A DNA stretch of 64,000 nt, from positions 783 to 64,782 of the forward strand of contig CAJFQI010000004.1 in assembly GCA_904419005.1 (NCBI GenBank). Direction: 5' to 3'. Made by a program: the position numbers and the translations under genes. The notes under the pieces were generated by a model. That model did not search any database. It worked only from the letters and a program-made list of their open reading frames with translations, and was not told the DNA's origin. Shown in pieces: positions 1 through 64,000 of the stretch. Positions within the stretch are counted from its first letter, which is position 1, and every line of letters begins with the position of its first letter. Source of the DNA: Candidatus Avimonas faecium (GTDB taxonomy: Bacteria > Bacillota > Clostridia > Oscillospirales > Acutalibacteraceae).

Positions 1-145
1 ACAGGGAGGCGAAGAGGACGAACGTCCCGTACCGCCCGTCCGAGGCGGAAAAATCCCCCGCCTTTCGCACCTTCCGGCCGCCCCGCAGGCCGATCCAGAC
101 CAGTACCCCCAGGTACAGCGCCACAATACCGGTATCTATCCACAT
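1..145 (-). CDS. sodium:solute symporter family protein, N-terminal fragment (continues off the left edge)
   Basis: Reverse complement from ATG 143-145 reads MWIDTGIVALYLGVLVWIGLRGGRKVRKAGDFSASDGRYGTFVLFASL. This is a TM helix followed by the GxRxxxxxxDFxxxGR pattern seen at SSS-family N-termini. It is absent from the ORF track because it is open at the window edge. Confidence 0.45.
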   Translation of the reverse strand, partial: MWIDTGIVALYLGVLVWIGLRGGRKVRKAGDFSASDGRYGTFVLFASL

Positions 146-389
146 TCCCCAGCCCGTCCTTTCCCGCCGGGCCTGCCCGGCCGCGGCCTCCGGTACAGCC
201 TATGCCGCCCGCCGGGAAAATATGAGGGGTGCGGGACAATCCGGCCCGGGGGGACTGTGCGCCGCCATTCCCTTTTTGGCCCGGCTGTGGTAAAATGAAA
301 CAAAAGGCGGCCGGCGCAGCACGGCGCCGCGGCTGTCTGCGGGCGGCTCTCCGCGCGGCTAAGCCTGTGCGAAGAAGGGGTGAGGAACG

Positions 390-995
390 ATGGCGGAGCC
401 ATACCCGGCGAATACCCCGGCTTTGGAGACGGCCAGGCTGATCCTGCGCCGCTTTGCCCCCGGGGACGAGGAGGCGGTGTTCCGGCTGTACAGCGACCCG
501 GAGGTCAACCGCTTCCTTCCGTGGTTCCCCCTCCAAAGCCGGGCGGAGGCGGGGCGCCTCCTGCGGGAGTTTTACCTTGCTGGCTATGCGAAGCCTGCGG
601 GCTGGCGGTACGCGGTCTGCCGGAAAGCGGACAACGTGCCGATCGGGTACGTCCATGTGGACGACGGCGAGGCGAAGGACCTCGGCTATGCGCTGCAAAA
701 GGAGTTCTGGGGGCAGGGGATTATGCCCGAGGCGGGCCGCGCCGTGCTCGGGCAGCTCGAGAGGGAGGGGGTCCCCTTTGTCACGGCGACCCACGACGTA
801 CGCAACCCGGCGAGCGGGGCGGTGATGAAAAAGCTGGGCATGAGCTACCGGTATTCCTACGAGGAGCAGTGGCAGCCCAAGGATATCCGGGTGGTGTTCC
901 GGATGTACCAGCGGAACCTTGACGGCCGCGCCGGCCGTATCTACTGGGGGTACTGGCAGCGGCATCCGGTCCACTTTGTGGAGGACGGGGTGTAG
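390..995 (+). CDS. GNAT family N-acetyltransferase (RimJ/RimL-like)
   Basis: 201-aa ORF. It has the LETARLILRRF...YSDPEVNRFLPW N-terminus and a FWGQGIMPEAGRAVL acetyl-CoA loop typical of RimJ/RimL-type GNATs. Confidence 0.8.
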   Translation: MAEPYPANTPALETARLILRRFAPGDEEAVFRLYSDPEVNRFLPWFPLQSRAEAGRLLREFYLAGYAKPAGWRYAVCRKADNVPIGYVHVDDGEAKDLGYALQKEFWGQGIMPEAGRAVLGQLEREGVPFVTATHDVRNPASGAVMKKLGMSYRYSYEEQWQPKDIRVVFRMYQRNLDGRAGRIYWGYWQRHPVHFVEDGV

Positions 996-1108
996 AAGCC
1001 GGGAGAAAGTCGGCAAGGATCCGCAGGGGAGCGAAAAAGCCGCGCGGGAGAACGCCCCGGTCCAGGCCGCCCCGGGAGGCCCCCGCAAGCCGCGCGCCCC
1101 CCGCCGAA

Positions 1109-1150
1109 GGAAAAGGAGGAAGGCAGCGTTTTGCTGCTTTCCTCCTTTCC
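1109..1150. terminator. long imperfect hairpin between convergent GNAT and trxA genes
   Basis: Arm ggaaaaggaggaaggcagc, loop gtttt, arm gctgctttcctcctttcc. T-rich sequence follows on the + strand, so it is probably a bidirectional terminator. Confidence 0.5.
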
Positions 1151-1169
1151 CTTTGTCCTTTGCCGGTGT

Positions 1170-1496
1170 TTATCCCAGCAGGGCGTCGATTTCCCGGGTA
1201 TAGGCGTCAAGCGGGCGCAGGCCGATCATGGTGTTGACCGCCCGGCCCTTGTCGAACAGGATGACGGTGGGGATGGACTGGATGCCGTACCGCTGCGCCA
1301 GCTCCGGGTGCTTATCAATGTCCACCTTGGCAACGGCCAGCCGGCCGGCATACCGTTCGCCCAGCTGCTCAATCACCGGGGCAAGCATACGGCAGGGCAT
1401 ACACCACTCGGCCCAGAAGTCCACCAATACCGGCCGATCGCCGCCGAGAAGCTCGTCGAATTCGCTGACGTTGGGATACTGGATAGCTGTTGACAT
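1170..1496 (-). CDS. trxA: thioredoxin
   Basis: 108 aa. The active site reads VLVDFWAEWCMPCRMLAP (CMPC instead of canonical CGPC). The cis-Pro motif SIPTVILF is present. AAGAAGGA SD lies upstream. Confidence 0.9.
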   Translation of the reverse strand: MSTAIQYPNVSEFDELLGGDRPVLVDFWAEWCMPCRMLAPVIEQLGERYAGRLAVAKVDIDKHPELAQRYGIQSIPTVILFDKGRAVNTMIGLRPLDAYTREIDALLG

Positions 1497-1667
1497 ACAA
1501 TCGTCCTTCTTTCTTTATAATAAAATGGGTGTTTACTAAACGATAATCCGCCAAAGCCAAAGGGTCGGGGGGTGCCGGAAGGGAAAAGCCGGCCCGTCGG
1601 TCATATATATGGCGAAGGGCGTGGCGGCATGACGCCGGAGGCTTTGCCGGCTGGCGCCCCGAAACCG

Positions 1668-2609
1668 TCAGCCGGAGAGCGGGCCCCCGCCGCCCTGCCG
1701 GTCGAGGTATTTGGCCGCCTGCTGCGCGGCAATCAGGCCGTCCCCCACCGCGTTGGCGATCTGGAGCGGCGCGCCAGTGCAGTCCCCCGCCGCGAACAGC
1801 CCGGGGATGTTGGTCTGCATCCACCGGTCCACCTTGACGAAGCCGTCCTGCATTTCAAGCCCGTCGATCAGCGCGGCGGGAGCGATGGCGGCGCGCAGGA
1901 TGAACACGGCGTCGGCGGGCAGGAAGAGGGCTTCCTCCGCCGCTTCCCCGCCGGGGGAGGGGCTCACGCTGGCGAGAACGCCGCCGGCCTTGACGCCGGC
2001 TTCGTCGGCTCCGTCCTTGGCGCCGGCCGCCTGGACCGATTGTACCCGGCCCGAATAAAAGGGGATGCCGGGGTCAAGCTCCGCCGGGCGCTCCCCCCGC
2101 GCGAGGTACGAGACCTCTACCCCGATCCCGTGGAGGAAATTCGCTTCTTGCGGCGCGTCGGGGGCCAGCCCCCAGACCACCGCCCTTTTCCCGCGGTACA
2201 GCATCCCGTCGCAGGTGGCGCAGTAGCTGACGCCCCGGCCGAGCAGCTCGCTTTCGCCCGGGACCGCACGGGCCTTTGCGGCCCCCGTGGCCAGGATGAC
2301 GGCGCCGGCCTGGACGATTTCCCCGCTGAAATTGGCCATAAACGCCCCGTCAAAGGGCAGGAGGTTGGAGACCCGGCCTTTCTCCGGGACGACGCCCATG
2401 GCGGCGGCGTGCTCTTCAAACCGGCGCATCAGCTCCGGGCCGGAGAGATGGTACAGCCCGAGGTAATTGTCGATCGCCTCCGCCCGCGTGAGGATGGTGT
2501 GCTCGCCGGACAGCACCCGCACCGTCTTCCCCCGGGCGACGGCGTTGACCGCGGCCGATAGGCCGGCCGGCCCTCCGCCGACAATCAGGATGTCGGTCCT
2601 TTCACTCAT
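1668..2609 (-). CDS. trxB: low-Mr thioredoxin-reductase-like flavoprotein (NADPH-site motifs degenerate)
   Basis: Trimmed from the 409-aa track ORF to ATG 2609 (MSERTDILIVGGGPAGLSAA) behind AGGAGG. FAD motif GGGPAG, redox-active CATC and C-terminal GDCTG are present. The second dinucleotide site reads VVWGLAPDAPQEA and ARGERPAE instead of GGGNSAxEEA and HRRxxxR. Confidence 0.85.
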   Translation of the reverse strand: MSERTDILIVGGGPAGLSAAVNAVARGKTVRVLSGEHTILTRAEAIDNYLGLYHLSGPELMRRFEEHAAAMGVVPEKGRVSNLLPFDGAFMANFSGEIVQAGAVILATGAAKARAVPGESELLGRGVSYCATCDGMLYRGKRAVVWGLAPDAPQEANFLHGIGVEVSYLARGERPAELDPGIPFYSGRVQSVQAAGAKDGADEAGVKAGGVLASVSPSPGGEAAEEALFLPADAVFILRAAIAPAALIDGLEMQDGFVKVDRWMQTNIPGLFAAGDCTGAPLQIANAVGDGLIAAQQAAKYLDRQGGGGPLSG

Positions 2610-3072
2610 GGCAAGGCCCTCCTTCTTGGCCGCGGGGGGCGCCGGAGGCTTCCCGCACCCCCAGTTCGCCGGCCCCGACCGTGCTCCCACAGTGGGGACA
2701 GTAATACCTATGCTCAACCGGGTGGCCGCAGGCACCGTGCACCAGCTTTTTGTAGCAGGTGGACAGATGCTTCTGCCCCCAGAGAACCAGGGCGTTGAAT
2801 ACATCCTCAAGATCCCCGCCGCTTTCGGTGAGGGTGTAGCGGTACCGGGGCGGATGCTCCTGGTACAGCTCGCTGCGGACCAGGCCGTCCCCCTCAAGGG
2901 CTTTCAGCCGTTCGGAGAGGAGGTTGGTGGGGATGCCTGCAAGGCTCTCCTGTAGCTCCTTGAACGTGCCCTTGCCGATCAGGAGGCGGTGCAGGATCAG
3001 CAGGGACCATTTGTCCCCGATCAGGTTGAGGGTTTGCGCGATGTTGCAGGGCAGCGCATAGGCGTTTTTCAT
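2602..3072 (-). CDS. HxlR-family winged-helix transcriptional regulator
   Basis: Trimmed to ATG 3072 behind GGAAAGGAGG. DKWSLLILHRL...FKELQESLAGIPTNLLSERLKALEGDGLV is the HxlR signature. There is a Cys/His-rich tail (CGH..CPHC). The stop overlaps the trxB start by 8 nt (ATGAGTGA). Confidence 0.85.
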   Translation of the reverse strand: MKNAYALPCNIAQTLNLIGDKWSLLILHRLLIGKGTFKELQESLAGIPTNLLSERLKALEGDGLVRSELYQEHPPRYRYTLTESGGDLEDVFNALVLWGQKHLSTCYKKLVHGACGHPVEHRYYCPHCGSTVGAGELGVREASGAPRGQEGGPCHE

Positions 3073-3104
3073 AGCCGGCCTCCTTTCCATCCCCCCCTGC
3101 GGGG

Positions 3105-3150
3105 AAGTAACTTTACTTTATCATACTTAGTTTATTTTGTCAAGTTACTA
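3105..3150 (-). promoter_or_regulatory. sigma-A-type promoter of hxlR-trxB flanked by an inverted repeat
   Basis: On the minus strand: TTGACA (3138-3143), 17-nt spacer, TAAAGT (3115-3120). AAGTAACTT (3105-3113) and its complement AAGTTACT (3142-3149) bracket the promoter, making a candidate HxlR operator. Confidence 0.5.
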
Positions 3151-3342
3151 TTCTTTCAAAAGGGATGTCCCAGCCGGGAGCTGCCGGGGAGCCCCGCGGC
3201 CCATGCCGGGTTCGGAGGCTTCCCATGGGGGGCGGAAAAGCCCATTATAAAGATAAATCCAGCGATTTTTGGGCATATTGATGAAAATACAGGAGGAATA
3301 TCCGGGATATGTGGAAACTACTTAGGGAAATCCCCCTAAGTA

Positions 3343-3371
3343 TTGCAAATGCCGGCGGCATCCTATATAAT
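3343..3371 (+). promoter_or_regulatory. sigma-A-type promoter upstream of glgP
   Basis: TTGCAA (3343-3348), 17 nt, TATAAT (3366-3371). It is preceded by a perfect 7-bp hairpin CTTAGGG/CCCTAAG at 3321-3339. Confidence 0.5.
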
Positions 3372-3508
3372 GGAAAACGGTTAGGGAATACTAGGCATTG
3401 CGCGGGAATGCGCGCAGTCAGATATCCGCACGGGGCGGGGGACGCAGGCGTTTTCGGCCTGGGCCGTGTCCGGCCGGCGGATGGGCAATGGAATAGTTTG
3501 GAGAAAGG

Positions 3509-5986
3509 ATGGATCGTATGGCAGACAAACCGGCAAAACACGGAGCGGCGGTGCCCGCGCCGAAGGCACCCGAGCAGCCTCTCATTTCGGAGAGCGACCT
3601 AAACGAGCGGCTGACCGCCAAGCTGCTGCATAATTTTTCGGTCCAGCCGGAGGGCGCGACCGACGAGAATTTTTACAATGCGCTGGTGCTGGTGCTCCGC
3701 GACCTGATGCGCAGCCGCCGGGTGGATTATATTGAAAAGGCCCATCAGCAGAATTCCCGGCAGGTGTACTATCTATGTATGGAGTTCTTGATGGGGCGCT
3801 CCTTGAAGAACACCCTCTATAACCTCAACCTTACGGAGGAGGCCCGCCGCGTCCTGCTGCAATACGACGTCAAGCTGGACGCCCTGTACGAGCTAGAGCC
3901 GGACGCGGGGCTGGGCAACGGCGGCCTGGGGCGGCTGGCGGCCTGCTTTTTGGACAGCCTGGCTACCGAGTCCATCCCGGCGGTCGGGTATTCGCTGCTG
4001 TACGAGTACGGCATCTTCCGGCAGAAGCTGGTGGACGGCTGGCAGACCGAGCTGCCCGACCTTTGGCTTCCGGGCGGGGAGAGCTGGCTCCTGCCGCGGC
4101 CGGAGCTGACCAAGCAGGTCAAATTCGACGGGCATATCCGCGAGTGGTGGGACGGCGGGTACCACCATGTGGAGCATGAGAACCCCAACATCGTCGTCGC
4201 CCTGGCGTATGACATGATGGTGGCCGGCAAGGACGGGAAAGCCGTTTCCACCCTGCGGCTCTGGCGGGCGACCTCCCCGGGGATGGATATGTCCCTGTTC
4301 AACCAGGGCGAGTACATGCGGGCCATGGAGCAGAAGTCGATGGCCGAAGCCATCACCCAGGTGCTGTACCCGGCGGACAACCACCGGGAGGGCAAATCCC
4401 TGCGGCTTTCCCAGCAGTATTTCCTGGTGTCCGCCTCGGTGCAAGACATCGTCCGCCGCCATTTGGACCAGTACGGTTCGCTTGATACCCTGCCGGAGAT
4501 GACGGCCATCCACATCAACGACACCCACCCCACCCTGGCGATCCCGGAGCTGATGCGCATCCTGCTGGACGAATGCGGCTACGGCTGGGAGCCGGCGTGG
4601 GACATCGTCACCCGCACGGTGGCCTATACCAACCACACCGTCATGGCCGAGGCGCTTGAGTGCTGGCCGGAGGATCTTTTCTCCCAGCGGCTGCCCCGGA
4701 TCTACCAGATTGTCAAGGAGATCAACAACCGCTTCAGCGCCCAGATGATGCAGGAGACCGGCGGGGATAAGGAAAAGGTGGGCCGGATGGCGATTATCAG
4801 CTACGGCGTCATCAAGATGGCCAACCTCTGTGTGGCGGCGGCCCATTCGGTCAACGGCGTGTCCAAGCTGCACAGCGAGATCCTCAAGGACGACCTGTTC
4901 CACGACCAGTACACTGTCATGCCGGAGAAGTTTGAAAACGTGACCAACGGCATTGCTCACCGGCGGTGGCTCTGCCAGGCCAACCCCGGCCTGTGCCGGT
5001 TCATCCGGCAGCGGATCGGCGGCGGCTACGTCCTGCACGCCGAGGAGCTATCCAAGCTCCGCCCCTATGTCGACGACCCGGCGGCGCAGGAGGAATTCCT
5101 GAAAATCAAGCGGGAAAACAAGGTGCGCTTGGCGGCGTACATCCAGGAGAACAACGGCATTTCCGTGGATCCGGACTCGATCTTTGACGTACAGGTCAAG
5201 CGGCTGCATGAGTACAAGCGGCAGCACCTGAACGCGCTGCACATCCTGCATACCTACCTGACCCTCAAGGATAACCCCAACATGGATTTTGTGCCCCGCA
5301 CCTACCTGTTCGGCGCCAAATCCGCGCCGGGGTACTACCTGGCCAAGGAGATCATCCGCTTTATCTGCGCGCTGGGCAAGCTGATTGACGGCGACCCGGC
5401 GGTGCGGGATAAGCTGCGGGTGGTGTATCTGGAGGATTACCGGGTGACGCTGGCCGAGCTGATGATGCCGGCGGCCGACATCAGCGAGCAGATCTCCCTG
5501 GCCGGCACCGAGGCGAGCGGCACCGGCAATATGAAGCTGATGCTCAACGGCGCGGTCACCCTCGGCACCATGGACGGCGCCAACGTCGAGATTTACGACG
5601 CCGTCGGCCCGGACAACATCTTCATCTTCGGTATGACCGCGCAGGAGGTGGAGGAGCTCAAGCAGCGGGGCGGCTACCATCCCCAGTCGCTGTACACCGG
5701 CAACCCGCATATCCACCGCGCCATTGACTATATGTACCACGGCTTTTGCGGACGGGCCTACAACGAGGTGGCCAATTCCCTGGCCAACAGTGACCCGTAT
5801 ATGGTGCTGGGCGACTTTGAGGACTACGTCCGGGCCCAGGAGCTGTCCGCCCGCACCTATGCCGACCGGCAGAAGTGGGCGCGCATGGCCATGGTCAATA
5901 CGGCCGAGAGCGGGATTTTTTCCGCCGACCGCGCCATCCGGGACTATTCGGACCGGATCTGGCACTGCCGCCCGGTCAAGGACTAA
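3509..5986 (+). CDS. glgP: glycogen/maltodextrin phosphorylase
   Basis: 825 aa, alpha-glucan phosphorylase family. The PLP-lysine motif EASGTGNMKLMLNGA is present. The start could be the second ATG at 3518. Confidence 0.95.
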   Translation: MDRMADKPAKHGAAVPAPKAPEQPLISESDLNERLTAKLLHNFSVQPEGATDENFYNALVLVLRDLMRSRRVDYIEKAHQQNSRQVYYLCMEFLMGRSLKNTLYNLNLTEEARRVLLQYDVKLDALYELEPDAGLGNGGLGRLAACFLDSLATESIPAVGYSLLYEYGIFRQKLVDGWQTELPDLWLPGGESWLLPRPELTKQVKFDGHIREWWDGGYHHVEHENPNIVVALAYDMMVAGKDGKAVSTLRLWRATSPGMDMSLFNQGEYMRAMEQKSMAEAITQVLYPADNHREGKSLRLSQQYFLVSASVQDIVRRHLDQYGSLDTLPEMTAIHINDTHPTLAIPELMRILLDECGYGWEPAWDIVTRTVAYTNHTVMAEALECWPEDLFSQRLPRIYQIVKEINNRFSAQMMQETGGDKEKVGRMAIISYGVIKMANLCVAAAHSVNGVSKLHSEILKDDLFHDQYTVMPEKFENVTNGIAHRRWLCQANPGLCRFIRQRIGGGYVLHAEELSKLRPYVDDPAAQEEFLKIKRENKVRLAAYIQENNGISVDPDSIFDVQVKRLHEYKRQHLNALHILHTYLTLKDNPNMDFVPRTYLFGAKSAPGYYLAKEIIRFICALGKLIDGDPAVRDKLRVVYLEDYRVTLAELMMPAADISEQISLAGTEASGTGNMKLMLNGAVTLGTMDGANVEIYDAVGPDNIFIFGMTAQEVEELKQRGGYHPQSLYTGNPHIHRAIDYMYHGFCGRAYNEVANSLANSDPYMVLGDFEDYVRAQELSARTYADRQKWARMAMVNTAESGIFSADRAIRDYSDRIWHCRPVKD

Positions 5987-6016
5987 AGCCCTTCCCTGTC
6001 GCGTAAGGCATAGCAG

Positions 6017-6054
6017 GAGGCCCCGGCGCCGTACGGCGCCGGGGCCTCTTCTTG
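6017..6054 (+). terminator. rho-independent terminator after glgP
   Basis: Perfect 14-bp stem gaggccccggcgcc / ggcgccggggcctc with loop gtac, followed by ttcttg. Confidence 0.65.
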
Positions 6055-6158
6055 CCGGGCGCTGCCCAAGGCAGCCGCGCGGAGCGGCCTCCTGCCCCCG
6101 CCGGGGCCCTCCCCGGTTCCGTCCAGCTGCCGGGGCCGCCGCTGCATGGGGCGGGCGG

Positions 6159-6189
6159 AAAAAAGCAGGCCCCAGGGACGGGGCCTGCT
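6159..6189 (-). terminator. rho-independent terminator after pduL
   Basis: On the minus strand the stem is agcaggcccc / ggggcctgct, followed by TTTTTT (the A-run at 6159-6164 on plus). Confidence 0.7.
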
Positions 6190-6218
6190 GGAAGGAGCCG
6201 GACAGCCGAAACGGCGCC

Positions 6219-6794
6219 TTATTTGATGACTTCGCCCATCATGCCGGGCTTGACGCCCGCGGCGTTGGACTCGTCGGTGTCGATATGCATGGCCAGCGCG
6301 TATTTGGTGCTGACCCGCACCACCACGTCCCCGAATACCAGGGAACGGCCGTCGCTTTCGATTTTAACGCTTACCTCGTCCTTGTCCTTGACGCCGAATT
6401 CCTCGGCGTCCTGCGGCGTCATATGGATGTGGCGCTTGGCGGCGATGACGCCCTGGGTCAGCTCGACCTCCCCCTTGGGGCCGACCAGCTTGCAGACGCC
6501 GCTGCCGGCGATGTCCCCCGATTCCCGGATGGGGGCGTCCACGCCGATCGAACGGGCGTCGGTCAGGGAGAGCTCCACCTGGGTGTCGGGGCGGACCGGT
6601 CCCAGAATGGTCACGCCGGCCAGGGTCTTCTTGGAGCCGACCACGTCTACCCGTTCGGTGCAGGCGAACTGCCCGGGCTGGGAAAGGTCCTTTTTATTGG
6701 TGAGCTGATAGCCCTCGCCGAACAGCGTGTCCAGATCCTTCTGGGAAAGATGGACGTGCCGGGCGGAGGTTTCCACCAACACTTGGTTTTTCAT
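6219..6794 (-). CDS. pduL: phosphate acyltransferase PduL (phosphotransacylase)
   Basis: 191 aa with two PduL repeats: SARHVHLSQKDLDTLFG and AAKRHIHMTPQDAEEFG. The C-terminus reads YALAMHIDTDESNAAG. Confidence 0.9.
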   Translation of the reverse strand: MKNQVLVETSARHVHLSQKDLDTLFGEGYQLTNKKDLSQPGQFACTERVDVVGSKKTLAGVTILGPVRPDTQVELSLTDARSIGVDAPIRESGDIAGSGVCKLVGPKGEVELTQGVIAAKRHIHMTPQDAEEFGVKDKDEVSVKIESDGRSLVFGDVVVRVSTKYALAMHIDTDESNAAGVKPGMMGEVIK

Positions 6795-6852
6795 AAAAAC
6801 AACTTCCTTTCAAATTCCTGGGCGTTTCCCAAGAAATTTTTGTTCCCTGCCT

Positions 6853-6881
6853 ATTGTACCCCGCTCCGCCTGTTTTTTCAA
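6853..6881 (-). promoter_or_regulatory. sigma-A-type promoter of pduL
   Basis: Minus strand: TTGAAA (6876-6881), 17 nt, TACAAT (6853-6858). An extended -10, TGGTATAAT (6891-6899), points the other way toward the uracil-DNA glycosylase gene. Confidence 0.55.
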
Positions 6882-6989
6882 GCGGCTTTATGGTATAATG
6901 CTGTCAGGGAGGAAAACGAGGGATTGCGTCGCTGGTTTTCCTTTGTTTTCCGATTTTCCCGTTCTTCCCGCCCATTTTCCCTTTTCCAA

Positions 6990-7113
6990 GCGCCGCCGGG
7001 AAAGGCCGGCAGAGAAGCCGGGCGGCCGCAGGAAAGAAGCCGGCAGGGAAATGCCGGAGGCATTTCGGATGCGCCGCCGGGAAAGGCAGGAAAAGAAGCC
7101 GGGTGGGCGGCGC
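6990..7113. repeat. imperfect direct repeat, 81-nt period, in the non-coding leader of the uracil-DNA glycosylase gene
   Basis: The 17-mer gcgccgccgggaaaggc occurs at 6990-7006 and again at 7071-7087. gaagccggg occurs at 7014-7022 and 7095-7103, the same 81-nt offset. A third gaagccgg is at 7036-7043. Confidence 0.8.
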
Positions 7114-7134
7114 TAGAGTTAGGAGGATTACACC

Positions 7135-7737
7135 ATGCCATATCCAGATTGGGAAACGCTGCGGAAGGACTGCCTGCAATGCCGCAGCTGCGCCCTGGCC
7201 GCCACCCGGACGAATGTCGTTTTCGGCGTGGGCAGGCAGGATGCGGAGGTCCTTTTTGTAGGGGAGGGCCCCGGCGAGAACGAGGATTTGCAGGGCGAAC
7301 CCTTTGTGGGCCGGGGCGGGCAGCTGCTCGATAAGATGCTGGCGGCGGTCGGCCTCTCCCGCGCGCACAATATCTATATCGCCAACATTGTAAAATGCCG
7401 GCCGCCGAAAAACCGCGATCCCCTGCCCGAGGAGCAGGAGGCCTGCATCGGCTGGCTGCGGGGGCAGTTTGCCCTCCTCCGCCCCAAGATCGTGGTCTGC
7501 CTGGGCCGGGTCGCGGCCTGCCGCCTGATCTCCCCGGACTTTAAGGTGACCAGGCAGCACGGGCAGTTCTTTGATAAGGGCGGCACCCTGATGATGGGGA
7601 CGCTGCATCCCGCCGCTCTTCTGCGCAACCCCTCCCAGAAGCCGGACGCGTTTGCCGACCTGCTGGCGCTCCGGGAGAAGATCGGGGAGGTCTGCGCCCA
7701 CACCGAGCTGGTTTATCCCGACGGGCAGGAGGGATAG
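7135..7737 (+). CDS. uracil-DNA glycosylase, family 4
   Basis: 200 aa. It has a CxxCxxC-type cluster (CLQCRSCAL), the GEGPGENEDLQGEPFVG motif and the HPAALLRNP C-terminal motif. Confidence 0.9.
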   Translation: MPYPDWETLRKDCLQCRSCALAATRTNVVFGVGRQDAEVLFVGEGPGENEDLQGEPFVGRGGQLLDKMLAAVGLSRAHNIYIANIVKCRPPKNRDPLPEEQEACIGWLRGQFALLRPKIVVCLGRVAACRLISPDFKVTRQHGQFFDKGGTLMMGTLHPAALLRNPSQKPDAFADLLALREKIGEVCAHTELVYPDGQEG

Positions 7738-7743
7738 GGAAGC

Positions 7744-7784
7744 AAAAACCGCCCGGAGGCCTCCGGGCGGATAACCATTTTTTG
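7744..7784. terminator. bidirectional terminator between the convergent uracil-DNA glycosylase and HD genes
   Basis: Perfect palindrome ccgcccggagg/cctccgggcgg (7749-7770). It is flanked by AAAAA upstream and a TTTTTT run downstream. Confidence 0.7.
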
Positions 7785-7865
7785 GAGACAGCCGGCCGGC
7801 TTTGCCGATCCCGCAGTGCGGTATCCCCTCGCCGCGGGGATTTTTCCCGGGCAAAGGGGATCGCC

Positions 7866-8411
7866 CTATTTCCCCCGGCACGTCCCCGGCAGCGCGGCCA
7901 AGACCGCCTGCGGAACCCGGGGGCGCATCCGGGCGGTTTCCCGGAGCGAACAGAGCTTGTCGGCCAGGCAGACCAGCCAGGCTTCCCGGCAGCGGGGAGG
8001 GACCAGGGTCAGCGGCCACATATGGCGGCGGATGATCTCCTGCTCCACCCGGCTGAGCGTGAGGAAGCGCCGGGCGTTGCGCAGCGCGGTGCCCGGATGG
8101 GTGAACCCGTGGAGGCGGTGCCCGCCTCCCTTTTCGTGCCAGTCGTAGAGGAAAAAGTCGTGCAGCAGCGCGCCGCGGACCAGGCTGCGGGCGTCGCAGC
8201 CCGGGCAGAGCCGCCGGCTCAGCCGGTAGGCGGTATAGGCGACGGCCAGGCTGTGCCGCAGGCAGGAGGTATCGCCATGCTGGGGGAAGCGGTCCATCCA
8301 TTCCAGCGGGGCCTGCCGCATCAGCTCGCCGATGCACCCCGTCAAAAAGCGGAGCTGCTCTTCGGGCAGGGGCGCCGGCCCCTTGCGGCGGGGCTTCCTG
8401 TCCGGCCTCAC
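7866..8411 (-). CDS. HD-domain phosphohydrolase
   Basis: 181 aa with LRHSLAV...GALLHDFFLYDW...LADKL (His...HD...D metal motifs). The GTG start overlaps the stop of the upstream gene (GTGA), so the start is uncertain. Confidence 0.7.
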   Translation of the reverse strand: MRPDRKPRRKGPAPLPEEQLRFLTGCIGELMRQAPLEWMDRFPQHGDTSCLRHSLAVAYTAYRLSRRLCPGCDARSLVRGALLHDFFLYDWHEKGGGHRLHGFTHPGTALRNARRFLTLSRVEQEIIRRHMWPLTLVPPRCREAWLVCLADKLCSLRETARMRPRVPQAVLAALPGTCRGK

Positions 8412-9091
8412 CGGCGTCCCTCCGGCGGGTGGACCGGCACGATATCGCGGAAGACGGCGAGATGCCGCTTGCTCATCGGCTTGTCCAGATGCAGGCAGCC
8501 GAAGAACCAGCGCTGGTATTCCACTGAATCCTCAATGGTGTTTAAGAAAACGTTCACCCCGTTGAGGGCTTCCCCCCGGCCGCTCATATAGCCGCGGGCC
8601 TTGCCGGAGGGCTCATGCGTCAGGATGTAATCGACCTTGTTGCCCGCCTGCTCAAGGCGGCGGCGGGCGGCGAGCATTTCCTCCGCGGTGGGGGATTCCT
8701 CCTCCCACCAGGTTTTGGCGCCGGAGCGGAACGCCGGGTCGGGGCTTTCGCCGCCCCCGAAGGCAAAGTAGGTTTCGTCCTCAAGGGTATAGATCTCCCC
8801 CCGCAGCAGATGCATCAGGCTGCCTTCAATCACCTGCACCCGGCCGCCCTTCCATTCGGTGACGGGGTATTCGGCCAGCAGGTCGTAATTTTCGTGCCGC
8901 CCGTCCAGGAAAAGGACGGTGTACGGCAGCTTGCCGATTTTTTTGATCAGGGCGTTTTCCCGCCGCCCGCCGTCCCACAAAAAGCCGAAATCCCCACAGA
9001 TGACCAGGGTGTCCCCCGGCCTTAAACGGCGGGCGGCCGGGGAGGTGAAGCGGGAATAATCCCCGTGCGTGTCGCCGGTAATGTAAACCAT
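8408..9091 (-). CDS. metallophosphoesterase (calcineurin-like)
   Basis: 227 aa with the ordered metallophosphoesterase motifs GDTHGD, ICGDFG, DGRHEN and THEP. Confidence 0.85.
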   Translation of the reverse strand: MVYITGDTHGDYSRFTSPAARRLRPGDTLVICGDFGFLWDGGRRENALIKKIGKLPYTVLFLDGRHENYDLLAEYPVTEWKGGRVQVIEGSLMHLLRGEIYTLEDETYFAFGGGESPDPAFRSGAKTWWEEESPTAEEMLAARRRLEQAGNKVDYILTHEPSGKARGYMSGRGEALNGVNVFLNTIEDSVEYQRWFFGCLHLDKPMSKRHLAVFRDIVPVHPPEGRR

Positions 9092-9307
9092 AGCCGATGT
9101 CCTGCCTTTCTGAAAGCCCGCCCGAGCGGCCCTTGGCCGCGGGCGCCCCGGCGCATAGGCGCGGGGGAAAGTGACAATATTGTTACTGGAAATGCCGGCC
9201 GGATTTGTTATACTGGAAGAGAAAACCGCCGCGGGCCGTATCCGGGGCGCCCGCGGGCTTCCGCCCGGCCATACACCCCATTATATCTGGAATATTGGTG
9301 ATTGTCT

Positions 9308-10777
9308 ATGAATCCAAAAAAGAAATTCCAAACTCTCTGGATTCCCCGGCCGGGGGCCCGCCTGCGCTGCGGGAGCCTTGTACGGGAGGAGGCGGCCGGC
9401 CTAAGGCAGGGGCGGCTGAGCCGCCTGGCCGCCCTGCTGGCGGCGCTGCTGCTGGCGGTATCCTTCCTGGCCGCGCCGCTGCCAGCCTCCGCCGCCTACG
9501 ACCTGCCGGAGGACGTGTCAATCAGCGCCAAAGCCGCGCTGGTGGTCAGTCTGGGCCCCACCCAGGCGGAGGATACCGTGCTGTACGAGCGGGACGCCGA
9601 CGCGATGAAATCCCCGGCGGCGCTGGTGCGGCTGATGGTGGGGGCGGTGGCTGTCCGGATCATCCGGGAGCAGGAGATCGACATGGACGCGACCACGGGG
9701 ACCTATACGATCGACTGCTTCAACCGCATCGCCGGCACCGGGCTGACCACCGCGAACATGGAGATCGGGGAGGTCTGGACCGTCCGGGACCTTTTATCAA
9801 TGTCGATGATCCAGACGGCGGCGGACGCCTGCGTGACCCTGGCGGTGACCCTGTCCGGCAGCGAGGAAAGCTTTGTCGCCGAGATGAACGCCCTGGCCCA
9901 GGAAATCGGCTGCGAAAACACCAGCTTTGCCAATGTCACCGGCCTGGACGCGCTCAACCAATATACCTCGGCGCGGGACCTTTACCGGATTATGCGGTAC
10001 GCGATGGATTACCCGGAGTTTGAGTCGCTGCTTTCCGCGACGGAGTATACCGCGCAGCCGGTCAGCGGGGGCAAGGGGAACCACTCCCTGCCCAACACCA
10101 ACGAGATGAGCCGCCCTTCCTCGCCGCAGTATTATTCGCCGATGGCGTTCGGCAAGACGGGGTATACCGATTCGGCCGGCCGCTGCCTGGCTTCGGTGGC
10201 GCGGGACAGCGGGTACGAATACCTCGTCGTGGTGCTGGGCTGCCCGGAGACGGACAGCGAGGGGCAGTCCGGCGTGCATTTCCGGGACACCAAGACCCTT
10301 TACCGCTGGGCGTTCAACAATTTCACCTATAAAACCCTGCTGAGCAAAAACGAGCCGGTCACCCAGCTCCCCGTCCGCCTGGCGTGGGACCGGGACACCG
10401 TCACCCTCGTGCCGGAGACCAACTTTTCCGCCACCGTGCCCAACGACCTGGATTCCTCAACCATCCTGAAAAAGGAAACGCTGAATGTGGACGCGGTGGA
10501 CGCGCCGGTCACCAAGGGCGAGGTCTACGGCAAGGTGGAGCTCTTTATCAATGTCGACCAAAAAATCGGCGAGGTCAACCTGGTTGCCAGCGAATCGGTG
10601 GAGCGCAGCGAGATCCTGGCCGTTTGGGCGCAGGTGCAGAGCTTTTTTGCCTCGCCCTGGTTTTACGGCGGGCTGGCCCTTCTGGCGGTGCTGCTGATCG
10701 GGTATATTATTTTGAATATCGTACACAACCGGCGCCGCCGCCGCAACCGCATGAAGCAGGTGAAAAAATACAAATAG
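9308..10777 (+). CDS. PBP5/DacB-like D-Ala-D-Ala carboxypeptidase homologue with degenerate active site, C-terminal membrane anchor
   Basis: It aligns by eye with S11 peptidases. At the SxxK position it reads KSPAAL, at SxN it reads QTAADA, and KTG is retained (FGKTGYTDSAG). There is an N-terminal signal/TM, a C-terminal TM and an RRRRRNR tail. ATG 9308 is preferred over TTG 9302. Confidence 0.75.
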   Translation: MNPKKKFQTLWIPRPGARLRCGSLVREEAAGLRQGRLSRLAALLAALLLAVSFLAAPLPASAAYDLPEDVSISAKAALVVSLGPTQAEDTVLYERDADAMKSPAALVRLMVGAVAVRIIREQEIDMDATTGTYTIDCFNRIAGTGLTTANMEIGEVWTVRDLLSMSMIQTAADACVTLAVTLSGSEESFVAEMNALAQEIGCENTSFANVTGLDALNQYTSARDLYRIMRYAMDYPEFESLLSATEYTAQPVSGGKGNHSLPNTNEMSRPSSPQYYSPMAFGKTGYTDSAGRCLASVARDSGYEYLVVVLGCPETDSEGQSGVHFRDTKTLYRWAFNNFTYKTLLSKNEPVTQLPVRLAWDRDTVTLVPETNFSATVPNDLDSSTILKKETLNVDAVDAPVTKGEVYGKVELFINVDQKIGEVNLVASESVERSEILAVWAQVQSFFASPWFYGGLALLAVLLIGYIILNIVHNRRRRRNRMKQVKKYK

Positions 10778-10784
10778 GAAAACG

Positions 10785-10823
10785 CGCAAACGCATAGGGC
10801 GGTTGCCCTATGCGTTTGCGTTT
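10785..10823 (+). terminator. rho-independent terminator
   Basis: Perfect 16-bp stem cgcaaacgcatagggc / gccctatgcgtttgcg with loop ggtt, then TTT. Confidence 0.7.
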
Positions 10824-10937
10824 CCGGGGAAGATGCCCGCCCCGGAAAATCCCCTGCGCGGCCAAAAGCCGGGCGGGGAGCGGGCGGAAGAGGGCAGAAG
10901 AGGGTAACAGAGGGGAACAGGGGAAGGGGATAGCAAA

Positions 10938-11360
10938 ATGGATGACCGGGAATTGATCGCACAGGCGCGCCGGGCAAGGCAAAACGCCTACTGCCCGTAT
11001 TCCGGCTTTGCGGTCGGAGCCGCCCTGCTGGCCGAATCGGGCCGTGTGTATCTGGGCGCGAATTGTGAAAACGTTTCCTTTGGGGCGACCATCTGTGCGG
11101 AGCGGGCGGCTCTGGCGGCGGCTCTGACGGCGGGGGAACGCCGCTTTGTCGCCCTGGCGGTGGCGGCGGGGGATACGCCGGTCGCCCCCTGCGGGATCTG
11201 CCGGCAGATGCTGGCGGAGTTTGGGGATCTTACCGTCCTGCGGGCGGCGGCTGAGGGGGAGGAGGTCCTCCGCACCACCCTGTCCGCCCTGCTCCCGGAG
11301 GCCTTCGCCCGGTTCCGTCCGGACCAAAAAACAGAGGGGAGGGCGCCGGCCGATGAATAA
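10938..11360 (+). CDS. cdd: cytidine deaminase
   Basis: 140 aa with the zinc motifs CAERAA and PCGICRQ. Confidence 0.92.
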   Translation: MDDRELIAQARRARQNAYCPYSGFAVGAALLAESGRVYLGANCENVSFGATICAERAALAAALTAGERRFVALAVAAGDTPVAPCGICRQMLAEFGDLTVLRAAAEGEEVLRTTLSALLPEAFARFRPDQKTEGRAPADE

Positions 11361-12291
11361 CAGCGGGAAGGGGATTGCCCCGCGCGAAAAAATGGAGGCC
11401 GGCCGCCAGGAGGCCCGGCTGACCGACATCGGTACGGTCAAGGCCCTGCTGGCACGGCACGGCTTCCATTTTTCCAAAAAGCTCGGCCAAAATTTCCTGG
11501 TCAACCCGTCAGTCTGCCCGCGCATGGCGCAGGCCTGCGGGGCGGATGAACATACCGGCGTGCTTGAGATCGGCCCGGGGATCGGCGTGCTGACGCAGGA
11601 GCTCGCCCGCCGCGCCGCCCGTGTAACGGCGGTGGAGCTCGACAGCCGCCTGCTGCCGGTGCTGGAGGAAACCCTGTCGGCGTATCCCAACGCCCGCGTC
11701 CTACAGGGGGATGCGATGGAGCTGGACCTTAACCGGGTGATCGCCGAAGACTTCGCCGGCCTGCGGGCCGTGGTCTGCGCCAACCTGCCCTATTACATCA
11801 CGTCCCCGATCCTGATGCGCCTGCTGGAAAGCCGCCTGCCGGTTGACGGCATTACCGTCATGGTGCAGAAGGAGGCGGCGCAGCGGCTCTGCGCCCGGCC
11901 GGGGACAAGGGAATGCGGCGCGGTAACCTTTGCCGTCTGGTATTATGCGGAGCCGGAGCTTCTGTTCCCGGTTTCCCGCGGGAGCTTCCTGCCTGCGCCG
12001 CATGTCGACAGCGCGGTGATCCGGCTGAAGGTGCGAAAAGAGCCGCCGGTGTATGTGCGGGACGAGGCGCTGCTCTTCCGCCTGGTGAGGGCGGGCTTCC
12101 GCCAGCGGAGGAAAACCCTGGTCAATGCGCTGAGCGGCGCCGGCATCGCCAAAGGGGAGGCGGCGGCGCTCCTGCGGCAGGCCGGGATTCCGGAAACGGC
12201 CCGGGCCGAGGAGCTGACCTTGGAAATGTTCGCCGCCTTAGGGAACGCGGCGGCCGGCTGTTTTAGGGATGGGACGCCCCTTGACAGATGA
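11353..12291 (+). CDS. rsmA: 16S rRNA (adenine1518/1519-N6)-dimethyltransferase
   Basis: Trimmed from the 381-aa track ORF. The ATG overlaps the cdd stop (ATGAATAA). KKLGQNFL and the SAM motif LEIGPGIGVLT are present. An alternative start is ATG 11392. Confidence 0.92.
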   Translation: MNNSGKGIAPREKMEAGRQEARLTDIGTVKALLARHGFHFSKKLGQNFLVNPSVCPRMAQACGADEHTGVLEIGPGIGVLTQELARRAARVTAVELDSRLLPVLEETLSAYPNARVLQGDAMELDLNRVIAEDFAGLRAVVCANLPYYITSPILMRLLESRLPVDGITVMVQKEAAQRLCARPGTRECGAVTFAVWYYAEPELLFPVSRGSFLPAPHVDSAVIRLKVRKEPPVYVRDEALLFRLVRAGFRQRRKTLVNALSGAGIAKGEAAALLRQAGIPETARAEELTLEMFAALGNAAAGCFRDGTPLDR

Positions 12292-12377
12292 AAAACAAAA
12301 TGCCATAATAGCTTTCACAAACTTCGGTAAGTTTATGAAGCTATTGTGGCATTCCTCGTCACAGCATCCGGTGTCTT

Positions 12378-12569
12378 TCAGCGTTTTTCCTGCTTATACG
12401 GCGATTCCCTGGTATAGGGGATCTGGTTTTCCGTCAGGTATTTCTCAATAGCCGTGTCCAAAATGCGGGAGAGAGGGATGCCGCTTTGGAGAGAGTAGTT
12501 ATAAACGGCGTTGTAGAGGCCCTTGTCAACAGAGGAAGATAGCCGGGCGCGGTATTTCAGTTCGTTCAT
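12378..12569 (-). CDS. ribbon-helix-helix (CopG/MetJ-like) small DNA-binding protein
   Basis: Trimmed to ATG 12569 behind GAAAGGA, giving 63 aa: MNELKYRARLSSSVDKGLYNAVYNYSLQSGIPLSRILDTAIEKYL. This reads as a beta-strand plus two helices. The family call is from pattern only. Confidence 0.5.
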   Translation of the reverse strand: MNELKYRARLSSSVDKGLYNAVYNYSLQSGIPLSRILDTAIEKYLTENQIPYTRESPYKQEKR

Positions 12570-13140
12570 TGTTGCACCAATCCTTTCATAACTGTGTCGG
12601 GGCGGCGGATTTGTCGGGCAGACAAAGGGCATCATTCCCTTGAATTGGCTTTGGAATCCAATTGTTTTCACAGTTATATGTACTCTCCACATAATTAGTA
12701 TACCCTTTTTCCGGCCGAACTTCTATTCCCATAAGTTTCATAAACACCCATACACTTCATCAGCGGGGCCGGCTGGGGCCGGAAGCGGTCCCCTGCTCGG
12801 CAGAATGCTTCGGCTGCTTTTGGGGGAGCCGCTGCCGCCTGCCTCTTTCCCGCGGGCGGCTTTGGGGCCCGCCGCAGGAGCAGCGGCTTTCGGGCTTGCC
12901 GGGGGATCTGGGAGCGCTACAAAGCGATGGGGGGGCGGTATCCCCTAAAGAAATGGCTCGCAGGAGGGGCCGTGTTTTCTTCCTTTCCGGCGCGAAGCCG
13001 CATTCCCCGGCTTATGGCCGGCGGGTCCTGTGCTGGAAAAGGCGGTTGGGCGCGCCCTTGCGCCGGGGAGCAGCGCGCTGTTTTAAGCGGTCGCAAACGG
13101 CACGCTTTCCCGGCTGCAGTGAGAAAGGAATGGTCATCGT

Positions 13141-13392
13141 ATGAAAGGAAAACGGGATATTCCGTCGTATATTGGGCAGAATCTCACCTACTATCGTCAG
13201 AAAAACGGCTATACGCAGGAAACGCTTTGCCAGATCCTGGGCTTGACCCGTTCCACCTATGCGTATTATGAAACCGGCCGGACGCTCCCGACCGTTATGT
13301 TTTTAAAGAAGCTGGCAAAATTTTACCGGATTACATTGGATGAGCTGACCGATGAAACGCTGGTTCCTAAGAAGAAATGGAACACGCTGTGA
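13141..13392 (+). CDS. XRE-family helix-turn-helix transcriptional regulator
   Basis: 83 aa. IGQNLTYYRQKNGYTQETLCQILGLTRSTYAYYETGRTLPTVMFLKKLAKFYRITLDEL is the classic Cro/CI HTH_3 layout. GAAAGGA SD lies upstream. Confidence 0.85.
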   Translation: MKGKRDIPSYIGQNLTYYRQKNGYTQETLCQILGLTRSTYAYYETGRTLPTVMFLKKLAKFYRITLDELTDETLVPKKKWNTL

Positions 13393-13430
13393 CGCGGCGG
13401 GACAAAAGGGAGACACTTCATAAGGAAACA

Positions 13431-13467
13431 AAGGGACATTGCCGCAAATAGGCAGTGTCCCTTTTGT
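13431..13467. terminator. bidirectional terminator between the XRE and radical-SAM genes
   Basis: 13-bp stem aagggacattgcc / ggcagtgtccctt with one G-U pair. T-rich runs follow on both strands. Confidence 0.7.
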
Positions 13468-13484
13468 ATGAAAGCAATTTTTAT

Positions 13485-14522
13485 TCATTTTCTGCAATAT
13501 TTATTTAGCAGATATTCTATATAATCGCCTTTACTGAATAATCTTTGGCTTTTACTATCGCCTTGTGCTTGAACGATGTCACAAAGAGGAACGGATAGGC
13601 GCGTGTGCTGTGCAGCGCTTTTGTTTTCGGTATAGTTCTCTATTATAGTTTCTACTCTGTCCGTTTTTAAATTTCCCAAAAGCCAAGCTGTTTCAGGCGG
13701 AGCCACATTCGGATAAACATTAAACTCTTTATCTATGTAGAAAGTGGGAGTTGCACTTACATAACTTGCTGTCGAATTATCATTTATCAGTTCTTTGTAG
13801 AGTACCTGTTCTGTTCTCCCAAAAACATCTTCTATATTCGCTTTGTTAAAATGCTTTAATGTATACTCTACAAGCGTTTGTGGGATTTTCTGCAAATCTT
13901 CGGGCGTTACTCTGATTGCATACAGTTTTTCGTTTTCTCCGTCACAAGAACCTTGATGCAAAAAAAATGAGAATTCTCCGCCAAAAGATTGGCATCGGTT
14001 TTCTAAATCTAAGCTTTTTATGAGATGTTCAACAAACAGAAGCTCATCAATATTATCTTTGTTAACAAAAACTTGTATGCGGGGGGAAATTCTACTTTCA
14101 AGTAATATTTCAATGGCTTCCAATATTTCGTTGTATGCATTTTTTCTGCCTGTATAATAATCCGTTTTTTCCTGACCTCCGAACAGAGTAAGCTGGGCCT
14201 TTTTTAAACCGAGTGAAGAAAGCCATTTAACGTATTCTTTGTCGCGAACTATACGCCAAATGCTGATAAGCTCAAAATGTTTTTCATGCGTATCGGATAG
14301 ACTATTGCATAGATCCCAAAGCTCTTTGTAATTATCGTTATAATCTGGTTCCCGATACCAGTCATAAACTGTTAAGCAGTTTGTAAATGGACGAAACTTT
14401 TCCGCAAGAAATCTTAAATCATCATTCGTCAAATTTCCGTTTGGAGAGTGTCCAATCCAACAATGCTTACAACGATTTGGACAACCAAACATGTCAAGAC
14501 ATACCGTTATGCTTGTGAACAT
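13485..14522 (-). CDS. radical SAM enzyme, unassigned subfamily (foreign, low GC)
   Basis: 345 aa. CPNRCKHC (CX3CX2C) lies at residues 14-21. No SPASM or twitch Cys cluster is visible at the C-terminus. A strong SD (TAAGGAGGG) is present. Sampled 60-nt lines count 30-33% G+C. Confidence 0.8.
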   Translation of the reverse strand: MFTSITVCLDMFGCPNRCKHCWIGHSPNGNLTNDDLRFLAEKFRPFTNCLTVYDWYREPDYNDNYKELWDLCNSLSDTHEKHFELISIWRIVRDKEYVKWLSSLGLKKAQLTLFGGQEKTDYYTGRKNAYNEILEAIEILLESRISPRIQVFVNKDNIDELLFVEHLIKSLDLENRCQSFGGEFSFFLHQGSCDGENEKLYAIRVTPEDLQKIPQTLVEYTLKHFNKANIEDVFGRTEQVLYKELINDNSTASYVSATPTFYIDKEFNVYPNVAPPETAWLLGNLKTDRVETIIENYTENKSAAQHTRLSVPLCDIVQAQGDSKSQRLFSKGDYIEYLLNKYCRK

Positions 14523-14571
14523 CTTTTTATCCCTCCTTACAATCTGAAATCAAGTTCCCCTGAAACGAGAA

Positions 14572-14605
14572 ATAGTTAAGATTAAGGATTTTGGCGTCAA
14601 AATCC
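14572..14605 (-). promoter_or_regulatory. putative promoter of the radical SAM gene with overlapping palindromic operator
   Basis: Minus strand: TTGACG (14595-14600), 17 nt, AACTAT (14572-14577, a weak -10). The perfect palindrome GGATTTTG-gcgt-CAAAATCC (14586-14605) covers the -35. Confidence 0.45.
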
Positions 14606-14852
14606 GATGCTCGCTAAACAGATAGATAAAATTTGGGGCACCTTCCTTACGGAGAGTGCCTCAAGGCGGACAACCCTTTGTCCCTTCTTTTTTGCATTGG
14701 CACAGCAGCATTCCGCTGCCGTGGGGGATCCGCTTCCAGTCAGGGAAACAGCCTGGAAAAGACGATCCCCGCCCGGGGTAACGCCTTGCGTGACAGCCTA
14801 TCCGTGGCCCGTGCCCTGCCCCGCCGGAGGGCGGGGAATCGCAGCGAGGGCC

Positions 14853-16085
14853 TCAAAACACCAGGGCACCGTACCGGGCGGCAATATCCTCCAAGAGCGG
14901 GCGTTCAATCTCGCATAAGGAATCCACCAGCAGCCGGCCGGGGAAGCGGCGGAGCGCCTCGTCCAGCAGGAGGGCCTCGTCGGCGTGCAGCAGGATGGGC
15001 AGGCGGCTCATCCCGCCGTAGTCCAGCAGGTTGTCGATATCCCCCGGCTGGCTCAGCTCTACCAGGGCGGCGTTGCCCTCCTCCTCCGCCTCAATCAGCC
15101 GGTCGGCCAGATCGCTGTCGCAGGGGATGGGGGCGCCGTATTCCAAATCGTCCGAAAGGAAAAGCGCCTCGCTCTCCACCGCGCAGGCGTCGGTGTCGAT
15201 TTCCCGCGGGGCCACCGTGGGATGCTCGTCCGCAATCCCCCGCAGCACGGCAAGGTGCTCCGGCGTGGCGGCGGGGCCTCCGCCGATCACGGCCGCCCCG
15301 GCGTCAAGCAGGGGGGCCATCGCCCGCCCGAATTGCAGGGGGGACAGGGGGCCGCCGTCTTTTGCCACCGTATTTGGCCGGACTGCCAGGGGCACCGAGG
15401 CATGAGGCAGCGCCTCGCTCAGCGGCTCCTGCATCCCGGCCGGGCCGCAGGGGCCGTCCAAGCCCACAGCCGCCGCGCCAAGCGCCTGCAGCGTAATCAC
15501 TGCCGGGAGGAAATGGGCGCCGGAGGGCGCCTCCCCCTCGTCGTTGGCCTCTAGGGAAACGAGGACCGGCAGGCCGGTCCGGCGGGCAGCCAGCAGCGCG
15601 GCACGCGCCTCGCTTAAGCTGGTCATCGCTTCGCAGGCCAGCAGGTCGACGCCGGCCTCCTTCAGCGCGGCGGCCTGCTCGGAAAAAATGTCCACCCACT
15701 GATCAAACGGCGCTTCGGAGGGGGATTCCCCCCGCAGGCCAGTGGGGGAGAGTGCGCCCGCGATCCAGCAGCGGCTTTTCGGCACGGCGCCGGCCGCTTC
15801 CCGCGTTAGGGAAACCAGCCGCCGGTTCAGCTCCTGCACCTGGCCGGCCAGGCCGTACGCGGCCAGCCGCGTGCGGCTGGCGCCGGCGGTAGGGGCATAC
15901 AGCACGCTGCATCCCGCCAGGATATAGCGGCGCTGGAGCTCCAGCACCGCCTGCGGGTGTTCCAGCGCCCACCGCTCCGGGCAGGCGCCGGCCGGCATCC
16001 CCGCCGCTCCGGTCAGCGGCAGGCCGGCCGCCCCGCCCAGGAGCAGGGGCAGCCTACAGGGAAGTTCCATGAAGCGAAAACCCAT
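14853..16085 (-). CDS. homocysteine S-methyltransferase-domain protein (zinc-site motif degenerate) with C-terminal extension
   Basis: 410 aa with the Pfam S-methyl_trans-like N-terminus (PERWALEHPQAVLELQRRYILAGCSVLYAPT). Where MetH/BHMT have GGCCGTTPEH it reads IGGGPAATPEHL. It lies 32 nt downstream of argS. Confidence 0.65.
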   Translation of the reverse strand: MGFRFMELPCRLPLLLGGAAGLPLTGAAGMPAGACPERWALEHPQAVLELQRRYILAGCSVLYAPTAGASRTRLAAYGLAGQVQELNRRLVSLTREAAGAVPKSRCWIAGALSPTGLRGESPSEAPFDQWVDIFSEQAAALKEAGVDLLACEAMTSLSEARAALLAARRTGLPVLVSLEANDEGEAPSGAHFLPAVITLQALGAAAVGLDGPCGPAGMQEPLSEALPHASVPLAVRPNTVAKDGGPLSPLQFGRAMAPLLDAGAAVIGGGPAATPEHLAVLRGIADEHPTVAPREIDTDACAVESEALFLSDDLEYGAPIPCDSDLADRLIEAEEEGNAALVELSQPGDIDNLLDYGGMSRLPILLHADEALLLDEALRRFPGRLLVDSLCEIERPLLEDIAARYGALVF

Positions 16086-16117
16086 CCTTTCTGCCGCCGG
16101 AAGGGCGGCTAACGGCG

Positions 16118-17809
16118 TTACATTGATTCAGGCGCGTCGATTTTCAGCAGGGCCAGGGCGTTTTCAAGCGTGACCCGCGTCGCGGCGCAGAGCGAAAGCC
16201 GCGCCTGCATCAGGGGCTCCTCCTCCCCCTTGACCCGGCAGGTGTTATAAAACTTGTGGAAGAGGGTGGCGAGCTCCAGGCAGTACCGGGTGATCCGGGC
16301 CGGCTCGTAGGCCTTGGCTGCCGCCACGATCTCGCCGGTGTAGTCCGCCAGATGCCGGATCAGCGCCTTTTCCTCCGGGGAGGTCAGCCGGGCGAGTTCC
16401 GCCTTGCCGCACGCGCGGGGGGCGATCCCCTCGGCGGCGAGGTTTTTGAAGATCGAACAGATGCGCGCGTGGGCGTACTGCACATAATACACAGGGTTTG
16501 AGGAGGACTGCTCCACCGCCAGGTCGAGGTCGAAATCCATCTGTGTGCTGGCCTCCCGCATATTAAAGAAGAAGCGGGCGGCGTCGACCGGCACCTCGTC
16601 GAGCAGGTCGGAAAGCTGGATGGCCTTGCCGGAGCGCTTGGACATCCGGACGACCTCGCCCCCCTGCATCAGCCGGACGAGCTGGATGAGCACGACGTGC
16701 AGCTTGCTGCCGTCCAGGCCGATGGCGTCCATCGCGCCCTTCATCCGGGCGACGTGGCCGTGATGGTCGGCGCCCCACACATCAATGCAGGTATCAAACC
16801 CGCGCTCAAATTTGTTGCGGTGGTAAGCGATGTCCGCCGCGAAATAGGTGGGGTTGCCGTTGGCGCGGATCAGCACCTCGTCCTTTTCGCCGCCGTTTTC
16901 GCTGGCCTTGTACCAGACGGCGCCGTCCTTTTCGTAGGTCAGCCCCTTTGCCGTCAGCAGATCAACCACGGCCTTTACTGCCCCGCTCTTGTGCAGGGAG
17001 GATTCAAGGAACCATTCGTCGTAGACGATCCGGTATTTTTCCAAATCCCGGTGCATCCGCTCAATGTTGAGGGGCAGGGCGTAGGCGACCAGGGCCGCCC
17101 GCCGCTCCTCGGCCGGGGCGCTGAGGTATTTATCCCCGTAAAGGGCGGCAAAATTGGCCGCGTGCTCCCGGATGTCGTCGCCGTGATAGGCGTCCTCCGG
17201 GAATTCCACCGCGTCCTCCCCCTTGAAGTGCTGGATATACCGCGCTTCAAGGGAGATGCCGAATTTTTCAATCTGGTTGCCCGCGTCGTTGACGTAGAAT
17301 TCCCGCCATACCTGGTAGCCGGCGGCGTCCAGCACCGAGGCCAGGCAGTCGCCCAGCGCGCCGCCCCGCGCGTTGCCCATATGCATCGGGCCGGTCGGGT
17401 TGGCCGAAACAAATTCCACCATCACCCGCTTGCCCTTCCCGAAATCGGAGCGGCCGTAGCGCTCCCCCTGCGCAAGCACGTCCGCCACCACGGCGGCGTA
17501 AAACGCGGGGGAGAGGAAGAAATTCAAAAAGCCGGGGCCGGCGGTCTCCGCCCGCTCAAAATAGGTGCCGTCCAACGCGAGATGGGAGAGGATGCACTCC
17601 GCGATCTTGCGCGGGGGGAGGCGGAACGCCTTGGCGGAAACCATCGCCGCGTTGGCGGAAAAATCGCCGTGCGCCCGGTCCCCCGGGACCTCAACGGCAA
17701 AGGCGGGGATCGGCTCGGCGGGCAGCTCCCCGGCCGCGACGGCTTCCCCCAAAGCGGAAAGCACGGCTTGCCTTAGCTGCTCTTCCGCCGTTTCTACGAT
17801 TTTTGACAT
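16118..17809 (-). CDS. argS: arginine--tRNA ligase
   Basis: 563 aa. It has class I motifs (SANPTGPMHMGNARG as the HIGH region, MSKRSGK as KMSKS) and an N-terminal Arg-tRNA-binding domain. Confidence 0.97.
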   Translation of the reverse strand: MSKIVETAEEQLRQAVLSALGEAVAAGELPAEPIPAFAVEVPGDRAHGDFSANAAMVSAKAFRLPPRKIAECILSHLALDGTYFERAETAGPGFLNFFLSPAFYAAVVADVLAQGERYGRSDFGKGKRVMVEFVSANPTGPMHMGNARGGALGDCLASVLDAAGYQVWREFYVNDAGNQIEKFGISLEARYIQHFKGEDAVEFPEDAYHGDDIREHAANFAALYGDKYLSAPAEERRAALVAYALPLNIERMHRDLEKYRIVYDEWFLESSLHKSGAVKAVVDLLTAKGLTYEKDGAVWYKASENGGEKDEVLIRANGNPTYFAADIAYHRNKFERGFDTCIDVWGADHHGHVARMKGAMDAIGLDGSKLHVVLIQLVRLMQGGEVVRMSKRSGKAIQLSDLLDEVPVDAARFFFNMREASTQMDFDLDLAVEQSSSNPVYYVQYAHARICSIFKNLAAEGIAPRACGKAELARLTSPEEKALIRHLADYTGEIVAAAKAYEPARITRYCLELATLFHKFYNTCRVKGEEEPLMQARLSLCAATRVTLENALALLKIDAPESM

Positions 17810-17905
17810 GGGAATCCACCTTTCTCTATAGGCGCGCCCGTCCCACGGGCCCGCCGTTTTCCTTTTCCCGGCGGCTTGTCCGCCGCCGCATACCAGTTTC
17901 CTTTT

Positions 17906-18343
17906 TCATTGGGGAGGCGCTTCCCGCACCGTGACGTAGATATCGTGGGAGGAAGCGATCCCCGCGTTGATATCCAGGGTGTAGTGGAAATCGAGCGTCC
18001 CGCCCTGGTCGGCCAGGCCGATGTGGATGGCGCGGGCGTAAACCCCCATCGTCAGGCAGCCGTAGCCGGTATCGTAATTGCATAGCGTGCGCTTGCCCTT
18101 CTGCAGCACCAGCAGGGAGTTCATGGCGCCCTGCCGCTCAAGCGTCACCAGGTCCGGCTGGACCGACAGGCAGGTCGTGACCCCTTCCATCCCGATCGAC
18201 ACGCTTTCGTCGTAGGTCAGCCGGAAGCCGCGATCGGTGCGCTCCATTATGCCCGTCGTATTCAGTTCGACCGTGTCGCTTTCCCCGTCCAAATGCTGGA
18301 TCCCCTTGATCGAAATCCAAACCGGCTTCCCGTTTTCCGGCAT
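17906..18343 (-). CDS. DUF1934 domain protein
   Basis: Trimmed to ATG 18343, giving 145 aa. It has the position directly upstream of argS and the beta-rich sequence typical of DUF1934 in Firmicutes (recollection of synteny). Confidence 0.6.
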   Translation of the reverse strand: MPENGKPVWISIKGIQHLDGESDTVELNTTGIMERTDRGFRLTYDESVSIGMEGVTTCLSVQPDLVTLERQGAMNSLLVLQKGKRTLCNYDTGYGCLTMGVYARAIHIGLADQGGTLDFHYTLDINAGIASSHDIYVTVREAPPQ

Positions 18344-18434
18344 GACGCCGCCTTCCCTTCTTTGCCCTTTTCCGTCCGGCGCTTCCTGCGCGGGCTCCCT
18401 AACGCCGCGGGGTGAACCGCAGCGGGCTCCGCCT

Positions 18435-19265
18435 TCATCGTCGCTCGGGGCAGTCCACCTGTTCAATATCGAGCGTATGCACCTCGCCGGTGATTTCGCA
18501 GCCCAGGAACATGGACGCCACCTTGGTAAAATCCTGCGGCCGGTCGGTTACATAAAAATGCAGCTGCCCGCCCTGCGCTTTGCCGCTGAGGGCGCCCTCC
18601 TGCCGGAGCCGCCGCTCGCAGTCGGCGGCCGCCGTTTCCCCTGCGTCAATCAGCGCGACGTTTCCGCCCATGATGTCCCCAATGATCGGGGCGAGCAGGG
18701 GGTAGTGGGTGCAGCCCAGAATCAGGGTGTCCACCCCCGCTTCCCGCAGCGGCGCCAGATACCGCCGGGCGGTCAGGATCGTCACCTCGTCGTTTCGGTC
18801 AATCCAGCCGTTTTCGACCAGCGGGACAAACAGGGGGCAGGCCTGCGGGAAGACGGCGGCCTCCGGCATCTGCTGCCCAATCCGCCGCTGGTAGGCGCCG
18901 GAATGGATGGTGGCCTGGGTGCCGAGCACGCCGATCCGCTTGCTGCGGGTGGCGCGCACCGCCGCATCCGCCGCCTGCTCCACTACGCCGGAGGCGCGTA
19001 CCGGCAGGCGGTCCAGCACCTGCGGCACCACCGAGCTGACCGTGCCGCAGGCGGCGATGATCCGCTTGACGTTTTTGCCGAGCAGGAAACGGCAGTCCTG
19101 CCGCGCATATTTTTCCAGGGTCTCCCGGCTCCGGTTCCCATAAGGGACCCGGCCGGTGTCGCCGAAGTATACGATATCTTCGCCGGGGAGGCGGCGCATC
19201 AGCTGACGTACCACGGTCAGCCCTCCAAGCCCGGAGTCGAATACGCCGATTGGCCGGTTGTCCAT
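18435..19265 (-). CDS. murI: glutamate racemase
   Basis: Trimmed from the 506-aa track ORF to ATG 19265 (MDNRPIGVFDSGLGGLTV). The catalytic Cys motifs AACGT and LGCTHYP are present. Confidence 0.93.
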   Translation of the reverse strand: MDNRPIGVFDSGLGGLTVVRQLMRRLPGEDIVYFGDTGRVPYGNRSRETLEKYARQDCRFLLGKNVKRIIAACGTVSSVVPQVLDRLPVRASGVVEQAADAAVRATRSKRIGVLGTQATIHSGAYQRRIGQQMPEAAVFPQACPLFVPLVENGWIDRNDEVTILTARRYLAPLREAGVDTLILGCTHYPLLAPIIGDIMGGNVALIDAGETAAADCERRLRQEGALSGKAQGGQLHFYVTDRPQDFTKVASMFLGCEITGEVHTLDIEQVDCPERR

Positions 19266-19604
19266 ACAGTGTTTGCCCCTTTTCTCTTTGCTTGCCCGCC
19301 CTTTCCGTAAAAGCGGGACGTGGCCGCCGGTCCCCGGCGCACGGGGAACCCTCAAGCCCGCCGCGGGCGCGGAATGGACGGCCCGCATCCTATGCCTATG
19401 CGGCCTGGCCGGGGAATATGTCCGGATGGGGAGCCCCCCGCCGGCCTGCCTGCGTTTCAAGGCTTTGCCGATCCCGATATCCGCGGGCGGCTGTGCGCCG
19501 CGGCACCGGCCTCCGCCCGCTTCCGGAGGAAACCGGGGAGCGGGCAGCCGGCAACAGGCTGGGATGAACCGGGGAGGCCGGAGCGGATGAAGGAAGTTCC
19601 TATT

Positions 19605-19633
19605 ATCATACCATACCCGCGCCGAGATGGCAA
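19605..19633 (-). promoter_or_regulatory. sigma-A-type promoter about 330 nt upstream of murI
   Basis: Minus strand: TTGCCA (19628-19633), 17 nt, TATGAT (19605-19610) with an upstream TG. Confidence 0.4.
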
Positions 19634-19781
19634 CGGTTTTGCGGGCAAAGCTGGGGCAAATCCAGCGGAAAAGGGGAGTGCCCTTGCGCCCGTCCCCCGG
19701 AAGCAGCCGGCATCTGGGCGACGGAAAGGGAAACAGGGGCGATCCTGCGGTAGGGAGGGGCTGTCGGCGCAATAACACAAG

Positions 19782-19810
19782 GAGATAACATATAAAGAGA
19801 TAACATATAA
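19782..19810. repeat. tandem 14-mer (2 copies, 15-nt period) in an AT-rich islet
   Basis: gagataacatataa occurs at 19782-19795 and again at 19797-19810. It sits in an otherwise GC-rich non-coding region of about 960 nt. Confidence 0.9.
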
Positions 19811-20011
19811 TGTAATAAAAAGAATGGCAAAGGATGGCGGCCCTGCCCAATCCATCCGGAAGGAGCACGCCGCCCAGGGGGCGCTGCCCTTCCCAGCCGT
19901 AACCGGAAGGATTATGCGGGCCTGCCGCAGGCGAATCGGCTGAAACGGCATCCAAACGGCACCCGCCGGATCAAAGAGGGAAATTTTTTTCCCCGCCCGC
20001 CTTGGGACCCC

Positions 20012-20040
20012 TTGACCCTGGACAAGAACTGTGCTATAGT
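20012..20040 (+). promoter_or_regulatory. sigma-A-type promoter of rpmG-secE-nusG
   Basis: TTGACC (20012-20017), 17 nt, TGcTATAGT extended -10 (20035-20040). This leaves a leader of about 180 nt before rpmG. Confidence 0.55.
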
Positions 20041-20224
20041 AGATAGTACCTCATTGGGGGCTTTTATTTTTGTGCCCATTTTTCGGCGGCCGCGTCCTGT
20101 TTTGCCGCCCGGAAAGGGCCGGTACGCCCCCGGCGCGAGGGAGGCCAGGGCTTGTATGGCCGCCCGGCGTCCGCCGGCTTGCCGACAAAGCCCTAGAAAA
20201 TCCGAAATTATTGGAGGTGCCGTT

Positions 20225-20374
20225 ATGAGAGTGAAGATCACCCTGGCCTGCACGGAGTGCAAACAGCGCAACTACAACACCATGAAGAACAAGAAGAACG
20301 ACCCTGACAGACTGGAGATGAACAAGTACTGCCGGTTCTGCCGCAAGCACACGCTTCATCGCGAGACGAAGTAA
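20225..20374 (+). CDS. rpmG: 50S ribosomal protein L33
   Basis: 49 aa after trimming: [49 protein letters not shown], with CxxC...CxxC zinc knuckles. GGAGGTG SD lies upstream. Confidence 0.95.
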
Positions 20375-20464
20375 GGCCGCGCCGTCGGGGCGATGGCTCC
20401 GCTTTGCAGGAATGCCGTTTGTTGGGACGCCGGCCGTCCCCGGCAACGAAAGGAAGGGTCCGTA

Positions 20465-20752
20465 ATGGCTGACGAGAAAAAGCTCTCCGCCGTGGAGGAA
20501 ACCGGCGGCAAGGCCGCCAAGGCGGAAAAAGATGCGAAGCCCGCCAAGGAAAAGAAACCCGGATTCGGCAAGAAGGTCGCAAAGTATTTCCGCGACTCCA
20601 AAGGCGAGTTCAAAAAGATTATTTGGCCGACCCTGCCGTCGGTCGTGCGCAACACCGGCGTGACGCTGGCGATGTGCGCGGTCCTCGGCGTGCTGATCTG
20701 CGTGTTCGACCTGGGCCTGTCAAAATTGATTGACCTGCTGGTGTCGCTGTAA
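20465..20752 (+). CDS. secE: preprotein translocase subunit SecE
   Basis: 95 aa after trimming. It has a Lys-rich N-terminus, then FKKIIWPT and a single TM. Its position between rpmG and nusG is conserved. Confidence 0.9.
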   Translation: MADEKKLSAVEETGGKAAKAEKDAKPAKEKKPGFGKKVAKYFRDSKGEFKKIIWPTLPSVVRNTGVTLAMCAVLGVLICVFDLGLSKLIDLLVSL

Positions 20753-20785
20753 TCCTCTGCCGGCACAGGGAAGGAGGATTCACCG

Positions 20786-21307
20786 ATGACGGAAGAAGCG
20801 AAATGGTATGTGGTGCATACCTATTCCGGCTATGAAAACAAGGTAGCCACCAATCTGGAAACGATTGTCGAAAACCGCAAGCTCCAGGACTGGATCAAGG
20901 AGATCCGCGTCCCCACCGAAACCGTCGTGGAGATCAAGGACAACAAAAAGCGCGAGGTCGAGAGGAAGATTTTCCCCGGCTATGTGCTGGTCAAGATGGT
21001 CATGACCGACGAGTCGTGGTATGTCGTGCGCAATACGCGCGGCTGCACCGGCTTTGTGGGGCCCAACGGCAAGCCGGTCCCCCTGACGGAGGAGGAAGTC
21101 GCCGCCCTGGGCGTGGAGAAGCGGGAGGTCGAGGTCAATTACAAGGTGGGCGATACCGTCCATATCGTTGACGGCCCGCTGGAGAACTTCTCCGGCGTGG
21201 TGGAGGAAATTGACCTTGAGAAAAACAAAGTCCGCGTTACCATCTCCATGTTCGGCCGCGAGACGCCGGTGGAACTGGAGCTGGACCAGGCGGAGCTGAT
21301 GGAGTAA
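20786..21307 (+). CDS. nusG: transcription termination/antitermination factor NusG
   Basis: 173 aa with WYVVHTYSGYENKV, FPGYVLVKM and a KOW motif (VGDTVHIVDGPLENFSGVV). Confidence 0.97.
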   Translation: MTEEAKWYVVHTYSGYENKVATNLETIVENRKLQDWIKEIRVPTETVVEIKDNKKREVERKIFPGYVLVKMVMTDESWYVVRNTRGCTGFVGPNGKPVPLTEEEVAALGVEKREVEVNYKVGDTVHIVDGPLENFSGVVEEIDLEKNKVRVTISMFGRETPVELELDQAELME

Positions 21308-21455
21308 TCCGTCCTACGCCTTACGGCCGGCGCGCTTTGGGCGCGGCCGGTCTCCCCTGCCGGGCGGGGCCCGGCCCCGGACGCAGGTCCGGCTGTGGGA
21401 GGAGCGGCGGCAAGCCGCTCCGCCATCTACCACAATCTTTGGAGGTGCATGAAAA

Positions 21456-21881
21456 ATGGCTCAGAAAGTAACCGGGTACATTAAATTGCAGATTCCGGCG
21501 GGTAAAGCAACGCCGGCGCCCCCTGTTGGTCCGGCCCTCGGTCAGCACGGCGTGAACATCATGGCTTTCACGAAGGAATTCAATGAACGCACGAAGAACG
21601 ATGTGGGGCTTGTCATCCCTGTCGTCATCACGGTCTATGCCGACCGCTCCTTCACGTTCATCACCAAGACCCCCCCTGCGGCGGTCCTGATTAAGAAAGC
21701 CTGCGGCATTGAGACCGCGTCCGGCACGCCGAACAAGACCAAGGTCGCGAAGATTACACGGGAACAGGTCCGGAAGATCGCGGAAACCAAGATGCCCGAC
21801 CTCAACGCCGCCAGCATTGAATCGGCCATGAGCATGATCGCCGGCACGGCGCGCAGCATGGGCGTGGAAGTCGTCGATTAA
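21456..21881 (+). CDS. rplK: 50S ribosomal protein L11
   Basis: 141 aa with [28 protein letters not shown]. Confidence 0.98.
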
Positions 21882-22045
21882 GGGAATCTGTTCCGGGTGG
21901 GAGGATGGCGTGAAAGGCTGACTTTCACGCGAAGAAACGGCGGCCCCTCCGGCTGACCGTTTTTCCCCGGCTGTCACGGGCTTAGCCCCGCGGGCGGCTT
22001 CACAGCGGAATTCCGATTTTACCACTCAACAGGGAGGATATGTGA

Positions 22046-22738
22046 ATGAAACACGGTAAGAAATATGTCGACAGCGCGAAGCTGTTCGACCGGTCAAACC
22101 TCTTTGACGTAAACGAAGCGCTGGACCTCGCGGTCAAGACCGGCAAGGCCAAGTTTGACGAGACGGTGGAGGTCCATGTTAAGCTGGGCGTTGACAGCCG
22201 CCACGCCGACCAGCAGGTCCGCGGCGCGATCGTCCTGCCCCACGGCACCGGCAAGTCGGTGCGCGTGCTGGTGTTTGCCAAGGCGGATAAAGCGCAGGCT
22301 GCGACGGATGCCGGCGCCGAGTATGTCGGCGCGGAGGACATGGTCGCCAAGATCCAGGGCGGCTGGATGGATTTCGACGTGGTCATCGCCAGCCCGGATA
22401 TGATGGGTATGGTGGGCCGCCTCGGTAAGGTGCTCGGCCCCCGCGGGCTGATGCCGAACCCCAAGGCCGGCACCGTGACCCCCGACGTGGCCAAGGCGGT
22501 CACCGAAGCCAAGGCCGGTAAGATTGAGTACCGCCTGGACAAGACCAATATCATCCACTGCCCGATCGGCAAGGTGTCCTTCGGCGCTGAAAAGCTGCAG
22601 GAGAACTTTGAAGCCCTGATGGGCGCGATTGTCCGCGCCAAGCCGGCGGCTGCGAAGGGCCAGTATGTCCGCTCCTGCGTGGTCGCGACCACGATGGGCC
22701 CCGGCATCAAGATCAATCCGAGCCGCTTCAGCGCGTAA
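22046..22738 (+). CDS. rplA: 50S ribosomal protein L1
   Basis: 230 aa with [15 protein letters not shown] and [11 protein letters not shown]. Confidence 0.98.
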
Positions 22739-22784
22739 GCGCCTCCGGCTTGCACAAACCCTTGACGTATTTTCCCGCGGGGGC

Positions 22785-22813
22785 TTGACAATTGTCAGCC
22801 CTTGCGGTAAAAT
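22785..22813 (+). promoter_or_regulatory. sigma-A-type promoter of rplJL
   Basis: TTGACA (22785-22790), 17 nt, TAAAAT (22808-22813). The -35 lies inside the near-palindrome gggcttgacaattgtcagccc. Confidence 0.55.
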
Positions 22814-22937
22814 ATTCAACGCTGTTCTTCCGCAGACAGCAGGTATCGGTTTCCCGATGTAAAGGCTTATGCCGCCTGCCGAGGACGAGGGCCTGGTTCC
22901 TTCCGCGCGGTGCGGAGGGAGGATAGTGTCTATGAGT

Positions 22938-22972
22938 CTTCCTGCGGTTTTCGGCCGCAGGAAGATTTTTTG
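22938..22972 (+). terminator. attenuator hairpin of the L10 (rplJ) leader
   Basis: Stem cttcctgcgg / ccgcaggaag followed by aTTTTTTg, about 50 nt before the rplJ start. This matches the transcription-attenuation L10 leader known in Firmicutes (Rfam L10_leader). Confidence 0.6.
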
Positions 22973-23019
22973 TTCCGGAGAAAGACAGCGTGATTTTTAT
23001 TCCGGAGGTGAATTCTACA

Positions 23020-23550
23020 TTGCCTAGCGAGAAGATTTTGCAGCAGAAGCAGGAGTATGTCGAGCAGCTGGCGGAGAAGCTGAAGAGCTCTGTGGCTGGC
23101 GTTATCGTCAGCTACAAGGGCATCAACGTTGCCGACGACACCAAGCTGCGCCGTGAGCTGCGGGAGGCCGGCGTGCATTACGCCGTCGTCAAGAACACCA
23201 TGCTCCGCCGCGCCGCCGAAAAGGCGGGCCTCAGCGATCTGGACTCCGTGCTCGAGGGCTCTACCGCGCTTGCGCTGAGCGAAAGCGACCATGTCGCTGC
23301 GGCGAAGATCCTGAGCAAGTTTGCGGAAACCAACAAGGCGATTGAGGTCAAGGCCGGCTTTGTCGAAGGCAAGGTCATCGGTAAGGACGCCGTGGGCGAG
23401 CTGGCGAAGATGCCCCCGAAGGAGGTCCTGGTGGCCAAGGCCCTCGGCGGCTTGAACGCCCCGATTTCCGGTTTTGTCTGCGTGCTCAACGCCAACCTGC
23501 GCGGCCTGGTGGTCGCCCTGAACGCGATCGCCGAGCAGAAGCAGGCGTAA
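23020..23550 (+). CDS. rplJ: 50S ribosomal protein L10
   Basis: TTG start at 23020, 9 nt after GGAGGTG (the track ORF begins at an upstream in-frame GTG). Sequence reads PSEKILQQKQEYVEQLAEKLKSS...GINVADDTKLRRELR. Confidence 0.93.
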   Translation: MPSEKILQQKQEYVEQLAEKLKSSVAGVIVSYKGINVADDTKLRRELREAGVHYAVVKNTMLRRAAEKAGLSDLDSVLEGSTALALSESDHVAAAKILSKFAETNKAIEVKAGFVEGKVIGKDAVGELAKMPPKEVLVAKALGGLNAPISGFVCVLNANLRGLVVALNAIAEQKQA

Positions 23551-23670
23551 CCCCGGCGGCCCAGCGGCCGCTCCGCCGTTTGACGGCGCATCGTCCCGGC
23601 CCTTGGGTGGCCGGCCGTATCATACGGTGCGAATCCGCACCGCAAAAATGAAAAAATGGAGGATTTTACC

Positions 23671-24054
23671 ATGTCTGACAAGGTTCTGAAGCTGATTGAA
23701 GATGTGAAGGCCCTGACCGTTCTCGAGCTGTCCGAGCTCGTGAAGGCTCTGGAAGAGGAATTCGGCGTTTCCGCCGCCGCCCCGGTTGCGGTTGCCGCTG
23801 TGGCGGCCCCGGCTGACGGCGCTGCCGCTGCTGCCGAGGAGAAGACCGAGTTTGACGTTATCCTGGCGGAAGTCGGCGCGAACAAGATCCAGGTTATCAA
23901 GGCGGTCCGCGAGATCACCAGCCTGGGCCTGAAGGAAGCCAAGGAACTGGTTGACGGCGCTCCGAAGGCTGTCAAGGAAGGCGTGTCGAAGGACGACGCC
24001 GAGGAAATGAAGAAGAAGCTGGAAGAAGCCGGCGCGAAGGTCGAGCTGAAGTAA
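23671..24054 (+). CDS. rplL: 50S ribosomal protein L7/L12
   Basis: 127 aa after trimming. It has an Ala-rich hinge and the C-terminal [23 protein letters not shown]. Confidence 0.98.
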
Positions 24055-24072
24055 TTCCCGCTTTGTCCGCAA

Positions 24073-24113
24073 AGCCGCCCGGCGGATCCAGGATCCGCCG
24101 GGCGGCTTTTTTG
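24073..24113 (+). terminator. rho-independent terminator after rplL
   Basis: 17-bp stem agccgcccggcggatcc / ggatccgccgggcggct followed by TTTTTT. Confidence 0.85.
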
Positions 24114-24243
24114 TGTTGCTGACATATGCTGGAGCGTCCCGGTACACGCAGACGGGCCCGGGAAGAGGCAGCATCCTCGCCCGGGCCCGCTGTTGTCCGC
24201 GGCATCCGGGCCACCTCGGCGGGCGGCACCGGATCGCCGGGAA

Positions 24244-25113
24244 TCATCCTTGATATTCCGTGATTTCAATGCTGGTGATCGTTACGTCCTCAACCGGCTT
24301 GTCGTTGTCGTCGGTCTCAACCGCCGCGATGGCGTCGACGACGTCCATCCCTTCAAACACCTGCCCGAAAACGGTGTGGCCTCCTGAAGCACGCCAGGCG
24401 CCGTCAAGATTGATGTTGCCGCCGTTCTCCTCGTACAGCTCCCACACCTCGTCCGGGACCAGCCGGCTGTCCGGGGCAATGCCGCCGTTGTCCGCAATGA
24501 AATCGTCCGCCGTGGGATAAATCTTTGTAAAGCTGTCGCCGTAATACACGGAATACTGCTCGTATATGGACTGATAGCTGGCATACAGCGTATCATAATC
24601 GTAATCGGCCTTGTCAAAGGAATCCGGGCCGGCCTGGTTGATAAAGAACTGGCTGCCGTTGCTATCGGGGCCGGCATTGGCCATCGCCAGGGAGCCGCGC
24701 AGGTTGAGCAGCTTCTGGTCAAACTCGTCCTCAAAGCCTTCGCCCCATTTGCTCTTGCCGCCGGTGCCGTCCCCGTCCGGGTCGCCGCCCTGGATCATGA
24801 AATCGTTGATGACGCGGTGGAAGGTCAGCCCGTCGTAATAGTCCTGCTTGGCCAGGTCGGTAAAATTCTCCACCGCCTTGGGCGCTGCCTCCGGGAAAAA
24901 CCGGATAGCGATATCCCCCATGCTGGTGTGCATGATGGCGATGGTGTCGCCCGGCTCCGGCATATCCAGCTGGAAGCCGACCTCCTCGTCGGCATAGACG
25001 GTGCTGACGTTGTTGGCCGCCGCGCCGGGCTCCTCGTCCTTGGAGCAGCCGGCCAGCAGCGCCGCGCCGAGCAGCAGGGCGGAAAGCGCGGCAAAGGTAC
25101 GTTGTTTTTTCAT
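24244..25113 (-). CDS. cyclophilin-type peptidyl-prolyl isomerase, lipoprotein
   Basis: 289 aa. The lipobox is LLAGC (MKKQRTFAALSALLLGAALLAGCS). The cyclophilin core reads [15 protein letters not shown]...GSLAMANAGPDSNGSQFFI. Confidence 0.9.
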   Translation of the reverse strand: MKKQRTFAALSALLLGAALLAGCSKDEEPGAAANNVSTVYADEEVGFQLDMPEPGDTIAIMHTSMGDIAIRFFPEAAPKAVENFTDLAKQDYYDGLTFHRVINDFMIQGGDPDGDGTGGKSKWGEGFEDEFDQKLLNLRGSLAMANAGPDSNGSQFFINQAGPDSFDKADYDYDTLYASYQSIYEQYSVYYGDSFTKIYPTADDFIADNGGIAPDSRLVPDEVWELYEENGGNINLDGAWRASGGHTVFGQVFEGMDVVDAIAAVETDDNDKPVEDVTITSIEITEYQG

Positions 25114-25727
25114 AGGTTCTCCTTTCCTGTCCGGGCCGGATGCCGGCCCGTCCCGCCTGCCGCCAAGGCCGCCCGGCGGCAGATCGGCGGCCGCTGCCGG
25201 TCAAGGCGCAGAAAGCGGTTGAATTCCTGTATCTCCTGGGCCTGCCGGGCCAGAAAAGCCCGGCCCTCGCCGGTGCGGGCGATCTCCCGCCCCGCTGCCC
25301 GGACGGCCCGGACAAAGCGGCGGTCCAGCGGAACGTGCCGCTGAAGCCGCACCAGCGGGCAGACCCGCCAGGCGCGGGGGTCGTAAACGGCGCGGATCCG
25401 TCCGTCCGCATCAAACGCGGGGAAGAGGGGGAAGAGCCGGCAGGCCAGAGGACGCTCCTCCCGCCGGCAAGCGCCGGAGCAGACGTAAAGCCGGTCGGAC
25501 CCCGCTTCTACAAGGGAGCCGCCGGCAAGGCCGTGCTCTCTGCGGAACGCTTCCTCGCCCGGGAAAAGCCGCATCCCGCTGGGGGCGCCCTCCTGTCCCT
25601 GGGAAAGATCCCGGCAGCAGGCGCCGCCGCACACCTGCCCGCAGTCCGCCGGAAGGGGCGTAAGATGGTCAAATAAGGCGTAAAGCGCCTTATAATTGAT
25701 ACGATCAGTAAATTTTATCAAGCTCAT
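25110..25727 (-). CDS. YkgJ/UPF0153-like cysteine-cluster protein (CxxCxxCC)
   Basis: 205 aa with CGQVCGGACC near the N-terminus and further Cys pairs (CSGAC, ACRLFP). ATGA overlaps the downstream PPIase, and TAATG overlaps the upstream PPIase. Confidence 0.6.
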   Translation of the reverse strand: MSLIKFTDRINYKALYALFDHLTPLPADCGQVCGGACCRDLSQGQEGAPSGMRLFPGEEAFRREHGLAGGSLVEAGSDRLYVCSGACRREERPLACRLFPLFPAFDADGRIRAVYDPRAWRVCPLVRLQRHVPLDRRFVRAVRAAGREIARTGEGRAFLARQAQEIQEFNRFLRLDRQRPPICRRAALAAGGTGRHPARTGKENL

Positions 25728-26326
25728 TACTCTTCGTAATTTTTGATCTCTATGGAGCGGATCACCACATCCTCCTTGGGCTGGTCATTGCGGCCCACGG
25801 GGACGGCGGCGATCGCGTCGACGACGTCCATTCCGTCATACACCTGGCCGAACACCGTGTGCTTGAAATCCAGCCAAGGGGTGCCGCCGACCGCCGCATA
25901 ATGGTCCGCCACCTCCTTGGGGAAGCCGCGGTCCGCCAGCGCGGGCATCTGGGCCAGCATCTGCGCCGGGCAGTCGGCCGCCTGGACGATGAAGAACTGG
26001 CTGCCGTTGGTGTTGGGGCCGGCGTTGGCCATAGACAGCGCGCCGCGGTAGTTGCGCAGCTCCATGTCCGGCTCGTCCTCAAAGGGGCGGCCCCAGATGC
26101 TCTCGCCGCCGGTGCCGTTGCCCGCGGGGTCGCCGCCCTGGATCATGAAATCCCGGATGACGCGGTGGAAGGTCAGCCCGTCGTAATAGCCGTTTTTGGC
26201 GTGGGTGGTGAAATTTTCGAACGTTTTCGGGGTTTTATCCGGGAAAAGCCGGATCGCGATGTCCCCCATGCTGGTGTGCAGGATCGCCACAGTTTCGCCC
26301 TTCACGGGCCGGTCAAGCTGATTCAT
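25727..26326 (-). CDS. cyclophilin-type peptidyl-prolyl isomerase, cytoplasmic
   Basis: Trimmed from the 300-aa track ORF to ATG 26326 ([11 protein letters not shown]). [15 protein letters not shown] and [19 protein letters not shown] are present. There is no signal peptide. Confidence 0.9.
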
Positions 26327-26394
26327 CTTGCATCCTTTCTTTATCAAGGCCGCATAAAACCGCGCAGCCGTATTTCTTGCCCGCCACGGCATCG

Positions 26395-27102
26395 TCAGCC
26401 GGGCAGGGCCGCTTCCAAAAAGGGGGTAAGCGTCTCCGCCATGCGGTTGTATCCAATCACATGGGGATGGATGCCGTCGTCGGAAAGCCCCCCCCGCATC
26501 GTCAGGCCGTCCGGCCCGGCAAGGGCGGCGTGGTAGTCGACATAGGGCGCGCCGAATTTGATGCACAGCTCCCGAAGCCGGCCGTTGATCTGCTGGATCA
26601 AAAGGTTGCGGCGGGGGTAGTCCTCGCATCCTTCGCCGACCGGGAGGAGGGAACCTACCAGCAGCGGAATGCCCTGCTTGCGCGCCATGGACAGCATCCG
26701 GCGGTGGCTGTCCGCCACCAGGGCGGGGATTTCCTCCGGCGTGCCGGGGCCCCAGGTGTTGTTGACCCCGACCAGGAGCACGCAGGCCCGCGGCCGGAGC
26801 TGGAGGGCGTCCGCCTCAAACCGCCGGGCCAGGATATGCGCCTTGTCCCCGGCGATTCCCCGGTTGACCACGAGGCCGAACCGGCGGAAATAGGCGTTCA
26901 GCTCCCAAAAATGAGTGATCGAATCCCCGATAAAAACCGCATCGATCGGGGTGCGGTTGGTGACCAGCACCCCGTTTTTAAAGTCGAATTCCCACCGCCG
27001 GCCGTCGGCGGCCTCCCCGCCGAAGGAGGGCGGGCGGAGCAGCGGGGCCGGTTCCGCGGCGGGTGCATCGCCCTGCCGGCTGGAGCCGCTCTCCCGGTCC
27101 AT
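26395..27102 (-). CDS. SGNH/GDSL-family hydrolase
   Basis: Trimmed to ATG 27102, which overlaps the proS stop by 1 nt (TGATG). Block I is [10 protein letters not shown], block III VGVNN and block V DDGIHP. Confidence 0.75.
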
Positions 27103-28544
27103 CAATAGGCCTTGGCCCACAGCACCATCTGCTTGGCGGGCTTGCCGCAGCACACGCAGGTGTCGGCCAGGTGCTTCTGCGCAAAGGGGATGCAGCGGGA
27201 GCCGACACCGGTCTTTTCCTTGACCGCGTCCTCGCACGCCTCGTCGCCGCACCACATCGCCTCAATGAAGCCGTCCCCGTGCTCGTCCAGCACGCGGGTG
27301 ATCTCGTCCAGGCTGGTGCAGGCGTAGGTGCGGTTTTCGCGGTTTTGGAGCGCTTTCTGGTACAGGCCGTCGTGCACCTTTTTCAGCAGCGCGGGGACCG
27401 CGGTTTCGAGGTCGTCCAGCGAGACGACATGCTTCTCGCGGTCATGGCGGCAGACCAGCACGCACTGGTTGTTTTCAATATCCTTGGGCCCGATCTCGAG
27501 CCGCAGGGGGACGCCCTTCATCTCGTATTCTGCAAACTTCCATCCGGCGGAGTTTTCGGAATCGTCCACCTTGACCCGGGCGACGGCGGACAGGCGGGCC
27601 TTCAGCTCCGCCGCCTTTTCGAGCACGCCGGGCTTGTGCTGGGCGATGGGGAGGATGATCACCTGGATGGGGGCGACGGCAGGGGGGAGGACCAGGCCGT
27701 TGTCGTCGCCGTGGGTCATAATGACCGCGCCGATCAAGCGGGTGGTTACGCCCCAGGAGGTCTGGAACGGGGTCTGCAGGGTGTTGTCCTTGCCGGCGAA
27801 CTGGATGCCGAACGCCTTGGCGAAGCCGTCCCCGAAATAGTGGGAGGTGCCGGCCTGGAGCGCCTTGCCGTCGTGCATCATGGCCTCAATGGCGTAGGTG
27901 GATACCGCGCCGGCAAACTTGTCGCTGTCGGTCTTTTTGCCCTTGACAACCGGGATGGCGAGGGATTCCTCGCAGAAGGTGGCGTAAACGTCCAGCATCC
28001 GCTCGGTTTCCTCAACCGCCTCCTCGGCGGTGGCGTGGATGGTGTGGCCCTCCTGCCACAGGAATTCGCGGGAACGCAGGAAGGGGCGGGTGGTCTTTTC
28101 CCACCGCACCACGTTGACCCACTGGTTGTACAGCTTGGGAAGGTCCCGCCAGGAGTGGACGATGTTGGCGTAATGCTCGCAGAACAGGGTCTCGCTGGTG
28201 GGGCGCACGCAGAGCCGCTCCTCGAGCTCCTCGCTGCCGCCGTGGGTCACCCAGGCCACCTCCGGCGCGAAGCCCTCGACGTGATCCTTCTCCTTTTGCA
28301 GGAGGCTTTCCGGGATGAACAGGGGCATACAGACGTTTTCATGCCCGAGCTCCTTAAACATACCATCGAGGATCCGCTGCATGTTTTCCCAGATCGCGTA
28401 GCCGTAGGGGCGGATGACCATGCAGCCCTTGACGCTGGTGTATTCGACCAGCTCCGCCTTTTTGACGATATCGGTATACCATTGGGCGAAATCCTCGTCC
28501 ATTGAGGTGATGGCATCCACCATTTTTTTGTTATTGGCCATCAA
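27102..28544 (-). CDS. proS: proline--tRNA ligase (about 480 aa, archaeal/eukaryote-like type without the INS editing domain)
   Basis: 480 aa with [35 protein letters not shown] and class II motifs. The C-terminus has a zinc-binding CxxC (WCGDEACE...CVCCGKPA). Confidence 0.95.
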
Positions 28545-28596
28545 ATGTTCCTTCTTTCTCTGGGGCGGCCGGGGACAGCCGCCGGGAATGGGATAT

Positions 28597-28642
28597 GCCG
28601 GAAGGGGGGCGCCGCAGGCTGTGCAGCGCCTCCCCTTCCGGC
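28597..28642. other. GC-rich hairpin between the OadG-like gene and proS
   Basis: Arm gccggaaggggggcgc, 13-nt loop, arm gcgcctccccttccggc. No U-tract follows on the minus (coding) strand, so it may be an RNA-processing or stability element rather than a terminator. Confidence 0.4.
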
Positions 28643-28650
28643 AAAAAGAC

Positions 28651-28824
28651 CTACTGCGGCGTATTTTCGCCCGAACCGTCCTTATCCTTTTTCTCCGTGG
28701 TTTTGTTTAGCAGCACGATCACGGCCAGCAGAACGACCATGACCACAAAGATGCCGACCATGCCGAGAAGCATCAGCAGCAGCGCGTTGCCGAGATTGGC
28801 TAACCCTTGAAATTCAATATTCAT
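28651..28824 (-). CDS. OadG-like small membrane subunit (57 aa, below the ORF-track cutoff)
   Basis: My own translation: [72 protein letters not shown] is present. It is a single TM protein 27 nt downstream of oadB, as for gamma subunits of Na+-decarboxylases. Confidence 0.6.
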
Positions 28825-28851
28825 AACACTTCATCCTTTCCGCGGCGGGGA

Positions 28852-30030
28852 TCAGCCGCCGATCAGGCGGGGGACCACCGTCAGGATAATGCCGCCTGCG
28901 ACGACCGAGCCGATCTGACCGGCGACGTTCGCGCCCACGGCATGCATGAGCAGGTGGTTCTGGTTGTCTTCCTTGAGGGCCATCTTCTGGATCACGCGGG
29001 CCGACATTGGGAACGCGGAGATACCCGCGCCGCCGACCATCGGGTTGATCTTCTTGCCCTCCGGCAGGAAGAGGTTCATCAGCTTGGCGAACAGCACGCC
29101 GCCGATGGTGTCAAAGATGAAGGCGACCAGACCGAGGGCCATGATGATCAAGGTGGCCGGGTCCACGAACCGATCGGCCTTCATGCTCGAGGCGATGGTC
29201 AGACCCAGCAGGATCGTCACCAGGTTGGCCAGGGTGGTCTGCGCGGTCTGGGACAGGCTGTCCAGCTTCAGGCATTCCCGCAGCAGGTTGCCGAACATCA
29301 GCATACCTACCAGGGACACCGAGGCCGGGGCGACCAGGCCGGCGATGATGGTGGTGATGATCGGGAAGAGGATGCGGGTCAGGCGGGATACCGACTGGGG
29401 ATTGTACGGCATCCGGATCATCCGTTCCTTCTTGGTGGTGACCAGCTTAATGGTCGCCGGCTGGATGATCGGGACCAGCGCCATATACGAATAGGCGGCT
29501 ACCGCGATGGCGCCGACGTAATCGGAACCGAGCACCTGCGATACCAGAATGGACGTGGGGCCGTCCGCCGCGCCGATGACGCCGATGGCCGCCGCTTCTT
29601 TGAACGGGAAGAAGAAGGATGCCAGCAGGACGGTCAGGAAGATGCCGAACTGCGCCGCCGCGCCGAACAGGAGCATTTTGGGATTGGACAGCAGCGGCCC
29701 AAAGTCGATCATGGCGCCGATGCCGATGAACAGCAGCAGCGGCATGGCTTCGGAGGCTTCAATCCCCACCTGGAACAGCCAGTCTACAATGCCGACCACT
29801 TCTTCACCCAGCGCGTCGTTCATCTGGTTAATAGCGCCGGAGAACGGAAGGTTGACCAAAATCGCGCCGAAGCCCATCGGCATCAGCAGCGCCGGTTCAA
29901 AATCCTTGGCCAGTGCCAGGTAGATCAGCAGCCCGCCGATCAGGATCATGACGAGGTTCTTCCAGCCGTCGGCTGTAAAGAAGAACGCGACGCCGTCATA
30001 CAGAAAACGAAAATGCTCCAGTATTTCCAA
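28852..30030 (-). CDS. Na+-translocating decarboxylase beta subunit (OadB/GcdB/MmdB family)
   Basis: A polytopic membrane protein: LMILIGGLLIYLALAKDFEPALLMPMGFGAILVNLP... I prefer the TTG start at 30030, 6 nt after AAAGGAGAG. The track start GTG 30057 lies upstream of that SD. Confidence 0.85.
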   Translation of the reverse strand: MEILEHFRFLYDGVAFFFTADGWKNLVMILIGGLLIYLALAKDFEPALLMPMGFGAILVNLPFSGAINQMNDALGEEVVGIVDWLFQVGIEASEAMPLLLFIGIGAMIDFGPLLSNPKMLLFGAAAQFGIFLTVLLASFFFPFKEAAAIGVIGAADGPTSILVSQVLGSDYVGAIAVAAYSYMALVPIIQPATIKLVTTKKERMIRMPYNPQSVSRLTRILFPIITTIIAGLVAPASVSLVGMLMFGNLLRECLKLDSLSQTAQTTLANLVTILLGLTIASSMKADRFVDPATLIIMALGLVAFIFDTIGGVLFAKLMNLFLPEGKKINPMVGGAGISAFPMSARVIQKMALKEDNQNHLLMHAVGANVAGQIGSVVAGGIILTVVPRLIGG

Positions 30031-30109
30031 CGTAGACTCTCCTTTGGCGCGCGGCACCTCTGGAAACGGCGCCGCCGCTCATGAAATAATAGGGAACCAA
30101 CAGCTTCCT

Positions 30110-30138
30110 ATTATACCGAAAGTCTGTCCACATTTCAA
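30110..30138 (-). promoter_or_regulatory. consensus-like sigma-A promoter of the oadB-oadG-proS... transcription unit
   Basis: Minus strand: TTGAAA (30133-30138), 17 nt, TATAAT (30110-30115). Confidence 0.6.
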
Positions 30139-30283
30139 CAGGCAAAGCGGCGCAAAGCCGCCCGAAAGGCCGGAATTTTAAGAAAATATTTGCTTGACTT
30201 TTCACGGGGCCTCCTCTATCGTAAAGCCAGAGGCGGGGCCCGGCGTCGGGAAACGCCGGCAAAAAGCGGAACAGGAGGGCGTT

Positions 30284-31009
30284 ATGTTTACCGTAAGCCA
30301 TGTGACCAAGCGGTACGGCAAATTGACCGCAAACAGCGATATCTCCTTTGAGGTGGGGGATGGGCAGATCGCCGTCCTGCTCGGCCCGAACGGGGCGGGG
30401 AAGTCCACCATCATCAAATGCATCGCCGGCCTGCTGCGGTTTGAGGGGGAGATCCGGATTGACGGGCATCCCAACAAATCCTTAGAAGCCAAGCGCCTGC
30501 TGGGCTATGTGCCGGAGATGCCGGCGGTCTATGACCTGCTGACGGTGGGGGAGCATCTCGAATTCATCGCCCGCGCCTACTCCTTATCCGGCTGGGAGGG
30601 GTACGCCGCGTCCCTGTTGGAACGGTTTGAGCTGGCCGACAAAAAGGAGAAGCTCGGCAAGGAACTGTCCAAAGGGATGCAGCAGAAGCTGAGCGTCTGC
30701 TGCGCGCTGCTCCACCGGCCCAAAGCGGTAATCTTTGACGAGCCGCTGGTCGGCCTTGACCCCCACGCGATCAAGGAGCTCAAGGACCTGTTCCGCGAAC
30801 TCAAGCGGGACGGCGCGGCGGTGCTGATCAGCACCCATATGATTGACAGCGTGGAGGATTACTGGGATATCGCCCACATCATGATGAACGGGCGGTTTGC
30901 CGCCACCATGCGCAGCGACCCCGCCGCGCAGCAGGAGAAGACGCTGGAGGAGCTGTTCTTTGAAATCACCGAGGCGCCGGCGTCCGCCGGGACGGGGGGC
31001 GCGGTATGA
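30284..31009 (+). CDS. ABC transporter ATP-binding protein
   Basis: Trimmed to ATG 30284. Walker A is GPNGAGKST, the signature is LSKGMQQKL and Walker B is VIFDEP. ATGA overlaps the next gene. Confidence 0.92.
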   Translation: MFTVSHVTKRYGKLTANSDISFEVGDGQIAVLLGPNGAGKSTIIKCIAGLLRFEGEIRIDGHPNKSLEAKRLLGYVPEMPAVYDLLTVGEHLEFIARAYSLSGWEGYAASLLERFELADKKEKLGKELSKGMQQKLSVCCALLHRPKAVIFDEPLVGLDPHAIKELKDLFRELKRDGAAVLISTHMIDSVEDYWDIAHIMMNGRFAATMRSDPAAQQEKTLEELFFEITEAPASAGTGGAV

Positions 31010-32571
31010 GGGCCCTGTCCTATTTGTTCTTTACCACCCTGAAAAACCGGATCAAGGAACTGCGCAGGCATCCTTCCCAGCTGATCCTGCTGCTGTTTTT
31101 GGCGGCGATGCTGGCGCTGGCGGTCGCCACCGCCGGCCTGCCTTCGGAGGCGGGGGCGCAGCGGCGGCCGCTGGCCGAGCTGAGGGCGATGCTGCTGGCC
31201 CTTTATGCGGCGATGTTCCTGCTGCTGTGCAAAAACGGGCTGTCCTCCGGCGCGAGCTTTTATTCTATGGCGGATGTCCACCTGCTGTTCTCCGCCCCGA
31301 TCCGGCCCCAGCGCATCCTGTTTTACGGCCTTCTGCGGCAGCTCGGGGCGTCGGTGCTGCTCGGATTTTTCCTTGTGTTCCAGTATTCTTGGCTGCACGA
31401 TCTGTACGGCCTGTCCCTCCCCGGCCTGCTGGCTATCGTGCTGGGCTACTGCCTGACGGTGTTCTGCGCGCAGCTTACCGCGGTAGTGCTGTACGCCTTT
31501 ACCAGCGGCAGCGAGAGGCGGCGGCGGATTGGCAAGGGGGCGCTGTACCTCCTGGCGGCCGCCGCCGTACTGGGGGCCGGCCTCCCCGCCCTGGCGCCCG
31601 GTACGGCGCAGGAAAAGCTGGCGGCGGTTGTCTCAGCGGCGGACGGGCCGCTCCTTGCCGGCTTCCCGGTGGCCGGCTGGCTGAAGGCCGCAGCGGGCGG
31701 CCTGATCGGGGGCGGTGCCCTTCCCGCCGCGCTCGGGCTGGGAGCCGGCGCGGCCTATGCGGCGGCGCTGGTGGCGCTGCTGACCGCCGCCCACCCCGAC
31801 TTTTACGAGGACGTGCTCAAGGCGACCGAGATCTCCTTTACCGCCGTCACAGCGTCTAAGGAGGGCAAAATGGCCGAACCGCTCCCCGCCCGCGTCAAAG
31901 TGGGCAGGACCGGCATCGGCGCGGGCAGAGGGGCCGGGGTGTTTTATTATAAGCACCGGCTGGAGCGCCGCCGTTCCCGCGTCTTTCTGCTGGACGGCAT
32001 GACGCTGCTTTGGGCGGGCATCTGCATCGTGTTTTCCTTCTTTATGCGGGAAGAGGGGATGCTGGCCGTCTTCATATTTGCCACCTATATGCAGCTGTTT
32101 TCCTCCAGCACCGGCCGCTGGCTGCGGGAGCTTCTGATGCCCTATGCGTATATGATCCCGGAACCGCCCTTCCGCAAGCTGATAGGGGTGTGCCGGGAGA
32201 GCATCCTCCAGTCCGCGGCGGAGGCGGCGGTGGTCATGATCCCCTGCGGCCTGATTGTCGGCGCTCCGCCGCTGCTGATCGCCGGCTGCGTCGCCGCCCG
32301 CTTTGGGTTCGCCCTGCTGTTTATGGCGGGCAACATCCTGATGGAGCGGCTGTTCGGCCAGGTGCTCAACAAGGCGCTGATCCTGGGGCTGTTCCTGCTG
32401 CTGATGGTCCTGCTGGCGCTGCCGGGCGTGGCCGCCGGCGTGGCCGCGGGCATCCTGGCCGGGATGGAAGCCGCGATGCCGGTGGTCGCCCTTTGGTGCG
32501 CGGCTGTTTCGGCGCTGATCGCCTTCCTCTGCCGGGATCTCCTGGACATCGCGGAGCTCAACAACAAATAA
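31006..32571 (+). CDS. putative ABC exporter permease (multi-TM)
   Basis: 521 aa with at least 10 hydrophobic segments. It is translationally coupled to the ATPase. Its family resembles the putative ABC exporter group (recollection). Confidence 0.65.
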   Translation: MRALSYLFFTTLKNRIKELRRHPSQLILLLFLAAMLALAVATAGLPSEAGAQRRPLAELRAMLLALYAAMFLLLCKNGLSSGASFYSMADVHLLFSAPIRPQRILFYGLLRQLGASVLLGFFLVFQYSWLHDLYGLSLPGLLAIVLGYCLTVFCAQLTAVVLYAFTSGSERRRRIGKGALYLLAAAAVLGAGLPALAPGTAQEKLAAVVSAADGPLLAGFPVAGWLKAAAGGLIGGGALPAALGLGAGAAYAAALVALLTAAHPDFYEDVLKATEISFTAVTASKEGKMAEPLPARVKVGRTGIGAGRGAGVFYYKHRLERRRSRVFLLDGMTLLWAGICIVFSFFMREEGMLAVFIFATYMQLFSSSTGRWLRELLMPYAYMIPEPPFRKLIGVCRESILQSAAEAAVVMIPCGLIVGAPPLLIAGCVAARFGFALLFMAGNILMERLFGQVLNKALILGLFLLLMVLLALPGVAAGVAAGILAGMEAAMPVVALWCAAVSALIAFLCRDLLDIAELNNK

Positions 32572-32608
32572 GGCGGGAGGCTCTGCCGCGGCGGCTTCCC
32601 CAGGGGGC

Positions 32609-32649
32609 AACAAAAGGGCCCGCGCAAACAGGAATGCCTGCGCGGGCCC
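32609..32649. terminator. hairpin terminator between the convergent permease and mtaB genes
   Basis: Perfect 11-bp stem gggcccgcgca / tgcgcgggccc. A U-run (ttttgttg) follows only on the minus strand. Confidence 0.55.
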
Positions 32650-32880
32650 GGAGCGTTTATGGACGGTTATCTTGGGGACGGCCGCCTCTCCTCCCGCCGC
32701 CGTTCCTTTTATGAAATCGAGGCGGTACTTTTCCGGCGGGGCAGTTGAACGCCGCCGGCCCGCCGGGCGCTTCTGCAAAAGGCTTTGCAAGGATGGATTG
32801 GCCGGCGAGAAAGACGAAATCCAAAGTCAAGATGCGGCTTCTTATAGGGGGCAGAGTGCGGGAATCGCGGCGCGGTGCTT

Positions 32881-34197
32881 TTATGCCAATTCCCCTTCGC
32901 ACACGCCCTCCCGGCGGCCGGTGATCCGCACCTGGACGGCGTCGCCCGGCTTCAGGCCCTCCCCGGCCGGCACAAGGACGGGGATATACGCGGGGGTATA
33001 CCCCTCCCACATCCCGTCTTTGCCCCGGGTCTCAAGCAGCACCTCGGCCTCCCGGCCGATCCAGGAGCCCAGGAAGGCGTCCCGGAGCCGGTCGCAGGCG
33101 GCGATCATGCGGCGGCTGCGGCGGGATTTTTCCTCCCGCGGCACCTGCCCGTCCATCCGGGCCGCCACGGTTCCGGGGCGGCGGGAGTAAGCAAAGACGT
33201 GGGCGCGGGCGAACCCGACTTTCTGGACAAAGGCCAGGGATTCCGCAAACTCCGCCTCGTCCTCACCGGGGAAGCCCACCATCACGTCGGTGGTCAGGGC
33301 GCAGCCGGGGAAGCGCTCCCGCAGCGCGGCGCAGACGGCGAGGTATTCCTCCGGCGTGTAGTGCCGGTTCATCCGTTTCAGGGTGGCGGCGCACCCGCTC
33401 TGCAGGGAGAGGTGGAACTGGGGGCAGAGCTTTTCCTGCGCGCCCAGCCGGGCGATCACCGCGGGGGTCAGCATATCGGGCTCAAGCGAGCCAAGCCGCA
33501 CCCGGCGGATCCCCGGCGTCCGGCAGGCGGCCTCCACCGCATCGCAGAGCCCCAGGCCGAGATCCCGGCCATAGGCGGTTAGGTTGATGCCGGACAGCAC
33601 CACCTCCGCATACCCCTTGGCCGCCAGCGCGGCAAGCTCCCGCTCCAGCTCCGGCAGCGGCTTAGAGCGCACCCGCCCGCGGGCATAGGGGATGATGCAG
33701 TAGGCGCAGAAGCGGTCGCAGCCGTCCTCAATCTTGACAAAGGCGCGGGTGCGGCCCCCGAAATCGTCGACCGCCAGGCTTTCAAACTCCCGGGAGTGGG
33801 GGGCGATGTCGACAATCCGCTGCCCGCGGGCCAGGAAATCGTGCAGGTACCGGGGGAGGGCCCGCCGGCAGGCGTTGCCCAGCACGATGTCCGCCTCGGA
33901 AAAGCGCTCCGCGGCCTCGGGAAACGCCTGGGGGAAGCAGCCGGTCAGTACCACCACCGCATGGGGGTATTCCCGCCGGCAGCGGCGCAGGAGCTGCCGC
34001 AGCTTGCGGTCGCTTTCGCCGGTCACGGTGCAGGAATTGAGCACAATGGCCACGTCCTGCATGGCGGCCCGCTCCTCCGGCGTGCCGGAGAAGAGCGCTT
34101 CGGAGGTTTCGCAGCCTTCGGCCTCCATCAGCGCGCGCATGGCCTGCGTTTCGTATTGGTTGACCTTGCAGCCGAGGGTGTGGAAATAAACGATCAT
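32881..34197 (-). CDS. mtaB: tRNA (N6-threonylcarbamoyladenosine-37) methylthiotransferase MtaB
   Basis: 438 aa with the MTTase N-domain (FHTLGCKVNQYE), a radical SAM CDRFCAYC and a C-terminal TRAM-like domain. Confidence 0.88.
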   Translation of the reverse strand: MIVYFHTLGCKVNQYETQAMRALMEAEGCETSEALFSGTPEERAAMQDVAIVLNSCTVTGESDRKLRQLLRRCRREYPHAVVVLTGCFPQAFPEAAERFSEADIVLGNACRRALPRYLHDFLARGQRIVDIAPHSREFESLAVDDFGGRTRAFVKIEDGCDRFCAYCIIPYARGRVRSKPLPELERELAALAAKGYAEVVLSGINLTAYGRDLGLGLCDAVEAACRTPGIRRVRLGSLEPDMLTPAVIARLGAQEKLCPQFHLSLQSGCAATLKRMNRHYTPEEYLAVCAALRERFPGCALTTDVMVGFPGEDEAEFAESLAFVQKVGFARAHVFAYSRRPGTVAARMDGQVPREEKSRRSRRMIAACDRLRDAFLGSWIGREAEVLLETRGKDGMWEGYTPAYIPVLVPAGEGLKPGDAVQVRITGRREGVCEGELA

Positions 34198-34484
34198 GCC
34201 GTTGGGCCCCTTTTGGCAAAAATTCCGCGGGGGCGGGCCCCGCGGGGGAATCTGCCCTCATTATACTGAAAAGCGGCCCGGATTTCAACCGGTTGTTCGT
34301 ACGGTACATTGTTTGTGCGGTACACGTCCCAAAGCCGCCGGGGGCGGAAAATACCGGGCGGGAAAGTTTTCGGATAAAGTTGATTTTTCGCGGGGAAAGG
34401 GATATAATAGCGCAATAGGAACGGAGGGGGCCGGCGCCGCGGCGCCGGGACATACGGCCCCGCCGCGATGAAGGGAGGATCTTT

Positions 34485-34715
34485 ATGTACGAGGCAAAGG
34501 TACACTTTGATACCGTCGTGGACGTCAAGAAGTTCGTCAACATCTGCAACAGCGTGTCGTTTGACGTGGACCTGGTATCGGGCCGCTATGTGGTTGACGG
34601 CAAGTCGATCATGGGGCTGTTCAGCCTGGATCTTTCCAAACCGGTCGAGCTGAAGGCTGACTGCGGGCCGGACGATGAATTTGTGACAAAAATTGGGGCC
34701 TATCTTGTCCGCTAG
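34485..34715 (+). CDS. HPr/Crh-like small protein lacking the His15 phosphorylation motif
   Basis: 76 aa. GKSIMGLFSLDLSKPVEL matches the Ser46 region of HPr/Crh (KSIMGxMSL). The N-terminal GIHARPA segment is replaced by DTVVDVKKFV. Confidence 0.6.
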   Translation: MYEAKVHFDTVVDVKKFVNICNSVSFDVDLVSGRYVVDGKSIMGLFSLDLSKPVELKADCGPDDEFVTKIGAYLVR

Positions 34716-34727
34716 GGCGTTTGAAGA

Positions 34728-34778
34728 CGATGGAGCGCAAAGCCAGGGCGCTGCAAAATCAAGGATTTTGCAGCGCCC
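34728..34778 (+). terminator. perfect 23-bp hairpin after the HPr-like gene
   Basis: Arm gcaaagccagggcgctgcaaaat, loop caagg, arm attttgcagcgccctggctttgc. There is no clear U-tract. It shares the core AGGGCGCTGCA...TGCAGCGCCCT with the hairpin at 46408-46450. Confidence 0.55.
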
Positions 34779-34976
34779 TGGCTTTGCGTATCCGATCGTT
34801 CACCCGTTTGCCTTGGAGGATTTCCCTTTGCCGGCGGAGGGGAACGGGGCTGTGCTCCGCCTGCGGGATGCAGGCCTTCCTGCGGCTTCCCCGCCCGGCC
34901 GTCGGCAAATCGGAGCCATAAATCCCGCGGAAGCCGCATATATTGGCAGTAAAGCAGGATCCGATGCAACGAAAGG

Positions 34977-36263
34977 GTGAAAAGCGTGAAAGGGTATGAG
35001 GGGCACAGCGGGAAAAAAGGGGCAAAGCGGTGGCTGGCCGGGCTTCTTGCTGCCGTGATGGCTTCGGCGGGCGGCCTGTCCGCCTGGGCGGGGCAGGCCC
35101 CCGCCGTCATTATTGACACCGAGGCGGGGGAAACACAGGAGCAGGCGACCAGCGAGGAAGTCCCCGCCTGGGCCGCCGCGGAGACCGCCGCCCCGGCCGA
35201 AGCCTCGGCGCTTGAGGTGGGAGGGAAGTCCGCCATCCTGATCGAGCTGTCGAGCGGCCGGGTGCTGTTTGAGAAGAACCCGCATGAAAAACTGCCGATC
35301 GCCTCGGTGACCAAGGTGATGACCCTTCTGCTGATTATGGAGGCGATTGACCAGGGGACGCTGGCCTATGACGAGCCGGTGACCTGCTCCGCGCACGCGG
35401 CTTCGCTGGGCGGGTCCCAGATCTGGCTGGAGGAAGGGGAGGTCATGACCGTCCACGACCTGCTCAAGGCCATCGCGGTGGTGTCGGCCAACGACGCCTG
35501 CGCCATGATGGCGGAGCGGATCAGCGGCTCGGAGGAGGGCTTCGTGGCCCGGATGAACGAGCGGGCGGCCGAGTTGGGGATGGCCGACACCCTCTTTACC
35601 GATTGCTGCGGGCTGGACGAGGCAGCCTATTCCTCCGCCTACGACGTGGCGCTGATGTCCCGGGAGCTGATGAAGCACCCCAAGATCACGGAGTATACCA
35701 CCATCTGGATGGACACCCTGCGCAACGGGGAATCCCAGCTGGTCAATACCAACAAGCTGGTCCGGCATTATTCCGGGGCGACCGGCCTGAAGACGGGGAC
35801 GACCAGCCAGGCCGGCCACTGTCTTTCCGCCACCGCCGAGCGGGACGGGATGGGCCTGTGCGCGGTAATCCTGGGCTGCTCCACTACCGACGAGCGGTTC
35901 GGCGGCGCGCGCAAGATGCTTGATTATGGGTTTGCCAATTACGCGGTCTACACCCCCTCGGTGGATGAGGCCGCCCTCACCCCGGTCAGGGTGCTCCGGG
36001 GGGCGGAGGAGACGGTAGCCCCGGAGATGGACCCGCTGACCCCCCTGCTCATCAAGAAGGGGCAGGAAGCCGCCATCACCCCGTCGTTCGAGCTGGCCGC
36101 CGACCTAGAGGCGCCGGTCTATGAGCGGCAGGTCATCGGCAAGCTGACCCTCACGCTGGACGGCAGCACGCTGGCCGAGTACGAGGTGTACGCCTCCAAA
36201 GCCGTGGCCCGGCTGGGGATAAAGCAGGCCTTTGCCCGGCTGCTTGCCGCCCTGATCGCCTAA
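34977..36263 (+). CDS. D-alanyl-D-alanine carboxypeptidase (S11, DacB/PBP5-type), catalytically intact
   Basis: 428 aa with SxxK = SVTK (IASVTKVMT), SxN = SAND and KTG = KTGTT, plus a signal peptide. The start is GTG 34977 or GTG 34986. Confidence 0.9.
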   Translation: MKSVKGYEGHSGKKGAKRWLAGLLAAVMASAGGLSAWAGQAPAVIIDTEAGETQEQATSEEVPAWAAAETAAPAEASALEVGGKSAILIELSSGRVLFEKNPHEKLPIASVTKVMTLLLIMEAIDQGTLAYDEPVTCSAHAASLGGSQIWLEEGEVMTVHDLLKAIAVVSANDACAMMAERISGSEEGFVARMNERAAELGMADTLFTDCCGLDEAAYSSAYDVALMSRELMKHPKITEYTTIWMDTLRNGESQLVNTNKLVRHYSGATGLKTGTTSQAGHCLSATAERDGMGLCAVILGCSTTDERFGGARKMLDYGFANYAVYTPSVDEAALTPVRVLRGAEETVAPEMDPLTPLLIKKGQEAAITPSFELAADLEAPVYERQVIGKLTLTLDGSTLAEYEVYASKAVARLGIKQAFARLLAALIA

Positions 36264-36544
36264 GGGCGCGGGGATCCGTAAAGGGCGGGTACGGCCTGCC
36301 GGATCCGCGGGAGGGCTCCGCCCGGGCATTCTGCCTGAATAAAACGGCACGCATGGCCGGCCGTCCCGAGCGGGGCGGCGCGGAGGATATCCGGAGGCAG
36401 GACGGCCGCCGGCAGCGCCGCGGGACGCCGGGAGGCTTCCGCGGCGTCTGTCTGCGCCGGGATGTTCTTATAGCGGCCCCGGCGAGAAGGAAAAAGCGGC
36501 GGAAAGCAAAAGGTAAACATTTAGTGAAAGTTTCCTGATTAAGG

Positions 36545-36573
36545 TTGCAAACCCTCGTCAAGTATTGTAAAAT
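36545..36573 (+). promoter_or_regulatory. sigma-A-type promoter of pgi
   Basis: TTGCAA (36545-36550), 17 nt, TAAAAT (36568-36573) preceded by TG. Confidence 0.55.
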
Positions 36574-36639
36574 GTAAGCAGATAAGCCGCCGGGCCCTTG
36601 TCCCAGCAGGCTACCCCCGAAAAGAAAGGATGATCCGCT

Positions 36640-37980
36640 ATGTCCGTCACGCTCGATACCCGCTATCTTGACGGCTTTGTCCGCCCGCAGGAATGGGGCG
36701 CCATGCAGCCGCAGGTCGCCGCTGCGCACGAGCTGCTGCATACGGGGACGGGCCTGGGAAACGACTTCCTGGGCTGGCTGAACCTGCCGACCGATTACGA
36801 TAAAGAGGAATTCGCCCGCATCCAGGCTGCGGCCGCCCGGATCCGCAAGGATACGGATGTGTTTGTCGTCATCGGCATCGGCGGCTCGTACCTCGGCGCC
36901 CGCGCGGCGATTGAATTTTTGAAGTCGGAGCGGTACAACGCCAAGCGCAAAAACACCCCCGACATCTATTTTACCGGCAACAACATCAGCTCCACCGCGC
37001 TCAGCGAGCTGCTTGAGATCTGCGAGGGCCGCCGGGTGTCAATCAACGTCATCTCCAAATCCGGCACCACTACCGAGCCGGCGATCGCCTTCCGCGTGTT
37101 CCGCGACTACCTTGAGCGCACCCTCGGCGCGGAGGGCGCCAGGAAGCGGATCTATGTGACCACCGACAAGGCAAAGGGCACCCTCAAGGGCCTGTCCGAC
37201 CGGGAGGGATACGAAACCTTCGTCGTACCGGACGACGTGGGCGGCCGTTTTTCGGTGCTCACGGCGGTCGGGCTGCTGCCCATCGCGGTGGCGGGCTGCG
37301 ACATTGAGGCGCTGATGGCCGGCGCGGCCGAGGCGCAGAAGGCGCTCTGCGACCCGGATATTGAAAAGAACGACTGCTACCGCTATGCCGCTGCCCGCAA
37401 CATCCTGCTGCGCAAGGGCCGCGCGGTGGAGCTGATGGTGGGCTACGAGCCGTGCTATCAGATGATGGCGGAGTGGTGGAAGCAGCTTTACGGCGAGAGC
37501 GAGGGCAAGGACGGCAAGGGGCTTTTCCCCGCCTCCGTGATCTTTTCCACCGACCTGCACTCCCTCGGGCAGTTTGTTCAGGACGGCTCGAACATCCTGT
37601 TTGAGACGGTGGTCCTGATCGACAAAGCCCGCAAGGAGCTGACCATCAAGGAAGATCCCGAGAACGTAGACGGCCTGAATTTCCTGGCCGGAAGGACCAT
37701 GGATTACGTCAACAAAAAGGCGTTTGAGGGGACGGTGCTCGCGCACAGCGACGGCGGCACCCCCAGCCTTGTGATCCACGTCCCCGACGTGTCGGAGGCT
37801 TCCCTCGGCTATCTGATCTATTTCTTTGAGAAGGCCTGCGCCGTCTCCGGCTATATGCTCGGCGTCAACCCGTTTGACCAGCCCGGCGTGGAAAGCTATA
37901 AGAAGAATATGTTCGCCCTGCTGGGCAAGCCCGGCTACGAGGCCGAGCGGGAGGCGCTGGAAAAACGGCTCGGCCGGTAA
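36640..37980 (+). CDS. pgi: glucose-6-phosphate isomerase
   Basis: 446 aa, the Firmicute-type short PGI, with [14 protein letters not shown] and [10 protein letters not shown]. Confidence 0.96.
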
Positions 37981-38100
37981 AGCGGCCCCTTACGCCGGGA
38001 AGGAATGCAGCGGCGGGCGCGGCCCGCTTCACAGAATATTGTCCCGTCTGATGCGGATGGTCCCGCGGACGCGGATACTATAGATTAGGAGGAAATGAAA

Positions 38101-38514
38101 ATGGTTACTTTAATCCTTGGCAAAAAGGGCAGCGGCAAAACCAAGCGCCTGATTGATCTGTGCAACGCCGCCACGGCGGAGTCCAAGGGCAACGTGGTGT
38201 TTGTGGAGAAGGAAGGCATCCTGATTTACGACGTCAGCTCCAAGGCGCGCCTGGTCGTGGCGGACGAGTACGGGATCAAAGGGTTTGAAGCGCTGTACGG
38301 TTTCATTTCCGGTATGTGCGCGGGCAATTACGATATCACCGACGTGTTTGTGGACTCCACCCGCAAGATCGGCGGCAGCGATCCGGAGGCGCTGGCGGAT
38401 TTTGTGGATAAGCTCGCGGCGCTGGCCAAGAAGACCGAAACCCGCATGGTGCTTTCGGTTTCCGCCGATAAGAGCGAGATCCCGGAGCGGCTGGCGGCTT
38501 ACGCGGAGGAATAA
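38101..38514 (+). CDS. mini P-loop NTPase, function unknown
   Basis: 137 aa from ATG 38101, which has the best spacing to AGGAGG. Walker A is GKKGSGKT and a Walker-B-like segment is ITDVFVDS. I recognise no further family signature. Confidence 0.55.
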   Translation: MVTLILGKKGSGKTKRLIDLCNAATAESKGNVVFVEKEGILIYDVSSKARLVVADEYGIKGFEALYGFISGMCAGNYDITDVFVDSTRKIGGSDPEALADFVDKLAALAKKTETRMVLSVSADKSEIPERLAAYAEE

Positions 38515-38600
38515 TCCCGGCGGCTTGACACATCCTAAGGATACCGGCGCGGCGGGGGCCCAGGCTCCCGCCGCCGTTTCGCACACAGGAGGACGGGGCC

Positions 38601-39416
38601 ATGGCGGCGATATGGTACGAGGGCAACCTCAACAAATCGGAAAATAAGCGGGAGGAAAACGGCGTCACCTATTATATCCGCGGCGTGCGGGAGGTGGACG
38701 GCGCGCGGTATGAGCGCTACGCCGTCCAGACCCACTTCATTGAACGCGGGGAGGATTATGTGGAGGTTGTCCGCCGCTATGTGTCTCCCTTGTACAAGCC
38801 CGGCGACATCGTGACCATCAGTGAGAAGGTGGTCTCGATGTGCCAGGACAACACGGTAGAGATGAAGGACGTTAAGGTGGGCTTTTGGGCAAAGTTCCTT
38901 TCCAAATTCGCCACCCACAACGTCAACGGCATTGGGATGGACGAGCCGTACAAGCTCCAGCTGGCGATCAATATGAAGGGGCTGCCCCTGATCCTGTGGG
39001 CCAGCTTCTGCGGCGCGGTCTGCCGCCTGTTCGGCAAGCGGGGGGTGTTTTACACCATCGTTGGGCAGGACGTGTCCGGGATTGACGGCTTTTACAGCCA
39101 TTCCGCGTTTGAAACCTACCACACCCTCGCAGTGCTCAACCCCAAGGAGCCGGACAAGGTCTGCGCGGAGATTGAGCAGGCGCTGGGCGTCGCCTGCGCG
39201 GTGGTGGACGCCAACGACATCAACGTGGAGATCCTCGGCCGTTCCCCCTCCCTGCTGGACAAGCCCGCCGAATTCGTGGCCGAGCTGATCCGGGACAACC
39301 CCGCCGGCCAGGACGACGAGCTGACGCCGCTGGTCATCAGCCGGGATATCGGGGATGCCCCGGCCCAGCCGTATGTGCCGGTGGAGGCGATCGACGGCCC
39401 GCCGGCGGCGCATTGA
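38601..39416 (+). CDS. CofE-like (F420-0:gamma-glutamyl ligase family) protein
   Basis: 271 aa. IVTISEKVVSMCQ, VSGIDGFYS and AVVDANDINVEILGRS resemble the CofE/FbiB-N ligase motifs (KVVSKAEG, GIDxSN, DS/DT...G). The call is from remembered motifs only. Confidence 0.45.
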   Translation: MAAIWYEGNLNKSENKREENGVTYYIRGVREVDGARYERYAVQTHFIERGEDYVEVVRRYVSPLYKPGDIVTISEKVVSMCQDNTVEMKDVKVGFWAKFLSKFATHNVNGIGMDEPYKLQLAINMKGLPLILWASFCGAVCRLFGKRGVFYTIVGQDVSGIDGFYSHSAFETYHTLAVLNPKEPDKVCAEIEQALGVACAVVDANDINVEILGRSPSLLDKPAEFVAELIRDNPAGQDDELTPLVISRDIGDAPAQPYVPVEAIDGPPAAH

Positions 39417-39502
39417 CCTGCTTTGCAGGCCGGAACCGGCGGCCCTCGCTCCCCGGGAAACGGGGCCGGGGCCGGCCCGGCAATTTCCCTGCAAGAATTT
39501 TC

Positions 39503-39531
39503 TTGACATTCGTGTAGGGAGTCGGTATAAT
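39503..39531 (+). promoter_or_regulatory. consensus sigma-A promoter of yceD-rpmF
   Basis: TTGACA (39503-39508), 17 nt, TATAAT (39526-39531). Confidence 0.65.
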
Positions 39532-39557
39532 ATTTGGCGTGACACTTGAGGTGGAGT

Positions 39558-40052
39558 ATGCTTTACCAGTTGAAACCGCTGTTTATGGGCCAGGAAGAGT
39601 CCCTGCCTATAAATTGTGTGATGGATTTTTCCGGACTGGAATACCAAAACGCGCACCCCTTCCAAAGCCCGGTGGCGGTGGAGGGGGAACTCCGTGCCGC
39701 GGCGGGGGTTGTTACGCTGCGCATGACGGTCCGCACGCAGATCCATGGGGAGTGCGACCGCTGCCTTGCCGCCTATGTCCATCCGATGGAGGTGGCGGCG
39801 GAGCGCGTGCTGGTCACTTCCCTCAACGACGAGGAAAACGACGATTACCTGCTGCTTGAGGACTACCGCCTGGACTTGGACGGGCTGGTGGAAGAGGAAT
39901 TGATCCTGAACCTCCCGTCCAAAAACCTCTGCCGGCCAGACTGCCGCGGGCTGTGCCCGAAATGCGGCAAGAATCTGAACGAGGGGCTTTGCGGCTGCCG
40001 CAGCGATACGGTGGATCCCCGTCTTGAGGCGTTACGGCAGCTTATAAACTGA
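39558..40052 (+). CDS. yceD: YceD/DUF177 family protein (23S rRNA accumulation protein)
   Basis: 164 aa with a C-terminal Cys cluster (CRPDCRGLCPKCGKNLNEGLCGC). Its position directly upstream of rpmF is conserved. The start is ATG 39558 or TTG 39546. Confidence 0.85.
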   Translation: MLYQLKPLFMGQEESLPINCVMDFSGLEYQNAHPFQSPVAVEGELRAAAGVVTLRMTVRTQIHGECDRCLAAYVHPMEVAAERVLVTSLNDEENDDYLLLEDYRLDLDGLVEEELILNLPSKNLCRPDCRGLCPKCGKNLNEGLCGCRSDTVDPRLEALRQLIN

Positions 40053-40153
40053 GCGGAGAGGGGATTTCGTTTCCACTTTTCGTTGAGGAGGGGGGCCGGC
40101 GGCGGTTGCCGGTAAGGCGCCCCTTTGATACCAGTACTAAGGAGGTGCTGACG

Positions 40154-40336
40154 ATGGCGGTACCCAAGAGAAAAACATCCAAAGCCCGGCGCGACAAGCG
40201 GCGCTCCAATGTATGGAAGCTGGAGGCTCCGGCGCTTGTGAAGTGCCCGCAGTGCGGCGAGTATAAGCGCCCGCACCGTCTCTGCAGCAATTGCGGCTAC
40301 TATAACGGCCGGCAGATTGTGAAGAAGGATGCGTAA
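40154..40336 (+). CDS. rpmF: 50S ribosomal protein L32
   Basis: 60 aa after trimming: MAVPKRKTSKARRDKRRS...CPQCGEYKRPHRLCSNCG. Confidence 0.95.
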   Translation: MAVPKRKTSKARRDKRRSNVWKLEAPALVKCPQCGEYKRPHRLCSNCGYYNGRQIVKKDA

Positions 40337-40377
40337 GCTGCCGGCTTGCCGGACTTAGGCATACGCAAAAGGCAAAG

Positions 40378-40407
40378 TAGAGAGGGAGCGATCCTTCTCT
40401 ATTTTTG
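40378..40407 (+). terminator. rho-independent terminator after rpmF
   Basis: Stem tagagaggga / tccttctcta with one mismatch and loop gcga, followed by TTTTT. Confidence 0.6.
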
Positions 40408-40522
40408 TATGCAGGGAAACCGCCCCGCGTGGGCCCCTGTGCGGCGGGTGCCCTGGGGAACAGCCCGCGCCCTCCGGCGCGGCGGGGCAAGGACGGCGGA
40501 CGCCGGGAAAGGAATATCGCTT

Positions 40523-41821
40523 ATGGGGGTAACGATCGCCGGCGTAGCGGCGGGCAGCCCGGCGGCGCGGCACGGCCTGCGCGCGGGGGATGAGCTTCTG
40601 CGGATGAACGGGCACGAGATTGCGGATGTGCTTGATTACCGCTTTTATATGAGAGAGGCGGTCCTGTCGCTCACCCTTTCCCGCGGAGGGAAAAAGCTCT
40701 TGCTCCGCCTGCACAAACGGCCGGAGGAGGAGCTGGGGCTGGAATTTGCCACCTATCTGATGGATTCCCAGCATTCCTGCCGCAACCAATGCATCTTCTG
40801 CTTTATTGACCAGCTCCCGCCCGGGATGCGGGAATCGCTGTACTTCAAGGACGACGACTCCCGCCTCTCCTTCCTGTTCGGCAACTACATCACTCTGACC
40901 AATCTGAGCGAGCACGAGATCGCGCGGATTATCGCCATGCACATCAGCCCGATCAACGTGTCCGTCCACACCACCAATCCGGAGCTGCGCTGCCGGATGA
41001 TGCACAACCGTTTTGCAGGGAGCTGCCTGGATACCTTAAAGCGGTTTGCGGCGGCAGGGATTAAGCTGGAGTGCCAGCTCGTGCTCTGTCCCGGCGTCAA
41101 CGACGGGGCGGAGCTGGAGCGGACGATGGACGACCTGGCCGCCCTGGTCCCGGCGGTCGAGAGCGTGGCCGCCGTGCCGGTCGGCCTGACCAAGCACCGG
41201 CAGGGCCTGCCCCCTCTGCGGATGTATACCCGGCAGGAGGCGGCCGCCGTCGTGGCGCAGGTTGAGGCTTTTGGGGACCGGATGCTGGCCGCCCACGGCA
41301 GCCGGATTTTTTACCCGGCGGATGAATTTTACCTCCAGGCCGGGCTGCCGGTGCCGGAGGACGAGGACTATTACGGGGATTTTTCCCAGCTTGAGAACGG
41401 GGTGGGGATGACCGCCCTGCTCAAATCCCAGTTCCGCGAGGCGCTGGGCGCCTGTACAAAATCCCCCAAGGGGAGCCGGCTGACCCTGGCTACCGGCACC
41501 GCCGCCCTGCCGCTGATGCAGGAGCTGGTGGAGCAGGCCAGGGCGCGGTGGCCGGAAATCCGGGCGGAGGTCCTCGCCGTCCGCAACGACTTTTTCGGCG
41601 AGACGATTACCGTGGCGGGGCTGGTGACCGGCGGCGACCTGATCCGGCAGCTCCGGGGCCGCACCGGGGAGATCCTGGTGATCCCGGAGGTGATGCTGCG
41701 GCACGAGGGGGATGTTTTCCTTGACGACGTGTCGCGGCAGGATGTGGAAAAGGCGCTCGGCGTCCGGCTGGTGGCCTGCCCGGTTGATGGGGAGGCGCTG
41801 CTTGGGGCGCTGCTGCTGTGA
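40523..41821 (+). CDS. PDZ + radical-SAM-like + DUF512 protein
   Basis: Trimmed to ATG 40523, giving 432 aa. The N-terminal PDZ-like region reads GSPAARHGLRAGDELLRMNG, and CRNQCIFC (CX3CX2C) follows. Its position upstream of der is usual for DUF512 proteins in Clostridia. Confidence 0.75.
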   Translation: MGVTIAGVAAGSPAARHGLRAGDELLRMNGHEIADVLDYRFYMREAVLSLTLSRGGKKLLLRLHKRPEEELGLEFATYLMDSQHSCRNQCIFCFIDQLPPGMRESLYFKDDDSRLSFLFGNYITLTNLSEHEIARIIAMHISPINVSVHTTNPELRCRMMHNRFAGSCLDTLKRFAAAGIKLECQLVLCPGVNDGAELERTMDDLAALVPAVESVAAVPVGLTKHRQGLPPLRMYTRQEAAAVVAQVEAFGDRMLAAHGSRIFYPADEFYLQAGLPVPEDEDYYGDFSQLENGVGMTALLKSQFREALGACTKSPKGSRLTLATGTAALPLMQELVEQARARWPEIRAEVLAVRNDFFGETITVAGLVTGGDLIRQLRGRTGEILVIPEVMLRHEGDVFLDDVSRQDVEKALGVRLVACPVDGEALLGALLL

Positions 41822-41909
41822 GGAGGCCCCGCCGGCCAAAGGGCGGCGCGCAGGGCGCGGATGCCTCCGTGCGATAACCGCGTGAGAATACGATAGGAAG
41901 GTGAAGGGA

Positions 41910-43241
41910 ATGGCGCGTCCGGTCGTCGCTGTGGTGGGCCGGCCCAACGTAGGCAAATCCACCCTCTTTAATAAACTGATCGGCCGGCGGCTGTCAATTG
42001 TCAAGGACACGCCGGGCGTGACCAGGGACCGCATCTTTGCCGAATGCGAGTGGTGCGGCCGCCGCTTCATGCTGGCGGACACCGGCGGGATTGAGCCGCA
42101 CTCGGACGACGTCATCCTCTCCCAGATGCGGCGGCAGGCGCAGCTCGCGATTGAGCAGGCGGACGTGATCGTGCTGGTGACCGACCTGCGGGCGGGCGTC
42201 ACCGCCAACGACGCCGACGTGGCCGCCATGCTCCAAAAGAGCGGGAAGCCGGTCGTGCTCTGCGTCAACAAATGCGACTCGGTGGGCGAGCCGCCGGCGG
42301 AGTTTTACGAGTTTTACAACCTCGGCCTGGGGGACCCCATCCCGGTGTCCTCGGTGCACGGCCATGGGACCGGCGACCTGCTTGATGCGGTGTGCGCGCT
42401 CCTTCCCGCGGAGCCGGAGGAGGCGGAGGAGGCCGAGGCTATCAAGGTGGCGGTCATCGGCAAGCCCAACGCGGGCAAATCCTCCCTGGTCAACCGGGTG
42501 GCGGGGCAGGAGCGGGCGATCGTGTCGGACATCGCCGGCACTACCCGCGACGCGATCGACACCCCGGTGCATAACGAGCACGGCGATTTTGTCTTTATTG
42601 ACACCGCCGGCCTGCGCCGCCGCAGCCGGGTGGACGATGCGATTGAGAAATACAGCGTGCTGCGCGCCCAGATGGCGGTGGAGCGGGCGGACGTCTGCGT
42701 GATTATGATTGACGCGACGGAGGGCTTTACCGAGCAGGACAGCAAGGTGGCCGGCATCGCGCATGAGCAGGGCAAGGGCTGCATCATCGCGGTCAACAAG
42801 TGGGACGCCGTGGAAAAGGACGGCCACACCATGGACGTGATGCGGAAAAAGCTGATGAACGACTTTTCCTTCATGTCCTACGCCCCGCTGATCTTCATTT
42901 CCGCCAAGACCGGGCAGCGGATTGACCGGCTGTTTGAGCTGATCCACTACGTCGCCCAGCAGAACGCGATGCGGATCTCGACCGGGATGCTCAACGACGT
43001 GCTGGCCGACGCGACGGCGCGGGTGCAGCCGCCTACCGACAAGGGCCGGCGCCTGCGGATTTATTACATGACCCAGGCGTCGACCAAGCCGCCGACGTTC
43101 GTCTGCTTTGTCAACCGGGCGGATTTGTTCCATTTCTCCTACCAGCGGTACCTGGAAAACCAGATCCGGGAGACCTTCGGGCTGGAGGGGACGCCGGTGC
43201 GCTTTGTCATCCGGGAGCGGGGAGAGACAGGCGGGAAATAG
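41910..43241 (+). CDS. der: ribosome-biogenesis GTPase Der (EngA)
   Basis: It has two G domains (GRPNVGKST and GKPNAGKSS) and a KH-like C-terminus. ATG 41910 lies behind GGAAGGTGAAGGG. Confidence 0.96.
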   Translation: MARPVVAVVGRPNVGKSTLFNKLIGRRLSIVKDTPGVTRDRIFAECEWCGRRFMLADTGGIEPHSDDVILSQMRRQAQLAIEQADVIVLVTDLRAGVTANDADVAAMLQKSGKPVVLCVNKCDSVGEPPAEFYEFYNLGLGDPIPVSSVHGHGTGDLLDAVCALLPAEPEEAEEAEAIKVAVIGKPNAGKSSLVNRVAGQERAIVSDIAGTTRDAIDTPVHNEHGDFVFIDTAGLRRRSRVDDAIEKYSVLRAQMAVERADVCVIMIDATEGFTEQDSKVAGIAHEQGKGCIIAVNKWDAVEKDGHTMDVMRKKLMNDFSFMSYAPLIFISAKTGQRIDRLFELIHYVAQQNAMRISTGMLNDVLADATARVQPPTDKGRRLRIYYMTQASTKPPTFVCFVNRADLFHFSYQRYLENQIRETFGLEGTPVRFVIRERGETGGK

Positions 43242-43309
43242 CGGGGACGCACTCCCGGAGGCGGGAGCCGCTTCGGAAGGCCATCAAGCAAAGAAAGGGC
43301 GATTGCTCA

Positions 43310-44020
43310 ATGCTATCGGAGTACACGGAGTTTTTGGCGGCCTGCTGGCCGTCGCTGCTGCTGACCGCGCTGTGCGCGTACCTGCTGGGCAGTATCAACT
43401 TTGCGATCATCGTCACCCGGATCTTTTCCCATTCGGACATCCGGGACAGCGGGAGCGGCAACGCCGGCGCGACCAACGTGCTGCGCTCCCAGGGGCCGCT
43501 GCCCGCCCTGCTGACCACGGTGGGCGACCTGCTCAAAAGCATTGCGGCGGTGCTTCTGGGCCGCTGGCTGATGCAGGCCATGAACGCCGAATTCGCGGCG
43601 GGCAGCACGGCGGATGTCGCCCTGATCGGCGCGTACTTAGCGGGGCTTTTCTGCGTGATCGGCCATCTGAAGCCGCTTTATTTCGGGTTCCGCGGGGGCA
43701 AGGGCGTGCTGGCCTCCCTGGGGATGATGCTGGTCCTGGACTGGCGGGCCGCCCTGATCTGCCTTGGGCTTTTCATCGTGGTGGTGCTGCTGTTCCGGAT
43801 GGTGTCCCTGGGCTCGGTGTGCGCGGCGGTCGCGCTGCCGTTTGTCACCTTTGCGTTCAGCGCGCTGGTGGATCACAACCGCCTGTCGGATACGGTGTTC
43901 TGCACCCTGATGACGGCCTTTATCGCGCTGATCCTGGTGTGCAAGCACATCCCAAACCTTAAGCGGATTGCGAACGGGACGGAGAACAAGCTGTCGTTCG
44001 GCAAAAAGGGGAAAGAATAA
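43310..44020 (+). CDS. plsY: glycerol-3-phosphate acyltransferase PlsY
   Basis: 236 aa with YLLGSINFAIIV, GSGNAGATN and the FRGGKG motif. Confidence 0.93.
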   Translation: MLSEYTEFLAACWPSLLLTALCAYLLGSINFAIIVTRIFSHSDIRDSGSGNAGATNVLRSQGPLPALLTTVGDLLKSIAAVLLGRWLMQAMNAEFAAGSTADVALIGAYLAGLFCVIGHLKPLYFGFRGGKGVLASLGMMLVLDWRAALICLGLFIVVVLLFRMVSLGSVCAAVALPFVTFAFSALVDHNRLSDTVFCTLMTAFIALILVCKHIPNLKRIANGTENKLSFGKKGKE

Positions 44021-44030
44021 AAACGGTACA

Positions 44031-44063
44031 AAAGCCGCGGCGCGGATCCCTGCCGCGGCTTTT
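44031..44063 (+). terminator. hairpin after plsY
   Basis: Stem aaagccgcggc / gccgcggcttt followed by T. It may only attenuate read-through into gpsA. Confidence 0.45.
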
Positions 44064-44095
44064 GATCATCCGGTCTGGATAAGGAGGAAAAAATC

Positions 44096-45127
44096 ATGGC
44101 GCAGCAGGCAGCGATCGCGGTATTGGGCGCGGGCGGCTGGGGGACGGCCCTGGCCGTTATGGCGGACAAATACGGGCACCGGGTGAGCCTTTGGTCCCCG
44201 TTTGAGCAAGAAGTTGCCGCCATCCGGCGGTTTGACGAGCATAAGAAACTGCTCCCGGGCGTTTCGGTGCCGCCTTCGATCCGGCTGACCAGCGACCTTT
44301 CCTGCGTGCAGGGGGCGCGGCTGGTGATCCTGGCCGTCCCCTCCTTCGCGATTGCGGAGACGGCGGCCAAGCTGGGGCTTTACCTGGCGCCGGGGACGCT
44401 GGTTGCCAACGCCGGCAAGGGGCTGGAGGCCGGCACCCACCGCCGCTTTACCCAGGTGATCGCCGAGGCGCTGCCCTCCGCGCGGGTCGCTGCGCTCTCC
44501 GGCCCCTCCCATGCGGAGGAGGTCGCGCGCGGGGTGCCCACCTCCGTCATCAGCGCGTCGCAGGACATCGCCGCAGCAGAGGAGGTGCAGGAGCTGCTGA
44601 TGAACCCCCGCTTCCGGGTGTACGCCAGCGACGACGTCACCGGGGTGGAGCTGGGCGGCGCGCTGAAAAACGTGATCGCCCTGGCGGCCGGTATCTGTGA
44701 CGGGCTGGAGATCGGGGACAACACCAAGGCGGCCCTGATGACCCGGGGGCTCGCGGAGATTGCCCGCCTCGGGCTGGCGCTGGGGGCCAGGGCCGAGACC
44801 TTTGCCGGCCTGTCCGGCATGGGCGACCTGATCGTGACCTGCGGCTCCCTGCACTCCCGCAACCGGCGGGCGGGCATCCTGATCGGCCAGGGCCGCACGC
44901 CGCAGGAGGCGGTCCGCCAGGTCGGCACGGTCGAGGGCTACCACGCCGCGTTGGCGGGCTGGGAGCTCGCGCAGTCCCTGCATGTCGAGATGCCGATCAC
45001 CGAGCAGTGCTATGCCGTGTGCTACCAGGGCCAGCCTCCCCGGGAGGCGATCTCCCGCCTGATGGAGCGCCCGCGCCGCCGCGAAACCGAGGACGGCTGG
45101 CAGCCCCGCGGGCAAAGGAATGTGTAG
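44096..45127 (+). CDS. gpsA: NAD(P)H-dependent glycerol-3-phosphate dehydrogenase
   Basis: 343 aa with the N-terminal Rossmann motif VLGAGGWGTALA and the LKNVIALAAG motif. Confidence 0.95.
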   Translation: MAQQAAIAVLGAGGWGTALAVMADKYGHRVSLWSPFEQEVAAIRRFDEHKKLLPGVSVPPSIRLTSDLSCVQGARLVILAVPSFAIAETAAKLGLYLAPGTLVANAGKGLEAGTHRRFTQVIAEALPSARVAALSGPSHAEEVARGVPTSVISASQDIAAAEEVQELLMNPRFRVYASDDVTGVELGGALKNVIALAAGICDGLEIGDNTKAALMTRGLAEIARLGLALGARAETFAGLSGMGDLIVTCGSLHSRNRRAGILIGQGRTPQEAVRQVGTVEGYHAALAGWELAQSLHVEMPITEQCYAVCYQGQPPREAISRLMERPRRRETEDGWQPRGQRNV

Positions 45128-45245
45128 GGTGCCTCTATAGCCTGGGGGAAAGGGGCGGAGCGTTCCGGCGCAAAGGCGGCGCCGCTTTCGCTGGCAATCC
45201 GCCGCCAGGGGCCTGGGCTCTCCGGCACCCATGGGAGGGATATTG

Positions 45246-46394
45246 ATGGAAAAGCACTGGTTTGTGAAGGCTTATTCCCGGCCGATCGATTTTCTCCTGG
45301 AAAAGGCCGGCCCCGTTATCCGGTACCGTCTGCGCAGGGAAATCCTGGGCGGCCTGCCGGAGGACGAGGCGGAAAAGCTGCGTGAAAAAATCGCCGATAT
45401 GCCGCTGCTCCGGCTGCTGCAAACCTACGTCAAGCCGGACGGGTACATCGGCAGCGGCATGCACAGCTGGGACAACTGGCGCGGGACGGTCCTGCATGAG
45501 ACGCCCCTTCAGGACGGGGAGTGCGCGGCGCGGCTGCTGTCCTATTACCGCATCCCCAAGGAGCATCCGCTGGTCAGGGGCTTTGTTTCGGCCATGCGGG
45601 ACGAGGAAACCCTGCGCCGGGAGTTTTCTTATATTCCGCCGGAAATCCCACGGTTTGAAAACCGGTTTGAGGGGCTGAATAACGGGAATTGCCTGGCGGC
45701 GCTCCTTTACACCATGCAGGCTATGCTCGGCTATGGCGATGATTTTGACGACCTGAGGGCTTTTCAGCAGACGGCGCTTCAGGGCTTCCGGCGCGCCGCC
45801 GCGCTGTCGTCGCTGGAGGAAATCACCACGTTCCAGCCGGGGGCAAAGCGCCGGTACAATTACCCGTATATCAAAGCGGACGACTATTTTCCCAACGTTT
45901 ACACCCTCGCCATGCTGGCGTATACGAAAAGCTGGCGGAACCCGGAAAACGCCGGGATGCTGGCGGACGCATTCAACCGGATCAACGAGGTGATGAAGCC
46001 GGACAACAACCTGCATGTCCGCATCAAGGGCAAGCATGTATCGCCGTGCTTTGCCCTGGTCCGCCCGATCCGGGCCTTCCATCCCGACCGGGCCGACCAT
46101 ATCCTTTACCGCCGCCTGTTAAGCGAGATCGCTATGCTGGGCGTGGGGGAGAGGGTGCAGGTAATCCGGGAGTCCGCCGCCCGCGTCCGGGAAGCGCTGG
46201 AGCGGGACGGCGTCCTGAGGATGGACTTTCGGCAGACGCATGGCAATCGGCTATCGCCCCGGTCGGCTGCCTATCCGACGGCATACGGGGACGTCTGGCT
46301 TGAGGCCGATGGCCGAGACGAAAACGCCCGGCTCTGCGATCTGACCTTTTGGGCGGTGGAGTTCCTGTTCCTGGTGGATACGGCGGCCGTTTAG
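45246..46394 (+). CDS. hypothetical protein, mostly alpha-helical by composition; no family recognised
   Basis: 382 aa from ATG 45246, 7 nt after GGGAGGG. I see no catalytic or binding motif. Codon usage looks native (GC-rich third positions). Confidence 0.6.
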   Translation: MEKHWFVKAYSRPIDFLLEKAGPVIRYRLRREILGGLPEDEAEKLREKIADMPLLRLLQTYVKPDGYIGSGMHSWDNWRGTVLHETPLQDGECAARLLSYYRIPKEHPLVRGFVSAMRDEETLRREFSYIPPEIPRFENRFEGLNNGNCLAALLYTMQAMLGYGDDFDDLRAFQQTALQGFRRAAALSSLEEITTFQPGAKRRYNYPYIKADDYFPNVYTLAMLAYTKSWRNPENAGMLADAFNRINEVMKPDNNLHVRIKGKHVSPCFALVRPIRAFHPDRADHILYRRLLSEIAMLGVGERVQVIRESAARVREALERDGVLRMDFRQTHGNRLSPRSAAYPTAYGDVWLEADGRDENARLCDLTFWAVEFLFLVDTAAV

Positions 46395-46407
46395 GCGCCG
46401 CGGACGC

Positions 46408-46450
46408 GAAAAGGGCGCTGCAAAACTTTTCGTTGTGCAGCGCCCTCTTG
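46408..46450 (+). terminator. hairpin after the hypothetical gene, second member of the AGGGCGCTGCA hairpin family
   Basis: Arm gaaaagggcgctgcaaaac, loop ttttc, arm gttgtgcagcgccctcttg. The core arms agggcgctgca / tgcagcgccct pair perfectly. Confidence 0.5.
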
Positions 46451-46593
46451 AACAGCGTTTGCAGGCCATAGGCGGCGGGAACGCCCGCCGGACGAATGTC
46501 CCCCTTTTATTAGGGGTGGCCGGCGTCCGCCAATTCGGCGTACCTCGGCGGCCGGCGTCCGCACCGCCGCTCCGGGAGCGCCCTGCCGCGGCT

Positions 46594-46965
46594 TTATTTT
46601 ACGCGGGAGAGGAATTGGCAGTAGGCGTAAACGTTCTGGATCTTCTTGGCCTCAACGCCCTCGACATGGATGACCGGCTGGGTTTCGGAGGGGGAGACGT
46701 ACAGCTTAAACACGATGGCGTCCTGGTTAGGCCGCATGTTGCGGATCTGCTTGTGGGCGTACTGCCGGTCCGCGATCCCGATCGCGGGAAAGATGATGCT
46801 TTCCAGCGCCAGGTTGGAAAAGCACTGGAGCACGTCCTCCCCGTGCATTTCCAGAATCGCAGCGGCTTCTTCAAAGGATAAGTTGGTACATTTGAATTCC
46901 CCTTGGTTGACCACGGAATTCATCGCGCTGTTGTCCAACAGCAGTAACGGCGTTTCGCTGAGCAT
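46594..46965 (-). CDS. small hypothetical protein, possibly DUF1874/STIV-B116-like
   Basis: Trimmed to ATG 46965 behind GGAAAGGAG, giving 123 aa. LLLLDNSAMNSV at the N-terminus and NQDAIVFKLYV...YAYCQFL loosely recall the B116 fold family. The assignment is tentative and from memory. Confidence 0.3.
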   Translation of the reverse strand: MLSETPLLLLDNSAMNSVVNQGEFKCTNLSFEEAAAILEMHGEDVLQCFSNLALESIIFPAIGIADRQYAHKQIRNMRPNQDAIVFKLYVSPSETQPVIHVEGVEAKKIQNVYAYCQFLSRVK

Positions 46966-47268
46966 AGGGACCGCTCCTTTCCTTGGGCGAAGGGTGGATA
47001 GGCGGATGATGGATCCCTCCGCCGCGGCGCAGCGCGCACGGCAAGGGGAGACCGCAAGCGAATGCCGAGGGAAAGCTGCCTGCTCCGGGCCGCCGGCCAT
47101 CCCCGGGACGGGATGGCAGCCGCAGGGAGCTCCTCCTCAACTATACCATATTTTCCCGGATTTCACAATAGCCGCGGGGGTCAGCGCCGGGAGCGGCTCC
47201 CGGCGCCATAAGCGGGGACGCCGCGCCGACTGCCCGGCGAAAGAGCGCGCTTTGGCGCGAAAAAACAG

Positions 47269-47297
47269 TTGTTTCCCATCCAGGAATCCGATATAAT
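47269..47297 (+). promoter_or_regulatory. sigma-A-type promoter upstream of the dnaD-like gene
   Basis: TTGTTT (47269-47274), 17 nt, TATAAT (47292-47297). Confidence 0.4.
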
Positions 47298-47403
47298 AAA
47301 AGCCAGCCCCCGCTTTCCCCCGCGCTGTCCCCCTGCCGGGGAACAACGCCGTGGGCCGGCGGGGCGTTCTGCCCGCTGAAGGGTAAAAGGAAAGGCGCGA
47401 TGT

Positions 47404-48405
47404 ATGTTGCCCGAAATCGCTTATCAATGGAACTCCGCCGTGCTGGGGGAGGTTTTTGCCGTCCCCACCGCGGTGGTGGACGATCATATGAAGCTGGCCG
47501 GGTCGGCGCAGCTCAAGGTGCTGCTGTGGATGCTGCGGCATGGCAAGGGAATCTTTGACCCCGACCGCTGCGCCGCCGCGATCGGGATTTCCCCGGCGGA
47601 CTGCAGCGACGCGCTGCAATATTGGTTTGCCTCGGGCCTGGTGCTCCCGGCGGGAATGCCGGCCCCGGGACAGGCCGCGGCGGCTCCGGCCCCGGCTTCC
47701 GCGCCCCCGGCGGAGGAAACGCCGCCGCGCCCCCTCCCTGCCGCCCGGCCCCGGCCGGTCAAGCCCTCAATGAAAGAGGTGGTCGCCCGCCAGAAGGAGA
47801 GCGGGGAGTTCGCCTATCTGCTTGAGACCGCCTCCGCCCGGCTGGGCCGGGCCATTTCGCAGGGGGATATGGAAACCCTGCTTTACCTGTACGATACCGC
47901 AGGACTGCCGGTTGAGGTCATTTTGATGGTGATTGAATACGCCGTCGCCGAAGGCAAGTACCATATGCGGTATATTGAAAAGGTGGCGCTCGATTGGGCC
48001 GACCGGGGGATTACCACCATCGCCGCCGCCGAGGAGTACCTTTGCGCGCTGGAACGCCGCCGGCAGGCATGGGACAAGGTGAGCCGCCTGCTGGGCCTCA
48101 CCCAATCCCCGACCGTCGCCCAGTCCGACGCCGCCGAGCGGTGGGTCTGCGACTGGCAGGTGGGGGAGGACCTCCTGCGCCTGGCGTACGAAAAATGCCG
48201 GGAGGCTACCGGCCGGTTCAACAGCGGCTATATTGACCGGATTCTTGAGCGCTGGCGGCTGGACGGCGTGGACACCGTAGAGAAGGCGCTTGCGGAAAAG
48301 CCGGCGAAAAAGGCAAAAAAACCCACCGGCAAGGAAACGTCCTTTGACCTGGACGCCTACGAATCCATGGTTTCGGAATTTACTCCTGTTTATAAAAAGG
48401 ATTAA
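47404..48405 (+). CDS. DnaD-domain replication initiation protein (B. subtilis DnaB/DnaD-like helicase co-loader)
   Basis: 333 aa with a winged-helix-like N-terminus, an Ala/Pro linker, then DnaD/DnaB_2 repeats (FAYLLETASARLGRAISQGDMETLLYLYD...YIEKVALDWADRGITT). It directly precedes dnaI. Confidence 0.8.
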   Translation: MLPEIAYQWNSAVLGEVFAVPTAVVDDHMKLAGSAQLKVLLWMLRHGKGIFDPDRCAAAIGISPADCSDALQYWFASGLVLPAGMPAPGQAAAAPAPASAPPAEETPPRPLPAARPRPVKPSMKEVVARQKESGEFAYLLETASARLGRAISQGDMETLLYLYDTAGLPVEVILMVIEYAVAEGKYHMRYIEKVALDWADRGITTIAAAEEYLCALERRRQAWDKVSRLLGLTQSPTVAQSDAAERWVCDWQVGEDLLRLAYEKCREATGRFNSGYIDRILERWRLDGVDTVEKALAEKPAKKAKKPTGKETSFDLDAYESMVSEFTPVYKKD

Positions 48406-48482
48406 AAATACGAATTGTATATATCGCTCGCATATATGGATCAAAAAGCCGGGACATGCCGCCCGGCGGAAAGGGGAAGGCC

Positions 48483-49469
48483 ATGGGATACAGCCGGGAG
48501 GTATACGACGCGGCGATGGAGATCCTGGAAAAGCGGCGCGCCGATGCCCGCGCCCGCGCGGCGGCGCTGCACGAGCGGGTGGCGGCGCGGCATCCCCGCG
48601 TAAGGGAGATTGAGCAGGAGATGGCGCAGTCCGCCATCCAGGTGGCGCGGGCGGTGCTGGACGGCCGGGACGTGGAAGCCGCGGTGGAAAGGATCAAGAC
48701 GCAGAACCTGGCCCTGCAGGCGGAGCTGGCCGGCATCCTGGCGGAGGAGGGGGCCGGGCAGAGCGACTTTGAGCCCCGCTACCACTGCCCACGCTGCGAG
48801 GACACCGGCTATGTCAACGGCCATGTCTGCGATTGCCTGCGCTCCCTGCTGCGGGAGGAGGCGTACCGCCGCCTGAGCTACGCCGGCCCGATGCAGGGGG
48901 CGGATTTCGACAGCCTTAAGCTGGAATATTACCCGGATACGCCCGACCCCCGCACCGGGGTGGTCCCCCGGGTGCGGATGAAAGAGGTCCTGACCTACTG
49001 CCGGTGCTATGCCGACGACTTTGACACCCGCTCCCCCAGCCTGCTGCTGCGGGGGCCGACCGGCACGGGGAAAACCCATGTCTCCCTGGCCATCGCGCGC
49101 AAGGCGGTGGAACGGGGCTTTGGGGTGGTTTACGGCCCGGTGCAGATGCTGCTGCACCGGCTGGAAAAGGAGCATTTCGGCCGGGCGGAGGGCAGCAGCG
49201 AGGAAATGATGACCGGCTGCGACCTGCTGATCCTTGACGACCTCGGGGCGGAGTTTTCCAGCCCGTTTTACACCTCCTGCCTGTATAACCTGATTAACAG
49301 CCGGATGCTTGAGGCCCGCCCCACCATCATCAGCACCAACCTGGGGCAGAACGAGCTGATGGAGCGGTACGGGGAGCAGATCACCTCCCGCATCATCGGC
49401 ACCTTTGTCCCCCTGGCGTTCATGGGGCGGGATATCCGCCAGATCAAGCTGCAGCAGCGGATCGGCTGA
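48483..49469 (+). CDS. dnaI: helicase loader ATPase DnaI/DnaC family
   Basis: Trimmed to ATG 48483. The N-terminus has a Zn motif (CPRCEDTGYVNGHVCDC). Walker A is GPTGTGKTH and Walker B is LLILDDLG. Confidence 0.88.
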   Translation: MGYSREVYDAAMEILEKRRADARARAAALHERVAARHPRVREIEQEMAQSAIQVARAVLDGRDVEAAVERIKTQNLALQAELAGILAEEGAGQSDFEPRYHCPRCEDTGYVNGHVCDCLRSLLREEAYRRLSYAGPMQGADFDSLKLEYYPDTPDPRTGVVPRVRMKEVLTYCRCYADDFDTRSPSLLLRGPTGTGKTHVSLAIARKAVERGFGVVYGPVQMLLHRLEKEHFGRAEGSSEEMMTGCDLLILDDLGAEFSSPFYTSCLYNLINSRMLEARPTIISTNLGQNELMERYGEQITSRIIGTFVPLAFMGRDIRQIKLQQRIG

Positions 49470-49761
49470 CGGCCGGCTGCAAGCCGGGGAAACCGCGCGA
49501 GGGGCCATGGTTCCCCGGCATTTCCCGGGAAGTCTTTCATTTTTGTAATCCGCGGTTACAATCCGGCCTTCTCTCTTGACTTTCGGGGCCGGATTCAGTA
49601 GAATTTCCTTATGCTGGCACAGCCCCTTTGTTGCCGCCCGTCCGGCGTTCCATGCGCCCCCGCGGCAAAGAACGGCCGGCCTTCCGCCCTTCAAGGGCGG
49701 AAAGGGCCGGATTTGGGAACATTTTCCCCGCGCGGCGGGGCGAAAGGAATGGAATGCGTTC

Positions 49762-51504
49762 ATGGCAGATCAAGATCAACTTTGCATGGGCTGCATGAAT
49801 CCGCTGCCGCAGGGCCGGACAGAATGCGGAATCTGCGGCTACCCGGCAAACGGGGAGAACCCGGAGGCATATCTGCGGGTCCGGACCTTGCTTTCGGAGC
49901 GCTATCTGGTGGGCCGGCTGCTGGAGACCAGCGGCGATATGGCGGTCTACCTGGGCTATGACCAGGTGCTGAAGGCGCCGATTTATATCCGCGAATTTTT
50001 CCCGGATACGCTGTGCGAGCGGGCCGGCGACGGCTCGGTGGCGGTAATCCCCGGCTGCGAGGGCACCTATCACGAGTATTACGAAAAGTTCCGCGCCCAT
50101 GCGCGGACGCTGGCCCGGCTGCGGGAGCTGTCCGCAATCGTGTCCGTGTACGATATTTTTGAGCAGAACAACACGGCGTACACCATCTCCGAATACTGCG
50201 AGGGCAACACGCTTGAGGCCCGGCTGAAGGTGGCCGGCGGCCGGATGCGGTGGGAGGAGCTCCGCCCGCTGTTTATGCCGCTGCTGGCGTCGCTGACCTC
50301 CCTGCATTCGGCGGGGCTGTGCCATCTGGGCATTTCGCCGGAGAACCTGATCGTCTGCAACGACGGCAAGCTGCGGCTCCGGGGCTTCCGCCTGCCGGAG
50401 GCCCGCCGGGTCAGCACCGAGGTGCGCCCCAGCCTGATCCCCGGCTACTCCGCGCCGGAGCAGTACGCCTTCGGGCAGGAGCCGGGCCCCCGTGCCGATG
50501 TGTACGGCGTGGCGGCCACCATCTTCCGCTCCCTGACCGGCAGCCCGCCTCCCGAGGGCTCGCGGCGGGCGAAGGATTCCAACGACCTGTTCGTCCCCAA
50601 CGACGTGGCCAAGTCCCTGCCGGATTATGTGGCGGCCGCGCTGTTCAACGCGCTGCAGACGGACCCGGAAAAGCGCACCCCGTCGGTCCAGCAGCTGCGC
50701 GATCAGCTCGCGACCGCGCCGGCCGTCTCCGCCATGCGGGAGGATGAGCAGCGCACCCAGGTTTGGAACGCGCCGGCCCCGCAGGAGCCGGCGGAGGATG
50801 AGGAGGAAGAGCCGGAGGAAAACGGCCGGCCCAAGGATAACCGGGTGAAATATGCGCTTTTGATCGTGCTGGCCGTGTTCATCGTCCTGCTGCTGATCGC
50901 GGGGACGGTGCTGCTCCTGCTCTTCCCCGACCTGCTGCGGGGCGGCGGCGAGACGTCCGAGCAGTCGATTGTTTACTATACCGACAACTCCACCGACACC
51001 GCCCCGACGACGACCTCTTCCCTGATCCAGGGGGAGGAATACCCCGTGACGGACCTGGTGGGGAAGAATTATTACGAGGTGCGGGACGAGCATCTCACCG
51101 GCGATATGACGATTGTGCTGGACAGCCTGCTGTACAGCGACCGCCCCAAGGGCGAGATCCTTGACCAGAGCCCGTCGGTGGAAAACACGGCCCCCGGCGG
51201 GACGGAAATCCATGTCGTTATCAGCGCCGGGCCGGAGATGGTCACCGTCCCCGATGTGACCGGCTGGAATTACGAGCACGCCCAGCTTTACCTTGAGGCG
51301 CTCGGCTTTGATGTCAACGTGATGCGGGTCGTTTCCGAGGAATACGACTACGATATCGTGGAAAGCGTCAGCGACGTCGGCCAGGAGCTGGAGCCCGGCA
51401 GCACCGTGACGCTGCGGGTCAGCGATACCCATCAGACCTCGGCCACTACGACCACGACGCCGACCAGCCCGCCTACCCAGAGCCAGGGCGTTTGGCCCTT
51501 TTAA
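49762..51504 (+). CDS. membrane protein: N-terminal zinc ribbon + Hanks-type kinase-like domain with catalytic residues replaced + TM + two PASTA-like domains
   Basis: Trimmed from the 642-aa track ORF to ATG 49762. The Zn ribbon is CMGC...CGIC. The kinase fold is kept (SAPE, DVYGVAATIF), but VAIK reads IYIR, HRDxKPxN reads HLGISPEN and DFG reads RGF. The TM is YALLIVLAVFIVLLLIAGTVLLLLF. The PASTA-like repeats end in a Thr/Pro tail. Confidence 0.8.
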   Translation: MADQDQLCMGCMNPLPQGRTECGICGYPANGENPEAYLRVRTLLSERYLVGRLLETSGDMAVYLGYDQVLKAPIYIREFFPDTLCERAGDGSVAVIPGCEGTYHEYYEKFRAHARTLARLRELSAIVSVYDIFEQNNTAYTISEYCEGNTLEARLKVAGGRMRWEELRPLFMPLLASLTSLHSAGLCHLGISPENLIVCNDGKLRLRGFRLPEARRVSTEVRPSLIPGYSAPEQYAFGQEPGPRADVYGVAATIFRSLTGSPPPEGSRRAKDSNDLFVPNDVAKSLPDYVAAALFNALQTDPEKRTPSVQQLRDQLATAPAVSAMREDEQRTQVWNAPAPQEPAEDEEEEPEENGRPKDNRVKYALLIVLAVFIVLLLIAGTVLLLLFPDLLRGGGETSEQSIVYYTDNSTDTAPTTTSSLIQGEEYPVTDLVGKNYYEVRDEHLTGDMTIVLDSLLYSDRPKGEILDQSPSVENTAPGGTEIHVVISAGPEMVTVPDVTGWNYEHAQLYLEALGFDVNVMRVVSEEYDYDIVESVSDVGQELEPGSTVTLRVSDTHQTSATTTTTPTSPPTQSQGVWPF

Positions 51505-51603
51505 CATGGATAAAACGGGGGATGCCGGCCGGCATCCTCCGCTTTGCATCCGGCCTGCACGGGCGGGACGCTTACAAGAGACGACAGTAAGGAGGAAATC
51601 TAT

Positions 51604-52521
51604 ATGAGAACCATACCCTTGGGAAAGTCCGGGCTGATGGTGCCGGCCGTGGCCGTCGGCTGTATGCGCATGGCGGCCAAGACGGATAAGGAGGCCGAAG
51701 CCTTTATCCGCACGGCGCTGGAATTGGGCGCCAATTTCTTTGACCACGCCGACATCTACGGCGACGGCGGCAGCGAGGAAACCTTCTCCCGCGCCGTCGG
51801 CATGACCCCCCGCCTGCGGGAGCAGATGCTCCTGCAATCCAAGTGCGGCATCCGCCAGGGGATGTACGACTTCTCTAAGGAGCACATCCTCACCTCGGTG
51901 GACAGGAGCCTGAAGCGGCTGCGCACCGATTACCTTGACGTGCTCCTGCTCCACCGGCCCGACGCGCTCATGGAGCCGGAGGAGGTGGCGGAAGCCTTTG
52001 ATATCCTCCACACCGCCGGCAAGGTGCGGTATTTCGGCGTTTCCAACCAGAACCCGATGCAGATGCAGCTGCTGATGAAATACTGCAAGCAGCCCCTGGT
52101 AGCCGACCAGCTCCAGCTCAGCGCGGCCTATACCCCGATGATTGACGCGGGGCTGAACGTTAACGTCATGAACGAGGCGGCCGTCAACCGGGATGGCGGC
52201 GTGCTCGACTTCTGCCGCCTGAATGAGATCACCATCCAGCCGTGGAGCCCCTTCCAGCACGGCTTTTTCGGCGGCGTCTTCCTGGGCAGCCCCGATTTCC
52301 CGGAGCTCAACGCCAAGATCGGCGAAATTGCCGCGGCGTATGGGGTGTCGGGAACCACCGTCGCGCTGGCCTGGCTGCTCCGCCACCCGGCCAGGATGCA
52401 GCCCGTCGTCGGCACGATGAACCCCGCCCGCCTGCGGGACTGCGTAAAGGCCACAGAGATCACCCTGACGAGGGAGGAGTGGTACGCCATCTACCTTGCC
52501 GCCGGGAACACCCTCCCCTGA
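51604..52521 (+). CDS. aldo/keto reductase
   Basis: Trimmed to ATG 51604 behind AAGGAGG. GANFFDHADIYG, LLHRPD and the C-terminal AKR pattern are present. Confidence 0.9.
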   Translation: MRTIPLGKSGLMVPAVAVGCMRMAAKTDKEAEAFIRTALELGANFFDHADIYGDGGSEETFSRAVGMTPRLREQMLLQSKCGIRQGMYDFSKEHILTSVDRSLKRLRTDYLDVLLLHRPDALMEPEEVAEAFDILHTAGKVRYFGVSNQNPMQMQLLMKYCKQPLVADQLQLSAAYTPMIDAGLNVNVMNEAAVNRDGGVLDFCRLNEITIQPWSPFQHGFFGGVFLGSPDFPELNAKIGEIAAAYGVSGTTVALAWLLRHPARMQPVVGTMNPARLRDCVKATEITLTREEWYAIYLAAGNTLP

Positions 52522-52570
52522 CCCCGGCGGGGAGGGCCAAGGCCGGCCTTTCCAGTGTCCAAAGCAGTAC

Positions 52571-52603
52571 GAAGGCCCCCAGGATGATCCTGGGGGCCTT
52601 TTG
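52571..52603 (+). terminator. rho-independent terminator after the AKR gene
   Basis: Stem gaaggcccccagg / cctgggggccttt followed by TT. Confidence 0.65.
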
Positions 52604-52624
52604 CCGGCCTATGCGGCAGATGCC

Positions 52625-54949
52625 TTACAGGTAGGCTTGGAGCGAATCGGGTATCGCATCCACGGGCAGGAGCTTGTAGATGGTCAAGGTTTCCTGGGTG
52701 GCCAGGTGATCGGAATAGGACGTGGAGTTGGGGTCCTCCCTGGCGTTGGGGTCGTATGCGGGGTTGACGGCCTCCAGCTCGACCATGTACACCTCCCGGC
52801 TCGCGTAGTAGGAGGAGCGCAGGCAGGGCACCAGGTCGTCCAGCAGCTCCGCCGGGATTTCGCGCGGATTGCCGTACCGCTCTGCGTCGTAAATGGGGTA
52901 GGAGGGTTCGGGCCCTGAATCGCCGGATGCCTGTAGGAACAAATCCTGTCCGCAGCTGTAACCCCTTCGGTTTTCCGGGACAAAGCGGTAGGCCGTCGCG
53001 CGGAGGATCTCCGGCGGCTCCGGCAGGGTGTACCGCCCCTGTGCCAGCAGGAAATCCAGCGTGCGGGTGAAGGACGGCGTCAGGAAAAGGGTGCAGGAAT
53101 CCATACTATCGTAATATCCCAGGGAAAGCAGGAGGACGGCGTCCTCTTCCGGGAAATAATGGTCTTGCAGCGTCTGCCCCTCCAGGTCGGCCAGCAGGCA
53201 GTCCAGGAGCTGCTCCCGTTCCTGCGTAGTCAGGTCAAGCGGGGCCTCCTCCAGCAGCAGGGAGGGGCTGTAGAGATAGATATCCTCCGGAGGCTGGTAG
53301 CCGCGGTCTTCCTCTGCCTTGCCGTTGCCAAACAGCCGCAGTCGCAGCTTTTCTTCCCACGCCTGGGAAATCGCCTGCGTCTCGTCCAGCTGCAGGAACT
53401 CCTCCATCAGGGACAGGGGCAGGGTCGCGTACCGCCGGGCCATGGTGCGGCCGTTTTTCAGGGTGTACTCCACAAACACCGGCCCGTTGACGACGGCCTC
53501 TTGGTAGGCGACATCGCCGTCTGCAATACGCTCGCTTGACGTGAAGCATTCCAGGGGGAGCCGGGCCAGCTTCTCGTGCAGGGAGACGATGCGCTCCAGG
53601 TCGCCGGCGCTGGCGTAGGGGCCGCTGGGCATATACACCGTGGAAATGTAGACGCCGCTCATAATTTCGGACGCTTCCATACGGTTGGGGTCGCCGTGGT
53701 AGGTGATTGACGCCTGCGCGATCTCCTGCACCGCCGGCACGCGGGCGGAGTAGCCGAAGAGGCCGGTGGCCAGCACCACCGCGGCGACCAGCAGCCCCCC
53801 GGCCGTCGCGGGCAGGGCCGGCCAGCTTTTTTTCAGCCATCCCACCCCGCGGAAGGCGATCATCCCGGCCAGCACCAGCGCCGCCGCCGCGCCGAGCAGG
53901 CCGCACAGCACCCGCAGGGGCAGGGACACCGGCAGGTATTGCAGCGCGGCAAAGGTGAAGAGGGCCGCCAGCACCGCCGCGGCGATGCCCAGGGGGCGGC
54001 AGCTCCCGGCAAAGCCGGAGATCTCCGCCCTGCGCCGGCGGAAGAGCAGGTAGGCCAGCAGCGCCGCCGCCGCCACGAAGAGCGCCCAGCCGGCCAGCAT
54101 CCCCCAGTGGGGGGAGGAGACGGAGATCCGGTAGCTTGTATTGATCGCCGTGCTGGCATCGCCGTTTTCAAAATACACCGACTGGAAGGTGCTGATGTCG
54201 TAAAAATGGAAGGAGAAGGGGGTAAAGAGCTTGACGGCTTCCACCAGGCTGATGGGGATGCCATCCTCAAACATGACCCCGCCGTACGGCGGTTCGGAGA
54301 GGTGGCTGAACCCCGCGCCATACGGGCAGCCGGGCAGCAGGCTTTGCAGCACCGAGCCGGCGATCCACGCCAGCAGCAGGGGAAGGATCGACGCCAGCAG
54401 GGTGTAGACTACCCCCTCCGACACCGTGCCGCACAGGGTGATGACCAGCACGGCCAGGCTGTACATCGCCAGCCCGCCCACCATCATCAGCAGGGTGACA
54501 TAGAGCCAGCTGCGAAAGAAGACCCCGTAAAATACCGGCTGCACGGCCAGCTGGGCAAACAGGGAGCACAGGCAGGCCAGCAGCAGGGGCAGGGCGACGA
54601 ACGCCGCGCCCGTCAGGTACCGGATGCCGAAAAGCGTCCCCCGCCGCACGCCGAGGGAGAAATAGGTGTCGGTGGCCCGGGCCTGGAACAGGAAAAAGAA
54701 CACGCACAGCGCGACCAGGCCGGCAAACACCGGGATGGCGTATTGGATCCCCGCGTCGTAGCCCTGGACGTACATTTCAAAGTTGGCATAGCCGGAGTAG
54801 GAGTAGGAATCCAGGATAAGGAGCAAGGGCAGGTTCATGACCAGGAAGAAATAGACCGCGCCCGCCACGGGCAGGAGCCAGAACTGCCGGATGGTCAAGC
54901 GGAGCTCGTGCCAGAAAACCCGCCTATCCGAATAAGCCGGTGAGGTCAT
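52625..54949 (-). CDS. large ABC-2-type permease-like membrane protein with C-terminal soluble domain of about 370 aa
   Basis: ATG 54949 (MTSPAYSD) lies behind GGAGG and is preferred to 54970. About 10 TM segments occupy the first 400 aa or so, then a non-hydrophobic domain of unknown family follows. The gene overlaps the end of the upstream ATPase gene. Confidence 0.7.
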   Translation of the reverse strand: MTSPAYSDRRVFWHELRLTIRQFWLLPVAGAVYFFLVMNLPLLLILDSYSYSGYANFEMYVQGYDAGIQYAIPVFAGLVALCVFFFLFQARATDTYFSLGVRRGTLFGIRYLTGAAFVALPLLLACLCSLFAQLAVQPVFYGVFFRSWLYVTLLMMVGGLAMYSLAVLVITLCGTVSEGVVYTLLASILPLLLAWIAGSVLQSLLPGCPYGAGFSHLSEPPYGGVMFEDGIPISLVEAVKLFTPFSFHFYDISTFQSVYFENGDASTAINTSYRISVSSPHWGMLAGWALFVAAAALLAYLLFRRRRAEISGFAGSCRPLGIAAAVLAALFTFAALQYLPVSLPLRVLCGLLGAAAALVLAGMIAFRGVGWLKKSWPALPATAGGLLVAAVVLATGLFGYSARVPAVQEIAQASITYHGDPNRMEASEIMSGVYISTVYMPSGPYASAGDLERIVSLHEKLARLPLECFTSSERIADGDVAYQEAVVNGPVFVEYTLKNGRTMARRYATLPLSLMEEFLQLDETQAISQAWEEKLRLRLFGNGKAEEDRGYQPPEDIYLYSPSLLLEEAPLDLTTQEREQLLDCLLADLEGQTLQDHYFPEEDAVLLLSLGYYDSMDSCTLFLTPSFTRTLDFLLAQGRYTLPEPPEILRATAYRFVPENRRGYSCGQDLFLQASGDSGPEPSYPIYDAERYGNPREIPAELLDDLVPCLRSSYYASREVYMVELEAVNPAYDPNAREDPNSTSYSDHLATQETLTIYKLLPVDAIPDSLQAYL

Positions 54950-55823
54950 CGCCTTTCGCCTCCGTTTCATTCAGGAAAATTTCTTCCAGCGACAGGGGGA
55001 AGCTCTCAAGCAGGGTGGGCTCCATCGCCCGCAGGGCGGCCTGCGTTTCATCCGGGTCGCCGCCGATGGTCACGGTGACGATGTTGCCCGCCTGGATGAA
55101 CTGCCGGCAGTCCAGCCCTGCGAAGTCCTCCCGGCTGACCGGCCGGCCAAAAACCAGCCGGTAGCGGGTCATGGTGTGGTGCAGCTCCCCCTCGTCCCCG
55201 GCAAAGGCCACCTGGTGGCGGTGCAGCAGCACGAACTGGTCGCAGAGGTTCTCCAGCTCCAGCAGGTTGTGGGAGGAGATCAGCACGCTGGCGCCGGTTT
55301 CCGCGATGTACTCCATCAGCAGCCGGCGGACCAGGTTGCGCTTGGCGGGGTCCAGCCCGTCGAAGGTTTCGTCCATCAGCAGGTAGCGCGGGCGGCAGGC
55401 CAGCGCGATCGCGATGTACGCCTGCCGCTGCATCCCCTTGGAATAGCCCATCAGCCGCTTGCGGGGGTTGAGCTCGAACAGGGCGATCAGCCGGTCGAAG
55501 GTCTCCTGCCGCCAGGCGGGGTAGAAGCCGGCGTAAAACCGGGCCATGGTCCGCGGGCTGGCCTGGGGCAGCCGGTAATATTCGTCCGGCAAAAAGAACA
55601 GGGACTGCCGCGCCGCCGGGTTGTCCCGGTGGCTTTTCCCATCCAATTGAATAGTGCCGCTGTCGGCCCGCAGGATGTCGGCAGCCAGACGCAGCAGGGT
55701 GGTTTTCCCCTCCCCATTGGGGCCGACCAGCCCGCAGAGGGAGCCCTCGCCGACCGTGAACGAGACGTCGTCCAGCACCTTCTGGCCGCCGAAGGCCTTG
55801 CAGACGCCCTGGATTTCGATCAT
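54924..55823 (-). CDS. ABC transporter ATP-binding protein
   Basis: Trimmed to ATG 55823. Walker A is GPNGEGKTT, the signature is YSKGMQRQ and Walker B is LLMDETFDGLD. Confidence 0.9.
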   Translation of the reverse strand: MIEIQGVCKAFGGQKVLDDVSFTVGEGSLCGLVGPNGEGKTTLLRLAADILRADSGTIQLDGKSHRDNPAARQSLFFLPDEYYRLPQASPRTMARFYAGFYPAWRQETFDRLIALFELNPRKRLMGYSKGMQRQAYIAIALACRPRYLLMDETFDGLDPAKRNLVRRLLMEYIAETGASVLISSHNLLELENLCDQFVLLHRHQVAFAGDEGELHHTMTRYRLVFGRPVSREDFAGLDCRQFIQAGNIVTVTIGGDPDETQAALRAMEPTLLESFPLSLEEIFLNETEAKGDDLTGLFG

Positions 55824-55848
55824 AGGTACCCTTCCTTTCTCGTGCGTT

Positions 55849-56250
55849 TTATTCCGCGGCATCTCCCTCGCCGGCCCGGCCGGAGGGGAGGCCCTGGTAG
55901 ACCTCGTCCACCACCCGCTTGGCCTCCTCCGCGCTCAGGCCGGCGGCGCGGGCCGCCTGCACCCCGTCGCGGAGCTGCTGCGCCGCTTTTTCCCGCAGGG
56001 CCGGGCTCTCGAGCGCCCGGTCCGCGACAAAGCAGCCCCGTCCGGCCAGGGTGTAGATTACGCCGGCGCTTTCCAGCTCGCCGAAGGCCTTTTTTACGGT
56101 GTTGAAGTTGAGGGACAGCTCGCTTGCCAAGGCGCGGATGGAGGGAAGCTGGGTGTGGGGCTGGAGCGCCCCCACCGCGATCAGCTCCATAATCTGGTTT
56201 TTGATTTGCTCATAGATGGCTACCCGGCTGCGGGGGTCGATGACCAGCAT
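55849..56250 (-). CDS. GntR-family (YtrA-subfamily-like, short) transcriptional regulator
   Basis: Trimmed to ATG 56250, giving 133 aa. VAIYEQIKNQI...LPSIRALASELSLNFNTVKKAFGELESAGVIYTLAGRGCFV is the GntR wHTH. Confidence 0.88.
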   Translation of the reverse strand: MLVIDPRSRVAIYEQIKNQIMELIAVGALQPHTQLPSIRALASELSLNFNTVKKAFGELESAGVIYTLAGRGCFVADRALESPALREKAAQQLRDGVQAARAAGLSAEEAKRVVDEVYQGLPSGRAGEGDAAE

Positions 56251-56267
56251 GGGCTGTCCTCCTTCCA

Positions 56268-56325
56268 AACTGTGCTATTAGTGATATCACAGTTGTATTG
56301 TAGCGCCGGCTCCCGGCTTTGTCAA
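56268..56325 (-). promoter_or_regulatory. consensus-like promoter plus palindromic operator of the GntR-ABC operon
   Basis: Minus strand: TTGACA (56320-56325), 17 nt, TACAAT (56297-56302). Just downstream are the inverted repeats AACTGTG (56268-56274) / CACAGTT (56288-56294) and the perfect palindrome GTGATATCAC (56281-56290). Confidence 0.6.
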
Positions 56326-56604
56326 GGGGGGATTGGGTAGAGTGCAAAATACCACATGATCGCTCGGCAACGGGCCGGGCCGGCGGGATGCAGGGCGGCG
56401 AACGCTTTTCGCCGCTTCCGGAGGTTCCCGGCCCGGCCTGGCCTCCGCGGGAGCGGGGCCAAGCCCGGGCAAAAAAAGCGCCGGCGCCGCGTACACAGAC
56501 GCAGCGCCGGCTGGAGGGGAGAATTGTACGTTTTTACACAGGCCTGTACGGCCGGCTTGCGCCGGGCCCCGGCATGGCCTTAAGCCGGGAGCCTTTGCCT
56601 GTAC

Positions 56605-57243
56605 CTACGCGCCCTTGCAGAGCTCGACCGCGACATCCGCGGCCGACGCCGCGTCGGCGGTATAGCGGTCCGCGCCGATCTGCTTGCAGAACGCCTCGGT
56701 CACCGGGGCGCCGCCCACCATGATCTTGACCTTGTCGCGGATGCCGGCCTTTTCGGCGGCCTCGACCACGTCCTTCATGACCGACATGGTGGTGGTCAGC
56801 AGCGCGGAGCAGGCGATGATCTGGCAGTTTTCGTTGATCGCGGTCTCCACATACTTCTCGGGCGATACATCGGTGCCGAGGTCGACAACCTCAATGCCCT
56901 TGCCTTCCATCATCATCTTGACCAGGTTTTTGCCGATGTCGTGCATGTCGCCCTTGACGGTGCCAAGGCAGACCTTGCCGACCGCCTCGTTGCCGCCCTC
57001 GGCGAGCAGGGGCTTCAGCAGCGCGGCGCCCATATTCATGGCGCGGGCGGCTACCAGCACCTCCGGCACGAAGACCTCGTTGTTCTTAAATTTTTCGCCG
57101 ATGACGCTCATGCCGCTGAGCAGGCCCTCGTCCAGGATCTGCTTGGCGGGCAGCCCTTCGTCAATGGCCTGCTGCACCAGTTCCTTGACGACCTTTGCCT
57201 TGCCCTTCTGCAGGTTTTCGCTGATGTCGTTCAGAATGCTCAT
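56605..57243 (-). CDS. cobalamin-binding corrinoid protein (methyltransferase-system type)
   Basis: 212 aa with a B12-binding cap domain and a Rossmann domain. DxHxxG appears as GDMHDIGKN, followed by SALLTTTM. Confidence 0.88.
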   Translation of the reverse strand: MSILNDISENLQKGKAKVVKELVQQAIDEGLPAKQILDEGLLSGMSVIGEKFKNNEVFVPEVLVAARAMNMGAALLKPLLAEGGNEAVGKVCLGTVKGDMHDIGKNLVKMMMEGKGIEVVDLGTDVSPEKYVETAINENCQIIACSALLTTTMSVMKDVVEAAEKAGIRDKVKIMVGGAPVTEAFCKQIGADRYTADAASAADVAVELCKGA

Positions 57244-58592
57244 TTTCCCAACCCTTTCCCACTTATTGGTTTGATTCTGCCTTTGGATTCTTTAAATTTA
57301 CACGGCGCGACGCCGGTCAATTTCTTGAAAACCTTGGTAAAATAGCTTTGATCCTCAAACCCGACGGCGTAGGCGATATCGACCAGCCGCAGGCTGCTGT
57401 TCAGCAGCAGCTCCTTGCTCTTCTCAATCCGCACGGTGTTCAGGTAGGTGTTGAAATTGCATCCCATCTCCTGCTTAAACACCTTGCTGAAATAGGAGGA
57501 GGACAGGTAAACGGAGGAGGCGACCTCCTCCAGGGAAATCTTTTTCGCATAGTTTTTCCGCACATACTGCACGGTCTTGTGGATCACGTCGACATGCTTG
57601 ACGTCGGCAAAGCGGAAGGCGCTGTCGGTAAAATTGTTGAGCGCGTCGGTCAGCCAGAAGCAGAGGTCCTCAATGGTGTCAATGGCGGTGATCTGCTTTA
57701 AATAACGGCGGCTCTGCTCAAAGGCGTAGTCGGGGTCGGCGCCCCCGTCAATCGAAGCGCGGGAAATCAGCACCAGCAGCTCATACACCCGCGCCTTGAT
57801 TTTATCGACGTTCCCGCCCGAAGCGAAGAATATATGGCCAAGCAGCTCGTTGAGGAGCTGCTGCGCCGTCGCCTTGTCCGATTCGGCGATGCTTTGGAGA
57901 AGGGCGTGCTCCTTTTCAAGCGGGTACCGGGGCGGGGCGTGCGGGTCCTCAAGCTTGAGCTGGGAGATGTAGTCGCTGATCTGCCCCTGGATGGCGTCCG
58001 CACCCTGGGTTTCCAGCATCCGGTTGCCCGCGGCGACGTTGTTTAAAAAACCCACCGCCATAAACAGCAGGGAGGACAGGTGGGTAACCCGTTCGGGATC
58101 AACATAGGGAAAGCGGTCCAGCATCTCGGAAGCGAGCCGGATCTGCTCCTCGTCCAGCTTGGCGGTTTCCCGCAGGTCAACGTTGATGTAATCGTCCCGG
58201 TCGACCATCAGGAAGGGGCCGGCCGTCACCTTGGCGAGCCCGGCCTCTTCCCCCATGATGGGGGAGACGAAGCAGGCCAGCCCCATCGGGCAGAAGTAGA
58301 TGTACTTCCCGCCGAACCGTTCCGCCTGCCGCATCCCGTACTGGTGGGCGTCCCGGCAGGCCGCCTTGGCGTCCGGGGTGCCCTTGGCAACGGAGCACAG
58401 CATACAGGAAGCGCAGCCGTACCCGATTTCGTGCAGGACGTTGCCCTGCAGGTCGGATACCGTGCAGGCAAGGCCGGTGGAGCCGGCAAAGGCGTTGGCG
58501 CATTCCACCGCCAGCTTTAGATTGAATTGCGCGATCGCGGCAATGGACCCAGTGTCTGCGGCGTTTTCGCCGGGGGAGGCATAGGCGGGCAT
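57240..58592 (-). CDS. PocR sensor domain + AraC-family HTH transcriptional regulator
   Basis: 450 aa. The N-terminus is Cys-rich and PocR-like (GYGCASCMLC...YIYFCPMGLACFVSP). The C-terminus has a double HTH (YLSSSYFSKVFKQEMG...IAYAVGFEDQSYFTKVFKK). ATGA overlaps the corrinoid protein gene. Confidence 0.8.
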   Translation of the reverse strand: MPAYASPGENAADTGSIAAIAQFNLKLAVECANAFAGSTGLACTVSDLQGNVLHEIGYGCASCMLCSVAKGTPDAKAACRDAHQYGMRQAERFGGKYIYFCPMGLACFVSPIMGEEAGLAKVTAGPFLMVDRDDYINVDLRETAKLDEEQIRLASEMLDRFPYVDPERVTHLSSLLFMAVGFLNNVAAGNRMLETQGADAIQGQISDYISQLKLEDPHAPPRYPLEKEHALLQSIAESDKATAQQLLNELLGHIFFASGGNVDKIKARVYELLVLISRASIDGGADPDYAFEQSRRYLKQITAIDTIEDLCFWLTDALNNFTDSAFRFADVKHVDVIHKTVQYVRKNYAKKISLEEVASSVYLSSSYFSKVFKQEMGCNFNTYLNTVRIEKSKELLLNSSLRLVDIAYAVGFEDQSYFTKVFKKLTGVAPCKFKESKGRIKPISGKGLGK

Positions 58593-59001
58593 GGCAACGA
58601 ACTCCTTCCTGCCGGAGCTCCAAAGAAGCGGGGAATCCCGCCGTTCTTTGGCATTATACCATCTGCTTTAGGGGATTCCTTGTACTTTCAAGCCTCTTTT
58701 TGTACATTTTCGTGCAGTTTCCCGATAAGGGCCGGGCAGGGCCGGCAGCCCGCCGGCGCTTTTTCTTCTGACCTAATTATATAGGGAAAAAAGAAAAATT
58801 ACAAACGGTGTATGCCGGGGACGCCGGAAAAAGTGCGGATTTCTACAAAAATCCATTGGAAATCACAAGTCTTTGGATGAACGGGGCGGTATAATGAACC
58901 CGATACGAAGACGCCGCCGGCCGGGCCCCGCCTCCGCGGGGACGCCGCGCCGGACGCCCTTCTTGACGGAGGGCGGGCCGTCAGAACGAGGAGGAACCAC
59001 G

Positions 59002-59577
59002 ATGCTGTCGGAGGAAGCGATGATGGACGCCGCTCTGCAGGGCGGCGCGGATAAGGCGGCGGTAATCGCCGTGGCGGATATCCCTTTCCGGCGGGCCTTC
59101 CGCGCGGCCTGCGAAGCCAATAGCTGCGGGAAATACGGCAAGTGCTGGACCTGCCCGCCCGACGTGGGGGAGATCGACGACCTGATCGCCCGTGCCCAGC
59201 GGTACGACCGCTGCCTGCTGTTCCAGTCGGTGTCCGGCCTTGAGGATTCCTTTGACATTGAAGGGATGCTGGAGGCGGGCCGGGCGCACAGCGCGCTCAC
59301 CCGGCGGGTCTGGGAAACGCTCAAGCCCCAGATGCCGGCCGATACCCTGATGCTTTCCGCCGGGGGCTGCGGCGTATGCGGGCGCTGCGCCAAGGAGGAT
59401 GATCTCCCCTGCCGCCACCCGGAGCTGGCGCTCGCCTCGCTGGAGGCTTACGGCATCGCGGTGTCGGAGATCGCGCCGCTCGGCGGGATGAAGTATATCA
59501 ACGGCGCGGATACGGTCACCTACTTCAGCGCCATGCTGTTTCACTCGCAGGAAGGGGGAGAAGCCGATGGCCGATGA
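59002..59577 (+). CDS. DUF2284-like metal-binding protein
   Basis: Trimmed to ATG 59002 behind GAGGAGG. The Cys motifs CEANSCGKYGKCWTCPP and GGCGVCGRC are as I remember them for DUF2284 proteins linked to corrinoid systems. Confidence 0.6.
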   Translation: MLSEEAMMDAALQGGADKAAVIAVADIPFRRAFRAACEANSCGKYGKCWTCPPDVGEIDDLIARAQRYDRCLLFQSVSGLEDSFDIEGMLEAGRAHSALTRRVWETLKPQMPADTLMLSAGGCGVCGRCAKEDDLPCRHPELALASLEAYGIAVSEIAPLGGMKYINGADTVTYFSAMLFHSQEGGEADGR

Positions 59578-61150
59578 AATCCTTGTGGAATGCGGCGGCG
59601 TACAGCGGGTATTCCCCTACGAGGGGCCGGTGCGCATCGCCGACCTGCTGGGGCTGCACCGGCTGCCGCTGGACCTGCCCTGCGGCGGGCGGGGGGTCTG
59701 CCGCCAATGCCGGGTGATCGCCCGCGGGGCGCTTTCCCCCCGGACGGAGGCGGAGGAGCAGGCCCTGACACCCCAGGAGAAGGAGCAGGGCGTCCGCCTG
59801 GCCTGCCTGACGATGGTTGAGGGGGCGGCTGAAATCGCGCTCCCCCCTTCCGCTGTGATGGAAGTGATTGAAGCGGCGGGGGACGCCCCGGATTATCCCC
59901 TTGACCCGCCCGGGGTGCCCGGCGGGGAAGGGGAATACGGCGCGGCGGTCGATATCGGCACCACCACCCTGGTGGTATCCCTTTATCGCCTGGGCGAAAA
60001 GGAACCCTTGGACACCCTCTGCCGCAAGAACCCCCAGACGGCGTTCGGCGCGGACGTCATCACCCGCATCGGCAAAGCCGTCGAGGGGGAGGGGCCGGCC
60101 TTGGCCGCCGCGGTTTCGGAGGCCCTGGACGGGATGCTGCGCGCGGCGGCGGCCCGCTGCCGGGTGGAGACGCCGGCCATCGCTTCGGCGGTGGTGACCG
60201 GCAACACCGCGATGCTCTACCTCCTCACGCGGGAGTCCCCCGAGCCGCTGTCCCATTCCCCCTTTACCCTGACCCGCCCGTTTGGGCAGGCCCTTCCCGC
60301 GTCGGCGCTGGGCCTTTCCGCGCTGGGGGAGGCCCCGGTCTATCTGCCCCGCTGCATGTCCGCCTTCGTGGGGGCGGACATCACCTGCGCGGTGCTGGCC
60401 GGGCAGGTGCTGGAGCAGGAGGGAACCACCCTGCTGGTGGACATCGGGACCAACGGGGAAATGGCGCTGAATGTCCAAGGGACGCTGTATTGCTGCTCCA
60501 CCGCTGCCGGCCCGGCCTTTGAAGGCGCGGGGATCCGCATGGGGGTCAACGCGGTGCGGGGCGCGGTGGACAGCGTGGCCTTTGAGGATGGCGAGCTCCG
60601 CTGCACCACCATCGGCGGTGCGGAGCCGGTGGGCATCTGCGGTTCGGGCCTGATTGACGCGCTGGCGGCGCTTTTGCAGGCCGGCGCGGTTGACGAAACC
60701 GGCGCGATTGTGGACGAGGGGCACCCCCTCGCCGGCCGCCTGACCGAGCTGGACGGCGAGCCGGCCATCCGCTTGGCCGGCCGGGTCCTGCTCACCCAGG
60801 AGGATATCCGCCAGGTGCAGCTGGCCAAGAGTGCGATCTGCGCCGGGCTGCGCACCCTGGTCGCCCATGCGGGGCTTGCGCCGGAGCAGGTGGACCGGCT
60901 GCTGATCGCGGGCGGCTTCGGCCGGCATATCCGGCTGGAAAACGCCGGGGCGATCGGGCTGATCCCGCCGGTGCTTTGCCAAAAGGCGCGGGCCATCGGC
61001 AATGCGGCGGTCACCGGGGCGGCTATGCTCCTGCAAAACCGCAGGTATCCGGCGCAGGCCGCCGCCTTTGCCCAAAAGGCCGTGACAGTGGAACTGGCGA
61101 CCAATCCCCAATTTATGGATTATTATGTCGAAGGGATGCTGTTCGAATAG
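59567..61150 (+). CDS. corrinoid activation/regeneration protein (RACo/RamA-like: 2Fe-2S ferredoxin domain + ASKHA ATPase, DUF4445)
   Basis: 527 aa. The N-terminal plant-type 2Fe-2S motif reads CGGRGVCRQCRV...LACL. The ATPase part has DIGTTTL and DIGTNGE phosphate motifs. The gene overlaps the preceding gene by 11 nt. Confidence 0.85.
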   Translation: MADEILVECGGVQRVFPYEGPVRIADLLGLHRLPLDLPCGGRGVCRQCRVIARGALSPRTEAEEQALTPQEKEQGVRLACLTMVEGAAEIALPPSAVMEVIEAAGDAPDYPLDPPGVPGGEGEYGAAVDIGTTTLVVSLYRLGEKEPLDTLCRKNPQTAFGADVITRIGKAVEGEGPALAAAVSEALDGMLRAAAARCRVETPAIASAVVTGNTAMLYLLTRESPEPLSHSPFTLTRPFGQALPASALGLSALGEAPVYLPRCMSAFVGADITCAVLAGQVLEQEGTTLLVDIGTNGEMALNVQGTLYCCSTAAGPAFEGAGIRMGVNAVRGAVDSVAFEDGELRCTTIGGAEPVGICGSGLIDALAALLQAGAVDETGAIVDEGHPLAGRLTELDGEPAIRLAGRVLLTQEDIRQVQLAKSAICAGLRTLVAHAGLAPEQVDRLLIAGGFGRHIRLENAGAIGLIPPVLCQKARAIGNAAVTGAAMLLQNRRYPAQAAAFAQKAVTVELATNPQFMDYYVEGMLFE

Positions 61151-61162
61151 CTGAAAATAAAC

Positions 61163-61195
61163 AATCGGTATATTTTCTGATAAAATATACCGATT
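61163..61195 (+). terminator. AT-rich perfect hairpin after the RACo gene
   Basis: Arm aatcggtatatttt, loop ctgat, arm aaaatataccgatt (14 bp). Confidence 0.5.
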
Positions 61196-61224
61196 ATATG
61201 CCCACAGAAGGGTGCAGAAGAGCG

Positions 61225-61269
61225 CAAAAACGGACGCCGAAGGGATCACCGGCTTGATCCCTTCGGCGT
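61225..61269 (-). terminator. rho-independent terminator of the 2-hydroxyacid dehydrogenase gene
   Basis: 15-bp stem acgccgaagggatca / tgatcccttcggcgt. On the minus strand it is followed by ccgTTTTTg. Confidence 0.7.
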
Positions 61270-61314
61270 TCGCCGTGATACTGTCATTGGGTGGGAAGGG
61301 GAGGCCCGGCCGGG

Positions 61315-62253
61315 TCAATACCCCTCCTCGCGGTCAACCAGATGGGAGAGGGGGCGGCCCTCCGCCAGCGCGCGCAGGTTGCCGGCAGCGATTTGGAAAA
61401 TCCGGTCCACGGTTCCCTCCGCGTGGTGGCCGCCCGACACATGCGGGGTAATCAGCAGGTTGGGCGCCCCCCAGAGGGGATGGCCCGCAGGCAGGGGCTC
61501 CGGCGCGGTCACATCCAGCCCCGCCCCGCCGAGCTTGCCGCGGCGCAGGCAGGCGTCCAGCGCATCGGAGTCCACCGCATCCCCCCGGCCGACGTTGAGC
61601 AGCACGGCGCCGTCCTTTAGGCGCTCCAGCCGTTCCGGGCCGAACAGCCCCCTCGTCTTTGGGGTGGAGGGAAGGCAGAGTGCGACGGCGTCGGCGTCCG
61701 GCAGCAGGGCGTCCAGCCGGCTGAGGGGGTAAAGCCCGTCCAAATACGCCGGGCAGTCCCCGGGGGTGCGCTTCACCCCCACCGCCTTCCCGCCCAGGGC
61801 ATGGAGCCGGCGGGCGAAGTTCCCGCCGATATCCCCCAGGCCGACCACCAGCGTGACCGATCCTGCGACCGTCCGCACCGTCCCCTCGTCCCGCCAAAGG
61901 CGGGCGCGCTGGTTTTCGCCGTAAGCCGGCAGACGCTTGTACAAGCTGAGCAGCATGGCCAGCAGGTGCTCCGCTATGGCGGGCCCGTACGCCCCCGCGG
62001 CATTGCAGAGCGGCACCGACGCGGGAAGGACGCCGCCCAAATACGGGTTCGCCCCCGCGGTTTCCAGCTGAAGCAGCCGCAGCCTTCCGGCCCCCGCCAG
62101 CAGGGTGGGAGCCGGGTTGCCGAAAATCACCTCCGCCTGCGCGATTTCCTCCGGCGTGGGGGCGGACGTGAAACGGAACGCCGCTTCCGGCACAGCCTGG
62201 CGCAGCATCGCATAGTGCGCCAGCGTCCCCTCGGTTAAAACCAAGACCTTCAT
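61315..62253 (-). CDS. D-isomer-specific 2-hydroxyacid dehydrogenase family protein
   Basis: 312 aa with NAD motif VGLGDIGGNFARRL and the catalytic-region pattern NVGRGDAVD...ITPHVSG. Confidence 0.88.
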   Translation of the reverse strand: MKVLVLTEGTLAHYAMLRQAVPEAAFRFTSAPTPEEIAQAEVIFGNPAPTLLAGAGRLRLLQLETAGANPYLGGVLPASVPLCNAAGAYGPAIAEHLLAMLLSLYKRLPAYGENQRARLWRDEGTVRTVAGSVTLVVGLGDIGGNFARRLHALGGKAVGVKRTPGDCPAYLDGLYPLSRLDALLPDADAVALCLPSTPKTRGLFGPERLERLKDGAVLLNVGRGDAVDSDALDACLRRGKLGGAGLDVTAPEPLPAGHPLWGAPNLLITPHVSGGHHAEGTVDRIFQIAAGNLRALAEGRPLSHLVDREEGY

Positions 62254-62314
62254 TGTAGGCAGCCTCTTTCTATACTATAAATAGAATATATAAATAATAT
62301 ACTGTAAGTTTATT

Positions 62315-63040
62315 CTATCCCCAGTGGCTGATATCCCCCTTTTGCAGCGCCCCGACCAGCCGGTCGGCCAGCGGCCCGTATTCGGCGGAAAGGCGGGCCA
62401 GCAGCTCCTTGGTCCGCTGCCGGTGGGTGCTGCCGTCCGCCGGGCAGCGGGATTTCACCACCGGGAGCCCCGCCCGGCGGACCGCGGAGCGGACCGCCGC
62501 CTCGTCCAGGAAGACCATCGGCCGGATCAGCCAGAGCCCGCGGCGGGAAAGGTAGGATTTCGGGGAGAAGCAGGCGGCGGTCCCTCCGGCGAAGAGGTTC
62601 ATCAGCAGGGTTTCGGCTGCGTCGTCCTTGTGATGGCCCAGCGCGACGGCGTTGCAGCCGCATTCCACAGCCATCCGGTGCAGCCCGCCCCGCCGCAGGC
62701 GCGCGCAGAGGCTGCACGGGTTGCGCTCCTTACGCTGTTCAAACACGACCTCGCCCAAGCGGGTGCGGCGGATCTCGTGGGGGATGCCCCACTGCCCGCA
62801 CAGGGCGGTGACGGCGGAATAATCGGTTTCCTGCCCTCCGAAGCACGGGTCCAATGTCAGCGCGGTCAGGGTGAAGGGGGAAGGGTAAAACCGGCGCAGC
62901 CGGGCCAGCAGCGCCAGCAGCAGGACGCTGTCCTTGCCGCCGGACACGCCGACCGCGATCCGGTCGCCGGGCTGGATCATGCTGTACCGCTCTACGGCGG
63001 CGCGCAGGGGGGCGAGCAGTTCCTCTAACGGGTCAGGCAT
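62315..63040 (-). CDS. PP-loop ATPase, TtcA-like tRNA 2-thiocytidine synthetase family
   Basis: Trimmed to ATG 63040 behind AGGAGG. The PP-loop is VSGGKDS, and the Cys motifs CSLCARLRRG and SRCP are present. Confidence 0.75.
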   Translation of the reverse strand: MPDPLEELLAPLRAAVERYSMIQPGDRIAVGVSGGKDSVLLLALLARLRRFYPSPFTLTALTLDPCFGGQETDYSAVTALCGQWGIPHEIRRTRLGEVVFEQRKERNPCSLCARLRRGGLHRMAVECGCNAVALGHHKDDAAETLLMNLFAGGTAACFSPKSYLSRRGLWLIRPMVFLDEAAVRSAVRRAGLPVVKSRCPADGSTHRQRTKELLARLSAEYGPLADRLVGALQKGDISHWG

Positions 63041-63348
63041 CGGCGGTTCCTCCTTGGGCGGCAAAAAGTAAGTGGCCGTAGGCAGCAGACGGCGGCTTAT
63101 GAAGGGAGCGGCCGCCTGCCGGCATAGCGGCGAAAGGTTGTCCTGTAGGGATTATAATACGGATCCCGGCCCGATGCAACGCCGCCCTGCGCCGCTCCCG
63201 AAGGAGAGCGCCAGGGCGGAGCGCTGCCTTGCTTTTAGGAGCCGGAGCAAAAAATGAAACGGCAGATGAGAAACAGAGCAAAAACGAGCAATTAAAAGAG
63301 AAATAGAGCGTGAATGGGCTGTAAATTAAAAAAACCGGCATTCCCCTA

Positions 63349-63378
63349 TTGACAGGCGGATTCCGGGTGTGGTATGAT
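63349..63378 (+). promoter_or_regulatory. sigma-A-type promoter of rplM-rpsI
   Basis: TTGACA (63349-63354), 18 nt, TGgTATGAT extended -10 (63373-63378). Confidence 0.55.
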
Positions 63379-63436
63379 CATACCCGCGTTAAAAAGACGA
63401 CGGAATTTCCGGAAAAGGAATATAGGAGGTAAAGCG

Positions 63437-63865
63437 ATGTCCACGTATATGGCCAAGGCGGGCCAGGTTGCCCGCAAGTGGTATATCCTTGACGCCGCCG
63501 GCAAGCCCCTGGGCCGTGTCGCCGCCCAGGCCGCTGTCCTGCTGCGCGGCAAGCAGAAGCCCGAATTTACCCCGCATGTGGATTGCGGCGACCATGTCAT
63601 CATCATCAACTGCAGCAAAGCGGTCCTGACCGGCAAGAAGCTGGAGCAGAAGAAGTGGTACCGCCACACCGGCTGGATCGGCGGCCTGAAGGAAGTCAAG
63701 TATTCCACCCTGATGGCGCAGCGCCCGGAAAAGGCGATGGAGCTTGCCGTGACCGGCATGATCCCGAGCAACACCATCGGCCGCGCTGCGTGCACCCGCC
63801 TTCGCGTCTATGCCGGCGCTGAGCATGCTCACGCCGCGCAGAAGCCCGAAGTTTACGAGTTTTAA
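63437..63865 (+). CDS. rplM: 50S ribosomal protein L13
   Basis: 142 aa after trimming ([29 protein letters not shown]...). AGGAGG SD lies upstream. Confidence 0.97.
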
Positions 63866-63882
63866 GGAAGGAGGCAATCAGG

Positions 63883-64000
63883 ATGGATTACAACACGAGA
63901 CCGTATTTTTATGGCACCGGCCGGAGAAAGAGTTCGGTGGCCCGGGTTCGCCTTTACGCCGGCACCGGCGCGATCACCATCAACGGCCGCTCCATTGACG
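63883..64000 (+). CDS. rpsI: 30S ribosomal protein S9, N-terminal fragment (runs off the right edge)
   Basis: My own translation from ATG 63883 behind GGAAGGAGG: [39 protein letters not shown]. This is the S9 signature (GRRKxxxARV). Confidence 0.9.

Follow-up and report, generated by a model that had tools for sequence, protein, structure and literature searches.

A low-GC radical-SAM gene inserted beside an XRE regulator gene in Candidatus Avimonas faecium, probably as a non-autonomous cassette with defined ends

Short non-autonomous cassettes that carry a passenger gene and no transposase have been described as mobile insertion cassettes (MICs; PMC5444012). The original papers on MIC231 appear among the references of PMC2266710 as Chen et al. 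1999 and De Palmenaer et al. 2004, and in Table 1 of PMC2266710 the ends of the IS231 subgroup start with CAT and the direct repeats measure 10-12 bp. We analyzed a 64-kb stretch of DNA from Candidatus Avimonas faecium, hereafter the window, in which a low-GC unit of about 1.26 kb with one radical-SAM gene (rSAM) lies next to an XRE-family regulator gene. Similar to the MICs (MIC231 of the Bacillus cereus group and the qnrS2 MIC of Aeromonas plasmids), this unit is short, probably non-autonomous and has defined ends that are perhaps inverted-repeat-like; it carries a single passenger ORF unrelated to transposition and no transposase, and its copies with the same termini occur at unrelated loci, in at least five contexts. 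However, MICs possess the ends of a known IS and a fixed target duplication, whereas the ends of our unit do not start with CAT, their TIR-like similarity is weak, the flanking repeats vary from copy to copy and a cognate IS is not known.

Phage morons (Juhala/Hendrix 2000) are reportedly independent genes bounded by a terminator and a promoter and lying between phage genes. The unit likewise is a single gene with terminators and a putative promoter of its own, deviates in composition and sits exactly between two resident genes, and an obscure mechanism of acquisition is common to both. Unlike morons, it is located between chromosomal housekeeping genes and not in a prophage, turns up in many genomes with its ends unchanged, and has no match in INPHARED (protein or DNA) or IMG/VR (protein). 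It also resembles integron cassettes, being a single-ORF module between imperfect hairpins that is apparently combinable, and the finding of a different cargo at the same site in sister strains adds to this likeness. On the other hand, no GTTRRRY attC box was seen on reading the hairpins, intI, attI and Pc are lacking, with no integrase among the called genes at the inspected loci, and the unit has its own putative promoter and scattered insertion sites. From classical genomic islands and integrative elements it differs in having no integrase and no tRNA/tmRNA site, and a junction repeat that is only an imperfect 9-10 nt.

Extent of the foreign DNA

GC content over 300 nt averaged 0.634 (sd 0.063) across the window, and a sliding profile bore out the low-GC patch reported by the first-pass annotation: GC dropped to 0.35-0.42 at 13250-14700, with flanks of 0.60-0.74, and the lowest value (0.353, about 4.4 sd under the mean) fell inside this trough, which is the sole deep one, no other run below 0.45 being present in the 64 kb. 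The three genes are those annotated earlier, in the same orientations: a 63-aa RHH (Arc-like) gene at 12378-12569 on the minus strand (Pfam RHH_3; PHROG Arc-like repressor), the XRE-family HTH gene at 13141-13392 on the plus strand (Pfam HTH_3, E = 1.8e-15) and rSAM at 13485-14522 on the minus strand. GC and GC3 were 0.37 and 0.32 for rSAM as compared to 0.63-0.71 and 0.77-0.85 for core genes, while RHH and XRE gave 0.47-0.50 (RHH 0.50, XRE 0.47) and 0.60-0.66. The low-GC DNA had been read as starting at the rsmA stop codon and ending near 14700; this did not hold, as 12292-13140 has a GC of 0.49-0.67 and is kept at the same locus in sister species. The strongly deviant DNA is the rSAM gene with its short flanks.

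In the closest species representatives, Ca. Avimonas merdigallinarum (L016) and L017, the gene order is cdd-rsmA-RHH-XRE-SMT-argS and cdd-rsmA-XRE-SMT-argS, respectively, and both lack rSAM. Identity to the window was 79% for RHH (L016) and 76% and 70% for XRE (L016 and L017), similar to the flanking core genes (73-90%). Since RHH and XRE are syntenic with core-like divergence and rSAM is absent in both species, we conclude that the two regulator genes, the promoter region that follows rsmA and most of the intergenic DNA are ancestral in the lineage and lie outside an insertion of about 1.26 kb; RHH, XRE and the promoter are only mildly AT-rich. The XRE-SMT spacer measures 313 and 138 nt in L016 and L017 versus 1,460 nt in the window, and a hairpin followed by a T-run was found within both shorter spacers. 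The foreign DNA is limited to approximately 13406-14664 (1,259 bp). A recent transfer from a low-GC source, as proposed previously, stands for this part and is genuine, and falls for RHH, XRE and the adjoining promoter region; the 2.4-kb "islet" is a composite of an old lineage-wide regulatory locus and one recent insertion. No conspecific empty site was found, all 13 contigs with an identical XRE protein being 100% identical to the window, and the nearest empty sites occur in species with about 75-90% protein identity, whose intergenic DNA has diverged too far for the event to be reconstructed to the base.

Two other readings of the patch may be considered. The first-pass annotation had taken the whole of 12292-14720 (RHH, GC-rich spacer, XRE and rSAM) to be one recent foreign islet, for which it may be said that RHH and XRE stay below the core genes in GC and GC3 and are regulator types common on mobile elements. 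But L016 has both regulator genes and the promoter region at this locus, L017 has XRE there, rSAM is in neither, and the two regulators diverge as core genes do; this makes the reading very improbable, the more so as rSAM copies at other loci are never accompanied by RHH or the window's XRE. That the patch is an artefact, i.e. a low-GC fragment of another organism joined to a high-GC genome in a chimeric MAG contig, might be suspected from the metagenome-assembled source and from several short contigs that break in or near the region. The junctions are nevertheless 100% identical in assemblies made with different assemblers from different samples and archives (L001 NCBI, L002 Logan, L003 ENA), and many other chromosomal settings harbor the same cassette, which makes an artefact hardly credible.

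As stated in the first-pass annotation, no integrase, transposase or tRNA in cis accounts for the acquisition: the genes called within about 6 kb of the insertion (SecE, L33, racemase, DUF1934, ArgS, SMT, rSAM, XRE, RHH, RsmA, Cdd, PBP5, Metallophos, HD and UDG) include no integrase, transposase or recombinase, and no tRNA or tmRNA was found in the window. A search of the whole window against Rfam at the gathering threshold returned only an L10 leader at 22.8 kb, and at E <= 1 over 12200-14900 neither the leader of the cassette nor the GC-rich spacer contained a known RNA or riboswitch. A putative sRNA, located downstream of the conserved promoter that follows rsmA, was considered and rejected, its folding not exceeding that of shuffled sequences (z = -0.56).

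Architecture of the unit and its copies

The inserted unit (13406-14664, minus strand, boundaries within about 3 nt) was delimited by the points where homology ends in independent copies and by its absence in L016 and L017. It lies 13 nt past the stop codon of XRE and, read in its own orientation, consists of a T1 hairpin, a T2 hairpin, an RBS, the 345-aa radical-SAM ORF, a T3 hairpin with the features of a bidirectional terminator and a 24-nt tail. The terminator-like T1 (14635-14662, minus strand) reads GAGGCACuCUCC-GUAA-GGAaGGUGCCCC followed by AAAUUUUAU; it alone in the window matches the 28-nt consensus (with 2 mismatches; chance expectation 0), it folds at -16.8 kcal/mol (z = -3.0), and the copies L008, L103, L107, L108 and L158 have it conserved at their 5' end. 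T1 probably insulates the cassette from read-through. The T2 hairpin GGATTTTGacgcCAAAATCC (14605-14586), flagged as terminator-like by the scan, overlaps a putative promoter TTGACG-17-AACTAT (-35 at 14600-14595, -10 at 14577-14572), the whole block spanning 14572-14605 on the minus strand. This block is conserved in L008, L103, L107 and L152, and as judged from its sequence it may carry the promoter of the cassette; a promoter scan found no strong sigma-70 promoter in the window copy. The RBS AAGGAGGG (14531-14538, minus strand) is read 8 nt upstream of the ATG. That the 5' block might be a regulatory leader or encode a precursor peptide was considered and rejected, as no ATG-initiated ORF was read in the 142-nt leader and Rfam gave no match.

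Downstream of the ORF (GC 0.368, GC3 0.315), T3 (13430-13464) has 14-bp arms AAAGGGACATTGCC / GGCAGTGTCCCTTT that are 93% complementary (inverted repeat I7), with T-runs on both strands and a fold z of -4.3 on either strand, and is conserved in L008, L103, L104, L107, L152 and L155. It would act as a bidirectional terminator now serving the convergent rSAM and XRE genes. At the TIR-like 3' tail ...TTTGTTTCCTTAtGAAGTGTCTCCCTT (13406-13429, minus strand) the homology with other copies stops. The reverse complement of this tail is similar to the 5' end, and in the window, L008 and L107 no more than 4 of 1000 shuffles scored as high; the alignment (e.g. GGGGCACCCTCCGTAAGGAA vs rc3' GGGAGACACTTCGTAAGGAA) is imperfect and modest, and is confounded by the 5' end being itself a palindrome. 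In the host DNA, GGCGGGACAA (13396-13405, plus strand), starting 4 nt after the XRE stop, and GGCGGACAA (14665-14673) make up an imperfect direct repeat GGCGG(G)ACAA, where the first-pass annotation had seen none; its exact 6-nt core TTGTCC was reached in 78 of 2000 shuffles. The right copy overlaps a host hairpin GGACAA-ccct-TTGTCC followed by CTTCTTTTTT (14665-14693, plus strand), at which the scan placed a plus-strand terminator-like site (14668-14683), and an inverted repeat (I22) is split between 13399-13409 and 14674-14684. We interpret the hairpin and T-run at 14665-14693 as the putative original intrinsic terminator of XRE, displaced by 1.26 kb.

Homology in blastn comparisons stops at 14663-14666 in L008, L103, L107, L108 and L143 and at 13403-13407 in L008, L104, L107 and L152/L153, the last pair being an internally deleted remnant of the unit. 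The same two ends were thus found in at least five unrelated contexts, at intergenic sites, in other gut Clostridia. Close homologues lie after carB (L004), after the his operon (L012), after rpsT (L155), before lexA (L159), beside cobO and the S10 ribosomal operon (L103) and in a lar cluster (L104), and an 84% identical copy (L008) is carried by a replicon-like contig encoding DnaN, SSB, MoxR and VWA proteins. Copies of the low-GC clade have a GC of 0.33-0.41 regardless of the host, with host flanks of 0.43-0.65, while distant homologues have a GC like that of their hosts (0.28-0.70), and the more distant copies L155, L159, L004 and L012 lack conserved flanks. The conserved 5' end is seen in only about six independent insertions, and these all belong to a single young clade. 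Common descent of one segment, as opposed to repeated precise excision, could therefore account in part for the sharpness of the ends.

A phage or plasmid source had been suggested earlier, and the L008 contig is replicon-like. Neither the rSAM protein nor the cassette DNA matched INPHARED or PLSDB, and IMG/VR held no relative of the protein. When IMG/VR was scanned with the end motifs, a single exact copy of the 28-nt T1 hairpin was recovered, and it belongs to an unrelated terminator between genes (L154). The five other 17-mer matches were dismissed as chance coding matches, and the T2 and T3 tail motifs gave none. It may be noted that a ParB-like N-terminal extension of P0127, guessed from its sequence, was unsupported by Pfam and therefore abandoned.

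A sister strain (about 95% nucleotide identity), which was reached through its 98% identical SMT protein and whose contigs end just inside the variable region, carries at the same site a different low-GC gene, encoding a 177-aa HTH protein (HTH177), behind a 5' hairpin of the same type. Elsewhere HTH177 occurs as a solo gene with T1- and T2-type hairpins at its bounds, the T2 block following the gene in L160 and L162, which gives the arrangement T1-HTH177-T2 as against T1-T2-rSAM-T3.

Possible routes of insertion

We favor, at a probability of roughly 70%, the explanation that a self-contained 1.26-kb rSAM unit was inserted beside XRE as a defined-end cassette mobilized in trans. The insertion would have landed between the XRE gene and its intrinsic terminator, pushing the hairpin and T-run 1.26 kb away and leaving T3 to end both convergent genes. 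An enzyme encoded elsewhere would move the cassette, which may prefer intrinsic-terminator hairpins as targets, and plasmid- or phage-like vehicles could carry it between genomes. Neither the mobilizing enzyme nor an autonomous partner element was found. Three copies have both ends intact, and their flanks differ: the window shows the imperfect repeat of 9-10 nt, in L008 the repeat is perfect and 10 nt long but lies 13 nt away from the 3' end, and L107 has no direct repeat. The palindromic flanks of L107 rebuild a perfect palindrome, which puts the unit into the apex of a hairpin of the host, and the L107 empty site is restored exactly by placing the insertion 3' of CCTT. A target duplication of fixed length was rejected on these differing signatures, which leave classical DDE transposition unsupported.

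The same flanks can be read without any dedicated machinery, the unit having been pasted in, moron-like, by illegitimate or microhomology recombination at terminator hairpins, which as palindromic and T-rich sequences would be prone to replication stalling, and its ends being ancestral module edges. Terminator-like hairpins do bound the unit on both sides, the insertions in the window and L107 lie beside or inside host terminators, the host flank motifs GGGACAA / TTGTCCC are similar to the cassette T3 arms, no recombinase was found, and heterogeneous flank signatures are what one expects when no single enzyme is at work. Independent illegitimate events should however vary in their end points, whereas at least five contexts agree within 3-4 nt, and the second cargo, HTH177, has the same kind of boundary hairpins; we hold this route to be possible, though on the whole unlikely. 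Improbable, in our view, is an IS200/IS605-type (PATE-like) single-strand element, in which a Y1 HUH transposase acting in trans would read subterminal hairpins and insert 3' of CCTT with neither inverted repeats nor target duplication. It would fit the same-strand hairpins near both ends with their similar stem bases (GGGGCAC / GGGACAC), a 5' flank that, at five of the six insertions, ends in CCTT, ACTT or GGTT, together with the CCCTT at the 3' end of the element, the want of a consistent duplication and the exact empty site of L107. But the 5' hairpin abuts the boundary (0-4 nt) and is not set back by a guide segment, an atypical geometry; CCTT may simply belong to the element, TnpA/TnpB was seen at none of the loci, and the window and L008 do have flanking direct repeats.

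A bolder reading, which we put forward as a doubtful conjecture, would make T1, T2 and T3 the recombination sites of an undescribed cassette system of gut Clostridia, in which hairpin-bounded low-GC single genes (rSAM, HTH177 and possibly others) could be combined, emptied and exchanged, a structure-specific enzyme acting in trans would insert them at the apex of host terminators, and the whole would be integron-like without a platform.

The radical-SAM enzyme and the spread of single genes

The rSAM protein matched Pfam PF04055 (E = 7.5e-12), and its CX3CX2C motif (C14, C18, C21) is invariant across the family (alignment numbering is full-length minus 1). At 50% identity this family forms 340 clusters among 1.8 billion representatives. 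Weak profile matches were noticed with SkfB, NirJ and AhbC models, NCBIfam gave no match at family cut-off, all being far below it, and PADLOC and PHROGs gave none. The best Foldseek folds of the AF2 model (pLDDT 87.6) were anSME, SkfB, BlsE and EpeE (E = 7e-9 to 3e-6, TM about 0.40-0.51), while viperin structures ranked 24th or lower, and the missing PADLOC match likewise sets rSAM apart from the anti-phage radical-SAM effectors (prokaryotic viperins). With SPASM/twitch enzymes (anSME, SkfB, CteB, EpeE, BlsE) rSAM shares the N-terminal CX3CX2C core and a C-terminal SPASM-like beta-hairpin/helix domain, but the C-terminal cysteine motif of the auxiliary cluster is missing in its family: only the core triad is conserved family-wide, and VYPN stands in place of VYPC at the SPASM position. 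The enzyme is a member of a SPASM/twitch fold clade without auxiliary-cluster cysteines and, going by these residues, probably lacks an auxiliary Fe-S cluster.

No precursor peptide or partner gene accompanies rSAM in the cassette. Since it spreads alone, the enzyme probably needs no dedicated partner and has a substrate that is ubiquitous, and we would very tentatively guess at a stand-alone protective or modifying activity. As both rSAM and HTH177 appear to move solo, they are candidates for adaptive roles that are self-sufficient, for example in resistance, defence or the modification of xenobiotics, and this small uncharacterised radical-SAM family and the widespread 177-aa HTH protein are both targets for functional study. 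For annotation, the locus teaches that an apparent islet can mix an old regulatory locus with a single recent insertion. If the defined-end cassette reading is true, the locus reveals a way in which accessory genes pass singly between uncultured gut Clostridia, and one that island-finding tools would miss, as the cassette has no integrase, transposase or tRNA site; it would also exemplify an insertion that swaps the terminator of a resident gene for its own.

Extent of the recently inserted DNA

In a sliding-window GC profile of the 64 kb (300-nt windows; mean 0.633, sd 0.063), GC fell below 0.45 in one run only, at about 13250-14700, where the lowest value was 0.353. The first-pass annotation had proposed a single low-GC islet spanning 12292-14720; the composition indeed deviates, but this extent is too wide, as RHH and XRE are only intermediate. 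The three gene calls and orientations which it had given were reproduced, namely RHH (12378-12569, −), XRE (13141-13392, +) and the radical-SAM gene, rSAM (13485-14522, −; also by Pfam); rsmA (11392-12291, +) lies on one side, and the homocysteine S-methyltransferase-family gene SMT (14853-16085, −) and argS (16118-17809, −) on the other. GC and GC3 were 0.368 and 0.315 for rSAM, 0.63-0.71 and 0.77-0.85 for the core neighbours PBP5, cdd, rsmA, SMT and argS, and in between for RHH (0.50 and 0.66) and XRE (0.47 and 0.60), while the spacer 12570-13140 had a GC of 0.59. A mild dip (0.56) at 56605-58592 (−), nothing like the trough at 13-15 kb, covers genes for a protein of the corrinoid-binding type and for a 450-aa regulator whose C-terminus is AraC-like, as read from their translations alone. 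The ribosomal protein L10 leader (RF00557; 22812-22979, +; 48.4 bits) was the sole match in the window at the Rfam gathering score.

We scanned for RsmA in one genome per species and mapped the window proteins onto the resulting loci by tblastn. The nearest species' loci, L016 (Candidatus Avimonas merdigallinarum; Clostridia) and L017, showed the orders PBP5-cdd-rsmA-RHH-XRE-SMT-argS and cdd-rsmA-XRE-SMT-argS, respectively, and the rSAM gene was absent from both. Protein identities to the window were 82% for RsmA and 79% for RHH and, in L016 and L017 respectively, 76% and 70% for XRE, 75% and 73% for SMT and 90% and 88% for ArgS; beyond these two loci (RsmA 71% or less) synteny was gone. XRE and SMT are separated by 1,460 nt in the window, as against 313 nt (L016) and 138 nt (L017). 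The corresponding region is likewise moderately AT-rich in both relatives (GC 0.40-0.55), and just 3′ of rsmA L016 and the window are near-identical, including a TTGACA-17-CATAAT promoter. The first-pass annotation had asked whether rsmA is directly followed by the argS-operon gene in relatives; in these two, XRE (and RHH in L016) sits between rsmA and SMT, and rSAM is missing from both. This shared locus argues that RHH and XRE, together with their control region, are an old feature common to the lineage and that the rSAM segment is the only new part. We hold with high confidence that the recent import is a single gene of 1.26 kb and that RHH and XRE are ancestral.

The post-rsmA promoter, which is near-consensus and preceded by TG, directly follows the rsmA stop and belongs to a stretch at 12281-12432 (+). 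Downstream of it a hairpin (12299-12314 / 12338-12353) precedes a terminator-like site (12403-12423), and all of 12281-12432 is almost identical in L016, whereas coding genes there are about 80% identical. Any transcript from this stretch would be antisense to the RHH gene at its 3′ end, so that it may represent a small or antisense RNA; Rfam gave no match for the stretch, and its folding energy was not above that of shuffles (z = −0.56). In the RHH-XRE spacer, about 200 GC-rich nt (at about 12745-12960) are missing from L016 and L017. They include three imperfect 24-nt direct repeats (12813-12906) with a core found nowhere else in the window, and position 12790, where several metagenome contigs start, may be an assembly break point.

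A chimeric assembly is very unlikely, because independent contigs in Logan and ENA, which stem from other samples, were 100% identical across the junctions; contig DWVC01000086.1 of MAG GCA_019120435.1 was also identical to the window.

Anatomy and landing site of the rSAM cassette

The window segment was compared by blastn with all retrieved rSAM loci, including another 47 metagenome loci. Homology ended reproducibly at 14663-14666 (L008, L103, L107, L108, L143/L158) and at 13403-13407 (L008, L104, L107, L152/153), and these end points place the inserted unit at about 13406-14664 (1,259 bp). On the rSAM strand it opens with hairpin T1 (14662-14635), GAGGCACuCUCC-GUAA-GGAaGGUGCCCC followed by AAAUUUUAU (−16.8 kcal/mol, z = −3.0). 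After a spacer of about 20 nt come the block GCGAGCAUCGG and hairpin T2, GGAUUUUGacgcCAAAAUCC (14605-14586), which overlaps a conserved TTGACG-17-AACTAT. We infer that the latter is a putative promoter; the window copy fell below the promoter-scan threshold, and some copies have an additional TGnTAtAAT nearer the rSAM gene. The ribosome-binding site AAGGAGGG precedes the ORF, and beyond it hairpin T3 (13464-13430; 14-nt arms, z = −4.3 on both strands, T-runs on both sides) is followed by the tail UUUGUUUCCUUAuGAAGUGUCUCCCUU.

The low-coordinate end of the cassette lies 13 nt past the XRE stop codon. Abutting the other end, on the XRE strand, is GGACAA-ccct-TTGTCC followed by CTTCTTTTTT (14668-14693), which was scored terminator-like in our scan, and L016 and L017 carry a hairpin and T-run within their much shorter spacer 3′ of XRE. 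These observations suggest that the insertion separated XRE from its own terminator or went into the hairpin of that terminator, which is further supported by the complementarity of GGGACAAAAGG (13399-13409) to CCCTTTGTCCC (14674-14684; inverted repeat I22). T3 would now terminate both convergent genes, XRE and rSAM. As annotated at first pass, no tRNA was found across the 64-kb window and no integrase or transposase among the genes within about 6 kb; a flanking direct repeat, which had been reported as lacking, is present in imperfect form at the junctions, GGCGGGACAA (13396-13405) and GGCGGACAA (14665-14673).

Dispersal of the rSAM cassette and a second cassette

More than 600 homologues of the rSAM protein were found in a large protein collection, and its cluster at 90% identity has 110 members. 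Close homologues (79-94% amino acid identity) occupy quite different contexts: after carB (L004), the his operon (L012) or rpsT (L155), before lexA (L159), adjoining cobO and the S10 operon (L103), within a lar cluster (L104), and on a contig that also encodes DnaN, SSB, MoxR-AAA and VWA proteins as well as a HEPN/NTase pair (L008-L011). The young clade has a GC of 0.33-0.41 while its hosts range over 0.43-0.65, and this constancy indicates that a low-GC lineage of the gene spread recently. Homologues of 73% identity or less mostly follow host GC (genes 0.28-0.70, flanks 0.24-0.68), with the exceptions of L012, L114 and L139, whose genes lie 0.07-0.15 below flank GC, and L125, which lies above.

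Several observations count for an element with defined ends. Copies in at least five contexts share their ends, and the modest TIR-like similarity of these ends exceeds that of shuffled controls. L152/L153 (L152 2880-3170) is an internally deleted remnant in a high-GC context, in which T2 with the promoter and RBS, and 25 codons from the start of the gene, are joined directly to T3 and the tail. The closest copy, L107 (92% nt), sits at the exact centre of a perfect 28-30-nt palindrome, the insertion point being the apex of a bidirectional terminator-like hairpin of the host; none of 2000 shuffles matched its 15-nt inverted flanks. Against a classical transposon count the flank repeats, which are inconsistent (in the window imperfect and 9-10 nt long; in L008 perfect and 10 nt long, but displaced by 13 nt; absent from L107), the lack of a recombinase in any rSAM locus retrieved, and the more distant copies L155, L159, L004 and L012, which have lost the flanks or never had them. 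Nor is the element a classical island, and nothing in it suggests an integron cassette. By analogy, it would work like a mobile insertion cassette (concept in PMC5444012; references for MIC231 listed in PMC2266710) or a phage moron; however, it lacks the fixed target duplication of the former and has no known cognate IS, and unlike a moron it is not located in a prophage. We have moderate confidence in this mechanism of cassette mobility.

Recent transfer from a low-GC Firmicute, phage or plasmid had been proposed; recent transfer holds for the 1.26 kb, but the public phage and plasmid collections INPHARED and PLSDB contained nothing similar to the rSAM protein or the cassette DNA, and IMG/VR nothing similar to the protein. 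A replicon-like vehicle is indicated by L008. This 40-kb contig (GC about 0.42; also L009-L011), which may be a plasmid- or phage-like vehicle, carries an 84%-identical rSAM copy and codes also for DUF3846, DUF4160/DUF2442, a MoxR-type AAA ATPase and the HEPN/nucleotidyltransferase pair; contigs of this type came from many different samples (23 contigs examined). The exact 28-nt T1 hairpin occurs in viral contig L154 (4318-4362; IMG/VR UViG_3300045988_120441), inside a longer intergenic hairpin, GCCGCCC...GGGCGGC, with no rSAM or HTH177 gene nearby.

A search with the SMT protein recovered a 98%-identical protein on contigs L160 and L161 of a sister strain, whose DNA is about 95% identical to window 14798-21138. 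In L160 (6395-7190), SMT is followed by a related hairpin, AGAGGCCgaUUCC-GUAA-GGAAGGUGCCUCU with a U-run, then by a low-GC gene encoding an HTH_3 protein of 177 aa, HTH177, and by GCGAGCATCGGATTTTTACCCCAAAATCC, the T2 block; the contig stops 4 nt past T2. The SMT-downstream site of sister strains thus holds different cargo behind a hairpin of one type. In L162/L163 a 90%-identical HTH gene is a solo insertion between an S41 peptidase gene and degV, flanked by a T1-type hairpin (loop inverted) and the T2 block; in L162 (5830-6600) its GC is 0.43 versus 0.54 for the locus. Homologues of HTH177 number more than 900, and 50 contigs carry exactly this protein. HTH177 thus appears to behave as a second solo low-GC cassette and, with T1- and T2-type blocks bounding it, the 5′ block of the rSAM cassette looks like an emptied HTH177 cassette (T1 and T2) joined to promoter-rSAM-T3.

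The radical-SAM enzyme

In Pfam the rSAM protein matched only PF04055, and its NCBIfam matches (ACGX, NirJ, AhbC, SkfB and StsB models) were all far under the cut-offs. It belongs to a small family: of 1.8 billion representatives searched, 340 clusters at 50% identity had E <= 1e-3. A confident AF2 model (pLDDT 87.6, pTM 0.85) gave anSME, SkfB, BlsE, EpeE, ChlB and CteB as top Foldseek matches (TM about 0.40-0.51), and SkfB was also recovered by a profile search against PDB sequences. Because C14, C18 and C21 (full-length numbering) are the only cysteines conserved family-wide and a SPASM-like beta-hairpin (VYPN...LGNLK) is present, the protein probably has a SPASM-like domain that lacks auxiliary clusters.

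Two observations hint that HTH proteins and the rSAM family are functionally linked: P0129 is a natural fusion of an N-terminal XRE-type HTH_3 domain with rSAM, and in L147 an HTH177 homologue lies directly 5′ of a distant rSAM homologue. Another fusion of the family, P0127, is extended N-terminally by about 200 aa that match nothing in Pfam. At six loci, one a near-identical pair (L133, L146, L147, L128, L119/L117 and L150), the gene immediately 3′ of a distant rSAM homologue (34-66% identity), on its strand, codes for a GNAT acetyltransferase, and these GNATs are not orthologous among themselves. No match for the rSAM protein was obtained with PADLOC or PHROG. Since neither a second ORF nor a precursor peptide is present in the cassette, the substrate of the enzyme would have to be generally available, and our tentative working guess is that rSAM may provide a stand-alone modifying or protective activity.

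Follow-up and report, generated by a model that had tools for sequence, protein, structure and literature searches.

Within the 64,000-nucleotide stretch of Candidatus Avimonas faecium DNA analysed here (the window), we identify a gene that belongs to an undescribed radical SAM family of gut Clostridia and that arrived on a single-gene mobile cassette of about 1.26 kb. The reading we favor, to which we give a probability of about one half, is that the gene encodes a functional, stand-alone enzyme of a Clostridia-centred family with an accessory metabolic role, borne by a cassette in a low-GC lineage of that family. The chemistry of radical SAM enzymes is not predictable from sequence. Here, the function is made testable by the predicted co-transcription of the gene with his genes in some Clostridia, together with the existence of a lineage that occurs as a lone gene in differing hosts.

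An intact gene of an undescribed radical SAM family

The gene and the parts of its product to which we refer are the following.

13485–14522, minus strand: radical SAM enzyme gene, 345 aa, intact (open reading frame and translation, PF04055, AF2 model, dN/dS)
14460–14483, minus strand: codons for CPNRCKHC, residues 14–21, a CX3CX2C motif and predicted [4Fe-4S] ligand (read from sequence)
13600–13760, minus strand: cysteine-less SPASM remnant, about residues 255–308 (FYIDKEFNVYPN...WLLGNL) (family profile against anSME 4k37; AF2 strands)

The open reading frame and its translation bear out the 345-residue radical SAM protein, with CPNRCKHC at residues 14–21, that a preliminary description had read from the letters alone. 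The core domain scores above the Pfam cut-off (PF04055, 46.2 bits against 29.5), and the AF2 model has a pLDDT of 86.8. The gene is under strong purifying selection, with a dN/dS of 0.08–0.12 between the window gene and its sister copies.

Beyond the core domain, no curated subfamily claims the protein, in agreement with its initial description as an orphan of unassigned subfamily. The best NCBIfam matches reach at most 21 bits against cut-offs of 300–650, SPASM-family models included, and none of them is to a MiaB, NrdG, QueE, HemN, SplB, BioB, LipA, Cfr or viperin model. Comparison of the AF2 model with the PDB and BFVD by Foldseek likewise assigns no characterised family and returns generic radical SAM matches only, with TM-scores of about 0.5 or less. 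The PDB gave 54 matches at E ≤ 0.001, and each of the 50 listed is a radical SAM enzyme, the top ones being SkfB, anSME, BlsE, CteB, DesII, SuiB and MoaA (TM 0.4–0.56). A sequence search of the PDB found SkfB and anSME only, with low scores. The public names of family members are 'radical SAM protein' or 'MoaA/NifB/PqqE/SkfB family' and nothing more specific, and our literature search found no paper on this radical SAM family.

Two characterised classes were considered and rejected. A PflA/NrdG-type activase does not fit, since the NrdG2 model of NCBIfam stays below threshold (E = 0.38, 10 bits against a cut-off of 131) and no glycyl-radical enzyme gene occurs among the neighbours of family members. 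A Cfr/RlmN enzyme does not fit either, as NCBIfam gives no match and the motif lies at residues 14–21 rather than mid-protein; no RlmN or Cfr structure is among the 50 PDB matches listed.

The family is small and distinct. It comprises hundreds of clusters, with 77 at E ≤ 1e-30 among 1.84 billion representatives, and was found in 383 species genomes, nearly all of anaerobic Clostridia and always as a singleton. One culturable carrier is Clostridium liquoris DSM 100320 (locus L071). Most members have the GC content of their host; a low-GC lineage, to which the window copy belongs, has hosts that span 36–64% GC and several families. In one member, P0128, an XRE-HTH domain is fused to the radical SAM protein. 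For another fusion protein, P0126, we dropped a ParB/Srx-like reading made by eye of the N-terminal 200 aa, which have no Pfam match at E ≤ 0.1.

Relation to SPASM enzymes

Only three cysteines are kept family-wide: in 30 members reaching down to 23% identity, C18 never varies and C14 and C21 hardly do. C72, C177, C193 and C343 are conserved only within a closer clade, down to about 55% identity. We therefore rejected a family-wide auxiliary cluster built from these four residues; within the closer clade, they could form an unconventional second cluster.

The absence of a SPASM/twitch auxiliary cluster, noted at the outset, holds for the cysteines but not for the domain itself, of which a homologous counterpart is present. 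Through the family profile, residues 15–310 can be aligned with anSME (4k37), the anSME motif VYPC appearing as VYPN and WRLGNI as W.LGNL. Moreover, the AF2 model has strands at 260–263 and 268–271, and Foldseek gave whole-chain structural alignments of the protein to SkfB, anSME and CteB. PF13186 of Pfam has no match in the protein. The C-terminal half is a remnant of a SPASM domain that has lost its cluster cysteines, and the family probably descends from SPASM-type enzymes of the anSME/SkfB kind. As a SPASM-derived family that gave up its auxiliary clusters, it is compact and well conserved (dN/dS about 0.1).

The window protein has in common with anSME (PDB 4K36–4K39) and SkfB (6EFN) the position of its N-terminal CX3CX2C motif (residue 13 onward in anSME), a core that forms a partial TIM barrel and, at the C terminus, a beta-hairpin with a helix (…VYP.…W.LGN…). 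These two enzymes are its best matches in both sequence and structure, yet at only 15–17% identity and a TM-score of about 0.5, and, unlike them, the window family has neither the auxiliary-cluster cysteines nor a sulfatase or precursor-peptide partner. BlsE (7VOB), DesII (8HZV) and viperin (5VSL, 6Q2P) are also structural matches (TM 0.43–0.53, 11–14% identity). These three enzymes use a single cluster on substrates that come without a dedicated peptide partner, and the window family resembles them in having no conserved auxiliary-cluster cysteines and no such partner. BlsE and DesII, however, belong to antibiotic biosynthesis clusters, whereas the window family gene is a singleton.

A single-gene mobile cassette

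GC content is 0.36–0.38 along the radical SAM gene and 0.64–0.75 in its flanks, in a genome of 65–70% GC. This low GC, together with a unit common to unrelated genomes, supports the horizontal acquisition proposed when the gene was first described as lying on foreign DNA. Homology between the window and the loci L012, L013, L015, L017 and L018 begins and ends at about 14663–14668 and 13403–13406, and all flanks differ. The same discrete unit, with the same end points, is thus found in unrelated contexts at all of these loci. Its parts and surroundings in the window are as follows.

13403–14668, minus strand: unit of about 1.26 kb common to genomes, comprising 5' hairpin, leader, gene, terminator hairpin and 3' end (DNA homology)
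14635–14662, minus strand: 5' terminal hairpin, GAGGCAC-TCTCCGTAAGGAAG-GTGCCCC, then AAATTTT (pattern search; fold −16.8 kcal/mol, z = −3.3)
14586–14616, minus strand: leader block TAGCGAGCATC plus palindrome GGATTTTGACGCCAAAATCC, with a TTGACG −35-like hexamer (homologous to oriT/mob-promoter inverted repeat)
14532–14537, minus strand: Shine-Dalgarno sequence AGGAGG, 9 nt before the ATG (read from sequence)
13430–13464, minus strand: 3' hairpin of terminator type with a stem of 14 bp and a loop of 7 nt, between an A-run and a T-run (inverted repeat; fold −22.9 kcal/mol, z = −4.3)
13413–13427, no strand: 3' arm of subterminal inverted repeat, partner at 14643–14657, core CTYCGTAAGGAA (15 nt at 80%)
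13399–13409, no strand: host-side half-stem, partner at 14674–14684 (inverted repeat; without the cassette, would form a terminator-like hairpin downstream of the XRE gene)
13141–13392, plus strand: XRE-family HTH gene, convergent with the radical SAM gene, outside the cassette (HTH_3, E = 1.8e-15)

The 5' terminal hairpin is kept at the left end of all cassette copies. The 3' hairpin, which corresponds to the bidirectional terminator already described, is conserved in the sister copies. In seven loci, the subterminal inverted repeat is 12–16 nt long, imperfect and in the same register at both ends, and between 0 and 37 of 500 shuffles per locus reach the observed score. Among the cassette loci there is no consistent direct repeat or target-site duplication, and no cognate transposase was identified. 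The end motifs of the cassette read GGGGCACCNTCCGTAAGGANGGTGCCCC and CCTTAYGNAGYNTCTCCC.

The half-stems outside the cassette suggest where it inserted. Across seven loci, cognate flanks pair better than non-cognate ones (p = 0.0085), and the cassette appears to be lodged between the halves of a terminator-like hairpin of the host. A search with the exact XRE protein recovered no empty site, every contig found being occupied. A cassette near rsmA at L016 was considered as the same insertion as that of the window and rejected, as it has the opposite orientation and lacks the XRE and RHH genes. The XRE gene lies outside the unit common to genomes; the neighbouring XRE repressor of the preliminary description is therefore a real convergent gene but not part of what moves. 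We also rejected it as a conserved partner, since an XRE gene is found within 5 kb of the family gene at 6 of 83 loci, and no homologue of the window XRE gene occurs at the other mobile-clade loci.

Known systems offer partial parallels, among them mobile insertion cassettes (MICs), such as MIC231, which is mobilised by IS231 in Bacillus cereus, and hairpin-targeting IS elements, such as IS1397 in REP/BIME loops. The points of likeness are a short, transposase-less unit with a passenger gene, inverted repeats near both ends and an apparent position between the halves of palindromic, terminator-like host sequences. The cassette differs in having a repeat of just 12–16 nt that is imperfect and subterminal, in showing no consistent target-site duplication and in carrying an oriT-like block in its leader, which MICs do not have.

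This block, (T)AGCGAGCATCGGATTTTGAC(R)CCAAAATCC, is about 30 nt long and also occurs in the oriT/mob promoter regions of gut Firmicutes elements that can be mobilized, where it has the same orientation to the downstream gene. In most of 26 metagenome contigs, it sits 75–95 nt upstream of genes for a NikA-like protein (PF21983) and a MobA/VirD2 relaxase (PF03432). In the window, by contrast, the block precedes the radical SAM gene with no relaxase or NikA-like gene nearby, and the homology ends at the block edges. The palindrome within it, GGATTTTG-ACGC-CAAAATCC at 14586–14605, is indeed perfect, as had been reported; its homology to the oriT/mob-promoter inverted repeat speaks against the operator role then assigned to it. 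The RHH gene of the window (12378–12569) matches RHH_3/Arc-like models, not NikA. At another locus, L023, the leader block lies upstream of a different AT-rich gene, and the 5' terminal hairpin is present alone at 11327–11358. With no transposase, an oriT-like leader and an apparent preference for terminator hairpins, the cassette may point to a route, so far overlooked, by which genes pass between gut Clostridia.

Genomic neighbourhoods and a proposed metabolic role

We surveyed the 150 nearest neighbours of family members at about 78 loci, which include GNATs, ABC transporters, PNPOx, NUDIX and methyltransferase genes as well as his genes, the commonest being GNATs, ABC/MATE exporters, PNPOx and NUDIX. 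A distant member, P0122, follows an HxlR regulator gene, and around it are genes for beta-lactamase-fold, GNAT, glyoxalase, aldo-keto reductase and MFS proteins.

Members of two sub-clades, 51–53% identical, are embedded in his operons with gaps of 1–15 bp, a spacing at which these divergent members are probably co-transcribed with the his genes. The divergence of the radical SAM protein is similar in extent to that of the His proteins encoded on either side, and some of the operons have neither hisH nor hisF in the DNA examined. The his link holds at 8 of 83 loci. Other members lie among arg genes together with GNAT, NUDIX and PNPOx singletons; because the arg link is largely that of one genus (Acetatifactor), these loci are not independent. 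Other variable singletons, too, are present at both the his and the arg sites, which could simply be spots that tolerate insertions. Homologues confined to a biosynthetic operon had been named beforehand as evidence that would speak against a defence function, and a part of the family is found in such a setting.

With members in his operons and among arg genes, an accessory metabolic or housekeeping-type role is therefore the most likely, and it may be tied to histidine or arginine metabolism or to amino-acid limitation rather than to phage defence. In this reading, a single [4Fe-4S] cluster bound by C14, C18 and C21 would cleave SAM and yield a 5'-deoxyadenosyl radical. The radical would then take a hydrogen from a substrate present in every host, be it a widespread small molecule or a component that all cells have, in a reaction that would not need an electron-accepting auxiliary cluster. 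A universal substrate is implied by a lineage whose gene works on its own in hosts that differ widely. This low-GC lineage would spread between gut Clostridia as the cassette of about 1.26 kb, with its hairpin end, subterminal repeat and oriT-like leader, and in the window the cassette would have lodged in the terminator-like hairpin that follows a host-specific XRE gene. Against a metabolic role, adaptive cargo, for example resistance or defence genes, would be expected to travel in just this way, on a self-contained cassette that crosses bacterial families, and the XRE-HTH fusion in P0128 also sits uneasily with it.

A more far-reaching version of the metabolic reading, which we regard as quite unlikely in its entirety, would join a new radical SAM reaction of histidine or arginine metabolism to a new Firmicutes class of single-gene mobile cassettes. 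Such a reaction would explain the old, co-transcribed membership in his operons, those with neither hisH nor hisF included, and the cassette class would be defined by hairpin ends, an oriT-derived leader, insertion into terminator hairpins and varied cargo (a TIM-barrel enzyme in L023).

Alternative functions

It is possible, if unlikely, that the enzyme confers resistance or detoxification, either by modifying or destroying an exogenous toxic compound or by acting on a universal target as Cfr does. This would explain why a cassette with one gene has done so well in Clostridia of animal and human guts. The spread of that cassette over hosts of 36–64% GC in several families, the host-independent substrate that it must have, the GNAT, exporter, PNPOx and NUDIX genes that are the commonest neighbours, and the surroundings of P0122 are all consistent with such a role. 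However, the copies differ from one another by a dS of 0.2–1.5, so there has been no recent sweep; a search of 72,556 plasmids found no family member, and no integrases or transposases are nearby; the protein bears no likeness to Cfr/RlmN or to any resistance model of NCBIfam; and old his-operon membership fits poorly. Moreover, no singletons are commoner in Firmicutes generally than GNAT, NUDIX and ABC genes.

A decidedly unlikely alternative is that the protein is a maturase of a conserved cellular protein, or of a precursor encoded elsewhere, which could catalyse a reaction such as epimerisation that needs no auxiliary cluster. The closest relatives in sequence and structure, SkfB, anSME, CteB, SuiB and EpeE, do modify peptides or proteins, and the SPASM hairpin is kept. 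Nevertheless, the auxiliary clusters typical of the class are lost, the leader and trailer of the cassette hold no precursor-like small ORF, and the leader contains no start codon from which a precursor peptide could begin. The neighbour survey found no RiPP-type transporter or peptidase partners, and none of the 83 loci reveals a conserved adjacent gene of any size, which upholds the earlier statement that a partner substrate gene is missing. Therefore, we rejected a RiPP maturase identified by context.

The defence or self-protection context that the preliminary description proposed finds no support. PADLOC has no match for the radical SAM protein, pVip models included, PHROGs gives nothing significant, and no homologues occur in 50,697 phage records, in the plasmids searched or in IMG/VR. 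Among the 150 neighbours there is no enrichment for defence islands or prophages, and no integrase, transposase, phage gene or coherent defence system. PADLOC returned only generic ATPase/ABC-type matches for these neighbours, plus a single pVip-like one that we rejected, as its CNLRCVYCMPE motif is typical of MoaA. Ophion, a three-gene Pseudomonas defence system with a radical SAM enzyme, was also rejected, since its architecture is unrelated. An AT-rich singleton beside an XRE gene is insufficient for a defence call.

Accordingly, we consider it very unlikely that the protein is an anti-phage enzyme of the viperin kind, which would make a chain terminator or another antiviral product from a common nucleotide. 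As such a role would have it, the gene stands alone and moves horizontally, and the protein is a single-cluster enzyme with its CX3CX2C motif at the N terminus; viperins are among its structural matches (TM 0.43–0.57). Two further structural neighbours, BlsE and DesII, are single-cluster enzymes with nucleoside-linked sugar substrates, and the Arg, Asp and Glu residues that are invariant in the family alignment, among them R90, R126, R148, D94, D121, E58 and E238, would suit an anionic substrate. Yet neither the pVip models of PADLOC nor the viperin model of NCBIfam matches, in line with the initial judgement that this is not a viperin, and SPASM enzymes that modify peptides or proteins outrank viperin when TM-scores are normalised by query length. 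In addition, the neighbours give no defence-island signal, phage and viral homologues are lacking, and most members are resident at host GC, some of them inside his operons.

Expression of the window copy

Whatever the family does elsewhere, the gene could be a silent or decaying passenger in the window genome, which we judge to be highly improbable. The window leader lacks the 12–13 bp or so that hold the TATAAT box in sister copies and, because its −10 region is deleted, the window copy may be poorly expressed. In this respect, the promoter of its own that had been attributed to the gene was not recovered, a consensus scan finding no sigma-70-type site on the minus strand of the leader. A comparison of the window leader and of eight resident loci with Rfam matched neither a riboswitch nor a leader RNA. 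A hairpin with a T-run precedes the leader, and the sister copy L017 already has an internal stop. On the other hand, a possible TTGACG-17-AACTAT promoter remains within the palindrome, and the strong Shine-Dalgarno sequence reported earlier is retained. Furthermore, the reading frame is intact, the protein keeps every residue that is invariant in a 25-sequence alignment, and an identical protein is present on at least eight contigs from different samples.

A radical SAM family of SPASM ancestry

We show that the radical SAM (rSAM) gene of the window encodes an intact enzyme under selection. The Pfam Radical_SAM model scores the protein at 46.2 bits (cut-off 29.5), and the CX3CX2C motif reported in the preliminary description does occupy residues 14-21 of the 345-aa product. 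NCBIfam returned only weak partial matches of at most 21 bits (cut-offs 300-650), to the SPASM-type enzymes ACGX, NirJ1, AhbC/D, StsB and SkfB, and none to MiaB, NrdG, QueE, HemN, SplB, BioB, LipA, Cfr or viperin, in agreement with the earlier view of an unassigned subfamily. The structural comparison proposed there likewise assigned no specific family. An AlphaFold2 model built from 25 homologues is confident (pLDDT 86.8, pTM 0.84), and its best PDB matches (SkfB, anSME, BlsE, CteB, DesII, SuiB, MoaA and EpeE, then viperins), all at TM ~0.4-0.56 and 11-17% identity, place the protein in a shared structural neighbourhood only.

Features of the rSAM gene and its surroundings in the window
12378-12569, minus strand: RHH gene (RHH_3 / Arc-like), 63 aa, within a low-GC patch (12250-12700)
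13141-13392, convergent with the rSAM gene: XRE-type HTH gene
13430-13464: terminator-type hairpin, 14-bp stem; fold -22.9 kcal/mol, z = -4.3
13485-14522, minus strand: rSAM ORF, 345 aa, N-terminus MFTSITVCLDMFGCPNRCKHCW
9 nt before the rSAM ATG: Shine-Dalgarno AGGAGG
14586-14605: perfect palindrome GGATTTTG-ACGC-CAAAATCC

A profile of 30 family members, with identity down to 23%, aligns with anSME across residues 15-310 (E = 0.002), including the SPASM beta-hairpin and helix, and the anSME motif '…SVYPC…WRLGNI…' becomes '…VYPN…W.LGNL…' in the family. Because of this alignment and of the change from VYPC to VYPN, the C-terminal half is a SPASM homologue whose cluster-ligating cysteines have been replaced. 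The earlier remark that no auxiliary SPASM cysteines are visible is thus correct family-wide, but the homologous domain itself is present. Of the cysteines, only C14, C18 and C21 are conserved across the wide family. C72, C177, C193 and C343 vary little or not at all in members of at least 62% identity, are retained at 55% (locus L086) and are missing from more distant members; in the closer clade they may form an unconventional cluster. The polar residues conserved family-wide (D10, H20, E58, Y65, S87, R90, D94, Y97, Q110, D121, R126, R148, E238 and N284) would suit an anionic substrate.

Searching 5.8 billion proteins gave 626 matches, and the top 120 of these are full-length without exception (91-100% query coverage) at 62-88% identity; an exhaustive search of 1.84 billion representatives gave 77 clusters when the limit was set at E<=1e-30, and 579 when it was relaxed to E<=1e-3. 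Relatives are encoded in 383 GTDB species genomes. Nearly all of these hosts are anaerobic Clostridia that come from digesters, pit mud or the gut of animals and humans, the remainder including a few Bacilli and Bacteroidota. Members bear only the public names 'radical SAM protein' or 'MoaA/NifB/PqqE/SkfB family radical SAM enzyme', and a literature search found no paper on the family. It is an undescribed, Cys-less, SPASM-derived family inside the known radical SAM superfamily. Since many radical SAM families still await characterisation, one more is no great surprise; its place in his operons and the unusual cassette described below add some interest.

Two distant members are fusions (P0128 and P0126; L118 1849-3468): P0128 carries an XRE-type HTH on its N-terminus, and P0126, encoded between thrS and ogt (an ogt-like DNA methyltransferase gene), has a 200-aa N-terminal extension that lacks an assignment. 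Two Bianqueaceae loci (L052, L055) hold two paralogous copies about five genes apart. A member at 60% identity (L054 8001-10400), carried by a 1.2 Mb scaffold of Muribaculaceae (Bacteroidota), with a gene GC of 0.40 against 0.485 in the flank and four tRNA genes directly downstream, is an apparent cross-phylum transfer.

A mobile single-gene cassette

GC is 0.36-0.38 across the window's rSAM gene and 0.64-0.75 in both flanks. Across the family, gene GC tracks host GC (r = 0.71), except in a clade of at least ~80% identity to the query, whose genes stay at 33-36% GC (one copy 40%) and whose hosts span 36-64% GC. Within this clade, homology to the DNA of the window begins and ends alike in five other loci (L012, L013, L015, L017 and L018), at ~14663-14668 and ~13403-13406, and the surrounding DNA is unrelated. 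The gene has moved as a discrete ~1.26 kb unit without the XRE gene; this and its low GC uphold the earlier view that it lies on foreign DNA. The window's XRE and RHH genes occur in no other cassette locus. Lying outside the transferred unit, and with XRE-type neighbours within 5 kb at only 6 of 83 loci, the XRE gene, earlier described as a neighbouring repressor, is rejected as a conserved partner.

Cassette organization
Order: 5' hairpin, leader, Shine-Dalgarno, rSAM gene, terminator-type hairpin, 3' end
5' hairpin: GGGGCACC-CTCCGTAAGGAA-GGTGCCCC, then AAATTTT
Leader: contains TAGCGAGCATC and the palindrome
3' end: TTTCCTTAYGNAGYNTCTCCCTT
Complementary flanks, window: GGGACAAAGGG/CCCTTTTGTCCC, immediately past the stop codon of the XRE gene
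Complementary flanks, L012: CAAAGACCTT/AAGGTCTTTG
Complementary flanks, L017: AGCGGAC/GTCCGCT

A core of 12-16 nt (CTYCGTAAGGAA) is inverted between the cassette ends in identical register in 7/7 loci, with modest significance per locus (0-37 of 500 shuffles reach the observed score). The host DNA flanking each copy is mutually complementary, often as an A-tract-stem / stem-T-tract hairpin. Since cognate flanks pair more stably than non-cognate ones (~-18 vs -12.6 kcal/mol; Mann-Whitney p = 0.0085), the data support, short of proof, insertion into terminator-like hairpins. A search for an empty site recovered none, and the copies show no consistent target duplication. They are under strong purifying selection (dN/dS 0.08-0.12) and differ by dS 0.2-1.5, so the cassette has been circulating for long rather than in one recent sweep. 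The L017 copy (8001-9038) has an internal stop codon and is probably a pseudogene.

A second low-GC patch (12250-12700; 0.48-0.51) with the RHH gene lies between rsmA and the XRE gene, so the foreign islet is a mosaic larger than the cassette. Three short contigs from independent assemblies (L124, L125, L126) all start exactly at window 12790, which suggests a repeat or strain-variable junction ~350 bp upstream of the XRE gene.

Genomic neighbourhoods and likely function

Two contexts recur among the homologues, the his operon and arg genes. L061, L066 and L073 share the arrangement hisZ-G-D…B…H-rSAM-A-F…I-E, in which hisH and hisA are the immediate neighbours of rSAM; L086 and L091 have hisZ-G-D-C-B-rSAM-A/I-E; and in L008 the gene follows hisE. 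Over the 17 kb covered, the his operons of L086, L091 and L008 (hisZ-G-D-(C)-B-…-A/I-E) lack both hisH and hisF. The his-embedded members are operonic: every gene is co-directional and the gaps are 1-15 bp. The preliminary description would have taken homologues that always sit in a biosynthetic operon unrelated to mobile DNA as a refutation of its reading, and these members go part of the way towards that. The rSAM proteins of the his-operon groups share 51-53% identity, inside the spread shown by the His proteins beside them (HisZ 36-43%, HisG 45-63%, HisA 39-58%, HisB 56-68%); this divergence fits long co-inheritance with the operon and not recent insertion.

Loci of the Acetatifactor type carry the gene between argC and argJ, among variable singletons (PNPOx, GNAT, AAA ATPase, Fic-like); elsewhere it follows argD (L015, L016), carB (L004) or, in the window, argS and a homocysteine S-methyltransferase gene. 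Since these loci are not phylogenetically independent, the enrichment is suggestive only. The co-directional singletons between argC and argJ, which include Fic-like, PNPOx, rSAM, GNAT and AAA ATPase genes and others, differ between related species (L033, L038, L039, L046, L047, L051), and the space has the look of an intra-operon hotspot where small accessory genes gather.

We favour, at a probability of about one half, an accessory metabolic or housekeeping enzyme acting on a substrate present in any host, possibly linked to histidine or arginine. A single cluster and SAM would abstract hydrogen from this substrate, the reaction would need no electron-accepting auxiliary cluster, and the role may be tied to His/Arg metabolism or amino-acid limitation. 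That the family combines a new His/Arg-metabolism reaction with single-gene cassettes of a new, terminator-targeting class is rather unlikely.

A resistance or detoxification enzyme is a lesser possibility, unlikely in our view. Among the 150 proteins encoded next to the gene on either side, GNAT acetyltransferases (12) lead the Pfam families, followed by ABC transporters (6), PNPOx (5), NUDIX (4), then methyltransferases and his enzymes; and the gene of the distant member P0122 comes after an HxlR regulator, in the company of GNAT, beta-lactamase-fold, glyoxalase, aldo-keto reductase and MFS genes. On the other side stand the operonic his members. A maturase that works in trans on a peptide or protein would accord with the resemblance to anSME and is decidedly unlikely: clustering of all ORFs within 5 kb at the 83 loci found no conserved partner gene, as the preliminary description had noted for a substrate gene in the window, and the commonest neighbour family, an ABC ATPase, reaches 13/83 loci.

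A viperin-like defence enzyme, to which the structural matches lend viperins as distant neighbours, is very unlikely. PADLOC gave zero matches and PHROGs no significant match to the protein, and a viral structure library gave only generic radical SAM matches. No relative was found in phage records (50,697), plasmids (72,556) or IMG/VR; integrase, transposase and phage families are absent from the top neighbour Pfam families; and PADLOC matches among the 150 neighbours are generic ATPase or ABC-type. The family thus shows no connection with phages, plasmids or defence islands, and the defence or self-protection reading once proposed is left unsupported. A single neighbour called 'pVip' was rejected as a MoaA-like protein with CNLRCVYCMPE.

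The cassette leader

The Shine-Dalgarno, perfect palindrome, 3' hairpin and convergent XRE gene were all correctly described. The postulated promoter and palindromic operator fare less evenly: the palindrome is there, but a consensus scan of the leader finds no minus-strand promoter. The window leader (14545-14560) lacks ~12-13 bp present in L012, L013, L015, L017 and L018, which in these sister copies contain a TATAAT/TATGAT box ~25 nt upstream of the Shine-Dalgarno. A silent passenger, as a reading of the window copy only, would be in keeping with this loss, and given the intact, selected gene we allow it a slim chance.

A 30-nt leader block, (T)AGCGAGCATCGGATTTTGAC(R)CCAAAATCC, also occurs in 26 metagenome contigs (L092-L117). 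As it lies in most of them 75-95 nt upstream of genes for a NikA-like relaxosome protein (PF21983) and/or a MobA/VirD2 relaxase (PF03432), it appears homologous to the inverted repeat of the oriT/mob-promoter region of mobilizable elements. In the cassette it may serve as promoter or operator or as oriT, or may be a relic. The same block precedes another AT-rich gene, on the opposite strand, in L023 (9040-11360), an apparently frameshifted xylose-isomerase-like TIM barrel (PF01261), and the cassette 5' hairpin stands alone at L023 11327-11358, after a DUF4004 and bactofilin gene pair. In L094 and L098 the block is followed by a hairpin with the loop of the cassette 5' hairpin (TTCCTTATGGA) and a different stem (GGGCGCC/GCGCCC), which may point to a structured element whose stem has changed in a compensatory way. 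Because both recur in these contexts, leader block and hairpin are modules common to different mobile DNAs. The DUF4004 and bactofilin pair is also present in L004, 5 kb from the rSAM gene.
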